NCBI GenBank assembly: GCA_036630325.1
Contig: CP142728.1
Span: 124,001-188,000 of the forward strand
Source: Vairimorpha necatrix
Lineage: Eukaryota
Reading direction: 5' to 3'
DNA: 64,000 nucleotides
Of the stretch, positions 1-64,000 are shown piece by piece. The position numbers were made by a program, and so were the translations under genes. The notes under the pieces were generated by a model. That model had not been told where the DNA came from and did no database searches. It worked only from the letters and a program-made list of their open reading frames with translations. The first letter of the stretch is position 1; every line of letters starts with the position of its first letter.

Positions 1-1442
1 AATATTAAAGTTCTAATAATTAGTGGTGGCATATCATTTTCTATGATATTTAAAGTGAAAATAAAATCATTCTCGTTAATTCCTCCAGATTCGAAACATA
101 AATCAAGAATTTTCATACCACGAGACACGTCAGACATTTCATGAGCATAGACTAGAATTTCAGTAGGTTTTAAGACCAGTAAAAAATATTCAAGAGATTT
201 TTTATCTATTAAAAGTGTATCTAAAAATTTTTTGACTTCTGATTTATCAAGATAAATGAATAATTTATAAATTATTTGCTTATTGTCTTTATAATTTTCA
301 ATTATAAATTTTTTTAAATTGTTTTCTAATTTTCTATTGGTTAAAATATAAGAAACTAGCTCAATATCTTTATGTTTTTTCAAAAATTCCACTATAAAAT
401 CTTCTTCTAATGTCTTAAATAATACAAAAAATGTTTGTTTTTGTTTTTCATCTGTGATTTTATCGTACGCTTCGTATAAAATTTCAGGTTTTTCTTTAGA
501 AATTAAAATTAAATCATCAAAATTAAATTCAAATTTAAAATTTTTTAAAAGTTCAAAATTTTCAATAAAAATTCCCAATAAATGTTTTTTACTGATCTTA
601 GTGTTTAATACATCCAATAAGTCGTTTACAAACACAGGTTTATTAGCAATTAGATATTTAATTATTTCAATATTTTCATCTTTCAGATCTAATTTTTCTA
701 TATCCAACTCATAAAGCATTTTTATGATTTCTACTCGATAATATTTTCTATTATCGTATAAAACTTGTAATATTTCGTTATAAATTTGTTTATTTTTTAT
801 ATAAATACATTCTATAATAAAAGCAGATTCCTCATCTGATAAATTATAAAAAATATGATCTAATATTTCCTTAGGACTATTTACAATTGAAGAAATATAT
901 TTAATGTAAACATTTCTATGTTCCAGATCCACTTTTTTCAAGTCATTTAATAATTTTTTAGTCAAGTCAATTTCCAAATTTTCCAAAAGACCAAAATTAA
1001 AATAATTTTCGATTGAATTATTTATTTCCACTGTGGGAGTTTTAATTAATGTATCGTATAGTGAATTTATTAAAAAAAATAAATCGTCAAATTTTTTTTC
1101 TTGAATTTCTTGGATTTTATTTTCTTTAGCGAATTTGAATAATTTTAGATTTTTAGTATAAAAAACAAAAGGCCTTGGTAAAATTTTCGCGATTTTTTTA
1201 TTGACCTGGTGAATATGGAAATTTAGAGATTTTTGAGCGTAGCGTGGAAAAATGATAAAATTTTCTTGTAAATCTAAAATGAATCCTAAAACTTGTAGTA
1301 CGTTAGATTCGTCTAATATTTTCAAAATATTATTCCAGAAATACATAACTTCCATGGGATTCATTTGATGATAGTAGAAAAATAAAAGAGAAAGATTTTC
1401 TTCACGATATTTCTCAATTATGAGATTTTTAATTTTGTCCAT
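1..1442 (-). CDS. Symplekin/Pta1-like cleavage-polyadenylation scaffold (partial; runs off the left edge; not in ORF track)
   Basis: Minus-strand frame from ATG at 1442 (preceded by TACCCCAA): MDKIKNLIIEKYREE..., ending ...LKPTEILVYAHE...KILDLCF...MPPLIIRTLI. This resembles the symplekin C-terminal domain (LTPxELLxALH...LCF...PxLxMRTVI). Confidence 0.7.
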   Translation of the reverse strand, partial: MDKIKNLIIEKYREENLSLLFFYYHQMNPMEVMYFWNNILKILDESNVLQVLGFILDLQENFIIFPRYAQKSLNFHIHQVNKKIAKILPRPFVFYTKNLKLFKFAKENKIQEIQEKKFDDLFFLINSLYDTLIKTPTVEINNSIENYFNFGLLENLEIDLTKKLLNDLKKVDLEHRNVYIKYISSIVNSPKEILDHIFYNLSDEESAFIIECIYIKNKQIYNEILQVLYDNRKYYRVEIIKMLYELDIEKLDLKDENIEIIKYLIANKPVFVNDLLDVLNTKISKKHLLGIFIENFELLKNFKFEFNFDDLILISKEKPEILYEAYDKITDEKQKQTFFVLFKTLEEDFIVEFLKKHKDIELVSYILTNRKLENNLKKFIIENYKDNKQIIYKLFIYLDKSEVKKFLDTLLIDKKSLEYFLLVLKPTEILVYAHEMSDVSRGMKILDLCFESGGINENDFIFTLNIIENDMPPLIIRTLI

Positions 1443-1550
1443 TTGGGGTAATGAAAAATAACAAATAAAATTAAAATGTAAAAAAAGTAGTAGTTTCCAT
1501 TTTTTTTACATTTTAAATTTCAAGAATAATATTTTCCATTTTTTTATTTT

Positions 1551-1742
1551 TTAAATTTCTTCCAGTTCAAAATATTCACTAATTGGTAGATAAGAATCAG
1601 AATCATGTAAAATTAGAGTATTGTTCTTTATTACTTGTTTCATTTTATATTTTTTATTTGTTGATTCGATGACACAAACTTCTTCCTCATGTAAATTAAC
1701 AAATTCATCAACTTTGTCTAAAATGAAATATTTCTTAACCAT
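1551..1742 (-). CDS. Small protein resembling the Dcc1 N-terminal beta-barrel (Ctf18-RFC subunit)
   Basis: CCC motif upstream of the ATG. EEVCVIESTNKKYKMKQVIKNNTLIL...YFELEE resembles Dcc1 EVVLCSHDKTWVLKQRKHSNTVLL...EFE. Confidence 0.5.
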   Translation of the reverse strand: MVKKYFILDKVDEFVNLHEEEVCVIESTNKKYKMKQVIKNNTLILHDSDSYLPISEYFELEEI

Positions 1743-1836
1743 TCAAATATGGGCAGCATAATAATTTGATAAATTTTGAGATTTAAGTTTGTATTGTAAA
1801 AAGATTTATAATTTTGCTTCTTTTTTGATCCCTTGA

Positions 1837-2214
1837 ATGGAAGAAATTTACAGCACAGATTTAGAACAAATAACTGAAGAAATTAACAAGACACAAGAAA
1901 ATCAAACTTCTGAAATTTTAAGCACAAAACTAGAATTATTACAAATATTTTACATGTGTTACACTTTATATAAAGAAAATGAAAATCCAGACATTTTAAA
2001 AAATCTAATAAAAATCACAGAACTTCTTAAAAAATGCAAAATTTTAGAAAATTACACAGAAGAAAACGAAGAACCAAGTAAAAGAATTTTAGAAGATTTA
2101 AATAAGAAGAGATTTAAAAAGCAAAAAGGAAATAATCCAAGGAAGAAATATAAAGAGAAAAGTGAGAAATTAGGCGAAAAGTGTAAAAAGAAATTTGATG
2201 GGAACATAAAATAA
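1837..2214 (+). CDS. Sas10/Utp3/C1D-family SSU processome protein
   Basis: CCC upstream. LSTKLELLQ...LIKITELLKK helical core and a basic C-terminal NPRKKYKEK motif like Sas10 NPRVKxRxK. Confidence 0.6.
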   Translation: MEEIYSTDLEQITEEINKTQENQTSEILSTKLELLQIFYMCYTLYKENENPDILKNLIKITELLKKCKILENYTEENEEPSKRILEDLNKKRFKKQKGNNPRKKYKEKSEKLGEKCKKKFDGNIK

Positions 2215-2297
2215 ATAATTTAATAAAAAAATCCCATGCATTTTAAGCATTTAGAAATAAATTTATGCTTATAAATAAACAATTCAACCCTTTTTTA

Positions 2298-3749
2298 CTA
2301 TTTTGTTAAAAATCCAAATTGCCCACTTAATGTTTCTATTTCATTTTTCTCTAAATTATTTAAATTTGGTCTCTCTGTTTTTGTTATAAAACTTACAAAA
2401 TATAAAATCGCCTTGTCTCTTTCTAAAACAGGCAAGATTCCTTTCAATATAATTTCATACCAATCTGGTAGCTTATCAATGGTCCTTACAATCTCCATCA
2501 TTTTTTTATGTTTATTTACCGTCTTCTCTAAAAACATTCCAAGATTTTTTATCTTTTGTCTTAAGGCCCCATTTAGGATTTTCCTCTTTAATTCTTGAAA
2601 TTCTTCTAAATCATCTTTCAGGAATTCATCAAATTTATCTAATTCTCTAAAATATTCTTCAATATCTTCTGATCTATCAAATAAAATATTCTTAGATTTG
2701 TCTTCTACTATTTTTAATAATTTATGATTTAACATTTGTAACTCGTCATCATTCAAAATTGTACTGACTCGGACAAATGACTCATACAAATTATTTCTAT
2801 CGAGAAATTTAGAAATTACACATTTTTTTAGATTTCTTAAATGTACCTCGTAGACGCTTTTTACTTCTAAATCCAAAAAATCAGGAATAAAATTTGTATA
2901 TTTAAAAATCCAAATCTTGATAAAATCAAAATTAGAATTTTCAAATATTAATTTTATCCTCTCAAAAATATAAATTATTAATTCTTTCTGTAATTCCTTG
3001 TCAAGATGAATTATTGTTCTAAGGAAATAATAATTTATATCTTTCAAATATAAGCCCTTATTTGTAAATCCAACATCAAGGCATTTTTCTTTAAAACTTA
3101 CAAGTAGCGTGTTCATAATTTTCCTATCTGTTTTGTCTTCTGAAACTTGGAAATATAAATCAAAATAATACAAAATTTCCATATAATTATTCTTATCGTC
3201 AATTATTTCATTATATAAAATTTCAAGAAATTCTATTTTTATATCTTTAATTGACTCTAAAAGACTTTGAACAAATTTACTATTTTTCAGTTCATTAAAT
3301 TGTCTTTTTCCTTCTTTGTAAATTTCGACAAATCTCTCGTATTTTCTAATATTCATTTCTAATAATTTCTTAATATTAAATAATGTCTTATATTTGTTAA
3401 TGATCATTAATTTTCTTTCTTTGTAAATATCGTCTTCTTTATTAATTGGCTTAAAATTTGATTTTACATATTTTATATTTGTAAAAATATCTGATGAAAA
3501 ATCTTTATCTAGTCCTTTAGATTTCATATCTTCCAAAATTTCTTCTAAGACAATTCTACATTCTACAAATTTACTGAAATTTGATTTTACTAATTCCTTG
3601 TTTTTCGCTTTTGTGGAAGTTAGAACTTTACTTAGATAGATTAGTGTATCATTCAGATCATATTCCGAACTATCAGCATATGTCTTGTTTATTACATTTA
3701 AGACATCGAAATCTTTGTTGAGAATTTTTTTCTCTTCTTCGTTTTGCAT
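2298..3749 (-). CDS. SEC5: Exocyst component Sec5 (EXOC2)
   Basis: KELVKSNFSKFVECRIVLEEI matches the Sec5 LVxxNFxxFV motif. The true start is likely MQNEEE at 3749; the ORF track extends from a TTG. Confidence 0.7.
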   Translation of the reverse strand: MQNEEEKKILNKDFDVLNVINKTYADSSEYDLNDTLIYLSKVLTSTKAKNKELVKSNFSKFVECRIVLEEILEDMKSKGLDKDFSSDIFTNIKYVKSNFKPINKEDDIYKERKLMIINKYKTLFNIKKLLEMNIRKYERFVEIYKEGKRQFNELKNSKFVQSLLESIKDIKIEFLEILYNEIIDDKNNYMEILYYFDLYFQVSEDKTDRKIMNTLLVSFKEKCLDVGFTNKGLYLKDINYYFLRTIIHLDKELQKELIIYIFERIKLIFENSNFDFIKIWIFKYTNFIPDFLDLEVKSVYEVHLRNLKKCVISKFLDRNNLYESFVRVSTILNDDELQMLNHKLLKIVEDKSKNILFDRSEDIEEYFRELDKFDEFLKDDLEEFQELKRKILNGALRQKIKNLGMFLEKTVNKHKKMMEIVRTIDKLPDWYEIILKGILPVLERDKAILYFVSFITKTERPNLNNLEKNEIETLSGQFGFLTK

Positions 3750-4048
3750 GAATAAGGATTTTTTAAATATTTTTTTGAATTTGTTTGTTAACAAACAAAA
3801 TCTTAAAATATTAATAAAATTAAAATTTGCCAACTAAAAATGTTGTACTGAATTCCCTAAAATGTTTTATTAGATTTAAGTTTATCTAAAATAACATTTT
3901 TTATTTTTATGATAAATCATATTTTTACTTAACTTTATAACTTTACATCTTTTACAAACATTAGTACCTTGAATTTGATTGTACTTTGTTTGTTTGTTAT
4001 TAATTCTTTTATAAATAGTTCAACCCATACCCAAATTTATAATATTTA

Positions 4049-5206
4049 ATGATCAAATATCTTTTAACACACCTCACCACTTCAGAGTTGAGATTTTTAT
4101 TGGCTTTATTTTTGACTGTATTTTTCAGTCTAACTTTAAAACAGCGTAAAGGTATGATTCATACAACTTGCGCCTTTATTATACTTTACATTGCCTTTGG
4201 ATATTTCCAACTTATCTATTTTTCCACTGCTGTTATTCTCAACTTTTCTCTAGTAGCCGTGTTCAGACTCGAAGAATATTCGCTTACTGTTATAAATTTG
4301 GCAATTTTATATTTTTTCAAAATCAAAGGCGAAGACTTTGATTCGCAGATCGAAGGAACTTGTGACGTCTCAGGTATTTTGATGCTTTTAACTATTAAAA
4401 TGTCGTATTTGGGAAAAGAATTTGATATGAAAAAACATGCTTTTTCTGATTTTATGGGTTATATATACTTTGTCCCTGGTCTGATTTTGGGACCAGTAAG
4501 TTCATTCAAAAGTTATATTGAATCGCCACAAATACAAAACTTGCCTTGTCTTCGATCATTTTTAATTTCTCTGGTTTTTTTAATAGTATCGAAATTAGGT
4601 GAAAATTTTTTCCCAGTAAAAAATTTATATTTAAAAAACATTTCAATCTGGAAAAGATTACTAAACATTTATGGATACAATTTTAGACAAAGATGTCGAT
4701 TTTATTTCGCCTGGAATTTCTCAAATGGTTGTTTTCTAATTCAAGGCTTCAAAGATATGTTAAATATAAATTTTATATTAGTAGAAACAGCGACTTCTAT
4801 TAAAGATTTATCTATGGGATGGAATATCTACACCAATAAGTGGCTTAAAGAATGTTACTTCGATAAACTTAAACATAGAAATGTCTTCCTGGCTTCTTTA
4901 GTGACATTTACTGTCTCAGCCATGTGGCATGGTATTAAGCCAGGATATTTGATAATGTTTTTGTCGTTCTGTTTTGCTATACCAGTGATCAAAGGAATTA
5001 ACAAAATTATATTAAAACATGCGCCGATTTTGTATCCTGTTTTGTCTAGGATCCAGATGGTATTTTTTGTAATGTATTTTTCATTGCCTTTCTTTTTACT
5101 TGAAGTACATAAAATTATACAAGTGTGGTCTAGTGTGTATTTTTATGGACACATTTATTGTGGAGTCGGATTAGTTCTCTTTGCACTTCATTCTCTTTAT
5201 AAATAA
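4049..5206 (+). CDS. ALE1: MBOAT lysophospholipid acyltransferase
   Basis: Multi-TM protein with RFYFAW, GWNIYTNKWLK and TFTVSAMWHG..PGY MBOAT motifs. Confidence 0.85.
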   Translation: MIKYLLTHLTTSELRFLLALFLTVFFSLTLKQRKGMIHTTCAFIILYIAFGYFQLIYFSTAVILNFSLVAVFRLEEYSLTVINLAILYFFKIKGEDFDSQIEGTCDVSGILMLLTIKMSYLGKEFDMKKHAFSDFMGYIYFVPGLILGPVSSFKSYIESPQIQNLPCLRSFLISLVFLIVSKLGENFFPVKNLYLKNISIWKRLLNIYGYNFRQRCRFYFAWNFSNGCFLIQGFKDMLNINFILVETATSIKDLSMGWNIYTNKWLKECYFDKLKHRNVFLASLVTFTVSAMWHGIKPGYLIMFLSFCFAIPVIKGINKIILKHAPILYPVLSRIQMVFFVMYFSLPFFLLEVHKIIQVWSSVYFYGHIYCGVGLVLFALHSLYK

Positions 5207-5299
5207 ACTGTTTATTAATAATTTTTTAATATTATAAAAAATATAGACATAAAGAACTAACACTTAAGTTTTGTTATATTCATTTAATTTTGATTTTTT

Positions 5300-5750
5300 T
5301 TATTCGTCTATAAGATATTTCGACGTATTCTTGATGTTGCTCCTATATAAACGTAAAAGTACCTTTAATTTAGAAGTGCATATAAACATATTGTCTGTAT
5401 CAAGTCATATAGCTAATTAATTTCGAGCATTACAGTGCTATTGCGCTACTAAATTTTCTTAAGTCTGTAGTTGAAAAGATTATACGGGCACGAAACACCA
5501 AAAAAAGATGCAACTGAATCAAGTCACATGGAATTGTAATAATAAATGTCGAGTTCTACACTTCACACAGCCATAAGGCGTAAATTAGTTTTTTATAGAT
5601 AGATATTTGCCTAAAATTTACCAAAAGACAGGTATATTTTCCTGTAAAGAATAAAAATAATAAATAGTTGAAAAAAAATTAGTGTATAACTTCGCAAAAA
5701 CCACACACTATTAAGATTTAACTTCGCGGAATTTTTACACACAATTTCAT
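5300..5750 (+). pseudogene. Highly degenerate retroviral-type integrase remnant
   Basis: Broken frames give KSHGIVIINVEFYTSHS (cf. xxGIxHxxxxPYTPQSNG) and YNxxxHxTIKxxxAE-like fragments. Boundaries are approximate. Confidence 0.35.
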
Positions 5751-6201
5751 CTAGCTATTTTTTTTCATAAATGCGTAATCTTCGAGCTTTCTATTTCAAG
5801 TATATAATAGAATATTATGCAAATGTAGTTGAAAAATACAATTTAAAGTTTTTTAAATATTAAAGTACCTCAATAGTCTCGACTAATTTTAAAAATTGAA
5901 AATTTTTATCTTTTTTTTTTTCTTACATTCTGAGATAATTTAAACAATAATCTATAAGGTTATATATGATTTAGATAAGTTTTATTTACTCACACGATTC
6001 ATAAATCTGCACTAGGTAAATTTTTTTCATATTTTAAGTGGAACCGAGCTGTAACAAATAAATAATTTTACAACTGACAGAATACTCTTTATATATTCAA
6101 TAAACTTACTTTTAACTATCTATATGTTGTTTTCTTTATATTATACGTACTTATTTTGTTTTTCTTACTCTTTAAAAAATTTTTCTTTTTTTTATCCTAA
6201 A

Positions 6202-6516
6202 ATGTTAAAGGGCGGCCAATACACAGTAGTTGATTTATTGTGCATTTCTAATTCTTTACTTGAACAGTTAAATTCTACAGAAGATCATAAATCTAGTCCT
6301 AGTCATGTTTATAAATCTGTCTTAGAGTCTTCATCTGGTAAAAAAGTGGTATATTTTTTAGGGAATATTGAGATAGGACAGAACACAATAATAAATGTGA
6401 CTAAAGATAAGGAATGCCCTTTGTTATATAAAGAAGATTATCAAATAATTCAACGAACAAATTTCATAACAAACAAAATATTATTAGAAAAATTAATAAA
6501 TAAAAATAACGTATAA
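6202..6516 (+). CDS. Small OB-fold protein, RMI1-like
   Basis: Start after ATCCTAAA. GQYTVVDLLCISNSLLEQL...VYKSVLESSSG...PLLYKEDYQII parallels the RMI1 OB1 pattern (LQxxxxxDxS..Q...LxLTDG...LLLxPENVxVL). Confidence 0.45.
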   Translation: MLKGGQYTVVDLLCISNSLLEQLNSTEDHKSSPSHVYKSVLESSSGKKVVYFLGNIEIGQNTIINVTKDKECPLLYKEDYQIIQRTNFITNKILLEKLINKNNV

Positions 6517-6585
6517 AAATTTTAATACATTGAAAACACACAATATACAACACATAAAATACTAATCACATATTTTTATAAATAT

Positions 6586-7140
6586 TTATTCGTTTTTTAT
6601 TATCTTTTTATTCGCCCATTTTCGTTGTCTAAACATGTGTCTTATTAGAAATATCATACTAGGAATATAAATACACAAAAATGATAAATAAAGATATTTA
6701 AACATTCCTTCTATTTTACTAACTCCTTTATACATAGAACTCATCTCAATATAAATACTAATAGGATATAAAAATATGAATAAATTATACCGTATAATCT
6801 TTATATATTTATTCCTAGAAATATAATATAAATATCTTATACAATCTGTCAGATACCAGGCAGACATGACAATATAAAAATGTCTATTACAACAATCATA
6901 GAAATAAAAAACTATCCAAATATTAAACAGTCTAAAGAATAATTGAATGACAGTAGGCAAATATCTCGAATTACTTGTTTGTAATTTTATATTTAGAATT
7001 TCCAAAATGAAAAATGTCTGACATATGGCAGTAATAAGTAAAAAAGGGCGCTGTCTTGTAAAATGATAAATAAGACTAGTAAATAAAGCTATAAGAGTAT
7101 TTATAACACCTATGATATTGTAGAATGTAATATATTTCAT
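6586..7140 (-). CDS. PHS1: Very-long-chain 3-hydroxyacyl-CoA dehydratase (PTPLA/HACD)
   Basis: CQTFFILEI, AWYLTDCIRYLYY and RYNLFIFLYP..E motifs, plus a C-terminal HMFRQRK. Confidence 0.9.
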   Translation of the reverse strand: MKYITFYNIIGVINTLIALFTSLIYHFTRQRPFLLITAICQTFFILEILNIKLQTSNSRYLPTVIQLFFRLFNIWIVFYFYDCCNRHFYIVMSAWYLTDCIRYLYYISRNKYIKIIRYNLFIFLYPISIYIEMSSMYKGVSKIEGMFKYLYLSFLCIYIPSMIFLIRHMFRQRKWANKKIIKNE

Positions 7141-7324
7141 TATATGAAAAGGGGCAAAAAAATATTAAAGCATAAAATTATAAAAGCGCAAATTAATTAT
7201 AGAGTAAATTTGTATATTAATATAAATTAAGAACCCAGACACTAATTTAATATTAGAAAAACAAAAAGAAAATATTTTATAAACTAGGAATGAACTTTAA
7301 AGAAGGGTGAAAAGGCCAAGAATA

Positions 7325-7570
7325 AGGGCAAAAAACAAAAGCATGAAAAATATTTAAAGAGGGAGCATAAAAAATTTAAACAAAAAAAGCAAGATAAAAA
7401 AAACATAAAAAATGAAAACAAAGAAAAAGCATAAAAATCATTAAAAGAGGGAGCATGAAAAAAAAAACAAGATAAAAAAACATAAAAAATTTAAACAAAA
7501 AAAAGCATGAAAAAAAAGCATAAAAAATTTAAACAAAAAAAAAAACATAAAAAAAATAAAATAAAAAATA
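7325..7570. repeat. A-rich low-complexity repeat of AAAAGCAT(A/G)AAAA-type units
   Basis: Repeated aaaagcataaaa, aagagggagcat and aaatttaaacaaaa units in the divergent PHS1 / RRM-gene spacer. Confidence 0.7.
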
Positions 7571-7776
7571 CAGAATATGCATAACATAAGTTATAGTACA
7601 AATTTATGCTTAACTTTTCTCAAATATTGCTTACCCTTTTTTCTCTGTTAATAAAAGATATAATTCACCAAATACAGACCAAAACTTTATAAAATATAAA
7701 TTTTATAAAAGTTAAGTCATATAACTTTTTTAAATTTTTTTTTTATTTTTTTAATTATAAAATTCTTCCCCCTAAA

Positions 7777-8727
7777 ATGAAGATTTTTGTTGGTAGAATC
7801 CCGCCCAATTTAGACGCTGACACTGTTTACAACCACTTTAAAACATTTGGGGAAATTGATAATTATAATTTTAAAGGCCAATTCGCATTTGTAGAATACA
7901 AAAATGAACAAGATTCTGATAAAGTACTTAATATGCGAGAAATAGAAATAAATGGCAATCTTGTAATAGTAGAAGCTTCTAGTAGTAGAGGAAGACCAAG
8001 AAGTGAATATAATGAGAGTAGAAGAGACGAATACCCACCTATGTCCCCTCGTGGACGAGATAATTATGGGCCACCAAGATATGACGCCCCACCAAGGTAC
8101 GATGCCCCAAGATACGACGCCCCTCCAAGATATGAAGCTTCGAGATATGATCTACCAAGATACGATGATTACAGATCTCCAGAGTCTTATCATAGCAGAC
8201 ATTATGATGATTATCGTATGCCTGCTCCTTATCCTCCAAGATATGACCCGAGAGATGATTATTACAGGAGACCAGATCGAGAAACTTGTGCTCATTGCTC
8301 AAGATGCGAAATCCACGGAAACCCAGCGTACGCCAGAAGAGACACTTATGAGCATAAAAGACCAAAACGAGAACACCCAAATGACATAAACAAAATAGTA
8401 ATACAAGACTTCCCCCAGGGCGTAGAACTGGCAGATATTGACGACTTTGTAAGGAGAAATGGTTTTGATTTCGTATTTTCTAGGCTGACAATTAAGAGAA
8501 ATGCCGCCATTGTCGAATTTAAAGACATTGAAACAAGAGACAAGGCCATCAGCAAACTTGATGGGCAAGAATTGAAAAATGGAACTGTCCGTGTCAGGGA
8601 TTTTAGAGTCAGTGGTAATTTCCAAAGTACACAACCTAACTATGAAAATAAAAATGAAGAAATTAGCATAAATCAACAAAATGATGAAAGTCAAGGAGTT
8701 GACATATATTCAGGATTAGACAAGTAA
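7777..8727 (+). CDS. Two-RRM SR/Npl3-like RNA-binding protein with YDAPPR repeats
   Basis: N-terminal RRM (KIFVGRI, GQFAFVEY), central RYD/PPRY repeats, a CxxCxxCxxH motif and a second RRM (AAIVEF...AISKLDG). CCCC upstream. Confidence 0.8.
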   Translation: MKIFVGRIPPNLDADTVYNHFKTFGEIDNYNFKGQFAFVEYKNEQDSDKVLNMREIEINGNLVIVEASSSRGRPRSEYNESRRDEYPPMSPRGRDNYGPPRYDAPPRYDAPRYDAPPRYEASRYDLPRYDDYRSPESYHSRHYDDYRMPAPYPPRYDPRDDYYRRPDRETCAHCSRCEIHGNPAYARRDTYEHKRPKREHPNDINKIVIQDFPQGVELADIDDFVRRNGFDFVFSRLTIKRNAAIVEFKDIETRDKAISKLDGQELKNGTVRVRDFRVSGNFQSTQPNYENKNEEISINQQNDESQGVDIYSGLDK

Positions 8728-8848
8728 ATAAACATTTAAAAAAAACTAAAAAATTAAGATTTTAATATGTAAGTTATAATTATTCAAGATTATTTTAAAC
8801 ATTTAAAAATTTCATTTTAAAATATAAGATAAATTCTAACATTCAAAT

Positions 8849-8999
8849 TTAAAACAGTCAAAAATTTATTGCAACTTTTAAAAGCATTCAAAATTTATTG
8901 CAACTTTTAAAACAGTCAAAAATTTATTGCAACTTTTAAAAGCATTCAAAAATTAAATGTGAACATTTAAAAGCATTCAAAAATTAAATGTGTCATTTA
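8849..8999. repeat. ~29-bp tandem repeat
   Basis: Alternating ttaaaacagtcaaaaatttattgcaactt / ttaaaagcattcaaaatttattgcaactt units, degenerating rightwards. Confidence 0.8.
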
Positions 9000-9524
9000 A
9001 AATTTACAATGTTCAGAATTCACAATTTTTAATTCGGAACATTCAAAATTCATCTTATTTTTTATATTATTAAATTTTGACATTCCAAATTCTTTGTATT
9101 TTATGCGCATAATAAAGTGAAATGTAAATCAAAATAAAAACGACCTTTTTTTGATAAATTTGACATAAACTTCTTTTTAAATATCTTTAGTAAGGAGTCA
9201 TTGTTTGTTTAATAATTTAAAAATGTCATATTAATTTATTTGTTGAACTGTAACTTACATCAAAAAATAAAACGTATTTTAAATAAACACAAATACGTCT
9301 TCGAGACATATTTAGAAATTATAAATAAATACAGTCTTTTATTTTTTAATTGATAGGTCATTACAATTTAAAAAAGGAGACGATTTACGAAAATCATAAT
9401 TATAAAATATTATAAGATTTATCTTATTTGAGAGTTTGTTGTTTTTTATCAACAAACAAAGTCATTCTAAAAAAACTATAAATTAATTTATTTTCGCATA
9501 AATTATATTTTTCAATGGACCCCA

Positions 9525-12500
9525 ATGATCGAACCAGAAAACGAGGAGACACTGAAAAAATATTCTATCTTTATTGAAAATGATCCAAGAAATTCACCCG
9601 TCAGAAAAAAGAAAAGAAGATTTGTTTATTATCTTCTCTGTATGCTTCTATCTTTTGTTATTTCCAGAGCTGCTCTTATTATATTTTCAATAGCCAGTTT
9701 TGATCTGAAAAATTATGCATTTAATGAAGTCAGATACACCACCGAAAGAGCAAAATCCGTCTATTTAGAAGCATCAACTTACAATGCTTACAGTCCTTTA
9801 AATGCTCAGATTTTAGAAGGGGTAGTAAGTCTTTATTATAATACGAAAGATTCTAATACTAGAGAATTGATGGCACAAATTCATGTACCATTAATACATG
9901 TAGAAAAATATAAGACTTTACAGTTTAAGGGAAATTTAGTATGGAAAAATTTAAGACCAAAAATAATTTATAAACTTATTAGGGATAAAGGAGATGTGAG
10001 TGTGTATTTCGCTGGAAATATTTGGTTCAGATTTTGTTTTATTAAATTTTGGAAATCCCATTCTAGTGAGATAAAATTAAATTATCCTGCAGATTTTATT
10101 TCAGAAAATAAGAAGGATTCTTTCTCAGTTCATGCTAAAGAAATTCGTACAGAAAATTTGGATGATAGGTTGCAAATCGAATTAGAACTAGAAACATGTA
10201 AGTTAAGACTTCCAGATTTTCTTAATGTACAGACAAATGACATATTATTGAATTTTATGAATGATCTTCCTTTTAAAGTAAAAATGCTTAATCAAGAAAT
10301 TGTAAACGGAAAATTGATGAATCCAATAATCTTTCGTCTAGAAGTATTTAAAAAAGATTTCTTCATTTACAGATCATCAATATTTAAGGCTATGAATAAT
10401 CAACCACTTCTTTGGTCGTTAAATTCCTTAGATATTTCAGCTGAAAACCAGGACATAGAAGAGTCTTTTGATATAAATATAGCCGACTGGATACGACACA
10501 GTACTGAGAAAAGCACAAATCCGATAAGTAATTATCCTAAATTTTCTGTAAGTAATATAGAAATAATAGGAAGTACAATCAAAGGTAATCTAACTATAGA
10601 TATCTGTTTATTCCCATACATTACAAATCGAACAAAATTCAAGTTCAAGGAATGCATAAAGAATTTTATTTTACAACAAGAACAAAAAAAACTTGCAACG
10701 ATTAGTTTTGAATTGTTGGAAAAAGAAGAATTCTTAAAGATAAAATGGAAAATAATGTTTTTTGACATAAATAATCTTCCTAAGTTGCTGACAAAAGAAA
10801 TTACCAATTTAAATCTAGTAGATGATAATTCCAAAGGCCTTTTCGAAGGAGAGTCCTTGAATTGGGATGGTAAAAAACTATCTTATTATCACGAAAGAAA
10901 TCAAACTTTGTTGTATACATGTAAAGAAAGCAAAAAGCCATTTCACGCCGAAATAGATCATCATTTATCATCAAACGAAAAAGAAATAAAGTTGAGTTCG
11001 TCGTATCTTTCCACTAAAAAGAACGAAAACTTGTCTCCCTTGATAGAAATAATTATACCGAAACTAGATATAGAAATATTTGATTATGAGAAAAAACTTT
11101 ATCATTTGAATTCTACACTCGTAGAAACTAAGTGTTTAATGTTTGATGATTGTAGTTTTGATGCTTTTTTACACTTCGACACTTTGTTTAACTTAAAGAA
11201 AGATTTGTTTGATCTGAATAAATTAAAGTCACTGGCGTCGGAACAAATGACAATTAAGATTAATAAATCTAAAGAAATTACATTTAAATATAAAGGGACT
11301 ACAGATTCTCAAGCTTCAGACAATAATGATCCAATATTTGATTTAGAAAAATTAGAAATTGAAGTCAAAAAAATAATAAGTTTAGATCCTTTCCGAGTCG
11401 GCCTCAGTGTAAAAAATCCCTTAGAAATTGGAAATACAGGAAATTATAATATGTTCATTTGTAATAGATTTACAGTTAAAAGAGGCCCTCACATTAGGCT
11501 CATTTTTCCTGGTGCAGAATATACAGACAACGAACATGTAAAATTATTGAAAGATATGAAATGTGAAGTAAATTATATAGATGGAAACTTTAAGTTCGGC
11601 ATTGATGAATGCTACCTAGGCTTAGGGCTGTACTCGTCTCAAGAGCTAAGAATTTTAATTTTAGATTTTTTTAAATTTGGAGAAAGTACCAATAAATTAG
11701 GAAATGCAGTTTCCATGCTCTTTAAGAATTTAATGGAGAATACAGACAAGGATTTTGATGCGCCTGTAGTCGTAAAAAGAATTGCGTCTTCTTGTAAAGT
11801 AAATTTGGAAATAAAATCAGATGGATTTTCAGATTACGCGACTACTGATCTTAGTTTCAAAATTGGGTTAAGTCGGGAAATAATAAGCTCTTCTAGAATA
11901 AGAAAATTTAATTTCGACCATACAAGCTTTGTTTATTACAAACCAGATCTTAAGACACAATTAGCGAGGTTTGATATAAGTATTGATTCATCCGATAAAT
12001 CTTATATATATCTTGTTGGAAATATAAGTTTTACACGTAAATTAGTCTCGGAATATCAGTACGGTATATTGACCTGTAATAATCTAGCAAATAAAACTGC
12101 TATAGAGAATAGGAAGAAAGATTTGACTAGAGATGGTTTATTAAATGTAATCAGATCCTTTTTTGTAAACTTATGGTCCAAAGAAAAAGAGAAAGCTCAT
12201 ATCAAAAGTATTTTAACCTCGTTGATAGTTGATGCTTCAAAGGCGAAAATAACTCTCAAAGACAAAATTATGGCTGACAAGGTTTTATTGGCCGTTGAAA
12301 ACTATGGCATAAGAGATTTTATCAGGTACAATTTTGGCATTTTACTTTCAAAAATATTTAAATTCGTCCCTGATAATTTATCTTTAGAACTAAAAGCAAG
12401 TAGAATAGACTTAGCAGCAATGTATGACATCTCCTTTCCTGGGAGTTACCATTTTCAAACATCAATTTTAGATGTGTCATGTAGCCAGAATTTTGAAATG

Positions 12501-13304
12501 GGCGTTCAAATTCCTTATCCCAAGTCAGATGAATTGAACCCTGAGGTAGTTAAGAAATATTATCCAGAAAATATTTTATTTTCTGAAGACAAGATATTTA
12601 ATGATAATTCTACAGACTTGAGCCTTGATGATAAAAATAAACAACTTATCCCTGCTCAAGATAGTACGAAAGATCTAAATCCTAAGTGCTTAGTTTATGG
12701 GACATCAAATGCATATGCACTAGTGATTAGTTTTAGAGTCGAAACGCAGCTTAGTGCCGCCGGCGTAGAATATTTTATAGAAGTTGCCATTCCTAAATCT
12801 CGTTTCATTGAGACTCTTTTCGAATTTATAAAAGAAGTAGACAATCCCCTCGAAGAGAAGATAAGTAAAGCTTCTGCGGGTATTGACGGATTTTCTTTTG
12901 TTTTAGGATTCAATTTGTTTGCCAAATGCCCGCCAAATATAGATTTATTTATTGCTGAACACGCCTTTAAGATGAAAGAAGATGGCTTGTGTTATTATTA
13001 TAGAACTGTAAATGGTGTTTTGACTTGGCCTTTTACATTTTCCAAAGAGTCTATTCGCTTTTTTCTTAATACAGTAAATTTAAAAATTTGGCAAGATGAA
13101 AATACATTAGAGATTAGACTCACAGATAAAGAGAATGAGAATAATACCATAACTTTAAAGTTCATCACCAACATGTTATGCCTATCAAATACATTGTTAA
13201 AATTTGGGGCGTGGATAAAATCGGGTATTTACAAATCTGGGTCGTGGATTGCAAATTTAGTTTCTAGTAGGATACCCAGCAACTGGTTTGCTGATGCTTC
13301 TTAA
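9525..13304 (+). CDS. Large hypothetical protein with an N-terminal type II membrane anchor
   Basis: 1259-aa ORF with CCCC before the ATG. KKKRR is followed by a hydrophobic span, then beta-rich sequence. No family is securely recognised. Confidence 0.8.
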   Translation: MIEPENEETLKKYSIFIENDPRNSPVRKKKRRFVYYLLCMLLSFVISRAALIIFSIASFDLKNYAFNEVRYTTERAKSVYLEASTYNAYSPLNAQILEGVVSLYYNTKDSNTRELMAQIHVPLIHVEKYKTLQFKGNLVWKNLRPKIIYKLIRDKGDVSVYFAGNIWFRFCFIKFWKSHSSEIKLNYPADFISENKKDSFSVHAKEIRTENLDDRLQIELELETCKLRLPDFLNVQTNDILLNFMNDLPFKVKMLNQEIVNGKLMNPIIFRLEVFKKDFFIYRSSIFKAMNNQPLLWSLNSLDISAENQDIEESFDINIADWIRHSTEKSTNPISNYPKFSVSNIEIIGSTIKGNLTIDICLFPYITNRTKFKFKECIKNFILQQEQKKLATISFELLEKEEFLKIKWKIMFFDINNLPKLLTKEITNLNLVDDNSKGLFEGESLNWDGKKLSYYHERNQTLLYTCKESKKPFHAEIDHHLSSNEKEIKLSSSYLSTKKNENLSPLIEIIIPKLDIEIFDYEKKLYHLNSTLVETKCLMFDDCSFDAFLHFDTLFNLKKDLFDLNKLKSLASEQMTIKINKSKEITFKYKGTTDSQASDNNDPIFDLEKLEIEVKKIISLDPFRVGLSVKNPLEIGNTGNYNMFICNRFTVKRGPHIRLIFPGAEYTDNEHVKLLKDMKCEVNYIDGNFKFGIDECYLGLGLYSSQELRILILDFFKFGESTNKLGNAVSMLFKNLMENTDKDFDAPVVVKRIASSCKVNLEIKSDGFSDYATTDLSFKIGLSREIISSSRIRKFNFDHTSFVYYKPDLKTQLARFDISIDSSDKSYIYLVGNISFTRKLVSEYQYGILTCNNLANKTAIENRKKDLTRDGLLNVIRSFFVNLWSKEKEKAHIKSILTSLIVDASKAKITLKDKIMADKVLLAVENYGIRDFIRYNFGILLSKIFKFVPDNLSLELKASRIDLAAMYDISFPGSYHFQTSILDVSCSQNFEMGVQIPYPKSDELNPEVVKKYYPENILFSEDKIFNDNSTDLSLDDKNKQLIPAQDSTKDLNPKCLVYGTSNAYALVISFRVETQLSAAGVEYFIEVAIPKSRFIETLFEFIKEVDNPLEEKISKASAGIDGFSFVLGFNLFAKCPPNIDLFIAEHAFKMKEDGLCYYYRTVNGVLTWPFTFSKESIRFFLNTVNLKIWQDENTLEIRLTDKENENNTITLKFITNMLCLSNTLLKFGAWIKSGIYKSGSWIANLVSSRIPSNWFADAS

Positions 13305-13716
13305 GAGAATATGAGCGAAGTGTAGGAATAATACAATCAGCAAATTAAATTATTTATCAATATATCAATGTAAATAAAATCTTTTATTAAAGCTTTATTT
13401 ATTTTATATGATTCCAGATATAAATGTTCATAACAGTTTTTGCTTACAAAATCATTATACTTCTTACATGATCAAGAAATATAAGAGTATGCAAATGGTC
13501 GTCTTAATTAAAATTTAGTAATTCCATCAGTTGTACATTGTATTTAGATTTTGAAGCACTCTGGTCTTTATTGCGAATTTTTATAAACATCTTGTAAGCC
13601 TAAACTTTATTTTTTTTTCTGTCATAAAAATGCCTATTTTTTAAAAGAAGATTTATCGCGAAGAAAAAATGATTCATAAACATAAATCTCAATATATGTT
13701 ATGATCTAAAGCACAT

Positions 13717-14793
13717 ACAAAGATAGTGCCGTTAGATAGGATAATGAACGAACTCTGTATGAATAAGGTTCACGTACAGGCGGCCCTAAATAGATTTAGG
13801 GCATTAAGGAAGTGGAAACACGATAAACCCATTATCTCGGAATTTATTAACCAACCTCCGAGGGAAAGGAAAACAACGTGGAGTTAGAGGACTAGACGTT
13901 GGTGTAAGAGATATATCGGGAACGATTATTAAAGCATTGCCTACATTATAGGCAAGAACAAGATTTTAGAGGTACTTAAGGCAAGGGGTTCCTACAACAC
14001 CACTTAGGTGCTCTAGTAGCAGATAAGTATGGAATCTGTGACTCGCAGATTAAACACATACTATCAAAAGTAAACAACGGGGAGATCAGGAATTACACTA
14101 GGCTTTGGTGTAATTTAGTCAGATGGTCTTCTGCTTTGGCTAATGCCAACAGAATCCCTCCTTTTTATAGGACTCATTGTTTCCTATGTGAGGGAGAACG
14201 AGAAGACCTTGAACACTTCTTGTTAGACTGTCCCGACGCTCTCTAACACAAGATCTCTATATGAGAATAGAATATCTAGTTGAGATCTTCAACTCAAACA
14301 AAAGAGGAGCTAGTTAAGATGATTATTGGTAACATCAATGGCATCAAAGCTTCTTTTGATAAAAGGTAGTCTCTACTTGTAAGAGTAGAGTTCTTAGACA
14401 AGATGATTGTACAACGATATATCGTTATACGAGAAAAGGAAAGGCTTGTAAGCCAGAACAGATCTAGAGAAATCTAGAAGAAAAAAAAATCACACTTTTA
14501 CCTGGGGGAGGTATGGCAAGCTGCTGGTGCCGTAGCATTTACGTTGAACTAGTTAGGTTCTTAACTGACGAGTAGGTCAGACGTGTTATTCTCTTAGAAC
14601 CCTGCTGAACGCAGGTCACAGACAGGAATGTTTGTGGTTCTAATCCCAAGGAATATTTTTTCTCCTACAAGCAAGGCCTTTATGGTATGCTGGTGTGTAT
14701 CACAAGTTATTGGATGTTGAAGTTTTTATTTGCTTGGTGGCTTTTCTTTAATAACAATAAAAGTTTTTTAGTTTTTAGTTTTGTTTTTTTTTT
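13717..14793 (+). mobile_element. 5'-truncated non-LTR retrotransposon (LINE) with target-site duplication
   Basis: GATCTAAAGCACAT at 13703-13716 and 14794-14807. Degenerate ORF2 C-terminus (ELCMNKVHVQAALNRFRALRKW...RKTTW...RWCKRY; CFLCEGEREDLEHFLLDC zinc knuckle). AATAAA followed by a T-rich tail. Confidence 0.85.
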
Positions 14794-15049
14794 GATCTAA
14801 AGCACATGTTGATATCAAAAGAACCGCATTTAAAATTGAAAACCAGTATTGAAAAAGCACGCTAACATATAAAATATAATATAGGCCTTAAAAAGAAAAA
14901 TAGAATGCAAAAATTTTTAGTTAAATTTCATCCCTCAAATATATAGAAAATATATTTACTCTAAGAACCTTACAGTCTATGTTTTTTTTTCATTTCTTGT
15001 TTTGTAGAAGTTTTTTCCTGGCTTTTGGTATCGTGCTTTCATAAAAGAT

Positions 15050-16100
15050 TGAAAAAAATTGATTTTTTAAACACATCAAAAGCGAAGTATAACTTGATGT
15101 TTTGATTTTAACTCTTTTTTTAATGAAGAATTAATACCTTCCGCTTCATTATTTCTAAATGGTGTATCAAGTATCCTCCTCTTCTTCATATAATAAAATA
15201 GAAATTAGTTCTATTTAACCAATTTGTTGTAATAAAATTTAACTGTATCTTCACTATTCATAGCATATTAACCTAACTAAATATTTGAAGGTAATAATTT
15301 TTTTTTTCTTTAATTGTCATTAAACAAAGGAGACATCTAAAAAGAATCTATATCGTATCAATTTTGTGTTTTAGAGACTTTTAATTGTTTAAACAATTTA
15401 TACTTTTCTGTAAATAATGAGCTAGACAAAATCTTATTCTAGTGTCTATCCAGACACTGTATAATGCTTTGTGTATTGTTAACCTAAAGACTACTATGCT
15501 TTTTTATTTTTTTATACATTTACCAGATTGAATATTATAAAAGCTTTCACATATGTTTCATATTATCAATTTAGAAGAAAAAAGATATTTACCGATAAAT
15601 CTTTTAAGAAATGGGTAATATGTCAAAGAAGAAGAGTCATTGTATTATATAATTACAAAGACTTCTATTTCTGTAGTTGTTTATATTTTTACCAGACCAG
15701 CATGCTACTACCGACTAAAATTCTTACTATTTCTCACGCTTTATGGATTTAGGTTGAATTCTCGTCTTCACTGATTATTTTCGATTTTTACTAGAGTAGC
15801 TAAAATTTCGAGCTATTTCGTGTCCATTTATAATTCTTACCTTTGTGTTCCGTGTGCTTTATAGTAATCGTCTTTCTAAAACATAGAGCATTGATGTTGT
15901 TACACATACAATTTCATTTTTAGTTTTTTTTGCTCTAAAGTCTACCTATTTAATATGCTTTATTTCCAGATAGTATGTTAATTTGGGATAAACTTAATCT
16001 TTATGTTTATGTTTTTCAAAAGAGTTTGTTTAATTTGATATAATTGTAATGCCTATACCTCCATTGTAATTCTCTAAAACGCTGGCCATTTTATAAATTA
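15050..16100 (-). pseudogene. Possible highly decayed LTR-retrotransposon protease/RT remnant
   Basis: Only weak fragmentary similarities on the minus strand (INGHEI, NIISE, IDT, IKLYF), with many stops. Boundaries are approximate. Confidence 0.2.
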
Positions 16101-16599
16101 ATTTACAATATATTCTTTAATGTATGTAAACCATTTTTATTGCTTAATAGAAATACTTCATTCCTTATATTTTATCTTGCCTTTCTTTCTGATCTTTAAT
16201 CTTCATTTAATTTCATTTTTATAAGTTTTTTAACGACAATATATCGTAAAATTTAGTGTAAAAAGGTTTTCTTAGATGTATGCAAAAAGTAAAATTACAC
16301 TTAAATATTTTAAAGATTATTTTACTAATATATTGCCATAGGTTGCGATATGGGTTTTGTTCATTTCGTACTTCATTAAAAATTTTCACGGCACGTTAGT
16401 AGACATTTTCGCCGACATGTTTATTAAAATTTTTTTTATAGTTTATTTTTAAGATATCTAAGACATCTCACAAAGCGTACAGGTATACTAAAATAATGCT
16501 GTATAGTTTCATAATATTTACTTTTGGTTTATAAAGGCATCCAATCACAGAAATAATGACGTAGTACAATCTCGATACGCACTATATGAGATAATAAGA

Positions 16600-17850
16600 A
16601 TCTTTTGTGAACCATTTGCGCTCGGCAACTTTTATTATAATTTCGAAACTAGAAAAACTAAGCCGGGCAGGTTCTTGAAACCTCATTTATGAAAAAAAAA
16701 ATATGTCAAAATACGTAGCCACGAAGCCAAAACATTTTTTAAGAAGCATTTTTTTTCAAAAACTGCTACACATATATATCTGATACAGATAAAAAATATA
16801 ACAAATTTTTAAGCTTATAAACGAAGTCTTGTTAAAAAAACATTATGACTAAAGAGTAACTCTTATATACTCAAAAAGGTAATATTCTAGCTATTTTACC
16901 ACGAGACGATTAAATTTTGATACAAAAATAGCTTTTTTCTGTTTCACGAACAGGAACACAAGCCTTGGCGAAGATAGCAATTTGTGTGGACTTCGCCACA
17001 GGAATATAATTTTAGAACAACGAAGAATTCTTGCACTGTCGCAAAGAAAGTAGATTATATATTGATCGTATATTTGTACTCGACTTTACAAGTCAGCAAT
17101 ATGCATCCCGCCTATATTTTTCAAAAAAAAAGATAACACTTGGTCCAGAAAAATATAGCTTACGTACAGGATGAGATTTGAGTTGACAATGTGATTTAAT
17201 CTAAGAAAATAACTTATAATCGCCTGAAATTATAATTTTAAAAGTATTAACTCTAAATAGATGATAATTTAATAATCGACATGCGGTAGAACTTAAAATA
17301 AATATAAACACGACCCACTAGGAAATTACAGGGCTGCTCTCGACAGCATCAATCCAAAAATCATTCCCAATGGTAATGCTTAATACGACGTAAAAAAAAA
17401 TTCTCGCACACACATAAGAGCTATGATTAGAATCATAAACGGAAGATATATCTAGGCAAGTGCAATCAATGATCTTATACCATACTTTTCTTATAGATAT
17501 AATTTATGCTCATCAGAAACTAGTACATGATCACAAAAAAAGTCATGGTCTTATAGGCTATTTAAGGATACTGAGCATATCTGCGAAAGTTGAATAATAT
17601 GAATAGCTGCTACATAATAAATTAAATTATTTAAAACCGAAGCATTACCAAGCGTAAAATATAATGTTGCAGATGTAAGAATCAGTGCACGAAAAAACAT
17701 GTTTTTTAATAGATAGTAAGCATTCATAACTTGTTACGAACTGTGCTCGGCATTTTTTCTGCTCAGAACCCCATCACACAAATTTGCGCATTTTATTTAA
17801 CACTTTAAAGTCTAATAACGCGGCCATCTAATTGTATTTGTTTGAATAAA
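16600..17850 (+). pseudogene. Degenerate MULE/Mutator-type transposase remnant
   Basis: Fragments in the expected order: LYIDRIF (cf. YIDGTF), TYNRL, ASIQKSFP (cf. AIxxxFP), EPHHTNLRILFNTLK (cf. xHPNIxxLIxxLK). Heavily frameshifted; boundaries are approximate. Confidence 0.4.
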
Positions 17851-17954
17851 TTTATTTAAGAATGAAATTTAAAAAAGATATCGCAGCTCAGAGGCAATTA
17901 AATCTCCGTGTACCGTAATCTAAGTATTTTACCCTATTAATCAGGGATTACTTA

Positions 17955-19085
17955 CAGGGGGGTTCATTTTTAGTACAATTCTTGCATTTTAATAGTATTT
18001 TTTATAAAAACCTCTCTTATACCTAGAAAATCAAGAGCAACCGCCACGCCGGGTGTCTTAAAGCAGACGTAAAAACAAATAAAAAATAAAACATGAGCAT
18101 AAAAACATTTTACAACATTAAATTTAAGTTTTATTAGTATGAAAAATTCATAGTAAAATGTAGGACGAATAATCTAATTTTTTTTAAAAGCAATAAATCG
18201 TTCGAAAAATTTTATCTCCGCAAGTATTAACCCCATTTGATCTTGTTAAAAAAATCTTTACGCTGTTTTACTACATGACTCACGGCGAAATAAAGATCAA
18301 CTTAATACAGAGCGAATATTTAAATGTCGTTCTCGACCACTTCAAAGACGTTGAAATATTTAAATATTACAAGAAAAAGATCATCTCGGATTTCTGCAGA
18401 GCGTAATTAACAGGACAAAAATGTTAAAGGAGTTGAATATGCCCTTGAAATTGTAGGTTATAAACTGAAATTTTGATTTTTGCGAGTGTAAATTATAATA
18501 CCCATACTGAAAAGCATTATGAATTTCAAAAATAAAAAAGCATTTTAAACAGTCCCACAAATTCAAAAGAAAATCTGAGTTATCTTTCCGTGATTTCTAA
18601 ATCGAGTCTATTGCATACGAAATGAAATGAAGCGCGTATAATGCTGTTCTTTTCATCATGTTATATAAAAAATCTTGTGGATTTTTTCCGAGCGAATTTT
18701 TAAAAGATTTTAGTATGGATAATGCTAAATTTCATCATTCAAAAGTTTTTTTAGGTAAACCAAGAAAATTAGTCATTTCTTATGTTTTTTTTTGCCCCAT
18801 ATTCCCCACGGCTTTGTCTATTTAAAATCTTTTTGCTAGATAAAATCGAAGCTAAAGCTATACAAAATTCAAATAATAGCTAAAAACAGATTTCGAACAA
18901 TAATTTCAGAATATAGATTTAACACTTATATACTAATTATGTCAAAAAAATGAATTCTACCAATCAAATGAGGTTGTATATTATTTTACACATATTTGTA
19001 TTAATGGTTCGAAAGATCAAATTCGGCAGTTTCAATCAAAACTATAAAAATGCAAAAGTTGGACTATAAAAATGCAAATCCCATG
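17955..19085 (+). mobile_element. Degenerate Tc1/mariner-IS630 DNA transposon with ~45-bp imperfect TIRs and TA duplication
   Basis: Left TA|CAGGGGGGTTCATTTTTAGTACAATTCTTGCATTTTAATAGT versus right (reverse complement) TA|CATGGGATTTGCATTTTTATAGTCCAACTTTTGCATTTTTATAGT. Internal MDNAKFHHS (18715) and an LPPYSP-like frameshifted motif (~18792). Confidence 0.85.
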
Positions 19086-19151
19086 TACTTATAAATATTA
19101 ATAAGTACACAAAACATATTTAAAAAAGAGTAAATTTTTTTATATAATTCC

Positions 19152-20426
19152 TTATCCCGTCTCATTTAAATTCACACTCTCTAATTCTTCAAGTGTAAAC
19201 CTCTTGCTCACTGTTCCCAGTTGATGTTGCACTTCCAAATAATCTTCAAGTTCTTTTTGCCCAGTAATCATGTCAATTACAAAGCCCGTCTTCCCGAATC
19301 TCCCCGCTCTACCTATTCTGTGGATATAAGTTTCAGAATTAAACACTTTTTCTACATAGGGCAGATCGTAGTTTATTATTAAGTTTACTTGAGGAATATC
19401 CATTCCTCTTGAGAAGACATCTGTACAAATTAATATTTTAGTAGTAGAAGATTTAAAATCTCGAACTACTTCGTCTCTCTCTTCTAAAGTCAAGTCTCCA
19501 TGTAAAATGCCCACTGAATTCGAGTCATCGATCAGAATCTGCTCTAATTTCTTTATAGTAGCCTTTCTTGATACAAATACGATGACTTGACCTACTGTCA
19601 ATAATTCAAAAAGGGATTTCAGAGCTCTAATCCTCTCCTTATGATAAATATCCAAGTGATACAACTTAATCTCATCAGGCTTGGCATTCTTAGCCTCGTA
19701 GAGTTCCGAGCATTCAGGCGCGTAAGCTGAAATTGTCTTCTTTATTTCGTCATTATAAGTGGCACTAATAAAAACCTTCTGGGCTCCCTCAAAGGCCTTT
19801 AAAAGTCTAAATGTTTGTGATCCCATGGTAGTCTTTTCTAATAACATGTCTGTCTCGTCTAATACAAAGATCTTTATATTTCTATTATCTAATTGTCTTC
19901 TAGTACATAAATTTAATATTGACCCAGGACTGCCTAATACAATCTCTTGATTTAATTTATCAGCTTGTTTATCTCGTAAAGCAAGAAATGTTTTAATATT
20001 TGTGTATCTTGTTACTTTACAAATCTCATTATAAATTTGCATGTTTAATTCTCTAGTCGGGCTTAAAATGACTGCTTGTACGCCCTTGCCTTCTTCTATT
20101 TGTGTCAGTATACCAATAACAAAAGCCAGAGTTTTACCAGTACCACTTTGGCTTTGTACTACAATGTCTACTTTGGCTTTTATACCTGGGATGACTGTCT
20201 TTTGGATTTTACTTGGTTTTGTGTAGCCTTCCTCGTACAGGGCTTTCTGGATGTTATCGCCTAATTCTAGAGACTCAAAAGATTCTAGAGCTAGAAATTT
20301 CTGAGTATTTACCATTTGGAATTCTGGATCTTGTTTTGAGGTATTTTGAATGTCAGTGTCTCTTTTTATTTCTTCAAAGAGTTCTTTGGCTACGTCGTAA
20401 GCACTTTGAATTGTTTGAGAATTCAT
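19152..20426 (-). CDS. DBP5: DEAD-box mRNA export helicase Dbp5/DDX19
   Basis: KPSKIQ, QSQSGTGKT, PTREL, DETD (motif II variant), SAT, RGMD and ETYIHRIGRAGRFG. Confidence 0.9.
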   Translation of the reverse strand: MNSQTIQSAYDVAKELFEEIKRDTDIQNTSKQDPEFQMVNTQKFLALESFESLELGDNIQKALYEEGYTKPSKIQKTVIPGIKAKVDIVVQSQSGTGKTLAFVIGILTQIEEGKGVQAVILSPTRELNMQIYNEICKVTRYTNIKTFLALRDKQADKLNQEIVLGSPGSILNLCTRRQLDNRNIKIFVLDETDMLLEKTTMGSQTFRLLKAFEGAQKVFISATYNDEIKKTISAYAPECSELYEAKNAKPDEIKLYHLDIYHKERIRALKSLFELLTVGQVIVFVSRKATIKKLEQILIDDSNSVGILHGDLTLEERDEVVRDFKSSTTKILICTDVFSRGMDIPQVNLIINYDLPYVEKVFNSETYIHRIGRAGRFGKTGFVIDMITGQKELEDYLEVQHQLGTVSKRFTLEELESVNLNETG

Positions 20427-20732
20427 GGGGTAAAAAATTGGCGATCAAAAAATTTACCGCATAAACAAGCATAAATTTAATAACTAAAAGATGTTATGTC
20501 GCATCAAATTATTATCTTTAATTAACCACGGACTTTTTATATTCATATTTGACATAGACTTCTAAAATCATATGTTTTATAATAATAAATTGTACATATG
20601 ATGTTTAATTGGACATAGACTTATTAAGGCAATTTTAAATCAACACAATTTAAAATTAAAAACATATTGTTTATGATACAGAATATTACAATACATGTTT
20701 TACAAATATTTTATTTAGATTTTTCTTACCCC

Positions 20733-21641
20733 ATGGATCTCTTCGACGAAATAAATAAAAACAGACTAAGATACAATTTCCCTTCTAAAGAATACAAATC
20801 AATAATGCTTAAAAATAAATCCTCTCTTCTTTACCATTTAGAACTTAACACTTGTAAGTTTTATCTCCTCAACTCCAAGAAATATCTAAAAAAGAATCTA
20901 AAATTATCCACTGACTCTTTATATTCAGAATACATCCACACAATCTCGTGCTGCGACATCAACAAGCTTCTAATTTTAAGATCAAAACTGGAACACTACG
21001 ACTCATTTATAAAAGAAATCGACAATCTTCTTACAAACCAGAACTTTGATATTAATAAAATTAAATCAATTTACAAATGGAATGATATAGAAATAACATT
21101 TAGTACTAAAAAGAAACAAGCAGATTATATTAATAAATGTTATAAAGTTGAAGATAAGAAATATAATAACCAGATAGTTATGTTTATTACAAAACTTGAG
21201 AATAAAATACGGAGTGTTAAGAAATTATTAAAGAAAGATAATAGTAGAGTAAAGTGTATAAGAAAGAAGTTTGAGAATGTTAAGAAAGTGACAGAAATGT
21301 TTTTAAATTTCTTGAATGAGAATTATGTAGAGTCAGAATATTTAAATAATTTGAGAAATGAAGTGGAAAATATTTTGAAAATTGATGACGTGTCTTCTTT
21401 CAGTGTAAATTTGTTTGTTTTTGATGACGTGTCCTCCGAAATTGTAAGTATGAGGGATATTAAGAGTAAGAAAGAAGTTAAAGAAGATCTTATTTTGTAT
21501 CTTAAAGGGTTATTTGAGATTAATAATGATCAATTAGAGAATGTTCCATTTATTCCCGATTTTTATGATATTGCCTATGATTATATTAAGTATCCTGAGA
21601 CTAATATAAATGAGTTACTTAAGAACATTACAATTAATTAA
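20733..21641 (+). CDS. SRP68: Signal recognition particle subunit SRP68 (reduced)
   Basis: Start MDLFDEI after ACCCC. C-terminal PFIPDFYDIAYDYIKYP matches the SRP68 PxFFDLAxxxIxYP motif. Confidence 0.75.
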   Translation: MDLFDEINKNRLRYNFPSKEYKSIMLKNKSSLLYHLELNTCKFYLLNSKKYLKKNLKLSTDSLYSEYIHTISCCDINKLLILRSKLEHYDSFIKEIDNLLTNQNFDINKIKSIYKWNDIEITFSTKKKQADYINKCYKVEDKKYNNQIVMFITKLENKIRSVKKLLKKDNSRVKCIRKKFENVKKVTEMFLNFLNENYVESEYLNNLRNEVENILKIDDVSSFSVNLFVFDDVSSEIVSMRDIKSKKEVKEDLILYLKGLFEINNDQLENVPFIPDFYDIAYDYIKYPETNINELLKNITIN

Positions 21642-21700
21642 AAAATATTTCGTGTTTAAGTTTTTTGTCTTATTGTAACACCCTCCCCCTCTTGTTTTAA

Positions 21701-22030
21701 ATGTTTGTTTACACTGTTGAGTCTGATTTAGATTTCCCTTTAATAATCCACAAGCCCAATTTCATTCTCATTAATACAAATACTAAAATGTCTTATATCC
21801 ACATAAAACTTTCTTTTTTAAATCTTGAAGAGTGTCTTCCTTTACTTTTTGCTTTTTTAGAAACACCTCTTTTAAAAGACACAAGTCTTTTTATAAAGGA
21901 CAAAAAAGTGACAGGCAGAGATTTAGACACTAAACCAGAAAGAATAAGGAGGAAGATACAAGAGAGAATATATCAACTTGGAAGTGAAGACAGACAGATA
22001 GAGAATGTATTTAATAAAATATCTCCTTAA
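21701..22030 (+). CDS. Hypothetical protein
   Basis: 109-aa ORF with a C-rich (CCCTCCCCC) element upstream. No recognised motif. Confidence 0.6.
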   Translation: MFVYTVESDLDFPLIIHKPNFILINTNTKMSYIHIKLSFLNLEECLPLLFAFLETPLLKDTSLFIKDKKVTGRDLDTKPERIRRKIQERIYQLGSEDRQIENVFNKISP

Positions 22031-22492
22031 TTATATCTTATTGGTCCTTTTCTTCTCCTTTTTTAATATAAATTTCGTGGATTTTTGGCCTCTATGTTTT
22101 ACACTGCGCTTTTCTTGAATGTCTTGATTTACTACAATTTATACAAAGATTTAATGACTCATCTATTTAGTGGAATATATACGAAGGACTAAAACAACAA
22201 TAAAATAATTAATAATCTAAATATTTAAGAGATGTTAAAATTTAAAATTTTTTAATATTTAAAATGTTTTAATATTTTTTTTATCTTCATCAAACACATA
22301 TAAAAAATTGGCTAAAGTAACCTTTAGCACACAATTTTTAATCTGAAATTTTAAATCTGAAATTTTAAAAGTAAATTTCAAAGTTCAAAGTTTAAATTTC
22401 AAAGTTTAAAAATATTCTTCATAAATAATAATGTATATAAAAAATAACATCTCGTTTACATTTATTCAAATTTATTATTTGCATCCCTAAAA

Positions 22493-23026
22493 ATGAGACA
22501 GTTGAAATATCACGAGAATAAACTTCTCAAGAAAGTGAACTTCCTTGAGTGGAAAAACACTAATTCCTCAAGAGAACACTTCATTATCTCAAAATACAAT
22601 CTCACAGACAGAGAAGAATACACAAAATACAACAGACTAGTAGGAAAAATAAGAAAACTTACAGAAATGCTCAGTAGACTAAAAGACAGTGACTACACTA
22701 AAAAGACAATAAGCTCTAAATTAGTAAACAGACTTTATGACTTGGGACTGATAAATACGAAGAAATTAAAAGACTGCACTAAAATTAAAGTCTCGGATTT
22801 CTGTGAGAGGCGACTTCCCATGTTAATGAAGAAAAATAAAATGATGCCGAATTTCACAGACGCGAGTAGATTTGTGGAACATGGGCACGTCAGACTTGGT
22901 CATAAAGTAGTGAGTGAGACGAGTATAATAATAAGTAGAGCCATGGAAGATTTTATAAACTGGGTGGATAGTAGTAAAATTAAGAAGAAGATAGATGAAT
23001 ATAATGAAGAAAGAGATGATTACTAA
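22493..23026 (+). CDS. IMP3: U3 snoRNP protein Imp3
   Basis: MRQLKYHENKLLKKVNFLEW, S4 domain FCERRL..., VEHGHVRLG and MEDFINWVDSSKIK. Confidence 0.95.
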   Translation: MRQLKYHENKLLKKVNFLEWKNTNSSREHFIISKYNLTDREEYTKYNRLVGKIRKLTEMLSRLKDSDYTKKTISSKLVNRLYDLGLINTKKLKDCTKIKVSDFCERRLPMLMKKNKMMPNFTDASRFVEHGHVRLGHKVVSETSIIISRAMEDFINWVDSSKIKKKIDEYNEERDDY

Positions 23027-23111
23027 AAATATAATGGAAATATGGTATGAATTAATTATACAAACAAATTTACAATAAATTAATTAAAATAAAATATTTT
23101 CAGATTTTTTT

Positions 23112-23609
23112 TTAATCTAAAGATCTAAGCCACTCCTTAAAATTTACAACTTCGTCCTTGTTGTCACTGTTGTCTGTACTGACTCGACTAAAATGTAAAA
23201 TCCTGTCATACGCATAATCATAATCGCACACTTGTGTAGAACTCGTCAACCTCCCTAAAGGAGAACTGGTCAGTTCTTCCTCTTCATTAATAAACTTAGT
23301 ACTAGAAATAAACTGGTCAATCTTCTTGTAATTATTAAAATCCTTAGCAAACTCCCTGTGCTCATATTCCCGGACATGTAAGTCGTAGTCACTAAACTTC
23401 GTGTAGCAAACTTCACAGAATCCCGCCTTGGGGCCTTTCTTCTTCGTGCTGGGCTTGAACTTCTTATTTTCCTGGTATGGACAACCCAGTGGCTTACTAG
23501 ACAAGGATAACTTGGGTGGGGTGGTGTATTCCTTATAGAATGGCTGATGAGATCCCTGTAGATCTTCTATGAGGATGTACTTCTTTTTAAATATTTTATA
23601 ATTCTTCAT
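23112..23609 (-). CDS. DBF4: DDK regulatory subunit Dbf4 (motifs M and C only)
   Basis: YILIEDLQGSHQPFYKEY (motif M) and the GFCEVCYTKFSDYDLHVREYEHREFA zf-DBF finger. Confidence 0.85.
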   Translation of the reverse strand: MKNYKIFKKKYILIEDLQGSHQPFYKEYTTPPKLSLSSKPLGCPYQENKKFKPSTKKKGPKAGFCEVCYTKFSDYDLHVREYEHREFAKDFNNYKKIDQFISSTKFINEEEELTSSPLGRLTSSTQVCDYDYAYDRILHFSRVSTDNSDNKDEVVNFKEWLRSLD

Positions 23610-23647
23610 TCTGCGTCCCCAACAAAAAAAAAGAAAATATTTATAAA

Positions 23648-23657
23648 GGCGGGAAAA
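23648..23657 (-). promoter_or_regulatory. E2F-like element TTTTCCCGCC upstream of DBF4
   Basis: GGCGGGAAAA on the + strand, ~39 nt upstream of the DBF4 ATG. The same element precedes H3 and H4. Confidence 0.6.
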
Positions 23658-23967
23658 AACAAAAACAAAATCATCACGTAATATAAAAAGTAAACTAAAT
23701 ACAAGTTAACAATTATACTACATGAACTAAGCTACAATGAAATTTAAGATGCCATAAATTAAACTTACGACCCTTAGTGGTACCATAAAAGCCAAATATA
23801 CCTACCTTAAGAAATCTCATCAATATTATTCTGTAAATGACATTATAGTAAAATAAGTACATGGTACCTTATTGTAAATTATATCAATCAAATGTTATTT
23901 CTAGATTACATTTGATTCTTAAATATCTAAGATTAAGTTATTTCTTAAATTTATCACCCCTAAAGTA

Positions 23968-24663
23968 ATGTCTAGTAATACATTCACAGAAGAAGGAAGA
24001 TTATTACAAACAGAATACGCCATCAAAAATGTATCAAAAGGAGGCACAATCATAGGACTAGTATGTAAAGACGGAGTAATCTTACTAGGTATAAACAAAA
24101 CAGAACTACTAGACGAAAGGGAGAAAATATACAAAATAAACCCTAAAGTCTACGTATCTGTGAGTGGATTATTTGGGGACGCCATGCTCCTCAAAAAATA
24201 TGGTCAAGTAAAAGCTCAAGATTTCTTATACGAATTTGACTACGACTGCGACATAGACAGAATTTGTAATTTTATATCCGAGAAAAAACAACTCTTTACC
24301 CAATACAATAGTACAAGACCATTTGGATTCAGTTTTATATACGCAGGTATGAAAAACAACAAATTCAAACTCTGCTCTACTGATCCAAGTGGAACAATCA
24401 ACGAATGGAAAGGTGTTTGCTTTGGGGAAAATGAAGATGCAATAAATAATGGGCTGAGGAACGATTTCCCTGATGAAGAAATGGACATGGAACGAGGTCT
24501 TTTTGAGATATTTAAAATTCTGAGTAAAGTCACGGAGTGCAGTGCAAAAGATCATAAAAAATACGAGATATTGTATTTTAAAAATGAAGAATCGAGGTTT
24601 CTGGAATTTGAAGAGATAGAAAATATCTTGTTGAGGATCGAGGAAGAGAAAAATAAAAAATAA
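23968..24663 (+). CDS. PRE9: 20S proteasome subunit alpha-3 (PSMA4)
   Basis: TFTEEGRLLQTEYA, KQLFTQYNSTRPFGFSFIYAG and TDPSG. Confidence 0.85.
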   Translation: MSSNTFTEEGRLLQTEYAIKNVSKGGTIIGLVCKDGVILLGINKTELLDEREKIYKINPKVYVSVSGLFGDAMLLKKYGQVKAQDFLYEFDYDCDIDRICNFISEKKQLFTQYNSTRPFGFSFIYAGMKNNKFKLCSTDPSGTINEWKGVCFGENEDAINNGLRNDFPDEEMDMERGLFEIFKILSKVTECSAKDHKKYEILYFKNEESRFLEFEEIENILLRIEEEKNKK

Positions 24664-24733
24664 ATGAATTGTTACTGTCAATTAACTTAATTATAATTAA
24701 ACTAATTATTTTTGGAAAAATTAAATTGGCCCT

Positions 24734-25891
24734 ATGTTGAAACATAGAAATCAAACTAAAAAACAAAAATCTAAACAACTCACATCTCAAGATGACAATG
24801 AATCAAGTAAATGTACGATGAAGTCAAAATTAGATATTTTGACTAGTAAGTTGGAACTTACTAATTTCATAAAAAGGACAATATTCACGATCTTGATGAT
24901 AGGCCTGTTTCTATTTATAAATTCCTGCAATGTGACCTATCTCATGATATTCGTCATAATTCTGACGATCTTCGTACTCAGAGAAATAATCTCCATAACA
25001 AAAACACCCCAAGGATACCCTCTGCCTATTTATTTAATAGTAGGATTTACTACTAATATTTATATATATTATTTATCTGACTCATTATCATATCTTTATC
25101 CTTCACTAAGTAATTGTCTAATAATACACAGCAAAACATATTTTTACAATTGCGTCATATTTATGATAATCTTCGTGTGTTCTTTGAAAAAAGGCTTACT
25201 AAAAAGACAATTTGCCCTGTTCAGTTTGATACACCTGGCAAGCTACTTAGTAGCGAACAGTTGTAGAGCGGCACTCGTAAATCTTCATATTGGTAAATTC
25301 TGGTTATTCTTTCCTTCTACACTGGTGATCTGTAATGACATCTTCGCTTACATAATAGGCAAGTCTTTAGGGCACACGCCTTTATTTAAGCTTAGTCCCA
25401 AGAAAACAGTAGAAGGATTTATAGGCGGATTCGTCTTTACATTTCTCTATGGATTTATCTTCTGCTTTATCCAGTCAAAATACACTCTGTTTGTCGATTT
25501 GTACAGTAAAGAATTACAAGACATCTGGAAATTTGTATTCTACGGGGTTACTGTGCAAATAAAATACATGTACATTCACTGTCTCTGCTTCGTACTAGTG
25601 GCTTCTTTTGTAGCACCATTTTCCGGCTTCTTCGCGAGTGCATTGAAAAGAGCGTACAATAAAAAAGATTTCGGGAATTCTATTCCCGGGCACGGAGGAT
25701 TAACAGACAGATTTGATTGTCAGTGCATTATGGTACTCTTTACGACGGTGTATCTCAAATCATTCTTGAGAACAAAAGAACAAACACTGGAAGGTTGTTA
25801 TTTCCACATAACAAGATCATTCAGTGGAGATGAGATCAGCCTATTGATATCCATGCTGGAAAAATTCCAACTAGGACAGGTAGAAAATTAA
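24734..25891 (+). CDS. CDS1: Phosphatidate cytidylyltransferase
   Basis: CNDIFAY, LSPKKTVEGFIGG and KKDFGNSIPGHGGLTDRFDCQ. Confidence 0.95.
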   Translation: MLKHRNQTKKQKSKQLTSQDDNESSKCTMKSKLDILTSKLELTNFIKRTIFTILMIGLFLFINSCNVTYLMIFVIILTIFVLREIISITKTPQGYPLPIYLIVGFTTNIYIYYLSDSLSYLYPSLSNCLIIHSKTYFYNCVIFMIIFVCSLKKGLLKRQFALFSLIHLASYLVANSCRAALVNLHIGKFWLFFPSTLVICNDIFAYIIGKSLGHTPLFKLSPKKTVEGFIGGFVFTFLYGFIFCFIQSKYTLFVDLYSKELQDIWKFVFYGVTVQIKYMYIHCLCFVLVASFVAPFSGFFASALKRAYNKKDFGNSIPGHGGLTDRFDCQCIMVLFTTVYLKSFLRTKEQTLEGCYFHITRSFSGDEISLLISMLEKFQLGQVEN

Positions 25892-26083
25892 ATAAAATTA
25901 TGCGGATTTAATTCTATTTAAGCTTTTTTGCATAAACAAAGTCAAAAACAAACAAATTCCTTTAAAAATAATTTTAGATTTTTTGTTAAAATTTTTCACT
26001 TAAAAATATATTGGTATTAGCAAATAAAGTTGTAATTAAAACCGAAAAAAATACTCTAATACATAATTATTTGTACCCATAAA

Positions 26084-26425
26084 ATGGAAACTATTCCTTG
26101 CGAGACACTAGAAATAAACGAAGAAGATTTCTATGTTCGAGAATATGAACAATATTTAAATAAGCATGTAGTCGTCATGTTGAAAGATAACAAATTTTAT
26201 TATGGTTTATTTAAGAGCTTTGATCAGTATCTTTCTGTCACTTTGAATTACGCAGTAGAAAGAATTTTTCACGAAGAAATGTATGCTGAGAAATTTCATG
26301 GTCTTATGGCGATCAGAGGGGACACAATATCTTTGATAGGATTGTCAAAACACGACTTTAAAGATTATCAAAAATTAGAATATTCTGAACTAGTAGAAAT
26401 AATTAAGAAGGCCAATGAATTGTAA
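26084..26425 (+). CDS. LSM1: Sm-like protein Lsm1
   Basis: VVVMLKD...GLFKSFDQY...AVERI...GLMAIRGDTI Sm fold with Lsm1-type signature. Confidence 0.85.
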   Translation: METIPCETLEINEEDFYVREYEQYLNKHVVVMLKDNKFYYGLFKSFDQYLSVTLNYAVERIFHEEMYAEKFHGLMAIRGDTISLIGLSKHDFKDYQKLEYSELVEIIKKANEL

Positions 26426-26461
26426 AAATAATAAAATTTATAAAAATAATATAATTTATTT

Positions 26462-29311
26462 TTATTTCTTTGTTACTCCCATAAATATTTTTATCTCTCG
26501 ACATTTTATTCCATTATTTTTATAAATCATCTTATAATTCATTTTATCTGTTCTCATAGTTCCATTTCCCAATATCGGCACTTTTGTGTACGGACTTTCT
26601 ATCTGACCTTTAATTGTGTCTTCTTTATCTTTCTCCCAAAAAATTATAGAATCTTGAGATCCATTTATTGGAAACGTAAATGTGCCCTTATTAGAAAGTC
26701 CAATATGACAATCTATAAGGCTTTCTTTATGATATTCATCTGGTAAATTTACCACTTTAATATCTATAGTCTTATTATTCTGGAACTTTGGTACAAGTTT
26801 TAATAATAAAATGTCTTCTTCTAATATAGGTATAATCATTTTAACTAATTTTGAAGTTATAAGTTTTTGAATTTTTAGAATATTTTTTTTTAGCGTGGTG
26901 CTGTATAACGTGAAAATAAAGTCGTCAGTGACATTAGTTTTGAATTCTAAATATACGCCTCCAATACCACCATAAAAATCCTTTCTTAATTCTTTTTTTA
27001 ATTCTAATCTTTCGTAACTTGATCTACTGGTCAAATTTATTATAGATTGATGCATTATTCGAGTGTAAATTGATTCATATAACTGATTTCCAGGTGTGTA
27101 ACTTATTCCTTCGTCGATGTAAATATTTAAAATAGTCTTTGACGGCGTCTTAAAAGATGGCGACCTCGTGGCATCTGCATCTAAAAACATTATTTTGCTA
27201 TTTTTATTATAATTCAAGTCTTCCTCCGACACATTCCCTTTTAAATTGGGATATGTGATCAATACAGGATTATTATAACCTCTTTTTTCAATACCATAAT
27301 CATTGGTAAACACCGAACTTTTTATTTCATTTATCTTAATTTGGTCTTCGTTATTCTCTACAACTTCATAAATAATCTTCTTATTATCAATAACATCATA
27401 TACTGTATTTTTACTATTAAACGTGTGCAAAATAAAATCATCATTGTGATCATCTCTACTTTCTATGGCTATCTTTTTGTATCTGTCATTTTCATTTATA
27501 ACACGAAAAATTTTTATCTGGTCTGAAAAAAATTTTACTCTGATTTCATCTTGTAAAATTAAATCAAAAATAATATTTGGAGCACAACTGAATTTATAAG
27601 AAATATTTGGCTTACTGCAAATTGGTGCGTCTAAAATTTTCTCAAATTTATTAATAAAATCGTCTGTTTTCTCAATCTCCAAAATATTTTTAACATCGTC
27701 CACATATTCTAATGAACTTTCTTCTTTTTTTGATTTCCAAAAATACATCGCTTTCTTAGAATATTGGAATATCTTGTTGATTGATATCTTTTTACTTACT
27801 TTCTTCTCCAATTTCTTCTTTAATTTACATATACGAGATTTAGTCATTTTCAATGTCGAATTAGTAATATAACTATAAATAAACAAACTTTTATCACGTA
27901 TACAAAATACAATAAAATCGGGATTTTGTTCATCATTTCTTTGGAATATTATCATGTCGTTTTGAACTATTCTAATAAATTCAAAATTTTTTTCTAAAAA
28001 AATTAATTCTACTAAAGAAGACGTACCATTGAAATTATGGATAGTGTTAAGTGATCTGAACGAAGAAATTACATTTTTAAATATTGAAAGATCATAAAAT
28101 TGATTCATTATTTTCGATTCTTTGATTGTTAAATTTTCATAAATAAAATTTTTATCTTTTGTAAAATGCGAGGAATTTAGTGCTGATTCAGGTATTGAAA
28201 ATTTTGCACAATGAATCTTTTCATTATCATTTAGCAAATTATTATTACATTTTAGTGTTATGTCATTTACAACTTCTATTATTTTATAATCCAATGCCAG
28301 TAAAATACTTATCGAATCGCTTATTTTGTAAATATGTTGATGATTTTCCACTGTTACCTTTTCTATTTTGTGTTCAAATTGACTTATATTTGGAACTATT
28401 AATGGAAGATAAATTGAATTAAATGAAGGATACACTAAAGTTTTCAAGATTGAAAATCTTACAGTGCGATGTAAAAATCTGCTTATGGCGCCTTTAAAAT
28501 ATTCTTCACTTTCGCCTTTACTGACTCCACCATCTATTTTCATTTTAATTATTGGGTTAGTTAGGAAAGTATATTCTAATCTTGTACTATGATTTATAGA
28601 AGGAAATCTCAGTAATATATCGCCTTCTATTTCATTTATAAAAACATTTGTATGAAGAATAAGATTTTTCGGGAATGTTATTTTAAGATCTATTTTTATA
28701 GATCCTTTAAACAAAACTGACATGACAGTATGCACATTTTCGAATATTTCTTCGTATACTTTAGCACAGTTTACTGAATTATCTTTGTTGAGATAAAAAG
28801 AGTAAAATTTTTTAGTCATGTCTGAAATATTTTTTTCCGCATTTTTGAAAATATTTTCCACATCTTCTCTGTCTACTATTCTAATGTTTTGAATTATTGG
28901 TCCTTTGTTTCCTATGTCTATGTTCAATACTTCTATAAATCGTATTATACCTGTTCCAGGTATATCATCTAAAGTTTTTTTAATCATTTTTTTGAATCTG
29001 TAAGCTTGTGCACTTGAATTTGACAATTCAACCCAAAACTTTAATAATAAAACATTTAACCAATATAAATCTCTACACTGATGTAGACTTGCTAAGATCA
29101 GATCTGCTTGCTCCTTATCTAAATTATTCTTTGACGCAGTTTTTAATATAAATTCTTTATTGTTTCTTTTATAAAAGTTTCTACTGGGATAGAATGCTAT
29201 AATGAAAAAGACCAGTATTATTCCTAATATAATACCTATAAATAGCTGAATCATGTTTTTTTGTTTATATTCTTGTACATATTTTTTAAATTTAAAATCT
29301 GAAACAATCAT
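26462..29311 (-). CDS. TM-anchored SMP-domain lipid-transfer protein (Mmm1/Nvj2/PDZD8-like)
   Basis: N-terminal TM followed by WLNVLLLKFW...IDIGNKGPII...FINEIEGDILL...FLTNP...LVYP, an SMP signature. The start may be MIQLF at 29254. Confidence 0.7.
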   Translation of the reverse strand: MIVSDFKFKKYVQEYKQKNMIQLFIGIILGIILVFFIIAFYPSRNFYKRNNKEFILKTASKNNLDKEQADLILASLHQCRDLYWLNVLLLKFWVELSNSSAQAYRFKKMIKKTLDDIPGTGIIRFIEVLNIDIGNKGPIIQNIRIVDREDVENIFKNAEKNISDMTKKFYSFYLNKDNSVNCAKVYEEIFENVHTVMSVLFKGSIKIDLKITFPKNLILHTNVFINEIEGDILLRFPSINHSTRLEYTFLTNPIIKMKIDGGVSKGESEEYFKGAISRFLHRTVRFSILKTLVYPSFNSIYLPLIVPNISQFEHKIEKVTVENHQHIYKISDSISILLALDYKIIEVVNDITLKCNNNLLNDNEKIHCAKFSIPESALNSSHFTKDKNFIYENLTIKESKIMNQFYDLSIFKNVISSFRSLNTIHNFNGTSSLVELIFLEKNFEFIRIVQNDMIIFQRNDEQNPDFIVFCIRDKSLFIYSYITNSTLKMTKSRICKLKKKLEKKVSKKISINKIFQYSKKAMYFWKSKKEESSLEYVDDVKNILEIEKTDDFINKFEKILDAPICSKPNISYKFSCAPNIIFDLILQDEIRVKFFSDQIKIFRVINENDRYKKIAIESRDDHNDDFILHTFNSKNTVYDVIDNKKIIYEVVENNEDQIKINEIKSSVFTNDYGIEKRGYNNPVLITYPNLKGNVSEEDLNYNKNSKIMFLDADATRSPSFKTPSKTILNIYIDEGISYTPGNQLYESIYTRIMHQSIINLTSRSSYERLELKKELRKDFYGGIGGVYLEFKTNVTDDFIFTLYSTTLKKNILKIQKLITSKLVKMIIPILEEDILLLKLVPKFQNNKTIDIKVVNLPDEYHKESLIDCHIGLSNKGTFTFPINGSQDSIIFWEKDKEDTIKGQIESPYTKVPILGNGTMRTDKMNYKMIYKNNGIKCREIKIFMGVTKK

Positions 29312-29465
29312 AATAATTGTTAGAGCTTTTAAAAAACACTTACTTCTTTATATAAGAAGATAATGAGGTCTTAAATTGATCATGTATACAGCGACTTATG
29401 CAATTTTTTTTGTATTTATTTTTTTATGTACCAAAAAAATTTTACAAAATTTATAAAATAACTTT

Positions 29466-29693
29466 TGTGGTATTACAACCACATGTAAAATTCCATTTTC
29501 CCAAAATGGAATTTCTTAAATATTTTTTTTAAAAAATATTATTTTTCGACCCCAACAAAAAGAAAGAAGTAGATGCAGAAAAACAACAATAAACATTTTT
29601 TAAATAATAAACAAACAAGGCCCAAGGAGCCGTTTACAAGTAGTTTGCTAGAGGCCTACTTTCAACGAGGGTTCATCCCTCGTGACCACCTCA
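29466..29693 (+). repeat. 5' LTR
   Basis: TGTGGTATTAC...GACCACCTCA; identical by eye to 33297-33524. Confidence 0.95.
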
Positions 29694-32600
29694 AGTTGAA
29701 TTCAACGAGGAAAACTCATATCAAAGATGAAAAGAAAGAAAAAGAACATACAGAATTTGAAAAAAATATACAAGGAACTGCAGTTAAGAGCAAAGTAAAA
29801 ATTTATAACATTTATGATATTCAACAAGATTTAACCATAAATCAACTCCAAAAATTTGAGATGTTAGCTAAAGCAAATGATTGGAATGACGAACAAATGG
29901 CTTTGATTTACATGGATTGTATACACGATCCAAGAAAAGATTATTTACCATCAGATTCTTATATTGCATTAAGAAAGTCACTGTTGAATTTTATTTATCC
30001 ACCGGAACAAAAAAGACATGCGATACGTGAATTAGATAATACAAGCCAAATAAGTTATTTTAGTATCAAAGAATATAAAGAAACAATCGAGGAAAGACTT
30101 AACAGTTATTCATATTATAATGATCTAAAAAAAAGAGAAGCTCTGCATAAAATGGAAGAAGTATTTTTAAAGGGACTAGGAGATTTCACACATTTAGAAT
30201 TAACAAGACAAAATATGATAAGTAAGGAAATTTATGAAATTTATAATTACCTTGTTCTAATAGAAAATGAAATTTTAACTAAAGTCGAGAAACCCAATAC
30301 CCATTATGAAAAAGAAAATTTTGATTATAACAGAAATACTCAATTTAATAACCCGAAATGGTGCTCACTTCATAAGAGTAACTATACTCATGATACCAGG
30401 CGTTGTTACGCCTTACAGAATAAAAAAAGATTGCCTGAATTTGCAGATCACAAGGATAAAAATATGATTATTAAACAACGTAGCCAATGTCCCGAAGACA
30501 TTACTGTAATAGGAAAAATAGGTAATAAGGATGTGAAAATGCTATTAGATAGCGGATCAAGGAGAAATTATATTACTAAAAGCGCAGTTAATGAATTTAA
30601 TTTAAAGAAAGAAGAATGTGCTAGAATTAAAACCATTTTTGGAAATAATGAAACAGCAGAATCCAATGAAATGGTCAATACTGTTGTTACGATAAAAGAA
30701 AAACCTTTTGAAGTAAAATTTTGCGTTTTAGAAAAATTACCCGTTAATTTTGTTCTAGGGAACGAATTTCTTGACATGCATTGTGCAAAGTTAGATTACG
30801 CCGAAGGAACGGTAGAATTAGATGGACTACGAATTGACATGGTACATAAAGAGGGAAATGCTGAGGAATTGCTAGATAAAGAAATAGTTAATAAATTATG
30901 TCAGGTTAGCGAAAGCGAAGAATTTAATAAACTATTAGACTTCTATATTAAAGAAAACAAAAAATTTACCTCTATGAAAACAAACCTAGCTTCGTTTAAT
31001 GTAATACAACCAGTTTTAAAAACAAAGAAGATTACCTATACAGTTCCATTTAAATATATTGAAAAGGCGAAAATGGAAATTAAAAGACTTTTAGATGCAG
31101 ATATAATTGAAAAGAGTTCTTCTGATATAATAAGCCCTGCATTTTTTATAGAAAAGAAAAATAAAGATTTACGTTTAGTAGTAGATTATAGGGAAGTAAA
31201 TAAAGCTTTACAAGATGACCCATGGATATTGCCCAAAATTGAGGATTGTCTAACAATAATGGGATCTAACAAATTTTTTACGCAGATTGATTTAAGTAAC
31301 GGATTTAACCAGATAAAAATAGATGAACAAAGCAAGAAATATACATCGTTTTTTTTATTAGGACAACAGTGGCAATACAAGAGAATTCCCTTTGGAATTA
31401 AGCCCGGTCCAAAATTATTTCAAAGAAATATTTCAAACATTTTAGGAGATTTCGATAATGTATTTGTTTTCATAGATGATATTGTGATTTATAATAAAAC
31501 AAAAGAAAGTCATTTAATTTCCGTAGAAAAAATACTAGAAACTTTATATAGCAAAAATGTCCAAATAAATTTCGAAAAATCGAAGTTTTTTCAACCAGAA
31601 ATTGAAGTTTTGGGTTACAAAATAAATCACGAAGGAATTTTTCCAAAAACTAATTATTTAAATAATAGAATATTCGAGAAAGAAATAAGAACGAAAAAGG
31701 ATTTACAAAAACTGTTAGGAGTGATAAACTGGTACAGAAAGTTTATTCCAGATCTTTCGATAAGGATTAATAAATTAACAGATATGTTAAAAAACAAGAA
31801 TGAAAATAAAATTAAAATAACGACCGAAATGAGAAAGGAAGTTGACAGAATTAAAGAGTGGATTTTAGGTAATCATATGTTATCATTTCCCGATTACAAT
31901 AGTAAATTTACATTACACGTTGACGCGAGCGAAATAGGTTTAGGAAGTACACTAACACAAAAGGATAAAATCATTAGATATTATAGTAAAAAATTTTCTG
32001 GTCCAGAATTAAATTACAGTATTGTTGAGAAGGAATTTTTGGCAATTGTTTTATCTATGCTCAATTTTAAAAACATAATCCAAGGATCTTATGTAGAGAT
32101 TTATACTGATAGTAAAAATTGTATCTATGAAAATAAAATAGAAACATCAAGAATTAATAGATGGAAATTGTTGTTAAATGAATTTAGTTTTTCACTAAAT
32201 CATATAGATGGTAATAAAAATTGTATGGCAGATAATCTATCAAGAAATTTCATTGGAATCGGAAATAATGAAAACAATAATCACGAAGAAATTATTAAAC
32301 TAAACCAAGAATGTTGTCTCAGAGACAAAAACGGTAACTTTATATTTGATAAAGAAAAGCGCTACATAGTTAAATTTAACCAAGTAAAAAAATTTATATC
32401 ATTTATGCATGAATTTGGACTTCATAGAGGAATTTCTACCCTATATTACAATATAAAGCGCTATTACTATATAAAACGAATCTTTAAAGAAATAAGAAAT
32501 ACCATTAGCAAATGTAAAATTTGTGGAATTTATAAAAATAAGCATCCTAAAAAATATATCACTGGTAATATAGTAGCACAAAGAAAATTTGAAAAGGTAA

Positions 32601-33286
32601 GTACCGATATTTTCGGCCCTTTTAGTCTTGATAATTTTATTACTTCAGAAAGGAAAGAGGTAGGATATATCCTTACCATGACGGATATATATTCCCGATA
32701 TACTAAACTTTATTTCTTATACACTATAAATTCAGACTCGGTGTTAAGATGTTTTGAAAATTGGATTACAACTTTTGGGAAACCAACATCTATAATTTCA
32801 GACAATGGACGCCAGTTTATAAGTAACACAACTAAAGATTATTTAATAAAGGAAAAAATACTACATACCTTGATACCCTCATACACACCAAGCTCTAATG
32901 GTGTATCGGAAGCAATAAATAAAACAATTTCATTCGCCCTGAGCTTCAACAAAGGTTTAAATATACGAGAAGTCGTTATGAAGGCAGAAAATGCGATTAA
33001 TTTCAATTATAATAGAACGATAAAATCTTCTCCATTTTCAATCATTAATGGATTTAATATTTATGACCCATTACAGAGAGATTACAATCATATTAGTGTC
33101 TTAAAAGAAGAAAAAATCTATTTGGTAAAAGTTGGAGACATTTGTAGGGAAAGAATATATAATGCTAAAAAATTAGGACCACAATGGAGCAAGAGGAAGA
33201 AGGTATTATGTGTTGGCAATAAAGGGTACTGGATTAAACTGAAAGGAAATAGTGGATGGACGCATATTAAGAACATTAAACTCTAA
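29573..33286 (+). CDS. Gag-Pol polyprotein (CA-NC-PR-RT-RH-IN)
   Basis: FEMLAKANDW capsid motif, WCSLHKSNYTHDTRRC knuckle, LLDSGS protease, LRLVVDYR/FIDD RT, VDAS RNase H, HHCC and D..SDNG..E integrase in Gypsy order. Confidence 0.95.
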   Translation: MQKNNNKHFLNNKQTRPKEPFTSSLLEAYFQRGFIPRDHLKLNSTRKTHIKDEKKEKEHTEFEKNIQGTAVKSKVKIYNIYDIQQDLTINQLQKFEMLAKANDWNDEQMALIYMDCIHDPRKDYLPSDSYIALRKSLLNFIYPPEQKRHAIRELDNTSQISYFSIKEYKETIEERLNSYSYYNDLKKREALHKMEEVFLKGLGDFTHLELTRQNMISKEIYEIYNYLVLIENEILTKVEKPNTHYEKENFDYNRNTQFNNPKWCSLHKSNYTHDTRRCYALQNKKRLPEFADHKDKNMIIKQRSQCPEDITVIGKIGNKDVKMLLDSGSRRNYITKSAVNEFNLKKEECARIKTIFGNNETAESNEMVNTVVTIKEKPFEVKFCVLEKLPVNFVLGNEFLDMHCAKLDYAEGTVELDGLRIDMVHKEGNAEELLDKEIVNKLCQVSESEEFNKLLDFYIKENKKFTSMKTNLASFNVIQPVLKTKKITYTVPFKYIEKAKMEIKRLLDADIIEKSSSDIISPAFFIEKKNKDLRLVVDYREVNKALQDDPWILPKIEDCLTIMGSNKFFTQIDLSNGFNQIKIDEQSKKYTSFFLLGQQWQYKRIPFGIKPGPKLFQRNISNILGDFDNVFVFIDDIVIYNKTKESHLISVEKILETLYSKNVQINFEKSKFFQPEIEVLGYKINHEGIFPKTNYLNNRIFEKEIRTKKDLQKLLGVINWYRKFIPDLSIRINKLTDMLKNKNENKIKITTEMRKEVDRIKEWILGNHMLSFPDYNSKFTLHVDASEIGLGSTLTQKDKIIRYYSKKFSGPELNYSIVEKEFLAIVLSMLNFKNIIQGSYVEIYTDSKNCIYENKIETSRINRWKLLLNEFSFSLNHIDGNKNCMADNLSRNFIGIGNNENNNHEEIIKLNQECCLRDKNGNFIFDKEKRYIVKFNQVKKFISFMHEFGLHRGISTLYYNIKRYYYIKRIFKEIRNTISKCKICGIYKNKHPKKYITGNIVAQRKFEKVSTDIFGPFSLDNFITSERKEVGYILTMTDIYSRYTKLYFLYTINSDSVLRCFENWITTFGKPTSIISDNGRQFISNTTKDYLIKEKILHTLIPSYTPSSNGVSEAINKTISFALSFNKGLNIREVVMKAENAINFNYNRTIKSSPFSIINGFNIYDPLQRDYNHISVLKEEKIYLVKVGDICRERIYNAKKLGPQWSKRKKVLCVGNKGYWIKLKGNSGWTHIKNIKL

Positions 33287-33296
33287 GGGGGCAGAA

Positions 33297-33524
33297 TGTG
33301 GTATTACAACCACATGTAAAATTCCATTTTCCCAAAATGGAATTTCTTAAATATTTTTTTTAAAAAATATTATTTTTCGACCCCAACAAAAAGAAAGAAG
33401 TAGATGCAGAAAAACAACAATAAACATTTTTTAAATAATAAACAAACAAGGCCCAAGGAGCCGTTTACAAGTAGTTTGCTAGAGGCCTACTTTCAACGAG
33501 GGTTCATCCCTCGTGACCACCTCA
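33297..33524 (+). repeat. 3' LTR
   Basis: Follows the PPT, is identical to the 5' LTR and is followed by the TSD ACTTT. Confidence 0.95.
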
Positions 33525-33699
33525 ACTTTGTATTCTTAAACACAATACAATACAATAATTAATATGAAATGACTTCGAATATTCAATAAAAAACCTCATT
33601 ATATTTAACACATAAATTTTTTTAATAATTATATGCAAATTTTTGCAACAACAAAACAAATTTTAAATTTTTTTTTCATAATTACTTTATTTTATTCCA

Positions 33700-35439
33700 T
33701 CAAATAAAAGGTACAAGTTCCCTATTAAGATATTTGATACACTCATCACTCAATTCAATTTCACCCACAACTCTAAACAAACTTTTTGCCATCTCATAAT
33801 CATTCCCTTGTTTTATTACCTCACAGGCTACTTTTAATACTTTCTCGATAACAAATTTAACTTCAATAAGTTTAAAATCCACAGAAAAAAACGATGTCGT
33901 TTTTAGAGTAAAAATATCCGGACTCTGTAAAAATTTATAAAATTTTAAAAGTATTTCCAATTTTTTCACGTTCGTTGATTGATCTGTCAATTTAATTTCG
34001 TCAAAAATTTTTATCGCGTATTGAATATCTACCTGTGTCAATATTCCTTCAATAAAAATATCAATGAGTATTTCTGTCAGGAGTGTCGTGTCATCTACCA
34101 ATTTGTAGACTTTAATTATCTGTTTTCTGTCGTTAATATCTTTTAAAAGACGTACTACTTTATAATCAATTTTTTTTGATAATGTCAAGCCCAATATATC
34201 AAACATTTTGTATTTTACTATATTTTTAGCTACAATTTCTTCATAATCTTCTGTTATTTCTTCTATAGCAGAAATACAATACAATTTTTTCTGTGTATCT
34301 TTCATTTTTTCACAAATCATGAAAGTTAAGTCGACGAATAAATTTTTATCATTTGATTTTTTAGCTAATTCTTTCATCAAATGATAAGTCGAAAATGTTG
34401 ACAAATCGTTATAAAAACAAAATTCCATAGCTTTATCGTATTGTTTAGTCATTACGTAGACTAACAACAAGCCTCGTTTGCTTTTATATTTATCAAATTG
34501 TTTTCTTATACAATTCGTATCTTTTGTGTTCATCAATTGAAACCAGAGGTAGTCTTCCACGCTACTTATAATTAAATGGTCTTGTATATTATTTTTACCT
34601 TCCATCAAATCATATAAAATTTTTTTAAATCTGTCTTCTTCAAGATTTATATTGCGAAATTTGCCCAGATAAATTTTTGAATGAAGCCAAGAAGAAAAGC
34701 TTTTCTTGAAATCATTTTCTATATTATTAAAATAATCAGTATATTGGTTCATTAAATTAAAAATACTATTTGGCATTCCGCATCTCAAATAGACATAAAT
34801 TTCGGCGAATAAATATCTACCTTCAAATACTTCTAATTTGTATTCTTCACTATTGTATTTCATTTTTACGAATACAGAAACTTTATCTTCAAAAGAATTC
34901 AGAGGTGCTAAAATTTCCGAAGAATTTTCAAGTAAAAATCTGTCAATATATTTTATATACTCGATACCCAAGTAGACGATTTCTTGGTCAAAATCCAATG
35001 ACGAATTTGTCGTAGAAAGAAACTTGTAAATATCGAATAACATAGGATTACCAAATAATTCTTCATTTGGCAATATTCCGAAATCTTTTTCGAAACTTCC
35101 TACGTCGAGATTATTTTTTCCTGACTTGTTTAGATTTTCATTTTGTTTTTTTATTTCTCTTAAATTTTTTTTCAATTGTTCTCTAAAATTTTTTTCAATT
35201 TCTTTTTCATATTCGCCTACTGTTTCTTGTAATTTATTGTAGACAAATCCGTTGATGATACTTTCAATATTGTAATCATTTCTTATTGGTTTTAAGATAC
35301 CAGTGAAATTTGTCCTTACTGGGATTACAGAATATTTTTTATTTTTTAATTGTATTTTTTTTAGATTAGCGACAACTTGGTAATAATTAGTTACTTGTTG
35401 GGATTCCAATACAAAAGGAATTTTAAGTTTATCAGTCAT
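33700..35439 (-). CDS. NIC96: Nucleoporin Nic96/Nup93
   Basis: LFAEIYVYLRCG, EDRFK and SSVEDYLWFQL motifs. Start MTDKL directly after CCCC. Confidence 0.8.
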   Translation of the reverse strand: MTDKLKIPFVLESQQVTNYYQVVANLKKIQLKNKKYSVIPVRTNFTGILKPIRNDYNIESIINGFVYNKLQETVGEYEKEIEKNFREQLKKNLREIKKQNENLNKSGKNNLDVGSFEKDFGILPNEELFGNPMLFDIYKFLSTTNSSLDFDQEIVYLGIEYIKYIDRFLLENSSEILAPLNSFEDKVSVFVKMKYNSEEYKLEVFEGRYLFAEIYVYLRCGMPNSIFNLMNQYTDYFNNIENDFKKSFSSWLHSKIYLGKFRNINLEEDRFKKILYDLMEGKNNIQDHLIISSVEDYLWFQLMNTKDTNCIRKQFDKYKSKRGLLLVYVMTKQYDKAMEFCFYNDLSTFSTYHLMKELAKKSNDKNLFVDLTFMICEKMKDTQKKLYCISAIEEITEDYEEIVAKNIVKYKMFDILGLTLSKKIDYKVVRLLKDINDRKQIIKVYKLVDDTTLLTEILIDIFIEGILTQVDIQYAIKIFDEIKLTDQSTNVKKLEILLKFYKFLQSPDIFTLKTTSFFSVDFKLIEVKFVIEKVLKVACEVIKQGNDYEMAKSLFRVVGEIELSDECIKYLNRELVPFI

Positions 35440-35730
35440 GGGGGTAAATTTCAAAAATCAAAAATTTATTATTTTGTCAAAATGATCGTGATTGTCTTTT
35501 CAAAAGTTATAAAAAAATTGTCTATATGAACTCTTTAAAACTGAATACAAGTACGCTAAACTTGAAGTTTTGTAAAATCTTATTTTTACACTATAGCGCT
35601 GAAGCTAATTAAAAAACATAAGTTTAAAATGGAATTTCACACTCACATATAAACTTAATACAAAACATTTAACTTATTTTTTGTTTTTTTTATTTAAATC
35701 TTATTTTTCCGTTATTTTTTAATCCCCAAA

Positions 35731-37263
35731 ATGAACATTTTTTCTCATCAAAATGTCGGTACCACAGAAGAAAAAGGTCAAGACGCAAAGCGCACAATTC
35801 TTTCCGGTACAAATCTAATAGGCGATATTTGTAAAACAACTCTCGGCCCAAAAGGAATGTTAAAAATTTTAAAAGGCGACACAAAAAATCAAAATATTTC
35901 AAATGACGGCGCTTTTATACTCAAAAATCTTCAAATTGACAGTGCTTCTGCTCGTATTATAATAAATTCTAGTATTGGTCAAGATTGGGAAGAAGGAGAT
36001 GGCACTACTTCGGTAGCTGTACTTTCTAGTATCTTAATTAATGAAATATCAAAATTGAATATACACCCTATAAAAATTATTAGAGGATTGAGAATGGCAC
36101 AAGAAAGATGCGAAAAAGTTTTAAACAAGATTTCGTCAGTGCCCACTGATGAAGATATAAAATCTTTGATAAATACGACTCTTTGTTCTAAAGTATTGAA
36201 ATATGATTTAGAGAAGTTTACTAATATGTGTATAAAAGCTGTAGAAGGTTTAGAAGGCAAGACAGATTTAAATTTGATACAAATTATTAAATGTCCTGGA
36301 AAATTAGAAGATTCGTATCTTGACGATGGATTTATTTTAAATAAAGAGGCAGTTATTAAGACGATAAAAAATCCCAAGATTTTATTGGCTAATACAAGTT
36401 TAGATCAAGACAAAATCAAAGTTTTCGGAGCGAAAATAAATGTGTCTTCTGTTTCTGATCTAGCAGAAATGGAAAGAATAGAAAGAGATAAAATGAATTC
36501 TAAGATAGAGAATATTTGTCAGAATAAAATTGATTGTTTTATTAATAGACAGTTAATTTATGATTACCCCATGCAATTATTAAAGAATAAAGGTGTTCAG
36601 CCTATAGAAAATGCAGATTTTGATGGTATAGAAAGATTAAACAATGTTTTAGGCGGGAAGATTTTGTCTACTTTTGATAATTTAGACGAGTCAGTTTACG
36701 GGACATGTGAAGAAATTAAGAATGTTAATATTGGCGGAAAGAAGTTTATTAAGTTTTCTGGTATTAAAAATGGAGCGAGTACTATTGTGCTTTTTGGATC
36801 TTCCAAGGAGATGTTAGACGAAGCAGAGAGAAGTTTACATGACGCGCTTTGTGTTTTGATTAAGATTAAAGAGAATCCTAAGATTGTTTATGGAGGTGGC
36901 TCATCTGAGATGGCCTTGGCAGTTGAGCTTGCCAAATATGCCCTTGAGATCCCAGGCGTAGAAAGCGAGGCCATTTCTGCTTTTTCTAGTGCTTTACAGA
37001 ATATTCCTGTTATTTTGTCAGAGAATGGCGGCTTTAATGGAAATGAATTAAAAAGTCAGCTTAGGTCTAAGCACAATAGTGGGGCTTATACTTATGGAGT
37101 GAATTTGGAGAAGGGAGTAGTCCAGTGCATGAAGGAATGTCATGTAGTGGACAGTTTTAGAATTAAAAAGCGAGTTATTTGTGCGTCATCAGAAGTGGCA
37201 CAGATGATAATAAAATGTGATGGTATAGTGAAATTACAACCTAGGGAAAGAACAAGGCATTAA
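35731..37263 (+). CDS. CCT2: T-complex protein 1 subunit beta
   Basis: TTLGPKGM, GDGTTSV, FINRQLIYDYP, ADFDGIERL and EAERSLHDALCV. Confidence 0.95.
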   Translation: MNIFSHQNVGTTEEKGQDAKRTILSGTNLIGDICKTTLGPKGMLKILKGDTKNQNISNDGAFILKNLQIDSASARIIINSSIGQDWEEGDGTTSVAVLSSILINEISKLNIHPIKIIRGLRMAQERCEKVLNKISSVPTDEDIKSLINTTLCSKVLKYDLEKFTNMCIKAVEGLEGKTDLNLIQIIKCPGKLEDSYLDDGFILNKEAVIKTIKNPKILLANTSLDQDKIKVFGAKINVSSVSDLAEMERIERDKMNSKIENICQNKIDCFINRQLIYDYPMQLLKNKGVQPIENADFDGIERLNNVLGGKILSTFDNLDESVYGTCEEIKNVNIGGKKFIKFSGIKNGASTIVLFGSSKEMLDEAERSLHDALCVLIKIKENPKIVYGGGSSEMALAVELAKYALEIPGVESEAISAFSSALQNIPVILSENGGFNGNELKSQLRSKHNSGAYTYGVNLEKGVVQCMKECHVVDSFRIKKRVICASSEVAQMIIKCDGIVKLQPRERTRH

Positions 37264-37631
37264 AATAAATAATTTATTATGATAATTTTATATTAGACTT
37301 ATATTTTGATTATATTTGTTTTTTATGTTTACATAGATATGCGTCTTTTTATGCATATGGATTTTTTTAAAATGAAGATTTTTTCATGAATGAAGGGTGT
37401 TTTTTATGAATGAAGTTTTTTTTGTAATTTAAGGGCGTTTTAAAGGAATAAAGAAGTCGATTTAATTGATCAAGATTCAACAGAAAGATATTTTTAAATA
37501 TATTATAGTAAATTATAAATAATTTAATATTTTATTATACAATTGTATATTTTTCATATTTCATTATATATTTGTGTTTTATCTCTGTTTTTCTTTCTTT
37601 TTTTCCCTCGCTTTTTTAATTTCCCTCTTAT

Positions 37632-37641
37632 TTTTCCCGCC
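37632..37641 (+). promoter_or_regulatory. E2F-like element TTTTCCCGCC upstream of histone H3
   Basis: Exact TTTTCCCGCC ~35 nt before the ATG. Confidence 0.6.
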
Positions 37642-37675
37642 TAAAAATATTTAAACCCGTTTTTTTCTTAAGGGC

Positions 37676-38104
37676 ATGTCAAGAGTAAAACAATCAGCTC
37701 GTAAAACAGTAGGAGGTAAAGCACCAAGAAAACAAGTATCAGCCAAGGCTACTAAGAAGACAGTGTCTTCTAGTAACAAGACCACTACGTCACATACAAG
37801 AAGATTCAAGCCGGGTACAGTAGCACTTAAAGAAATCAGGAAGTATCAGAAGTCTACTGATCTTTTAATTAGAAAGAGGCCTTTCCAGAGATTAGTCAGG
37901 AGCATAATGAAGACCAAGTCCGACATGAGATTCCAGGCCTCAGCTATTCTCGCCTTACAAGAGTCAGTGGAGTCATTCCTTACTATTCTGATGGAAGATG
38001 CTTACAGATGTGTCCTTCATGCGAAGCGTGTTACTCTCCAGCCTAAAGATATTTGCTTAGTCTATAAGCTTAAGTATGCACATATGTTGTATTCTGAGAT
38101 ATAA
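37676..38104 (+). CDS. Histone H3 (divergent)
   Basis: [16 protein letters not shown] tail and [29 protein letters not shown]...HAKRVT histone fold. Confidence 0.95.
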
Positions 38105-38266
38105 TGTATTAATTAAAAGGGTATTATCTAATCAAGAAAACATTTTATTATTTGTATTTTATATTTATACCAAATTAGTTTGCAATATAATTTAACTATA
38201 TTCTTTAGAAAGACTTGCTTACAAATTTGTTTATATTTAAATTAAAAAGATCAAAATTTAATTTTA

Positions 38267-41200
38267 TTAGTTGCCTATGATTGCGGTTATGTCTACGCAC
38301 ATAATAAGTTCTTTACTTCTCTCATATCCCACTTTATATAACTCTGGTATATTCTTGACTTCTTCCTTTAGATTATCGAGTAGTCCTCTTAGTTCTTTAT
38401 TATTAGACATTTCTAGTATCATTTTAGTCTCTTCTGTCCACTTTACTAATTCTACTAAGATATCATTAATCTTCTCTAAATAGAATTCATATTCGTAAAG
38501 ATTCCCTGGGATGCCTCTGTTCGTCTTACACACGGAAGTGACTGAGAATGTGTCATCTTCTATGTCATGCTGAATATTATTCAGTCTCTTTTTATATTTA
38601 TCAAGTTTTCTCTTATTATTTTCTAAGGCCCTGTAATGTGTCACACATAAGTCCAGTAAATCAAAATTTACTTTTAATATCTTCCAGAGTCTGTAAATGT
38701 CTCTAGTACTTCTGCTTAGTACAAAATATTTAAGACTTCTTTCTGGATCATCTAAATATATTTCATAAATTATCCCGAGATCTTTAAATTTATTTCTATC
38801 TTCTAAATTTCTCAATATTTTATCTTTATAATTACTTGTACTAATATATTTAAAATTAAATATCTCGTGGTACATGTCATTTTCTAAATATACTTCTAAT
38901 AATTTATCCCATTCTTGTAAATATTCATAAATCCATATCTTCTTCTTAACATCAGATCCTTTTACATATAATTCTACCAAATTTATTCTTTCGGAATATT
39001 GATTATTTAATATAATAATATAAACTAGTAATTTATCATACAAGTCATATTTCTTAATAACTCGTTCTAATTCATCTTGTAACTTATTAATTATTAAATA
39101 ATAAATTAATTCATCAAATAATTTATAATATTCTAAAATCTTATGATAATCAGTCTGTAATTCTTCTAAAATGTAAACATCTTCATTTATAAAATGGCAT
39201 ATTTCTTCTATTTTAGAAATATCTTGTATTTTACCATAGTACAAAACTATGTTCTTTTTTATTTCTTCTAGACTGATATTATTCTTAATTAGTTTTATAC
39301 ATCTTTCTAGATTTCTAGTGTACAGAAAACATAAATCAATACGAGAACATTTCATGAAAATGTAGTCGAGAATATCACTGTTATTATTGAAAGCTACAAA
39401 TAAATCGTCAATAAATATTTGTATCTTTGATTTATCTTGTATTGTATTATTCTTTATATAATTATACAATATCTTAATAATATTATTTGTATCACTAATA
39501 TTATATGTGTTACTTCTATCACTGATATTATTAGTACTATTTCTTAGAATTTGATGGTTGGTCCATCTACTTGTAAATTCATATTTGTTGGTTGCGAATT
39601 TGTTTATTATATAAACAAATTCATCATCCAGAACCAAGTCATAATCTTGTATGACTTCATCAATGATATAAATTATATATTTATAGTTTAGATCTTTCAT
39701 TTTCTCTATATTGATATTCTCCATATTGATTTTTATATTATGTTTTATCATCATTTCTATACTTTTAGAATATTCCTCGTTTTTAAAATATTTCTCTATT
39801 TGTTTTTTTATATGTTCTTTATTATAATACGTGTCTATAGAATTAAATCTACTTATGCCGTATATTTCTAAATCTGTAGTGCCTAGTAGCTTGAAATCTG
39901 TATCTGTAAATGTAAAAGTATTATAGAGATATAACTTATCATGTTTTGTATATAATAAACTATCAGATACGTAAAATGATGTAATATTGTCCAATATTAC
40001 ATCATCATATATGAGAGTATTCTGATAGAGTAAATATATCTTGCCATTCTTATAATCTATTGTATATTCACTGGTAATTGGTTTACTTTTGAATATTAAT
40101 TTGTTCTCTTCTGAATATATTTCGCCGTTTGTATTTATAGTAATTATCTTCCCATTAATATTGTGGATATTCAAAATGTCATTTAACCTTTTTATAGGTT
40201 TTTTATGTTTACTATTGTGAATATTACTTGATTCTATCTTACTGTTTTCTATACTAAGAATTTTTATGTCTTTTTTTTTAAAAATTAATTTGTCTTCATT
40301 AATTATTTGTGTGTTTTTAAGACAAATATTATGTTTAAATTTATTTTCTTCTCTTCTTATAATTTCAAATTCCTTATCAAAGACTAATAATCTTTTGCTA
40401 AAAATAATACCAAATTCATCTCTGTCTACTAATATTCTCTTTATATCTTCTTTAAATTCTAATTTAAAATCGTGTTCTGCTAATTTCTTCTTATCAAAAT
40501 TGTAAACTAAAAGATCTTTATAATCAGAAACAAGGAACATGTTCCCGATTTTAGAATATTCCTTATTTATGAAATAATAAAACAAGGTATCATTTTTCTT
40601 TGAGTATACTTTTCTATCATAAAAAGATACAAATTCCCCTTCTAGTTCTGTAATAAATTTTACCCTCCAGTGGCCATCCACAAGGACGAGTAAAGTGATC
40701 AGATTTCCTGTAGCCAAAATCAACTTATTTTCAAATGACTCGCATTTCAAATTATAGAGATTTCCTTGAAGTATCTCTTTTATCAAAGGTATTCTATTAA
40801 AAATACACCCATTATCTTCTATAAATATTATTTCTCTTTCTGTAACAAGTGCCCAATAATTATATCTTTCTATATAACACCCACTTAAACATTTCATTTT
40901 ACATTCACTTATCTTTTCCATTTTCAAATTATAAAACTCGACTTTATTTTCATAAATTAATACGAAAACATCATCACTAGACAAAATCGCCTTACAAATC
41001 TCAGTCTCTAAATTTGTCTCTCCAATTATATCGAAATATTCATTACTAAATAATATCACTGATTTCTTTGTGACTACTAAAGTGTACTTGTTGTTACTAG
41101 TAGCTTCTACTATTTCATCAGTAAAAGATCCAAGTTCTGATTTGTTTAGATTGTGTTTGTTTATCAAGAAAATTGTCTTTTTGTTTTCTACTAAAACAAA

Positions 41201-41371
41201 TTCGTATTGATAATTCAGAAAATGAGAAATTTCTGAATATTCATCTTTTAGATAAATAGAGTCGTCTACTATTATTTGATTATCTTTGCGGATCATTATA
41301 CTTCCATTATTGGAGTATAAGTCGCCAGTGACTTGTTTTATTTTGTAATTTAGTAAATAATAATTTTCCAT
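38267..41371 (-). CDS. ELP1: Elongator subunit Elp1/Iki3
   Basis: IIFIEDNG (cf. VFFERNG), GHWRVK (cf. YHWYLK) and C-terminal RGIPGNLYEYEFYL (cf. RGKKGTIYEEEYL). Start MENYY after ACCCTCTT. Confidence 0.7.
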   Translation of the reverse strand: MENYYLLNYKIKQVTGDLYSNNGSIMIRKDNQIIVDDSIYLKDEYSEISHFLNYQYEFVLVENKKTIFLINKHNLNKSELGSFTDEIVEATSNNKYTLVVTKKSVILFSNEYFDIIGETNLETEICKAILSSDDVFVLIYENKVEFYNLKMEKISECKMKCLSGCYIERYNYWALVTEREIIFIEDNGCIFNRIPLIKEILQGNLYNLKCESFENKLILATGNLITLLVLVDGHWRVKFITELEGEFVSFYDRKVYSKKNDTLFYYFINKEYSKIGNMFLVSDYKDLLVYNFDKKKLAEHDFKLEFKEDIKRILVDRDEFGIIFSKRLLVFDKEFEIIRREENKFKHNICLKNTQIINEDKLIFKKKDIKILSIENSKIESSNIHNSKHKKPIKRLNDILNIHNINGKIITINTNGEIYSEENKLIFKSKPITSEYTIDYKNGKIYLLYQNTLIYDDVILDNITSFYVSDSLLYTKHDKLYLYNTFTFTDTDFKLLGTTDLEIYGISRFNSIDTYYNKEHIKKQIEKYFKNEEYSKSIEMMIKHNIKINMENINIEKMKDLNYKYIIYIIDEVIQDYDLVLDDEFVYIINKFATNKYEFTSRWTNHQILRNSTNNISDRSNTYNISDTNNIIKILYNYIKNNTIQDKSKIQIFIDDLFVAFNNNSDILDYIFMKCSRIDLCFLYTRNLERCIKLIKNNISLEEIKKNIVLYYGKIQDISKIEEICHFINEDVYILEELQTDYHKILEYYKLFDELIYYLIINKLQDELERVIKKYDLYDKLLVYIIILNNQYSERINLVELYVKGSDVKKKIWIYEYLQEWDKLLEVYLENDMYHEIFNFKYISTSNYKDKILRNLEDRNKFKDLGIIYEIYLDDPERSLKYFVLSRSTRDIYRLWKILKVNFDLLDLCVTHYRALENNKRKLDKYKKRLNNIQHDIEDDTFSVTSVCKTNRGIPGNLYEYEFYLEKINDILVELVKWTEETKMILEMSNNKELRGLLDNLKEEVKNIPELYKVGYERSKELIMCVDITAIIGN

Positions 41372-41502
41372 AAGAGGGTATTCATTTATGCAAAAATAAA
41401 AAAAAAGAATATTTATACTTTTAAAATTTGCATAAACAAATTTGGATTTGTTTGTATTAAAATAAAATGTTACTTGTAAATTATGCATATTTTATTATGT
41501 TT

Positions 41503-41742
41503 TTACATGTTTCTTCTTTTTCTTGTTTGCTCCCTATGGAATAATTTGGGCCCATCAAACATTGACTCATATTTCAGTCCCATTTTTTCATACAGTTCAT
41601 TTTTCTCTTCTTCTTCTTCTGTTTTATTGTTCTCATCAAGCCATTCATTTTTATAGTCGATATTTTTATACAAGTCTGATTGTTCATCATTTGTCCACTC
41701 ATTGACTTGTTTCGTATTATCAAAATTAGTCCAGTCACTCAT
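41503..41742 (-). CDS. Small acidic hypothetical protein
   Basis: 79-aa ORF with ACCCTTTTT before the ATG, repeated Trp-containing acidic motifs and a basic C-terminus. Confidence 0.65.
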   Translation of the reverse strand: MSDWTNFDNTKQVNEWTNDEQSDLYKNIDYKNEWLDENNKTEEEEEKNELYEKMGLKYESMFDGPKLFHREQTRKRRNM

Positions 41743-41804
41743 AAAAAGGGTAAAATAAATAAAAAATTATAATAAATAAGTTACATGATATATTTTTAAT
41801 TCAT

Positions 41805-42110
41805 TTAATATCCCATATATTTGACTCCCATCTTCTTTAAAGAATACAAGACATCAGAACAAGTTATTGTCTTTCTCTTCGCATGATTAGCATAAACAAA
41901 TGAATAAGAAATAATTCCAGTCATGTAACTCTTGGCGGCTACTCTGATCTCATTAAAACAGCCTGATCCTACTCTACTGACACCTGCTCTCCTGGCTAAT
42001 CTTCTTATAGCTGGCTTACTAATACTCTCTTCATTAGAAGTAGTCTTTCTGTGTTTCTTGGCTATACCTTTGGCACTTTTAGATCCTTTTCCTCTTCCTG
42101 GTGCTGACAT
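41805..42110 (-). CDS. Histone H4 (divergent)
   Basis: GRGKG...AKKHRK, ISKPAIRRLARRAGV.R and HAKRKT...DV.YSLK. Confidence 0.95.
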   Translation of the reverse strand: MSAPGRGKGSKSAKGIAKKHRKTTSNEESISKPAIRRLARRAGVSRVGSGCFNEIRVAAKSYMTGIISYSFVYANHAKRKTITCSDVLYSLKKMGVKYMGY

Positions 42111-42156
42111 TGAGGGTGAAACACTTTCTTGTTTTTATAGTTTTTTGAGAAAAAAA

Positions 42157-42187
42157 GGCGGGATTTCTACACGAAAAGGCGGGAAAA
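42157..42187 (-). promoter_or_regulatory. Two E2F-like elements upstream of histone H4
   Basis: GGCGGGAT (42157) and GGCGGGAAAA (42178) on the + strand, i.e. TCCCGCC on the H4 sense strand. Confidence 0.6.
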
Positions 42188-42501
42188 ACAAAAAGTGAAA
42201 AAGCAAAATGGAGAAAACACAATAACTTGGTGTTTTAAGACTTTTAAATTTTTACCTAATAAAACCAAAATTATTTCTTTTTTTTAAAAAAGAAAGGAAC
42301 AAAAATAACATTTAAAATGGGATAAATTTATTTTATGTCAAATAAATTAATGCGAACAAGTAGATTGTAATTTAAAATGATTCTTTCTTTATGAAAAAGA
42401 TAAGAATGTTATAATATTTCATGCGCATAAATGAAAATGATTTCATGTAAATAGATAATAAAATATAAGCAAATTGATTTTCATTCACAAATTAATTTCA
42501 T

Positions 42502-43233
42502 TTATTTCTCGTTTACTTCCTTAACTAAAAATCCACTAGAAATTTGTACTCTTCTTAGTTCTTCTGATAAATCAACATGAAATAATTTACTTCTTTCTTT
42601 AATTTTTAAATTCAAAGAATCTAAATCTTCTTGAAGATTTAGTAAATTAATTGATAATTTAAAATATAAAATTTCATGCTTTTTATATTCTTCCTTAATT
42701 TTCTTATAAAGGAGAGTTTGTTTGTTTTTAACAAACAAACTCACATCTAATAAATTACAAATCCAAATATTTAAATTTACAGGATCCAAATCTGTTTTTT
42801 CAAAAAACAGATTTATTTCTTTTTCACACAATTCATCAATTTTATTATTATCTAAATTTCTAAGACTATTTAAAACCATTATTTTTTCTGTAATTTTTAA
42901 ATTTTTAATATTTGCATAAATTGAATCAAATAATTCTAAAATTAAAGAATTTAAATTTTGACAATTTACAAGTTTTAAAATGTCAAGTTTACAGTAAATT
43001 TCTTTTATATTGTTAAATTCTAGAAAATCTTTTTTTATAAGATTTTCTATTTTTAAATGATCTTCTTTTGATAAATTATGATTTTTTAAAAAGTCTCTGA
43101 GTTTAAATTTGTCATTTATGACTTGTTTGAGAAATTTGTGGTTTTTGGCGTGTTGTGCTTGTAAAAGCAAATCTTTTTTTTGTTCGTACAATTCGTCCAA
43201 TTTTTTGAATTTTTCGATTAATTTGTCCACCAT
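42502..43233 (-). CDS. Hypothetical helical/coiled-coil protein
   Basis: 243-aa ORF, K/L/E-rich, with no recognised motif. Confidence 0.7.
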   Translation of the reverse strand: MVDKLIEKFKKLDELYEQKKDLLLQAQHAKNHKFLKQVINDKFKLRDFLKNHNLSKEDHLKIENLIKKDFLEFNNIKEIYCKLDILKLVNCQNLNSLILELFDSIYANIKNLKITEKIMVLNSLRNLDNNKIDELCEKEINLFFEKTDLDPVNLNIWICNLLDVSLFVKNKQTLLYKKIKEEYKKHEILYFKLSINLLNLQEDLDSLNLKIKERSKLFHVDLSEELRRVQISSGFLVKEVNEK

Positions 43234-43340
43234 AGGAAAAAAACAAAAAAAAACGAAACTTATATTTAAAAATCCAGTAAGTTTATAAAAATTATATTAA
43301 GTCTATGGTAAATTTTTATTACATTCATAAGTCTATAACG

Positions 43341-43540
43341 AATATAAATTAGTTTATAAGTGTAAATAAACAAATGCAAATTAATTTACTACTATGTTTT
43401 TATATAATAAATTTAAATTAGTATATAAATGTAAATAAACAAATTAAACTCACTAATATATTTTATATAATAAATTTAAATTAGTTTATAAATGTAAATA
43501 AACAAATGCAAATTAATTTACTAATATGTTTTTAATAATT
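43341..43540. repeat. ~62-bp AT-rich tandem repeat (about 3 copies)
   Basis: Recurrent taaattagtttataaatgtaaataaacaaatgcaaattaatttacta unit. Confidence 0.75.
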
Positions 43541-43553
43541 AATTTATTTGGTT

Positions 43554-46484
43554 TTACCATTCTAAATCTCTTAATTGTTTCAGCTTGTCGCTCAAAGGCA
43601 ATAATTCTTTTTTTACTCTCGTCCTCATATAAAATATAGGACAATCCCTATTAGCGCACAATATCTCGTCTTGTAAACTTCCTTGACATCTCTGACACTC
43701 AGTCCAACATTCATTATAAACAACTTTCTTGTTTTCTATCTCTGTCTGTAATTTGACTAAATGTTTATAGAAATCTGGTCTACAATTTTTACACAAGATT
43801 GTACCAGAAGTCTTACAACTTATACACGTAGTTTTAGTCTGAAGAAAGGCATTCATAGGCCCCTTGACTTTGACAATATTGGACACTACACGAGTGTGCT
43901 CTCCTTTTAATAATTCTGAGACATTGTCTACAATAGGCTCAAATAGCCTGTGAAGAGGTTTAGCCAATTGTTGATCAATATAATATTCTGTATCAATAGG
44001 CAGATTATTCTCCAAAACATAGACAGGATCTTCAGCCTTATCATAACCAGCCACTTTCTTCCCTTTTTCTACCATAATGTAGCCTACTCTGTTCCCTAAG
44101 GCACCAGCAGACTCATCTCCTCTCTTCTTCATTTTCTCTGCTAATTCTACATGGGCTTGTTTACTCGCGTACTTCTCGCCCGATTTCGTGATCGCCTTGG
44201 AAATGACCAATTGACTCAAATCAATTTTCCCTTGGTAAAGATCTTGGACTATTTTCTTAACATAAGATTTGGCACCTTCTACATCTTTCTCAAATAATAT
44301 TTTATTAAGACAAGTCTCTATAACTTCTTTAACTAAATTACAATTATCTCTTCTTACTGTCTCTATCCCTTTAGTATCTATTTTACTAGACTTGTCCGGG
44401 TTAGTGTAAATTAACCCAGCATACCTCTTTTTATTAATTAAAAGATAAGGATAATAAACCTTCTCAAACTCAAGAGCAACAGGCTTAATAAACTTAGTAG
44501 TCACATAATCCGCAATTTCTTTTGCCATTTCGAAGACTTTTTTCATGTCGCTTTCTCTGAAATTTATCATAACAGAATCTGTGTCTCCGTAAATGACCTC
44601 AGTGTCATGAGAAAAGCCTTTGCTCTTCGAATAAGTCGTCTCAATAATATTTTTAGTAAAAGCAATCATTTCACGGCCAAAAGACGTCGTACTCTGGGAA
44701 ATTTCTATACAAGGCAATTTACCAATACTAGCACCAGTAAATCCATAAATAGAATTCGCACATGTCTTAATTGCCAACTGTCTAGCACTCAGACAAGATT
44801 TTATAACTGGATCTTCTTCCAAATTCATTTCTTTTTTTGTAGCTTTTCTTGACGCCAATAAATTCGTCAAGACTTTAGGCAAAAGACCTTCTCTAAGCTT
44901 GACATCAGCGAAATAATTATTAGTAGGCGTCTTTATACCTCCATATTTCTCATATTGTTCTTTAGTAAGTAAAGTAGAATAACAAAGATTTCTACTTATC
45001 ATAATAGAAGGATACAAAGATGAGAAATCTAGTACTGCTATTGGTTGAGGATAAAATCCTCTTAGTGGGTCCATAACAAACCCGCCTTCAAATGTCGACT
45101 CATTTTCTGAAACATTTAAAACTGGCACGAGGTAGTCATTTTGAGCCGCGGCTCTGTAAATCAAAGTTAAAACTTTTATACTGACGCCTCTACTCGAGAA
45201 ATAATCCACAGGCACGCCTGTGACACGACTTAATTCTGTAAAATTAATTAACATATTTAACTTATTAAAAAGTCTTAGTGGCAAAAGTGTATCTTTTAAA
45301 CAATAAGAAGCAATACGCTTTCTTGTGTCACGAGTTCCTTCTTGTAAATCGTGCATCGAATGATGTGGCACATCTTCTTTTTGTTCTTGTAAAAAATGTA
45401 AGCTGACAGAATTCAAAGAATAACTTCTCAATTTGTGTTCTCTCCTGATAATTTGCATCAGGTCGAATATAATTCGACCTTCTATATCTATTTCTGTCGT
45501 ATTTAGATTTCCAATTTGTCTTGAACTGAATACAGTATTTTTAACTTTAGAATTTTTATCAGTTCTACCTAACTTGGCAAAATCTTCAATGAAAAAAATT
45601 TCTCCTCTGTCTAAAATGTAAGGAATGTCAAATTGTTTCAAATTGTATCCTAAAATTATATCAGGATCTTCTTTTAGAAAATATTCTCTCCAAGAAATTA
45701 ATAAATCTTTTTCAGTTTTAAAACTTTTTACTTGTGCGCCTGGAATAGGCGCCGTATCTTTGAGACAGAAGATTGTTTGCTCGATTTTGTCATGTTCGTC
45801 GGAATATGAGACAGTGTTTCCTATTTGAATTATAGGATCTTTAGATGAGATTGGAAATGATATTTTGTCTAAACTGACAGTTTCAATATCAATACTCAGA
45901 ATTTTGAATCTTGGAAGTTTGACGAATTCGCCTTTGATTTCCAAAGGTATGACGTCTTTATAAGAACATGACAATACCAAAGGTGTTTCAGTTAAAGTAT
46001 TATAATGCTTAATTTTTAGATATTGCATTCCCACAATATTCATATCTACCATAAAACGAAGAACAAAAGGAAAATTACTCTCAAATAGTTTAAATCTTAC
46101 GTTATTATTTCCTATTCTGATTCCTTCTTCCAATAAAGTTTTTAATTGATAAAAAACTGCTGGTGTATTAAAAGTCAGTTTAAAAAAGAGCGATTTTTTT
46201 TCTGAGTACCCGTACAGAGGATATTTCATAGCAGTGTCAACTTGAACAAGTCTTCCTTTTAGATTTAATTTATCAATGGCTTGTTTTATTTGATCTTCGT
46301 AAATATTTAAATCTCCTACTGGTTGGATATACAAATAAGGAAGAAAGTCTCTTACAAGTACTTGTATAGGTTTACCATCTTTAGTAGTACCAAAAATTTT
46401 GATTATTGGTTCGCCAGTATTTAAACCACTAGAGTCAATAAAAAAATCAATATTAGTTTTTAAAAAAATAATATCACTAGACAT
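43554..46484 (-). CDS. POL3: DNA polymerase delta catalytic subunit
   Basis: ExoI DIET, DFSSLYPSIM, KxxANSxYG, YGDTDS and C-terminal CysA/CysB (CQRCQG...CANRDCPIFY). Start MSSDI after ACCC. Confidence 0.97.
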   Translation of the reverse strand: MSSDIIFLKTNIDFFIDSSGLNTGEPIIKIFGTTKDGKPIQVLVRDFLPYLYIQPVGDLNIYEDQIKQAIDKLNLKGRLVQVDTAMKYPLYGYSEKKSLFFKLTFNTPAVFYQLKTLLEEGIRIGNNNVRFKLFESNFPFVLRFMVDMNIVGMQYLKIKHYNTLTETPLVLSCSYKDVIPLEIKGEFVKLPRFKILSIDIETVSLDKISFPISSKDPIIQIGNTVSYSDEHDKIEQTIFCLKDTAPIPGAQVKSFKTEKDLLISWREYFLKEDPDIILGYNLKQFDIPYILDRGEIFFIEDFAKLGRTDKNSKVKNTVFSSRQIGNLNTTEIDIEGRIIFDLMQIIRREHKLRSYSLNSVSLHFLQEQKEDVPHHSMHDLQEGTRDTRKRIASYCLKDTLLPLRLFNKLNMLINFTELSRVTGVPVDYFSSRGVSIKVLTLIYRAAAQNDYLVPVLNVSENESTFEGGFVMDPLRGFYPQPIAVLDFSSLYPSIMISRNLCYSTLLTKEQYEKYGGIKTPTNNYFADVKLREGLLPKVLTNLLASRKATKKEMNLEEDPVIKSCLSARQLAIKTCANSIYGFTGASIGKLPCIEISQSTTSFGREMIAFTKNIIETTYSKSKGFSHDTEVIYGDTDSVMINFRESDMKKVFEMAKEIADYVTTKFIKPVALEFEKVYYPYLLINKKRYAGLIYTNPDKSSKIDTKGIETVRRDNCNLVKEVIETCLNKILFEKDVEGAKSYVKKIVQDLYQGKIDLSQLVISKAITKSGEKYASKQAHVELAEKMKKRGDESAGALGNRVGYIMVEKGKKVAGYDKAEDPVYVLENNLPIDTEYYIDQQLAKPLHRLFEPIVDNVSELLKGEHTRVVSNIVKVKGPMNAFLQTKTTCISCKTSGTILCKNCRPDFYKHLVKLQTEIENKKVVYNECWTECQRCQGSLQDEILCANRDCPIFYMRTRVKKELLPLSDKLKQLRDLEW

Positions 46485-46667
46485 GGGTAAAATAAAAGAT
46501 AATTTATAAAAAGTCTTTTGTAGAGTCAATATTAGTTTTTAAAAAATAATATAACAAATCATTTGGGTAAAATAAATTTTTATAAAAAGTCTTTGTAGAG
46601 TCAATATTAGTTTTTAAAAATATATAACAAGACATAAGTATTATAAATTATTCAATAAAAAGTCTTT
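46447..46667. repeat. Three degenerate ~70-79-bp tandem copies of the POL3 start cassette
   Basis: tcaatattagtttttaaaaa...cat...taaaaagtcttt units begin at 46447, 46526 and 46601. Confidence 0.85.
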
Positions 46668-47399
46668 TTATTCCTCACCGTCGACACTAAAATCTTTATA
46701 TTTTTCAATTATTTCACTATATTGATTTTTTTCTAATCTTACAAATTCCCCATTTGTTTCTTCACACATGATACCAATTTCAATATCAAAAGGTTTATCT
46801 TTTAAAGGATCATAAGATTTATAAAGAATTCTTATACCATTTTCTACTAAATCTCGAATTTCCATATTTTCCAGATTTAATTTTTCGAGTTCTGTTTTTA
46901 CAATTCGAGATCCTTTGCCGATGACAGAGCTTTTAAAAAACAAAGATTTCCCCGTACAATCAGTTTGGAGAATTTTATATTCATTTTTATATTTTGAACA
47001 AGTTAGTAGATTTATTCCTATAGGTCTCACGCCTGAGTACCTAGTAAATTGATGAATAATGTTTACTATTTGGTTTCTTACGCTTTCATGACTGACATCC
47101 ATGTCATTAGAGTGTTTTTCGCTGATAAGGTTATTTTTCAAATTTTCATTTATATAAACAAGGTCTGTTTCTATACCACTAGAGATTTGGAATATAGAAT
47201 TATTTACTTTTTTTATTCTGAAGTTTTTTTCGGAGACATAGAGTTTTGACTCTATGGGTTTCTCGGCTATCATAATGAGGCCTTTTTTATTTTTCATACA
47301 AATAGCAGTGTTCCCGTTATCTGCTGCTTTTTGAGCGTATCCTATTTGTAAGATGTCTCCTGTGTTTGTGTAAACAGTGTCCACGTCCAAAATCGCCAT
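46668..47399 (-). CDS. PRE10: 20S proteasome subunit alpha-7 (PSMA3)
   Basis: GDILQIGYAQKAADNG, HQFTRYSGVRPIG, KTELEKL and KDKPFDIEIG. Confidence 0.85.
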   Translation of the reverse strand: MAILDVDTVYTNTGDILQIGYAQKAADNGNTAICMKNKKGLIMIAEKPIESKLYVSEKNFRIKKVNNSIFQISSGIETDLVYINENLKNNLISEKHSNDMDVSHESVRNQIVNIIHQFTRYSGVRPIGINLLTCSKYKNEYKILQTDCTGKSLFFKSSVIGKGSRIVKTELEKLNLENMEIRDLVENGIRILYKSYDPLKDKPFDIEIGIMCEETNGEFVRLEKNQYSEIIEKYKDFSVDGEE

Positions 47400-47580
47400 G
47401 GGTAAAAAAAAATCAAAATTTTTAAATTTATTTTCAAGTTTGTGTCTAAAAAGATTTTATGTCTTTTTAGACTCCATGAAAATGCACAGAGCCAAGCAAA
47501 TGGTGTCAAAAAGATTTAAAAAGAAATTAAAGTAAACTTGAATGGCAAAATTTAACAAAATCGCATATTATAAATCTAAG

Positions 47581-47782
47581 TGTTACCGGCTGTGTTGCAC
47601 ACGCCAATAATCAGACTAAAACTTAAAGATGAAACAGTTGATAATGATCTGAAACCATCTAGGTTTCAGATCCGAAACTAAAACTATTTAAGAAATCTTA
47701 AATAGACTAAATATGCCAAATAAATATAGTTCTTCTTCTAATAAAAAGCCTTCTTCAATAACCAGCTCTCCTTCTGGTAACA
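47581..47782. mobile_element. Solo LTR (202 bp) of a second LTR-retrotransposon family
   Basis: TGTTACC...GGTAACA inverted termini (TG...CA) flanked by a 5-bp CTAAG duplication (47576-47580 and 47783-47787), with internal AATAAA. Unrelated to the 29466 LTR. Confidence 0.8.
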
Positions 47783-48044
47783 CTAAGTAAACTTGAAATA
47801 AAATTTACTTATTTAAAATCGCATATTATTTCTTGTCTTAACTTTTTATGAAACATATACCATTTTTTGATGTACAAGATCTTTTTGGTATTCACAATCT
47901 TAAATTAAATTGATCTTCGTCTTCCCAGTAAAAAAAGATGTTTTTTTTTTAGTAATTCATATATATAAATTATGATATCTTTTTTAAAAACCAACTTATA
48001 TCTAAATTTGTCTTAATTATTTTCTTTCTACCCTAATTCTCTTA

Positions 48045-48809
48045 ATGGTTTCTATAATAAATTACAAATTCAGAAGTATGAAGAATTTTAGTACAATCAC
48101 CATAGAAGGAAATGGTCTTCCTCTCTGGGAACTTAAGTACGAAATCATCACTCAGAAGAAAATGCAGAGTAAAGATTTCGATTTATTATTTTATGAAAGT
48201 GCTACTAATGAGAAGATCACTGATGAATATTACCAGATAGAAAGAAATAGCCACATAATCGTAGAAAGAATCCCTTTGTGGATGTCAAGCACAGGCTACA
48301 ATGTAAGGGACAAGAAGAAAGAGACAGTCAAGATGCCCAAGTACAAAGCCGCCCCGCCTGAAACTTATGTCTGCTTCAGATGCGGCAACAAAGGGCATTT
48401 TATTCAGCACTGCCCCACGAACGAGGACAAGGCCTTTGATATCGCCCGAATTAGAAAACCCTCAGGGATTCCTAAAGATTTCTTGATTCCTGTCAAGGAA
48501 CCAGACGCCAATGTAAACACAGGCATGTTAGTAACCCCAGAAGGATATTATGTAAAAGCACAGCCACAAATACAAGAGTGGAAGAGGAATAAATTAGGGA
48601 CTAGTAATATTTCAGAGATACCTGAAGAATTAAAGTGTCCTGTTTGTAATAATTTATTTAGTAATCCAATTTTGACTAATTGTGGGCACACATTTTGCGA
48701 AGGGTGTTTTGGCATAAACTCGAAATGTCAAGTTTGTAAAGCGACAATAAAGACGACTAAAGAAAATACAGAAAAAAGAAAGAAAGTGGATTCATTTCTC
48801 AATAAATAA
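48045..48809 (+). CDS. MPE1: Mpe1/RBBP6 cleavage-polyadenylation factor (DWNN + zinc knuckle + RING)
   Basis: INYKFRS DWNN start, YVCFRCGNKGHFIQHCPTN knuckle, KPSGIPK and a CPVC...CGHTFC..C RING. Confidence 0.9.
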   Translation: MVSIINYKFRSMKNFSTITIEGNGLPLWELKYEIITQKKMQSKDFDLLFYESATNEKITDEYYQIERNSHIIVERIPLWMSSTGYNVRDKKKETVKMPKYKAAPPETYVCFRCGNKGHFIQHCPTNEDKAFDIARIRKPSGIPKDFLIPVKEPDANVNTGMLVTPEGYYVKAQPQIQEWKRNKLGTSNISEIPEELKCPVCNNLFSNPILTNCGHTFCEGCFGINSKCQVCKATIKTTKENTEKRKKVDSFLNK

Positions 48810-49612
48810 GTATTAAATAATTAATATAAATAAGTATATAAATTATATTTATATAAATTTAAATAATATACAAATGTGTATTAATTATATTTATATAAAT
48901 ATGTGTATTAATAGTATTATTATAATTTAAATAGTAGAAATAAGTGTATTATTAATATTATATAAACTAGGGAAAGCTTTCCCGTTTTAAAAACGGGATT
49001 TACATGTTTAGTTTTTTAATATGTATTTCCCCTTTTAATTTTGTTAAGTTTCCATTTTGGGATGAATGAATTTAGAAAGGGGAAACATGATTTTAAAAAA
49101 TACTTTTTAGTAACATATAAGGAGTAAAGTTGAGCTAAAATATTTAATAATTATAATGAGATAATTTTGGGATTTTCTAAGCTCAAGTTTTGACATTTAT
49201 ATTCAAAATCTTTATTAATAAATTAATTTGCAATTTTTCGTGGAAGGGTTAAATAAATTCTAAAAAACGATTCTGACGATATTTTGGAACTGAGTTTTCT
49301 AAAAATAATAATCAAAATTAAAAAGTATTAACTAATAACATACACACTTAGAATAGTCAAATTAAAGCAAAAAAATTTATATTTGATATTGCAAACACAC
49401 AAAAGTATGAAATATGTAGTCTGGACATTTCAAATTGACAAAAAAGAGGGGTAATAAATTAAATAAAATTCTTTTATATATATGATAAGTATAATTTCTT
49501 TTTTTTTTAAAAGATAATAAAGATTTGTTTATGCAAATCTCATAGTAAAAAATTTCATAATCTTTAAGATAGTAAAGATTTGCGTTTAAATCTTAATAAA
49601 ACACTTTTATAT

Positions 49613-51094
49613 TTATAAGATATTCTTAAATATTTCATAACAATAAAGTGGCTTAATTTCTATTTGGTCAATATCTCGTCCTTTTAAATCTTCCTCTAGA
49701 GCATTTTCTTCATTAAATCTAAATGTCTCTGTAAAATCAATATCATAAAAAGACTGAAGTTTACTAATTATCCTTTTTATTACTGGATTATACCTAAGAC
49801 ACCCAAATATCAAAAATCTCTCTAAAATCAAATGTACTCTTTTTACTGGTTGTTTAATTTTAATAAATAATTTATCTACTACTTCTTCTATTAATTTCAT
49901 TTTTGTTATATCCAAATTTGTATTAAAAACAAACAAAATCTCATACAAAGCTTGTACCAATTTCTTAAAATCATATCTATAAGATTCATAAATATCTAAT
50001 ACTGTCAAAATACAATATAATTTCTCTTCATAATTACTAATATTTAGACTATCATTTAATAAAACATAAAGTCCTTCATAAAATTCTTTTCTTATAAATT
50101 TCTTATACTTTTTTAAGCCTATAAAAGTATATTTATATTTCTGCTTAATTTTGTCTCTTAATATTAAGAAATATAATCTTTGTAAACTGTCTACTATTTT
50201 TCTATGTATTACAAATCCATCTTGTTTTTCTTCTTGATTTTTCTCTTTTCTTCTTTCTTCTTCAATTTGTCGTCTCTTTTTTTCTAATTTTCTTTCTTGT
50301 TTTTTAAAAGATCTTTTTATTTTAAAAAATTTGTCTTTTGGTTTTTCAGTTTCTTCTTCTAAGAAATCTTTTAGTAAATTTATTTCTAATAAAAATGACA
50401 AAACTTCAGGATGAAATTGTGTCTCATACATTTGATTTACAATACAAAATATGAGATCTCCATTTTTATCTTCATTTATAATATTTTTCAATGTATTTAA
50501 GCATACATTACTAATGTTATCTGTTCTTGTATTATTGTTATCTGTAATTATATCTGTAATGATATCTGTTTTATTTATATTATCTGTTCTTGTATTATTG
50601 TTATCTGTAATGATATCTGTTTTATTAATATTGTTATCTGTAATATTATATTCTGCTTTTACATTACTATTGTTATCTGTTTTTGTAATATCTGTTTTTA
50701 TTATTGTTCCTTTTAATATTTTCTTAATTATTATATCTATAAAATTGAAATGTTCAAAATGTGCCATAATTTCTGATGCTATAATATAAGTTATAAAAGA
50801 CGTGTCACTGCATAAAGTATTAATAAATAAAGAATACATTTTCAATATTGTCTTATCCCCTTCTGTGATTTCTAAATCATCTTTTTTATATTTGACTTTG
50901 TCTTTTAGAGTTCTAATTTTGTACAATGGAATAATACTCTTAAATACCTTTAGTAGAGAAATGTAAATGACTGCTTTTTCTTTCTCATTTTCTGTTTTTA
51001 TGTTTAGTATTGTTTTTATTTTTTTTATGTTTTTTTCTGGTTCAGTTATTATGCTTTTGCATGAAACTGCGATTTCTTTTATGTTCATTTGCAT
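49613..51094 (-). CDS. NOC3: Nucleolar complex protein Noc3
   Basis: ISLLKVFKSIIPLYKIR (cf. SLxxVFKDIIPGYxIR), HFNF and a basic coiled coil. Contains an in-frame minisatellite. Confidence 0.8.
   Translation of the reverse strand: MQMNIKEIAVSCKSIITEPEKNIKKIKTILNIKTENEKEKAVIYISLLKVFKSIIPLYKIRTLKDKVKYKKDDLEITEGDKTILKMYSLFINTLCSDTSFITYIIASEIMAHFEHFNFIDIIIKKILKGTIIKTDITKTDNNSNVKAEYNITDNNINKTDIITDNNNTRTDNINKTDIITDIITDNNNTRTDNISNVCLNTLKNIINEDKNGDLIFCIVNQMYETQFHPEVLSFLLEINLLKDFLEEETEKPKDKFFKIKRSFKKQERKLEKKRRQIEEERRKEKNQEEKQDGFVIHRKIVDSLQRLYFLILRDKIKQKYKYTFIGLKKYKKFIRKEFYEGLYVLLNDSLNISNYEEKLYCILTVLDIYESYRYDFKKLVQALYEILFVFNTNLDITKMKLIEEVVDKLFIKIKQPVKRVHLILERFLIFGCLRYNPVIKRIISKLQSFYDIDFTETFRFNEENALEEDLKGRDIDQIEIKPLYCYEIFKNIL
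50515..50700 (-). repeat. In-frame coding minisatellite in NOC3 (TDNN/TDII units)
   Basis: Repeated ttatctgt units encode KTDITKTDNN...TDNINKTDIITDIITDNNNTRTDN. Confidence 0.85.
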
Positions 51095-51316
51095 AAACGG
51101 GCCAAAAAAAAAGAAAAAATTTATTTTAAAAAAAATGTAAAATTTATTTTAGATGTAAATAATTATTTAAAAATTATGTAAAAACAAGATCTATAAGTAA
51201 TAAAAAGATGTCAAGTAGATCTTAATTAGGCTTACATCTAAAAAGTCTTACTGTAAAATAAGTGTCTTACTTTACATTCTGATAAAATCTTATTATGTTT
51301 TTTTTTCTTTGCCCTT

Positions 51317-52012
51317 ATGATCGCCGTAGTAGACACTTGTTATTTCTTGAGACGTGGCACAATTTCCCAAAACATAAATAAAATTATCATCCCAGACTCA
51401 GTAAAAAGAGAATTAATAAATGATCAAAGTAAAGAATTCTACAATTTATACAAATTTATGATAGAAATAAGAAACCCATCTTCTTCTTACATTGACCAGA
51501 TACATAAATTAAACGAAAAAATGCATTTTAATTTAAGCCAAGCAGACGTAGAAGTCTCTGCTTTGACTTTGGAACTCCATGAAATATTTTGTAATACTTG
51601 GGTAGACAAAACAAATATAAATGATCTAGAAGATGTCACTTGTCTGACACTAGACAATGGAATAAAACAATGTCTAAGATATCTCAATTTATATGAAGAT
51701 AATCAATTTATTTCTAAGAAATTTAAAATGAGATGTTTCGCGTGTTTCTCAACTTATGAGGAGAAAATAGATTTCTGTAAAAAATGTGGATTAAACACAA
51801 TTTCAAGAGTCTCTGTCGTAGTGGATGAAAATAATAAAGAGAAATTGTTATTAAAGAAAAATTACAAATTTCAGCCTAAAATATTGTACGGGGCAAAAGG
51901 AGTGGAAATAAAAAGCAGTGGGCAAAGGGAATATGAACAATTTATAAAAATGAAAGGATATAAAAATAAAAAGAAACCTCTGACAGAAGTATTAGGAGAT
52001 TTAAATGATTAA
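51317..52012 (+). CDS. NOB1: 20S pre-rRNA endonuclease Nob1
   Basis: PIN domain VVDT...LSQAD...CLTLDNG and zinc ribbon RCFACF...FCKKCG. Confidence 0.9.
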   Translation: MIAVVDTCYFLRRGTISQNINKIIIPDSVKRELINDQSKEFYNLYKFMIEIRNPSSSYIDQIHKLNEKMHFNLSQADVEVSALTLELHEIFCNTWVDKTNINDLEDVTCLTLDNGIKQCLRYLNLYEDNQFISKKFKMRCFACFSTYEEKIDFCKKCGLNTISRVSVVVDENNKEKLLLKKNYKFQPKILYGAKGVEIKSSGQREYEQFIKMKGYKNKKKPLTEVLGDLND

Positions 52013-52207
52013 AAATTAATAAATAACGAATTATCTATTCTTAATAAATAATTTAAATCTTAAGATTTATTAAACAAATTATTAATAAAAGAACGGTAGC
52101 ATAAAAAAAATAATTAATGCATAAAAACAGCATAATAAAATATGCAGGATAAAAAACAGCATAAAAAAGTTATGCATAAAAAACACTGTGAGATAATAAA
52201 TGATAAT

Positions 52208-52366
52208 TTAATAAATCTTGAGTTTCTTCGCTCTCCAGTGTCTTCTCTTCATGTTATATTTATCTTTAAATTCTGGTAATTCACTCTTCCATGCTGGTAT
52301 AGCTCTATTACTGCGTCTTGCTCTGACTAACCTAGTCTTAATTATTTCAGTTTTTCGGGATCCCAT
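52208..52366 (-). CDS. RPL39: 60S ribosomal protein eL39 (52 aa; below the ORF-track cutoff)
   Basis: CCCCTAAAA-ATG then [52 protein letters not shown], with the eL39 NRxIPxW and YNxKRRHWR motifs. Confidence 0.95.
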
Positions 52367-52544
52367 TTTTAGGGGATTTATTTTTTAAAAAAATAAATCT
52401 TAAATAAAATATGTCATCGTAGACTCAACTGTAACAAACAAAAGTAAATTCCAAATTTATGCAAATTTGTAGAAACAAACAAATTCATGACAAACAAATT
52501 ATGCAAAAAAAATATAAATAACTTTAAAATTTATGCCCATATAA

Positions 52545-54173
52545 ATGGTCGAAATCAAAGAAACTCATTGGGAGACCATCCAAGCGAAAACATTTACTAA
52601 ATGGTACAATGACAAATTAAAGAAAGGAGGATTTCCTCTTATACAAGACATCTATAAAGATTTACATGACGGCGTATCTCTTGGAAATTTATTAAAATGC
52701 ATTGTTTCTTCTGACATTTCTTACAATAAAAAGCCTTTTACAAGAATTCAGAAAGTAGAAAATTTAGAAATTCTTCTAAGATTTATTAAGAAACAAGGAC
52801 TTAGTCTTATAAATATTGGACCTGAAGATATTGTAGATTGTAATAAGAAACTTATTCTTGGATTAGTATGGACTTTAATTTCTAAATTATCAATTTCAGA
52901 ATTGGGTATAGGAGATTTGAGTATGAAAGAAGAACTTTTAAGATGGTGTAGAGAAGCTACAAAAGATTATAAAAATGTAAATATAATTGATTTATCAAGA
53001 AGTTGGCAAGATGGTTTAGGATTTAATGCTTTAATTCATAAATTTAGACCAGATTTAGTACCAAATTATGAAGAATTAAGAAAAGAAGATATTTATAATA
53101 ATTTAGAACAAGCTTTTGATATTGCAGAAAGGAAACTTCAAATACCAAAATTACTTGATGTTGAAGATGTAGCAGATGTTGTAAGACCAGATGAGAAAAT
53201 AATGATAACTTATTTATCAGAATATTATAAGAAGTTTTATCAATCAGAAAAAGATAAAATTTCTAAAAATGTACTAAACAGTTTATTAAACAAAATTGAG
53301 TGGTCATTACAAAGTAGAAATTTCTATGAAATTAAAGCTAGAAGTTTTTTAAATAAACAGAAGATTTATCAAGAGAAGAAAAAAGAATTAGATGAAGAAA
53401 TCTTAAAGATTTCTTCATTACAAAATGAATTACAGAATATTAATAGTACTTTATCAAAAGATTATTTAAATTTACAGAGTACTTTAGAAGAAATTAATTT
53501 GTTACATAATTTTTACAATATTAAGGAATATTCACCCCCTTCAGAAATCTCAATTGATAAGATTAATTTTAAATATGAAGATTTAAAATTAAATTTAATT
53601 AATAAATTTAAGATTGAGACATTAGAAAACGAAGAAGAAAAAATAAATGAAGAAATTAAACAAATGAAGATTATTTTATTACATCAAGAAAATATAAATA
53701 AGAGATTTAATATTGTCAATGACAAAGTAAATTCAAATAATAATTTTATTAATGAAGATTTGAAAAATGATTATAAAAATTTACAAGAAGTTTTAGTTCA
53801 ATTTGCCGAATTTTTAAATTTCTTGAATAATGAGAATTTAATAAAAGAGAACACGCTTAATAAAGCGATTAGGATTTTTGATAATTCAGGAAAAGAAATG
53901 TCACTTAAAGATTTTAAGAATTTAGTATCTAAATTGGGAATTTATATTGATGAGAATTTTATAAATAAGGAAGTATTAAATAGAGAAGAATTTATTGATA
54001 CAGTGAAATATTTATTAATAAAGTCTTATGATTCTGTAATAATTCAGAAGGCTTTTGAGGCATTAAAAGATGAGACAGAATTAAATGAGAAAGATCATAA
54101 GAATTTATTGTGTTATAATGGAAAAAATACGAGTATAAGTTTGACTAAATTAGTAAATGAATTTCTTAAATAA
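52545..54173 (+). CDS. Alpha-actinin-like actin cross-linker
   Basis: Tandem CH domains (IQAKTFTKWYN, NIGPEDIVD, LILGLVWTLI, SWQDGLGFNALIH, RPDEKIMITY), a short rod and a degenerate EF-hand tail. Confidence 0.9.
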   Translation: MVEIKETHWETIQAKTFTKWYNDKLKKGGFPLIQDIYKDLHDGVSLGNLLKCIVSSDISYNKKPFTRIQKVENLEILLRFIKKQGLSLINIGPEDIVDCNKKLILGLVWTLISKLSISELGIGDLSMKEELLRWCREATKDYKNVNIIDLSRSWQDGLGFNALIHKFRPDLVPNYEELRKEDIYNNLEQAFDIAERKLQIPKLLDVEDVADVVRPDEKIMITYLSEYYKKFYQSEKDKISKNVLNSLLNKIEWSLQSRNFYEIKARSFLNKQKIYQEKKKELDEEILKISSLQNELQNINSTLSKDYLNLQSTLEEINLLHNFYNIKEYSPPSEISIDKINFKYEDLKLNLINKFKIETLENEEEKINEEIKQMKIILLHQENINKRFNIVNDKVNSNNNFINEDLKNDYKNLQEVLVQFAEFLNFLNNENLIKENTLNKAIRIFDNSGKEMSLKDFKNLVSKLGIYIDENFINKEVLNREEFIDTVKYLLIKSYDSVIIQKAFEALKDETELNEKDHKNLLCYNGKNTSISLTKLVNEFLK

Positions 54174-54389
54174 ACTAGTAATTAATTAAAAAAACAAACA
54201 AAGTTTATTTCACATATATAAATATATGCATAAAATGATATATGTAAATTTATTAAAATTAATTTATTTATGCATTATTAATTTATTTATGCATAAAATG
54301 AAATATATATAAATTTATTAAAATTAATTTAATAATACATGAGTAAATTAATATAATTGCATAAGTAAATTAATATTGTTTTTTGTTTT

Positions 54390-54677
54390 TTATATATTTG
54401 TGATGAATTCATCTACCTCCTTAAAAAATTGTACTAAATTTGACTTGTCAATTTCTTCTAAGGAAATCCAAGTCCTTTTTAGTAGAAATTTCACGCAGTT
54501 TTTCTTTAAAAATATGTGCTCATTATTCTTCATGATTTTCCCTTCTAGTTCCCTGTTATAAGTGTCTAGTATTTTAAAGAATATGCTTAATTCTTCATTG
54601 GTCATGTTATTTAAGACTGACGCTTTTATGTCTTCCTTGTTAGAAATTTCAACAATTTCTCTAAATTCTTTAGACAT
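54390..54677 (-). CDS. Hypothetical protein
   Basis: Start MSKEFRE after GACCCTTTTAAAA; 95 aa; no recognised motif. Confidence 0.6.
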   Translation of the reverse strand: MSKEFREIVEISNKEDIKASVLNNMTNEELSIFFKILDTYNRELEGKIMKNNEHIFLKKNCVKFLLKRTWISLEEIDKSNLVQFFKEVDEFITNI

Positions 54678-54708
54678 TTTTAAAAGGGTCAAATTTAGGT
54701 TAAAAACT

Positions 54709-55590
54709 TTATTTGAAATAATGTTGTATTGTAAATACAGATTTGTTATATCTTTTATCTTTCTCTAATACACATAAGAAATCTTTCATGTTTATATTTC
54801 TCCCTTGAACTTTCTTCTCAATATTTTTATCATCATAAGGCGAATAAATCGACTTAAACTTCGTTATATTTCTATTCATGGCCACTTCTTCCCCGCTCAT
54901 CCAACTCTTCTGCTGGACACCAAGTGCCTGCATAGCCACAGTATTGCTCAGTTTCTTCTTTACTACCAAATCTTCTCTCTCTTGAATATTCTTCTTTTTC
55001 GTCTTTTTATCTTCATTTTGCTTCAGATTTAACTTCTCTAACTCGCTCTTCTCAATTTGCTCAAGGCACCAAAGTTGTCTAGCCAAATCATTTTTAATTT
55101 GTAAATTCTTGTTTAACAAACTGTAATCTACTCGTATTTTACTCATCTCGTCCATCTTATCAGTAAACTCAATCAGCTTCCTCTTTAATATCAGAAAGAG
55201 TAAACTGTAAACATCTTCACTGACTAATAATTTCCTATTCTTGGCTAGTCTCTGGACATATTCTTTAAATAATTTAACATTTAAAAGAGAATGTAATTGA
55301 CCCTCAGGATCCTCTGAGTCATCATTGGCATAAGAAAGATTGTATTCCATGATCTTCTCATTTTCTTCTTTAAGATCTACACCAGAATACTGGAGAATAT
55401 CGTCAATATGCTCAGTCTTAATTTCAGTATTTCTAGGGAATAAATTGGCATATTCTTCGGGATTGAGAATGTCTTTACAAATATTAAAAAAATCAGTGGG
55501 ACTAATTTGCTTATTACTGGCAGCATAATAAGCATCTTCAATCTTCCTCTTTTTGTAATCAGCCAGCATATCAAATGTCTCCTTGTTCAT
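54709..55590 (-). CDS. TAF4: TFIID subunit Taf4
   Basis: DDILQYSGVDLKEE, a histone-fold region, SNTVAMQALG and RNINMKDFLCVLEKD..Y.KS (conserved C-terminal domain). Confidence 0.85.
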   Translation of the reverse strand: MNKETFDMLADYKKRKIEDAYYAASNKQISPTDFFNICKDILNPEEYANLFPRNTEIKTEHIDDILQYSGVDLKEENEKIMEYNLSYANDDSEDPEGQLHSLLNVKLFKEYVQRLAKNRKLLVSEDVYSLLFLILKRKLIEFTDKMDEMSKIRVDYSLLNKNLQIKNDLARQLWCLEQIEKSELEKLNLKQNEDKKTKKKNIQEREDLVVKKKLSNTVAMQALGVQQKSWMSGEEVAMNRNITKFKSIYSPYDDKNIEKKVQGRNINMKDFLCVLEKDKRYNKSVFTIQHYFK

Positions 55591-55618
55591 CAAGGGGATA
55601 AAAGAGAAACAGAAAAAA

Positions 55619-55682
55619 ATGTGAAGTATGTAAAATAGATGTGAAGTATGTAAAAAAAATGTGAAGTATGTAAAATAGATGT
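55619..55682. repeat. 20-bp tandem repeat, 3 copies
   Basis: atgtgaagtatgtaaaatag / atgtgaagtatgtaaaaaaa units. Confidence 0.85.
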
Positions 55683-55979
55683 TATTGTAATATCATATAT
55701 ATAAAAAACACGAGAACCAATTATAAATATGTATGATTAATATATATTAGGCTATGATTATATATAACACAATTAAATTTTGTATATGTAGCCTTTAATT
55801 TGTTTGTGTAAAACAAACAAACTTGCATTTAAAATTATAAATAAATTTTTATTGCATAAATAAATAATCAAAAAAAAATTTATACATTGGAGATCGAAAA
55901 TTATGTTATTACATAAAAAGGGGTATATATATTTAAGAAAATATTCTGATTGTAAAAAAACAACTTTGAGCAATTTCCA

Positions 55980-57070
55980 AATGATGAAAACACCTTATGT
56001 GTCTTAGATGTGCATCTAATCATGTGGATGAAAACTCTCAATTAGAAAACTTCAACGCTAAAATAAGTTTTTAGAGATTTACGAAAAACACGGACCTCTA
56101 CGATAGGCTTTAAACTAGAAAAATTTAACAACCCCTAAAAAATCCGAGACTATACATTTTTTCTTCTACTGAAGCAACTATGGCCTTTATTCAAAAACAT
56201 AATTTATTGTAAAATTCCAACCTTTATTTTTGAATGTTTTGATAAAATGGGTATGCCAGCACGATGCTACGTATTGTAACAGTTTTAGATTTCTAAATTT
56301 TCGAGTAGAAAATCGTAGCCAGTTTTTCGAAGGTTTAAAATATCAAATTTAAAGGTAGGCATATTTGAGTCTTTATTAATGCATTCATGGTTAGAAAAAA
56401 TCATCAGTATATATTAACAAATATACTATTGTTTCCCGCCTCCTAAAAAGGTCAATAAAAGAGGTAATTTATCTATATAATAAAATAACATTGAAGGCAA
56501 TATGGCTCGATAGCCCAATAAAAGTGGATGAGAGTGTTATAATAAAAAGAGATTTGTAAAATCTCCAACAAAAAAGTATGATTCAAGTACTAAAGCGACT
56601 AGGTTTTTGCATTGTTGAAAAAAAACAAAAACAGATTTATAGAGTAATACCAAATCTAAAATATAACTTTCCTTGACCTTTTTTAGATTTATGAACCTCA
56701 ATTCATAAATTTATAGACACTGGTCTTACCCATACGCTGCCTCTGGGATTAATGGAGAACATAAAATCGCAAATCAAAAAGAATAATTGCCTAATATTGG
56801 TGGGTGCATCATTTACTGGAATGTGAGTGATATCATATCAAATTCGATATTAACCCGTGGAAAACAATAAGAAACTTAAGTCTTAGACCACGAAGAATAA
56901 TATATTTGCAACAGATTAAAAAAAAGCTTACGATTCTGATACTTATAGTAGCGCTTTTATAACTTTTTAGAAAGATTTCATTTCAAAAAGCTTTATGATT
57001 CTTCTAATTATTTTTATAAGATCTATCAAGAAAAAAACAGCCCCCTTCGGGAAATATCCCTATTGCCGTA
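55980..57070 (+). pseudogene. Degenerate ISXO2/Merlin-like transposase remnant
   Basis: Fragments CLRCAS, PIKVDESVIIKR (cf. VQIDES), YPYAA, EHKIANQKE (cf. HxxVNH) and a W-K-containing NxIExxW-like block, in the expected order. Boundaries are approximate. Confidence 0.55.
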
Positions 57071-57669
57071 AACACAATCTAAACCCGAAATCTCTTCATA
57101 ATGCTACTTATTGTACGTAGCACTAAATGGATTACTAAAAGACTAAGTCGTGTGCACTGTCCGTCATTTAGTTCTGCCGAATTTAATGACTTACGAATCA
57201 GAGCAAAGATATCGTAGGCGCGAAGATCATAATTCTGTAACATGCCGACGGAAACTTGTAAGAGACAAGAGGTCAACACATTCCATAAATTGCTTAGGTT
57301 TTAGAGGCGTAGTTTGTGTACAAATTGATGATGATTTTATAGACATTTCATGTCATTACTTTGATGTCCCTACTGGAATAAATCGTGCATGTAATATAAT
57401 TACTGTGAATCTGTCTAGATGCGATCTGAAGTATTAAAAAATTTATTTGGACTAGGTCCAATGGATTATTGCAGACCTCGAAGCTCCAGCAAATATAGTA
57501 GAGAAAAGCTTGACCAGAATTTAGAATATAATTCCTATCTAATCACCAGTCATAGATTCCTATTACAAGGTGGTTTCTACCTTCCCCAGCTTGCGCAAGA
57601 TATTTAACTTTTAGCCGTTAAATAAATTTAAATTTGCACATTTATAAGTAATATATAGATTAATATTAT

Positions 57670-58974
57670 TTAATATATTAATAATGTGCGCAGATATGTT
57701 ATGTCATGTCCGCTACTACTCAGTGCTTCTTCATTTGTCTCTAAATATTCTTGACTGTCTTTTTCATTTATCTGTTTTATTATCAAATATGACGCCAGTC
57801 CTATTTCATCAATATTCTTCATCTTGTCTTTAATGAAATCCATGATTGTATCAGAGCTCTCAGTACTACCAAATAGCCTGATACTATTTAGAGCAAGTAT
57901 TCCCATATACAGAATCTTACATCCTGTAAGATTCTTAGATAATTCTTCCAATATAAAAGTATTATAAACATAATCCCAGTCTAGAAAATGACACAAAGAT
58001 CTCAGTGAATAAATATACTGATAAATGTCAGTATTAAACTTGTATTTACTAAACACAGGTATATCAACTTTAATACCAGACAAAACTTCTTCTAGTGGTT
58101 TAGTACATTTGAAACTTAACAAATTCTTAATATAAGTCAAACTTGTCCCAATAATCTTCTTACTTTTATGAATTTCCAAATCTACCAAATATTGGTAAGA
58201 TAAAATGCTATGAATCGTAGAATAAAAGACACCAGAGTCTGTTATTTGATTATTCAAAATACAAAACGAGTAAAAAATAAGTTTAGAAAAATCTTGAACA
58301 TACAAAATTATATCGTGAATAATAACAAATTTCTCTGTATCTGTAAATTCAGTACTTAGAACTAATAATGTAGAACACACATTAGAAAAAGATAACTTGT
58401 TTATGTTTAAAATCAAATATTTCAAGATTTTGTTCTTATTTTCTTGTAAATATTTTTTTACATTTTTGCTGTGAGAAATCTTTTGGATTTCAAAAGATTT
58501 CTGAGTGTAAGTTTCAGTGCAAAAATCTATAAATTCGTCAAAATAAGAATTTTCTTTAAAAACGCGGACTATTTTTTTACGACCGAAAAATGTCTCGAGA
58601 TCTTCTTTGAGTCTAAATTTGTAAGACCAAGGAAGATCGGACTTTATATTTTCTTTCTGGATTTCATTTTTGATAAAAGATTTTTCTATTTTATTTGGAA
58701 TTAATTCATCTGCAATAATTTCTTGAGATAAATTTGAATTTTGGATTTTATTCAAAACAGAATCTTGAGAAGGATTCTTGAAATCTTGAAGTTTAAAAGT
58801 ATCGTCTTGAGGTTTACATGTATCTTCTTGTTTATTTATAATTAAATCTTCGTTTTCATTTGTTTTTCGTCTTTTTATATCTTTAAGAAGTGCGTTGATC
58901 AAAATGTCTTTATCTTCTAGAATTTCTTCTAATTCGTTGATCTTTTTTCTAAGTCTAGAAATTTCATCATTCAT
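57670..58974 (-). CDS. Hypothetical protein with an N-terminal coiled coil and a helical C-terminal domain
   Basis: 434-aa ORF with ACCCTTTT upstream. LRSLCHFLDWDYVYN is weakly reminiscent of ICE1-type C-terminal domains. Confidence 0.75.
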   Translation of the reverse strand: MNDEISRLRKKINELEEILEDKDILINALLKDIKRRKTNENEDLIINKQEDTCKPQDDTFKLQDFKNPSQDSVLNKIQNSNLSQEIIADELIPNKIEKSFIKNEIQKENIKSDLPWSYKFRLKEDLETFFGRKKIVRVFKENSYFDEFIDFCTETYTQKSFEIQKISHSKNVKKYLQENKNKILKYLILNINKLSFSNVCSTLLVLSTEFTDTEKFVIIHDIILYVQDFSKLIFYSFCILNNQITDSGVFYSTIHSILSYQYLVDLEIHKSKKIIGTSLTYIKNLLSFKCTKPLEEVLSGIKVDIPVFSKYKFNTDIYQYIYSLRSLCHFLDWDYVYNTFILEELSKNLTGCKILYMGILALNSIRLFGSTESSDTIMDFIKDKMKNIDEIGLASYLIIKQINEKDSQEYLETNEEALSSSGHDITYLRTLLIY

Positions 58975-59159
58975 AAAAGGGTCAAAAAATTGGAAGTTAC
59001 AACAAGATTTTTATAATAAGTTTTTTTTATAATAGGTTTTTTAAAATAAGTTTTTTAACAAGATGTTTTTTTTACAAGAAGTTTTTATAAAGAGTTTTTA
59101 TAAATGGCACTTTATTTTTTAATTTTATTTTTTTTATTAATTTATAACTTACTACGGAA

Positions 59160-60230
59160 TTAATTAAATATGAAATATAAATATGATAAATGTGTAATTT
59201 CACACACATAAACCATAAATTCCTCATTTTCAATTACACTTCCTTCAGAATATAACTGATTAACTTTCTTTAATCTTTTTTCTATTTCTAAATCCAAAGT
59301 TTGTACCATTTTAAAATGAAATTTCTCATTAAATTTCCACGTATCCCCGCCTTCTGTAAAAATTATTTTAAATTTCATCAATTTAAACATTTTTTCTTTA
59401 AAATTTTTCATTAGGCAAAATTTTGACACGTCACTGTCTTTTAATATTTTCAAATCTTTAAATAAATTGAAAATTCTATATTCTTCTACGAATAACTTGG
59501 ACATTTCTTCGTTTCTCAATAATAATTTACTATCTCCTTGTACATATTTGTCATTTTCTATATCTTTTTTTATAACTTGAAAATTTATTAAATATTTTAA
59601 ATATTCTTCAATATTATTTATCTCATTAATATACGAGATTCCATCTTTAATTAGAATAGAACTACTTTCTAAATTGTTTAATACTTCTTTAATTGTTATT
59701 ATCTGACACTTACAAACAGATTTATAGATTTCTGACATAGACTTGGAATATCTAGTATTTACTAACTTGATAATGTACAAATCTAGTAAAGACTTGTCTA
59801 ATTTCTCATAATTAACAGTAAACAAATTCGTCTTAGTCCTTTTAATATTATTTATAGATGATAAATTAATTATAAAATCATCTTTATAAATTTCAATATT
59901 TGTATTATTAAGTTTATAAGTACCGGAAAGCAGAATAGTAAAGAAAAACTTATAATTAGTCAAATCATACTTATTTTTAATATAAGAAAGATACAAATTG
60001 AAAAATAATCTTCTATTTCCAAGAAACTTGTAATAATAAGTAGAATCAAGTTTATAATAAGAAACAATATTTCTTTGTATGAGAAGAGACAACCCTTGAT
60101 AAATCAAAGATAAGTTTATTTGATTATTTCCTTGGTGGATTTGGGATATGGTACTATTATTTTTATGGGACAAGTATGTGCATATTGTGTAACAAACTGT
60201 GCCGTAATCTTTATATAATTCTGATATCAT
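59160..60230 (-). CDS. RPC82: RNA polymerase III subunit RPC3/Rpc82 (reduced)
   Basis: LYKDYGTVCYTICTYL...STISQI...IYQGLSLLIQRNIV extended winged-helix start, and IIKLVNTRYS. Confidence 0.75.
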   Translation of the reverse strand: MISELYKDYGTVCYTICTYLSHKNNSTISQIHQGNNQINLSLIYQGLSLLIQRNIVSYYKLDSTYYYKFLGNRRLFFNLYLSYIKNKYDLTNYKFFFTILLSGTYKLNNTNIEIYKDDFIINLSSINNIKRTKTNLFTVNYEKLDKSLLDLYIIKLVNTRYSKSMSEIYKSVCKCQIITIKEVLNNLESSSILIKDGISYINEINNIEEYLKYLINFQVIKKDIENDKYVQGDSKLLLRNEEMSKLFVEEYRIFNLFKDLKILKDSDVSKFCLMKNFKEKMFKLMKFKIIFTEGGDTWKFNEKFHFKMVQTLDLEIEKRLKKVNQLYSEGSVIENEEFMVYVCEITHLSYLYFIFN

Positions 60231-60649
60231 CAAGAAAGGGGAAGAAAATTGAACAAGAATTTGTTTGTTTCATACTATAAATATTAATAATTAGCATAAA
60301 CAGAAATTTAGTAGACGACAAAGAGAAAAAAGTGAAATTTATCAATGATGTCTTATTTAATCAGAACTATTGTAAAGACAATAAGTTCATATTTTAGAGC
60401 ATTAAGAAAGAAATAACAAAGATGAGTAAGTGTAACACATGTCAAATATAACGATGCCCACATTGAAACATTAGACATATTTATTTAAATATTCTAAAAT
60501 TGAATAATTCCATGTTTTCATTCCAACAATAACAATTTACTCAAAAATCGAATTAGAGTTTAAAAAAAAAAAAATTTATGGTTAAAATATAAGGCAATAT
60601 TACCTTCATCTGAGAATAGGACAAACATGGTCAAAACAAAACATTATAT

Positions 60650-61300
60650 TTGTAATGACCTGAAACTGTATATTACAATTATAAGAATGAATTTGTAATA
60701 TTTGACTAAATAGAAGCTTTCATTCTCATACCCTACAGACTAGAGACGAGGCCGGCTATTTTATAAGCGTTAATGGACCTAATCATAGGCTTTTACATTT
60801 TTATATCTATATGATCAGTTGGAAAACTTAGATGATAAAAATATCCACGATAATCATTAAGTTGATTCAATGAAACTTGTCTGCACACAGCCATAGGGGA
60901 ATCTAGGAAAAAGGAACCTTTAAGCTAAAAACAATGATATGTTTGAAGGAGTTGTCGATACTTAAGGTATTCGCTGTAAACAGCTTACCTAAAACCCGTC
61001 GATTGTGATTTCTAGGAATCGAAAAGTTTGTAAAGAGGCTAGAAAACAAAACAAAACAATATTGCCATCTATGTTATCTAACACAAAATTCTGTATCATG
61101 GTTTACAAAACTGGTAGGAGACTAGAGGTAAATGCGCCTAATAAAAATGCTGGGCAGGTGTAAAGAGTCGTGTGCTAATTAGAAAGATAGTGGGGAACTA
61201 ATGCCTGATGCATCTCATGGGGGATTAAAAACATGCCCGTTAAATATATCGCCGTGACATCCTCTGGATGTGAATTGATGTATATATGGAAAAATATTTC
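60650..61300 (+). pseudogene. Second degenerate ISXO2/Merlin-like transposase remnant
   Basis: Frameshifted fragments FNETCL..HRG (cf. VEIDE..KYHRG), MFEGVVD (cf. WVFGGV), TILPS and CWAGVK (cf. IExxWxxxK). Boundaries are approximate. Confidence 0.4.
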
Positions 61301-61646
61301 CCATCAACTAAATCCAAAGGATGTTAAAGTACTGCGTAAGAAATTCACAATACCAGAGAAAAATATCACAAGCAAATGCCCCTCCCCAATCTATAAGATT
61401 TTTTTCTTTTCTTTACTAAAGGAAAACGTTCCTTTTCGATCGCTTACTCCTAAAAAATTCTGAAGATTTCTCGATGATTTTAAACGAAGATTCTAAACTG
61501 ACAGGAAATTTTTTTAATATTAAATATTCTTGTAACAACTTAGTAGCATTATTTGATCACTGATAATATAAAAATAGGGTATAATTGAATTAAAAAAACA
61601 TAAAGTTGTTTAACCAAGAATGACTTTTTAAGTTAAAATTCTTTAT

Positions 61647-62549
61647 TTAATGGCTCTTGATTGTCTCCTTACACATATTTATAGCGCCTTCCAAAGTTTC
61701 ATTTATTCCTATAAATCCACTTTTATGGACAAATATTCCCCCTGGGCATATCTTAGCCAATTCTTCAGAACTCTTTCCTCTCCAGTCTTGTCTCAATGGC
61801 ATTTTAATTTCATATTTCCCTTTACTTATATTTATAGCTCTGATTTTATATTTACCTTCAGATGGATATATCAAAAATTTAATATCCTTACCACATTTCT
61901 TTTCTACATCAAGTATCAAATCACAGGTATAATATTCATCAGATACAAAAATAGAATCATCTACTTTCTCAATCAATACTTCCAACTTCTTAAATTTATT
62001 CCACCATGAATCAATTTGATTTCTGATGTACATCTCCAAATCTTTAGACACGAAATCAAGAGCAACAAGAAATTGTTTGTATTGTTTTTCTGATGTTAAA
62101 TTCTCATAATTATTAAATAAATCTACCATCTCGTAAATTGTCCTTGGTTTTATATCTCCATAAATATCTACACCATTGTCAATACAATCTGCGCCAAGAA
62201 AGAAGTCTTCATAAATTTTAACAACAAAATCGTTGTAAAGTGCATCTTTAGAATCAATTCCGAAACAATTAAAAAATTTTTCATGAAAATGTTTATAAAT
62301 AAGCCCGGAACTACTCAATTTATACTTATATTTTTTTGAAAATGTCTCAGAAAAAGAATGTTGATGGTGATCATATCTATTTGTAGATGGATCGTATACA
62401 CCTCCAACATCATAAACAATATCGCCAGTACCTATTTCCTTCTTGTCTCTGGTTCTGATAATTTGAGAAGATGGATAAATCATAAGTAAAATTGCAGTGG
62501 CTAGAATCTCATCATAATGGAATCTTTCATTGTGTGTGACAAGTTTCAT
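61647..62549 (-). CDS. MYG1: MYG1 family exonuclease
   Basis: THNERFHYDE, IIRTRD, DVGGVYDP..RYDHHQ, KLSSSGLIY, IDNG and FVHKSGFIG. Confidence 0.92.
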   Translation of the reverse strand: MKLVTHNERFHYDEILATAILLMIYPSSQIIRTRDKKEIGTGDIVYDVGGVYDPSTNRYDHHQHSFSETFSKKYKYKLSSSGLIYKHFHEKFFNCFGIDSKDALYNDFVVKIYEDFFLGADCIDNGVDIYGDIKPRTIYEMVDLFNNYENLTSEKQYKQFLVALDFVSKDLEMYIRNQIDSWWNKFKKLEVLIEKVDDSIFVSDEYYTCDLILDVEKKCGKDIKFLIYPSEGKYKIRAINISKGKYEIKMPLRQDWRGKSSEELAKICPGGIFVHKSGFIGINETLEGAINMCKETIKSH

Positions 62550-62699
62550 GGGGGTCGAAAATTTACAGTTATTTATAAAAAAATAACGGACAAATTAAAA
62601 AATTTTATTGAATAGTGAAGCTTAGTATTTTCTTTTTAGATGATCAAATATCACATGTTTTTATGATTTAATTACTGTTTACTTTAAACTCTACAATAA

Positions 62700-63900
62700 T
62701 AAAATTACTTTCTACAGTTACATCTTCCGCTTTTTTGCCTGAAAAAATTTATACCTCGGGAAATGTATTATTCTTTGGAATAACTTACAAAATGTACACG
62801 TTGTTCGTCTCATACTAAATGTCAAAAATATTGATCTAAATAAAGTTCGCTAATTAAAATTTGAGAGTTGGAATAAACAAAAAAAAGACAAAATAACGTC
62901 ATTAAAAGAAGTCAAAATTATATTGCAAGACTATAACTCATTAATACGCAAAACAAGATCCTTACATTTTTGTAAAAAAATTATAATTATACTTATTTAA
63001 GTATTATGGCGATAATAGGCCATTATAGATTTATATAAACTTTATCTTTATGAGGTTAACTGCATCGATTTTATATTTTAGTTAGTATACAATTTTTTAT
63101 GATTCATAAATGTTACTGTGTAATCGGAAACACAATCTCCCAAATCTATTAGTCCCATTGATGTCTGTATAACAATTAAACATCGCTTTCGTAAAAAAAA
63201 GTTAACATGGAATCGCAAAGCGCTAGAACAAGACACTATAGAAAACTAAAGACCTAAAATTTTGCCAATGCTTTTTTAAAATATTATTATTGTCATGGGC
63301 AGACAGTAAATGTCAGCTTACATAAACACTAAGCTTTGGCGGTTAACCTCACCTTCTTATGTAGCTTTTTGACAGTGTACTGAAAGATATAAAAATTCTA
63401 TTAACGTAAATAAATTATCTTGTGGATGTTTATTATTCTAATATGTATTGGAAAAGGTTTAAATCTTGTTACATTAAGAAAAGTTTGATTGAAACTTTTT
63501 TAGTGTCAACCAACCCATTTTTTCTAAAAAATTGCCACTATAGCATTATAAGTCTGAAATATTCTGCTATTTGGTCATGAATTTTATGACTTAGACCTAC
63601 TCTGCCTTTTTTCGCAGTGAAATAAATTATTACAATTGTGCTACTAAGTAAAAATATATTCTAATTTAAGATAAAAATTTTGAAATTTAAGCCAAACATC
63701 GAATAATGTAATCGACCTTGTACATATAAGTTTCAAAGATAAATATGTGTGAGAACATTTGCATATAATACATGGATTATTGTTTCTTCGTATATTGTAA
63801 AGATTTACAATATTAATGATATTAACGATATTGCTATGAAGACTTTAATCGGACGAATCATAAACTAATAGAGGTTGAAATAACTTACCAAATCCAAGGC
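62700..63900 (-). pseudogene. Possible decayed LTR-retrotransposon RNase H/integrase remnant
   Basis: Minus-strand fragments resembling DIMGP (~63150-63165) and PxxIxSDxGxNF (~62745-62778), with many stops. Confidence 0.3.
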
Positions 63901-64000
63901 GTATTACATTCATTTACGTTGAGGCACGATATATCAAATAAACATTTGATATCAACAAATGATAAGAACCACAAGTTACGAAAATACTTCGATAAAAAGA

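Follow-up and report, generated by a model that had tools for sequence, protein, structure and literature searches.

How does an LTR retrotransposon start reverse transcription if the site next to its 5' LTR does not have the form expected of a tRNA-binding site? Nearly all retroviruses and LTR retrotransposons start DNA synthesis from a host tRNA, and self-priming of the Tf1 type is, to our knowledge, the sole well-studied exception. A site with TGG, complementary to a tRNA, is usual in Ty3/Gypsy elements, although it is not needed for membership in this group. We analyzed a stretch of 64,000 nt of Vairimorpha necatrix DNA (contig CP142728.1, positions 124,001 to 188,000; hereafter, the window) that contains an element of this kind; all features of the element given below are on the forward strand. 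The last bases of its 5' LTR are ...CCTCA (up to 29693), and AGTTGAATTCAACGAGG comes next. There is no TGG within 189 nt after the 5' LTR, the first one being located at 29882-29884.

The element is a recently inserted, young and intact Ty3/Gypsy LTR retrotransposon, as seen from the TG...CA pair of LTRs, the 5-bp target duplication, the polypurine tract and the domain order. The 5' LTR (29466-29693) and the 3' LTR (33297-33524) are 228 bp each, TGTGG...CCTCA, and have the same sequence. They are flanked by the target-site duplication ACTTT (29461-29465 and 33525-33529), and the polypurine tract AAGGGGGCAGAA (33285-33296) adjoins the 3' LTR. Repeat detection reported a 232-nt pair at "100%"; however, the last four positions of this pair hold one mismatch (29695 G versus 33526 C), and therefore the LTR proper is 228 bp. 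Both LTR ends were fixed independently by an empty site in another sample: in a contig of sequencing run X3, positions 29400-29465 are joined straight to 33530-33552 (the 23 letters past the 3' target duplication), with ACTTT present in a single copy. Among the sequencing runs checked, there was no RNA run containing the element, and the run contigs, which break at the border between the LTR and the internal region, yielded no diverged copy spanning the primer site.

A single intact gag-pol ORF of 1237 aa (29573-33286; ORF list and Pfam) has the domain order protease, reverse transcriptase, RNase H and integrase, i.e., the Gypsy order, and no chromodomain family is among its 10 Pfam matches (E up to 0.001). 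Its homologues are 27-52% identical, and the named ones include proteins of Vairimorpha necatrix, Nosema granulosis and Dictyocoela muelleri. The start of this frame is within the 5' LTR, and the LTR-encoded N-terminus can be aligned with the homologues. The motif CCCC (29550-29553) follows an AT-rich stretch and is 19 nt upstream of the ORF ATG (29573-29575); CCC(C) directly before the ORF ATG is also found in the related loci L106, L002 and L092 and in retroX of Anncaliia algerae. According to PMC2803860, such a position near the ATG is usual for a microsporidian start signal, and AAUAAA is named there as the poly(A) signal for E. cuniculi. Judging from these motifs, 29550-29575 is likely to be the transcript start region (U3/R border), and the two AATAAA sequences at 29588-29593 and 29606-29611 are candidates for the poly(A) signal at which R would stop.

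At the position of the primer-binding site, there is a perfect 12-nt palindrome, GTTGAATTCAAC (29695-29706), which begins one base past the terminal CA of the LTR (hereafter, CA+1) and lies inside the gag reading frame, where it encodes part of K-L-N-S-T. It is flanked by CCTC (29689-29692), the last LTR bases before the final A, and by GAGG (29707-29710); these two form the strands of a predicted lower stem, from which two A's are bulged, A29693 at the end of the LTR and A29694 as the one spacer base. The minimum-energy fold of 29640-29730 holds CCUC-AA-GUUG-AAUU-CAAC-GAGG (29689-29710) and a hairpin in U5, ACGAGGG-TTCAT-CCCTCGT (29665-29683), which is present in the centroid fold, as well. 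It should be noted that the energy of this fold is unremarkable (z = -1.68; 14 of 200 shuffled sequences fold equally well), and the 64,000 nt of the window contain 65 palindromes of at least 12 nt, or roughly one per kb. One further palindrome in the window, GATGAATTCATC at 54402-54413, is taken as a chance occurrence: a host ORF of the minus strand ends there, and no LTR surrounds it. The 10-mer TTCAACGAGG is found three times in 64 kb, versus 0.02 expected (none of 100 shuffles reach three): in the 5' LTR (29661-29670), at 29701-29710, where it overlaps the 3' half of the palindrome and GAGG, and in the 3' LTR (33492). Much of this had been described in an earlier, sequence-only reading of the locus, namely the missing tRNA-type TGG site, identical LTRs and an intact ORF in a young element, the gag ATG within the LTR, the first two copies of the 10-mer and the U5 hairpin, and all these features are confirmed. 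The LTR boundary had also been placed in a 2-nt bulge; the bulge stands and recurs with its hairpin in relatives, but its position has to be corrected, in that the partner of GAGG is the CCTC at 29689-29692 and the bulged bases are A29693 and A29694.

We found a perfect palindrome at the terminal CA of the LTR in 10 elements, i.e., the window element and nine relatives, of which four are from a contaminated assembly bin and five are consensus sequences of A. algerae. The layout of CA, one base and a 12-mer is common to nine of the 10 elements (the window element and eight of the nine relatives); the letters differ, and self-complementarity is kept, including the central pair. The palindromes are ATTGAATTCAAT in L129/L106, GATGAATTCATC in L002, TATGACGTCATA in L090 and GCTGATATCAGC in L092, and TATGAATTCATA, GATGAATTCATC, ACTGAATTCAGT and TCTGAATTCAGA in four A. 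algerae consensus sequences. The fifth of these, retroC, differs in that its palindrome is 22 nt long and begins with the CA, not at CA+1. The sample is small and in part picked by eye, and the LTR end in six of the 10 elements is inferred from the CA and the terminal inverted repeat, without a second LTR; a second LTR copy backs this end in two of the four A. algerae 12-mer sequences. The related loci have 0.24 palindromes of at least 12 nt per kb (16 in 65,678 nt), and five of these 16 are the very sites considered here.

The anatomy, position, conservation and covariation of the palindrome are direct observations. In an alignment of five sequences, 92% of 50 cells pair, compared to 71.6% in shuffled alignments (none of 500 reach 92%) and 20-52% in slid controls, and five of the 10 pairs have changed on both sides. 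The pairs of the 12-mer are all Watson-Crick, and three of the six never vary, TGA/TCA being invariant in 10 of 10 elements. The two central adjacent bases (pair 14-15) are always complementary: AT, CG or TA. The lower stem (columns 3-6 with 21-24) covaries and includes G-U pairs; the predicted fold of L002 has the same 2-nt boundary bulge, and those of L106, L090 and L092 have similar ones. The U5 hairpin of L106 has another sequence and another place in the protein alignment than that of the window element. Judged from this comparison, the conserved core of the site is the palindrome, maintained through matched double changes; it is not the side feature that it had been taken for in the earlier reading. 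Conserved palindromes of different sequence argue against a host tRNA and against pairing of the Tf1 type with the 5' end of the mRNA.

All palindrome-bearing elements belong to one clade (SH-aLRT 100; 21 of the 33 tree rows), the named members of which are microsporidian. Relatives outside this clade have ordinary TGG sites: L095, L097, L100 and at least 18 of the 29 loci with LTR pairs. Our best reading is that, in this clade, a perfect palindrome has taken the place of the site complementary to a tRNA. Among 80 metagenome loci, none was found to be closely related (a tblastn search with the N-terminus of gag matched L036 only, weakly), and those with detectable LTR pairs mostly had TGG sites; viral contigs yielded one distant locus. 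A scan of genome contigs with the shared LTR-start pattern returned 16 stretches, in which the sole element was L139, on the same contig as L129, the others being bacterial. The 10-mer was found at 9 and 6 sites in G001 and G002, compared to 8 and 3 sites for the control, and the C226 site alone was in an element. Xu et al. (2006) reportedly deal with the Nbr elements of Nosema bombycis. The literature searched contains no description of a palindromic primer site in microsporidian elements, and the main text of PMC4202319 has no occurrence of "PBS" or "primer binding".

There is no tRNA in the 64-kb window (ARAGORN and Rfam). Over all fetched loci, 115 tRNAs (24 distinct) were found, which are bacterial and not the host's, with none in eukaryote-type loci; those of bin G002 are bacterial arrays. 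The best complementarity of these bacterial, non-host tRNAs to 29694-29725 is 7 nt, and the anchored 3'-end match is at most 2 nt. Mimicry of a tRNA 3' end by the U5 end was rejected: a permissive Rfam search of 29440-29800 returned five chance-level matches (E 0.46-8.2), none of them tRNA-like. We also rejected a derivation of the palindrome from the anticodon arm of a tRNA (a 5' half with its end at the anticodon), since such an arm should have 7 non-palindromic nt in its centre and should not covary symmetrically.

Minus-strand DNA synthesis sets the U5 end of the LTR, and therefore the primer must pair exactly at the LTR boundary. A palindromic site can pair with its own copy; thus, a second RNA of the element, with its own copy of the palindrome, is the likeliest source of the primer. 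We tentatively favor this reading, at slightly under an even chance: the 70-nt stretch at 29650-29720 would comprise the U5 end and the primer site, and the primer would be supplied in trans. We infer the following course. Two packaged genomic RNAs would pair via the palindrome, forming 12 bp plus CCUC/GAGG on each side, with both boundary A's bulged. One RNA strand would then be cleaved where its own palindrome ends on the 3' side, opposite the bulge of the partner, and synthesis from the new 3'-OH would pass A29694 and A29693 and enter U5 and R. There is a precedent for such a cut in Tf1, where, as described in PMC4600332, cleavage of an RNA duplex driven by reverse transcriptase yields the self-primer. 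The later strand transfers are less straightforward. If the trans primer kept a long 5' RNA fragment attached, the termination of plus-strand strong-stop DNA would become more complicated, and if both partner RNAs were cut, the second strand transfer would be without a target.

The same palindrome, together with CCUC/GAGG, could instead form one hairpin in a single RNA, cut after C29706, so that the 3' end of the hairpin primes synthesis into U5 and R and a second, uncut RNA serves as the template for the remainder. This hairpin is present in the minimum-energy folds of the window element, L106 and L002, and the covariation of the lower stem with G-U pairs points to RNA. Moreover, retroA, retroB and retroE of A. 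algerae, from another microsporidian Gypsy group, have true hairpins with 4-6-nt non-palindromic loops directly after the LTR, which suggests that fold-back in cis may suit these elements better. However, the upper stem has just 4 bp with a 4-nt loop, and the fold energy is not unusual, as noted above. Columns 13-16 and 14-15, which would be in the loop, are always complementary, with two compensated changes, whereas loop bases need no complementarity. Because the central adjacent bases are unable to pair within one hairpin and are nevertheless complementary, a duplex of two molecules is favored; the predicted energies of two-strand folds are -17.8 to -21.8 kcal/mol, versus -7.3 to -10.7 kcal/mol for the local hairpins. 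We regard the fold-back in cis as unlikely. We are equally doubtful that the palindrome is a dimerisation or packaging signal that adjoins U5 by chance, with a host RNA (a tRNA fragment or a small RNA) acting as the primer on TGA..TCA or nearby. Palindromes are used for dimerisation in retroviral and Ty1 leaders, according to PMC6844567 and PMC8096270, half-tRNA primers are reported for Copia lineages (PMC6317226), and the TGA/TCA core is the invariant part of the site. Nevertheless, pairing of the primer has to take place at the U5 edge, i.e., in the outer part of the palindrome, which varies; symmetric double changes would have no reason with a host RNA as the partner; and neither the LTR nor the leader gave a tRNA-like signal. 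Four different 12-mers are present in one bin, G002, so no single host RNA suits all of them.

Two further explanations have less in their favor. The strictly Watson-Crick pairs of the 12-mer fit DNA as well as RNA, and the palindrome could work as double-stranded DNA placed just inside the LTR and bound by a dimeric protein, such as a transcription factor of the host or a protein of the element. The variant TGACGTCA is what we take to be a classic bZIP site, and the half-sites TGA/TCA are invariant, with a variable centre and flanks; this invariance could reflect recognition by a dimeric protein, or a coding constraint for L/M-x-S, instead of RNA pairing. Against this explanation, a transcription-factor site need not be at exactly CA+1 in each family, the G-U pairs of the flanking stem point to RNA, and a primer site is still required at CA+1, where nothing else is present; we consider it very unlikely. 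Lower still is the probability that we assign to the two-state switch of the sequence-only reading, in which the LTR segment 29661-29670 pairs with the boundary and GTTGAA, competes with the downstream copy, and primes synthesis as a variant of Tf1. Such pairing is feasible on paper, the exact repeat of the 10-mer at a distance of 40 nt is beyond chance (reached in 2 of 2000 shuffles), and the U5 hairpin between the copies resembles the U5-IR that Tf1 requires according to PMC4600332. However, the minimum-energy folds take the downstream pairing, and a cut after 29670 would produce a template that lacks R and retains just 23 nt of U5; therefore, the first strand transfer would fail. When U5 and primer-site regions were compared among relatives, compensatory changes were found in the palindrome, but the LTR copy of the 10-mer, which is specific to the window family, had no counterpart in any of four relatives (the longest shared words are 4-5 nt, reached in 1434-2000 of 2000 shuffles), and none was seen by eye in retroC. 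Priming by an LTR segment, of the Tf1 type or internal, is without comparative backing, because in five of five elements no LTR word of more than 5-7 nt is complementary to the site extended by 8 nt, a length which is reached in 446-1967 of 2000 shuffles. Thus, the proposal of a switch is not sustained.

Trans self-priming may apply beyond the window element. It is possible, although we would not yet call it probable, that the whole microsporidian-named Gypsy clade starts reverse transcription without a host primer in this way, with the dimerisation site being the primer site and the boundary bulge marking the cut. Taken as a primer site, the palindrome points to a putative, so far undescribed tRNA-free start of reverse transcription; if true, this would be a second, geometrically different way to start without a tRNA, found in a Gypsy clade. 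It would have a simple, testable mark: CA, one base and a 12-nt palindrome. Programs for LTR detection that require a tRNA match will miss or mis-score such families in microsporidian genomes. Elements of this type would also be immune to silencing by tRNA fragments at primer sites, which has been described in mammals (PMC7472051, PMC12853362).

Among known systems, the window element probably works like the Tf1/sushi group (Tf1, Tf2 and Tj1; PMC4600332, PMC6317226) in a general sense, by analogy: as described in these sources, priming there does without a tRNA and draws on RNA of the element itself, a hairpin in U5 is located by the site, and an RNA duplex has to be cut. The inverted-repeat stem-loop at 29665-29683 beside the primer site of the window element is a similar feature. 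In contrast, the Tf1 primer consists of the first bases of the mRNA folded onto a non-palindromic site, whereas the site studied here has no complement in the LTR in five of five elements, and transcription must begin upstream of it, at a distance of about 120 nt or more. Unlike the Tf1/sushi group, the window element has no chromodomain match, and in our tree, which took in no Tf1/sushi reference, it is placed in the clade with microsporidian named members. Skipper of dictyostelids (PMC5006619) is likewise a Gypsy element that has lost the TGG site and has no complementary LTR segment in the description given there; it has a polypyrimidine stretch in place of a palindrome. The half-tRNA-primed Copia lineages Osser, Bryco and Bianca share the lack of TGG at the site; however, their sites, as characterized in PMC6317226, match an internal segment of a tRNA and are not self-complementary, and the symmetric covariation seen in our alignment argues against half-tRNA priming.

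Fungal Copia elements of the GalEa type are described in PMC5445492 as having a palindromic "conserved hairpin site" and no tRNA-type site. A larger hairpin, interrupted at the LTR junction by a bulge or an internal loop, is predicted there, complementarity to the 5' end of the mRNA is reported as absent, and the authors state that no described priming model fits. GalEa belongs to Copia, whereas the window element is a Gypsy element with its site within the gag reading frame, and the GalEa palindrome is 10 nt long, including the last A of the LTR, versus 12 nt starting from CA+1 in the window clade (from the CA in retroC). A second sequence, CHSeq2, located 12-41 nt downstream, pairs with the first one in GalEa, save for a fixed A/A mismatch (PMC5445492); a downstream copy of this kind was found beyond chance in none of our five elements. 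The GalEa conserved hairpin site is the closest described case: in both systems, a palindrome at the 5' LTR's end replaces the tRNA site, a bulge is predicted at the boundary, and the mRNA 5' end offers no complement. If the trans self-priming proposed here is true, it would also provide a mechanism for the unexplained palindromic site of GalEa.

The element is an LTR retrotransposon of 4,059 bp (29466-33524), which carries two LTRs of 228 bp each (TGTGG...CCTCA), a 5-bp target duplication, ACTTT, on both sides of the LTR pair, and a polypurine tract, AAGGGGGCAGAA, adjoining the 3' LTR. The reported repeat of 232 nt was trimmed to end at CA, since 29695 is G and 33526 is C. The LTR ends are also fixed independently by a gut metagenome contig (run X3) without the element, in which 29400-29465 is joined to 33530-33552, i.e., the letters after the right-hand ACTTT, with two other letters and one gap over 66 nt. 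An unoccupied site thus exists elsewhere, and the insertion either is polymorphic or is missing from a close relative. In run X2, a second organism (coded B) matches 29466-29997, with an identical LTR at ~600x word depth and a 94%-like internal part at ~180x, which points to a high copy number or to solo LTRs of this family there. The ORF of 1237 aa (29573-33286) encodes protease, RT, RNase H and integrase in the Gypsy order; a domain search gave no match to a chromodomain in it. The closest proteins are 27-52% identical, the named ones coming from Vairimorpha necatrix, Nosema granulosis and Dictyocoela muelleri. The G+C content of the window is 22-31%; at 43334-43545, an AT-rich unit of ~63-69 nt is present in three copies, arranged head to tail and 69-88% alike.

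The ORF really does start within the LTR. Homologues can be aligned with the N-terminus that the LTR encodes, and the closest of these (P0002) shares its first two residues, MQ. The ATG is preceded, at a distance of 19 nt, by a CCCC motif, which also stands ahead of the ATG of four related elements; microsporidian start codons have a CCC-like motif just 5' of them, and 5' UTRs of E. cuniculi are shorter than 7 nt (PMC2803860). Taken together, these features place the transcript start ~120 nt or more before the LTR end, in agreement with the sequence-only reading, which had put it upstream of the gag ATG. Both the U5 end and the primer site lie in coding sequence (29693-29707 encodes K-L-N-S-T).

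That reading also noted the lack of a tRNA-type primer site, and indeed no TGG follows the 5' LTR for 189 nt. Instead, the primer-site position is occupied by a palindrome: TTG AAT TCA begins exactly 2 bases past the CA of the LTR, and TTGAATTCAA is its own reverse complement. Both hairpins named in that reading are present in the minimum-energy fold, one in U5 (29665-29683) and the other, CCUC-AA-GUUG-AAUU-CAAC-GAGG (29689-29710), with a bulge made of the final LTR base and its 3' neighbour; the fold energy of the region is ordinary (z -1.68). The repeated 10-mer, TTCAACGAGG, was recovered at 29661 and 29701 and, in the 3' LTR, at 33492, against an expectation of 0.02. Within the window its LTR copy is beyond chance (2 of 2000 shuffles), but none of four relatives has a counterpart.

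The palindrome recurs in related elements. At its position, L-N-S or L-S-S is found in 5 of 15 homologues in the protein alignment and in a further protein, P0014, within an otherwise poorly conserved N-terminus; at least seven of the other ten begin downstream, and P0012 spans the position without the motif. The alignment also led to G002, a 4-Mb "bacterial" assembly bin with 38 Gypsy matches. All four of its elements that retain a 5' LTR end carry a perfect 12-nt palindrome one base past CA: ATTGAATTCAAT (L129/L106), GATGAATTCATC (L002), TATGACGTCATA (L090) and GCTGATATCAGC (L092). In three of the four, this CA completes a terminal inverted repeat whose other arm is the LTR start. The bin is labelled as a Clostridium MAG, and its matches to eukaryotic Gypsy polyprotein lie on short contigs of 37-40% G+C, with bacterial contigs at 25-30% G+C bearing tRNA arrays; it is contaminated by repeats of a microsporidian-like eukaryote. 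Among the Anncaliia algerae consensus sequences in the available parts of File S1 (473 kb; Parisot et al. 2014, PMC4202319), retroX reads ...GGACA, T, TATGAATTCATA and an unnamed consensus (parts 17-18) reads ...CTCACA, T, GATGAATTCATC, the 3' LTR ending at the same CA in both. The same CA-N-12-mer rule holds for retro_BB (ACTGAATTCAGT) and the consensus of part 35 (TCTGAATTCAGA), with inferred LTR ends, and retroC has a 22-nt palindrome beginning at CA. The 12-mer GATGAATTCATC also occurs at 54402-54413, where a minus-strand ORF has its 3' end and no LTR is close by; this occurrence is probably due to chance.

Palindromes of at least 12 nt number 65 in the 64-kb window and 16 in 65,678 nt of related loci, five of the 16 being primer-site palindromes; from these counts, the probability that any given base begins one is ~0.0002 to 0.001. 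It should be noted that the G002 sites were located by inspecting the expected position, and that in 6 of 10 palindrome elements the LTR end was taken from CA and the inverted repeat, without a second LTR. In a covariation test of five sequences (six palindrome pairs and four lower-stem pairs, 50 cells), 92% of cells were pairing versus 71.6% in shuffles, none of 500 reaching the observed value; both sides had changed in 5 of 10 pairs, and slid controls gave 20-52%. In File S1, 28 of 43 TGAATTCA words have complementary flanking bases (21 T..A, 5 A..T, 2 C..G and 0 G..C), where about 1/4-1/3 would be expected.

At the centre of the palindrome, the two neighbouring bases always complement each other (AT, CG or TA), and so do those of the next pair outward. 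In a single strand, the central bases would form an unconstrained loop; their complementarity thus favours pairing between two molecules rather than within one. Predicted two-strand structures have energies of -17.8 to -21.8 kcal/mol versus -7.3 to -10.7 for local hairpins. The short flanking stem varies (CCUC/GAGG, ACGAC/GUCGU, GAC/GUC and others, G-U pairs included) and leaves the last LTR base bulged.

A quick maximum-likelihood tree took in 33 polyproteins, of which 20 were database proteins, 11 came from loci, one was a piece of L002 and one was that of the window. It omitted L106 (no RT on its contig), metagenome loci other than these and the remaining database proteins. In this tree, a single 21-row clade (SH-aLRT 100) holds all palindrome rows and all L-N-S/L-S-S proteins. 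Outside it fall three loci with TGG sites overlapping start codons (L095, L097 and L100) and four metagenome elements with TGG sites; overall, a TGG lies within ~10 nt of the LTR in at least 18 of 29 loci with detectable LTR pairs. The former three share the bin of the palindrome elements, and their TGG-type sites come straight after the CA (L095:~240-260; L097:~240-255, oriented; L100, near the ORF start), reading TGGCGAC... or TGGTGGAG... and overlapping the gag start codon. The TGGCGAC... site resembles that of DGLT-A, for which a matching tRNA was reportedly not found in Dictyostelium (PMC5006619). In L096 (oriented), ~60 nt into the ORF, the last 9 nt of the LTR recur as an inverted copy past a single A, so that a near-palindrome of 19 nt spans a possible LTR end; as TGGTGG follows 15 nt later, both the LTR end and the type of primer are ambiguous. 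Another microsporidian Gypsy group in the available A. algerae consensuses (retroA, retroB and retroE) has LTRs ending ...ATCCAACC and no clear tRNA site; directly past the LTR is a hairpin whose stem, 5-7 bp long, varies in sequence and whose loop of 4-6 nt is not palindromic.

Since the U5 edge is set by the start of the minus strand, the end of the primer has to pair with the first bases past CA-N. The palindrome pairs with its own copy, and the sole known RNA carrying it is that of the element; we therefore propose self-priming on a partner RNA. Two genomic RNAs would pair through the palindrome, one strand would be cut at the 3' edge of the palindrome, opposite the bulged A's of the partner, and the cut strand would prime on the partner RNA. 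For Tf1, cleavage of an RNA duplex by its RT is reported to yield the self-primer (PMC4600332). Two difficulties face such trans priming: the long 5' stretch of primer RNA would have to be removed ahead of plus-strand strong-stop synthesis, and with both partners cut the second transfer would lack its target.

A host tRNA primer gives no reason for symmetric double changes, nor for four different 12-mers in one bin. The Tf1 pattern, in which the site pairs with the start of the mRNA, fails in all five elements, no LTR word being complementary to the site above chance; the second, complementary sequence that GalEa elements carry further downstream has a counterpart in 0 of 5. The invariant TGA/TCA may simply reflect both arms being codons (L/M and S), and a DNA-reading protein behind it is possible.

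The literature searched yielded no description of a palindromic primer site in microsporidian Gypsy elements, and the available text of the comparative paper carrying such elements (PMC4202319) never mentions the primer site. The Tf1 site is complementary to the mRNA start (PMC4600332). Skipper elements of dictyostelids have lost the TGG site, as has the window element (PMC5006619). The nearest described counterpart is the palindromic "Conserved Hairpin Site" of the fungal GalEa Copia elements, which, in the available text, its own authors state to fit no known model (PMC5445492). We rate the feature as a variant of tRNA-independent priming, already known in kind; if trans priming were shown, the mechanism itself would be new.
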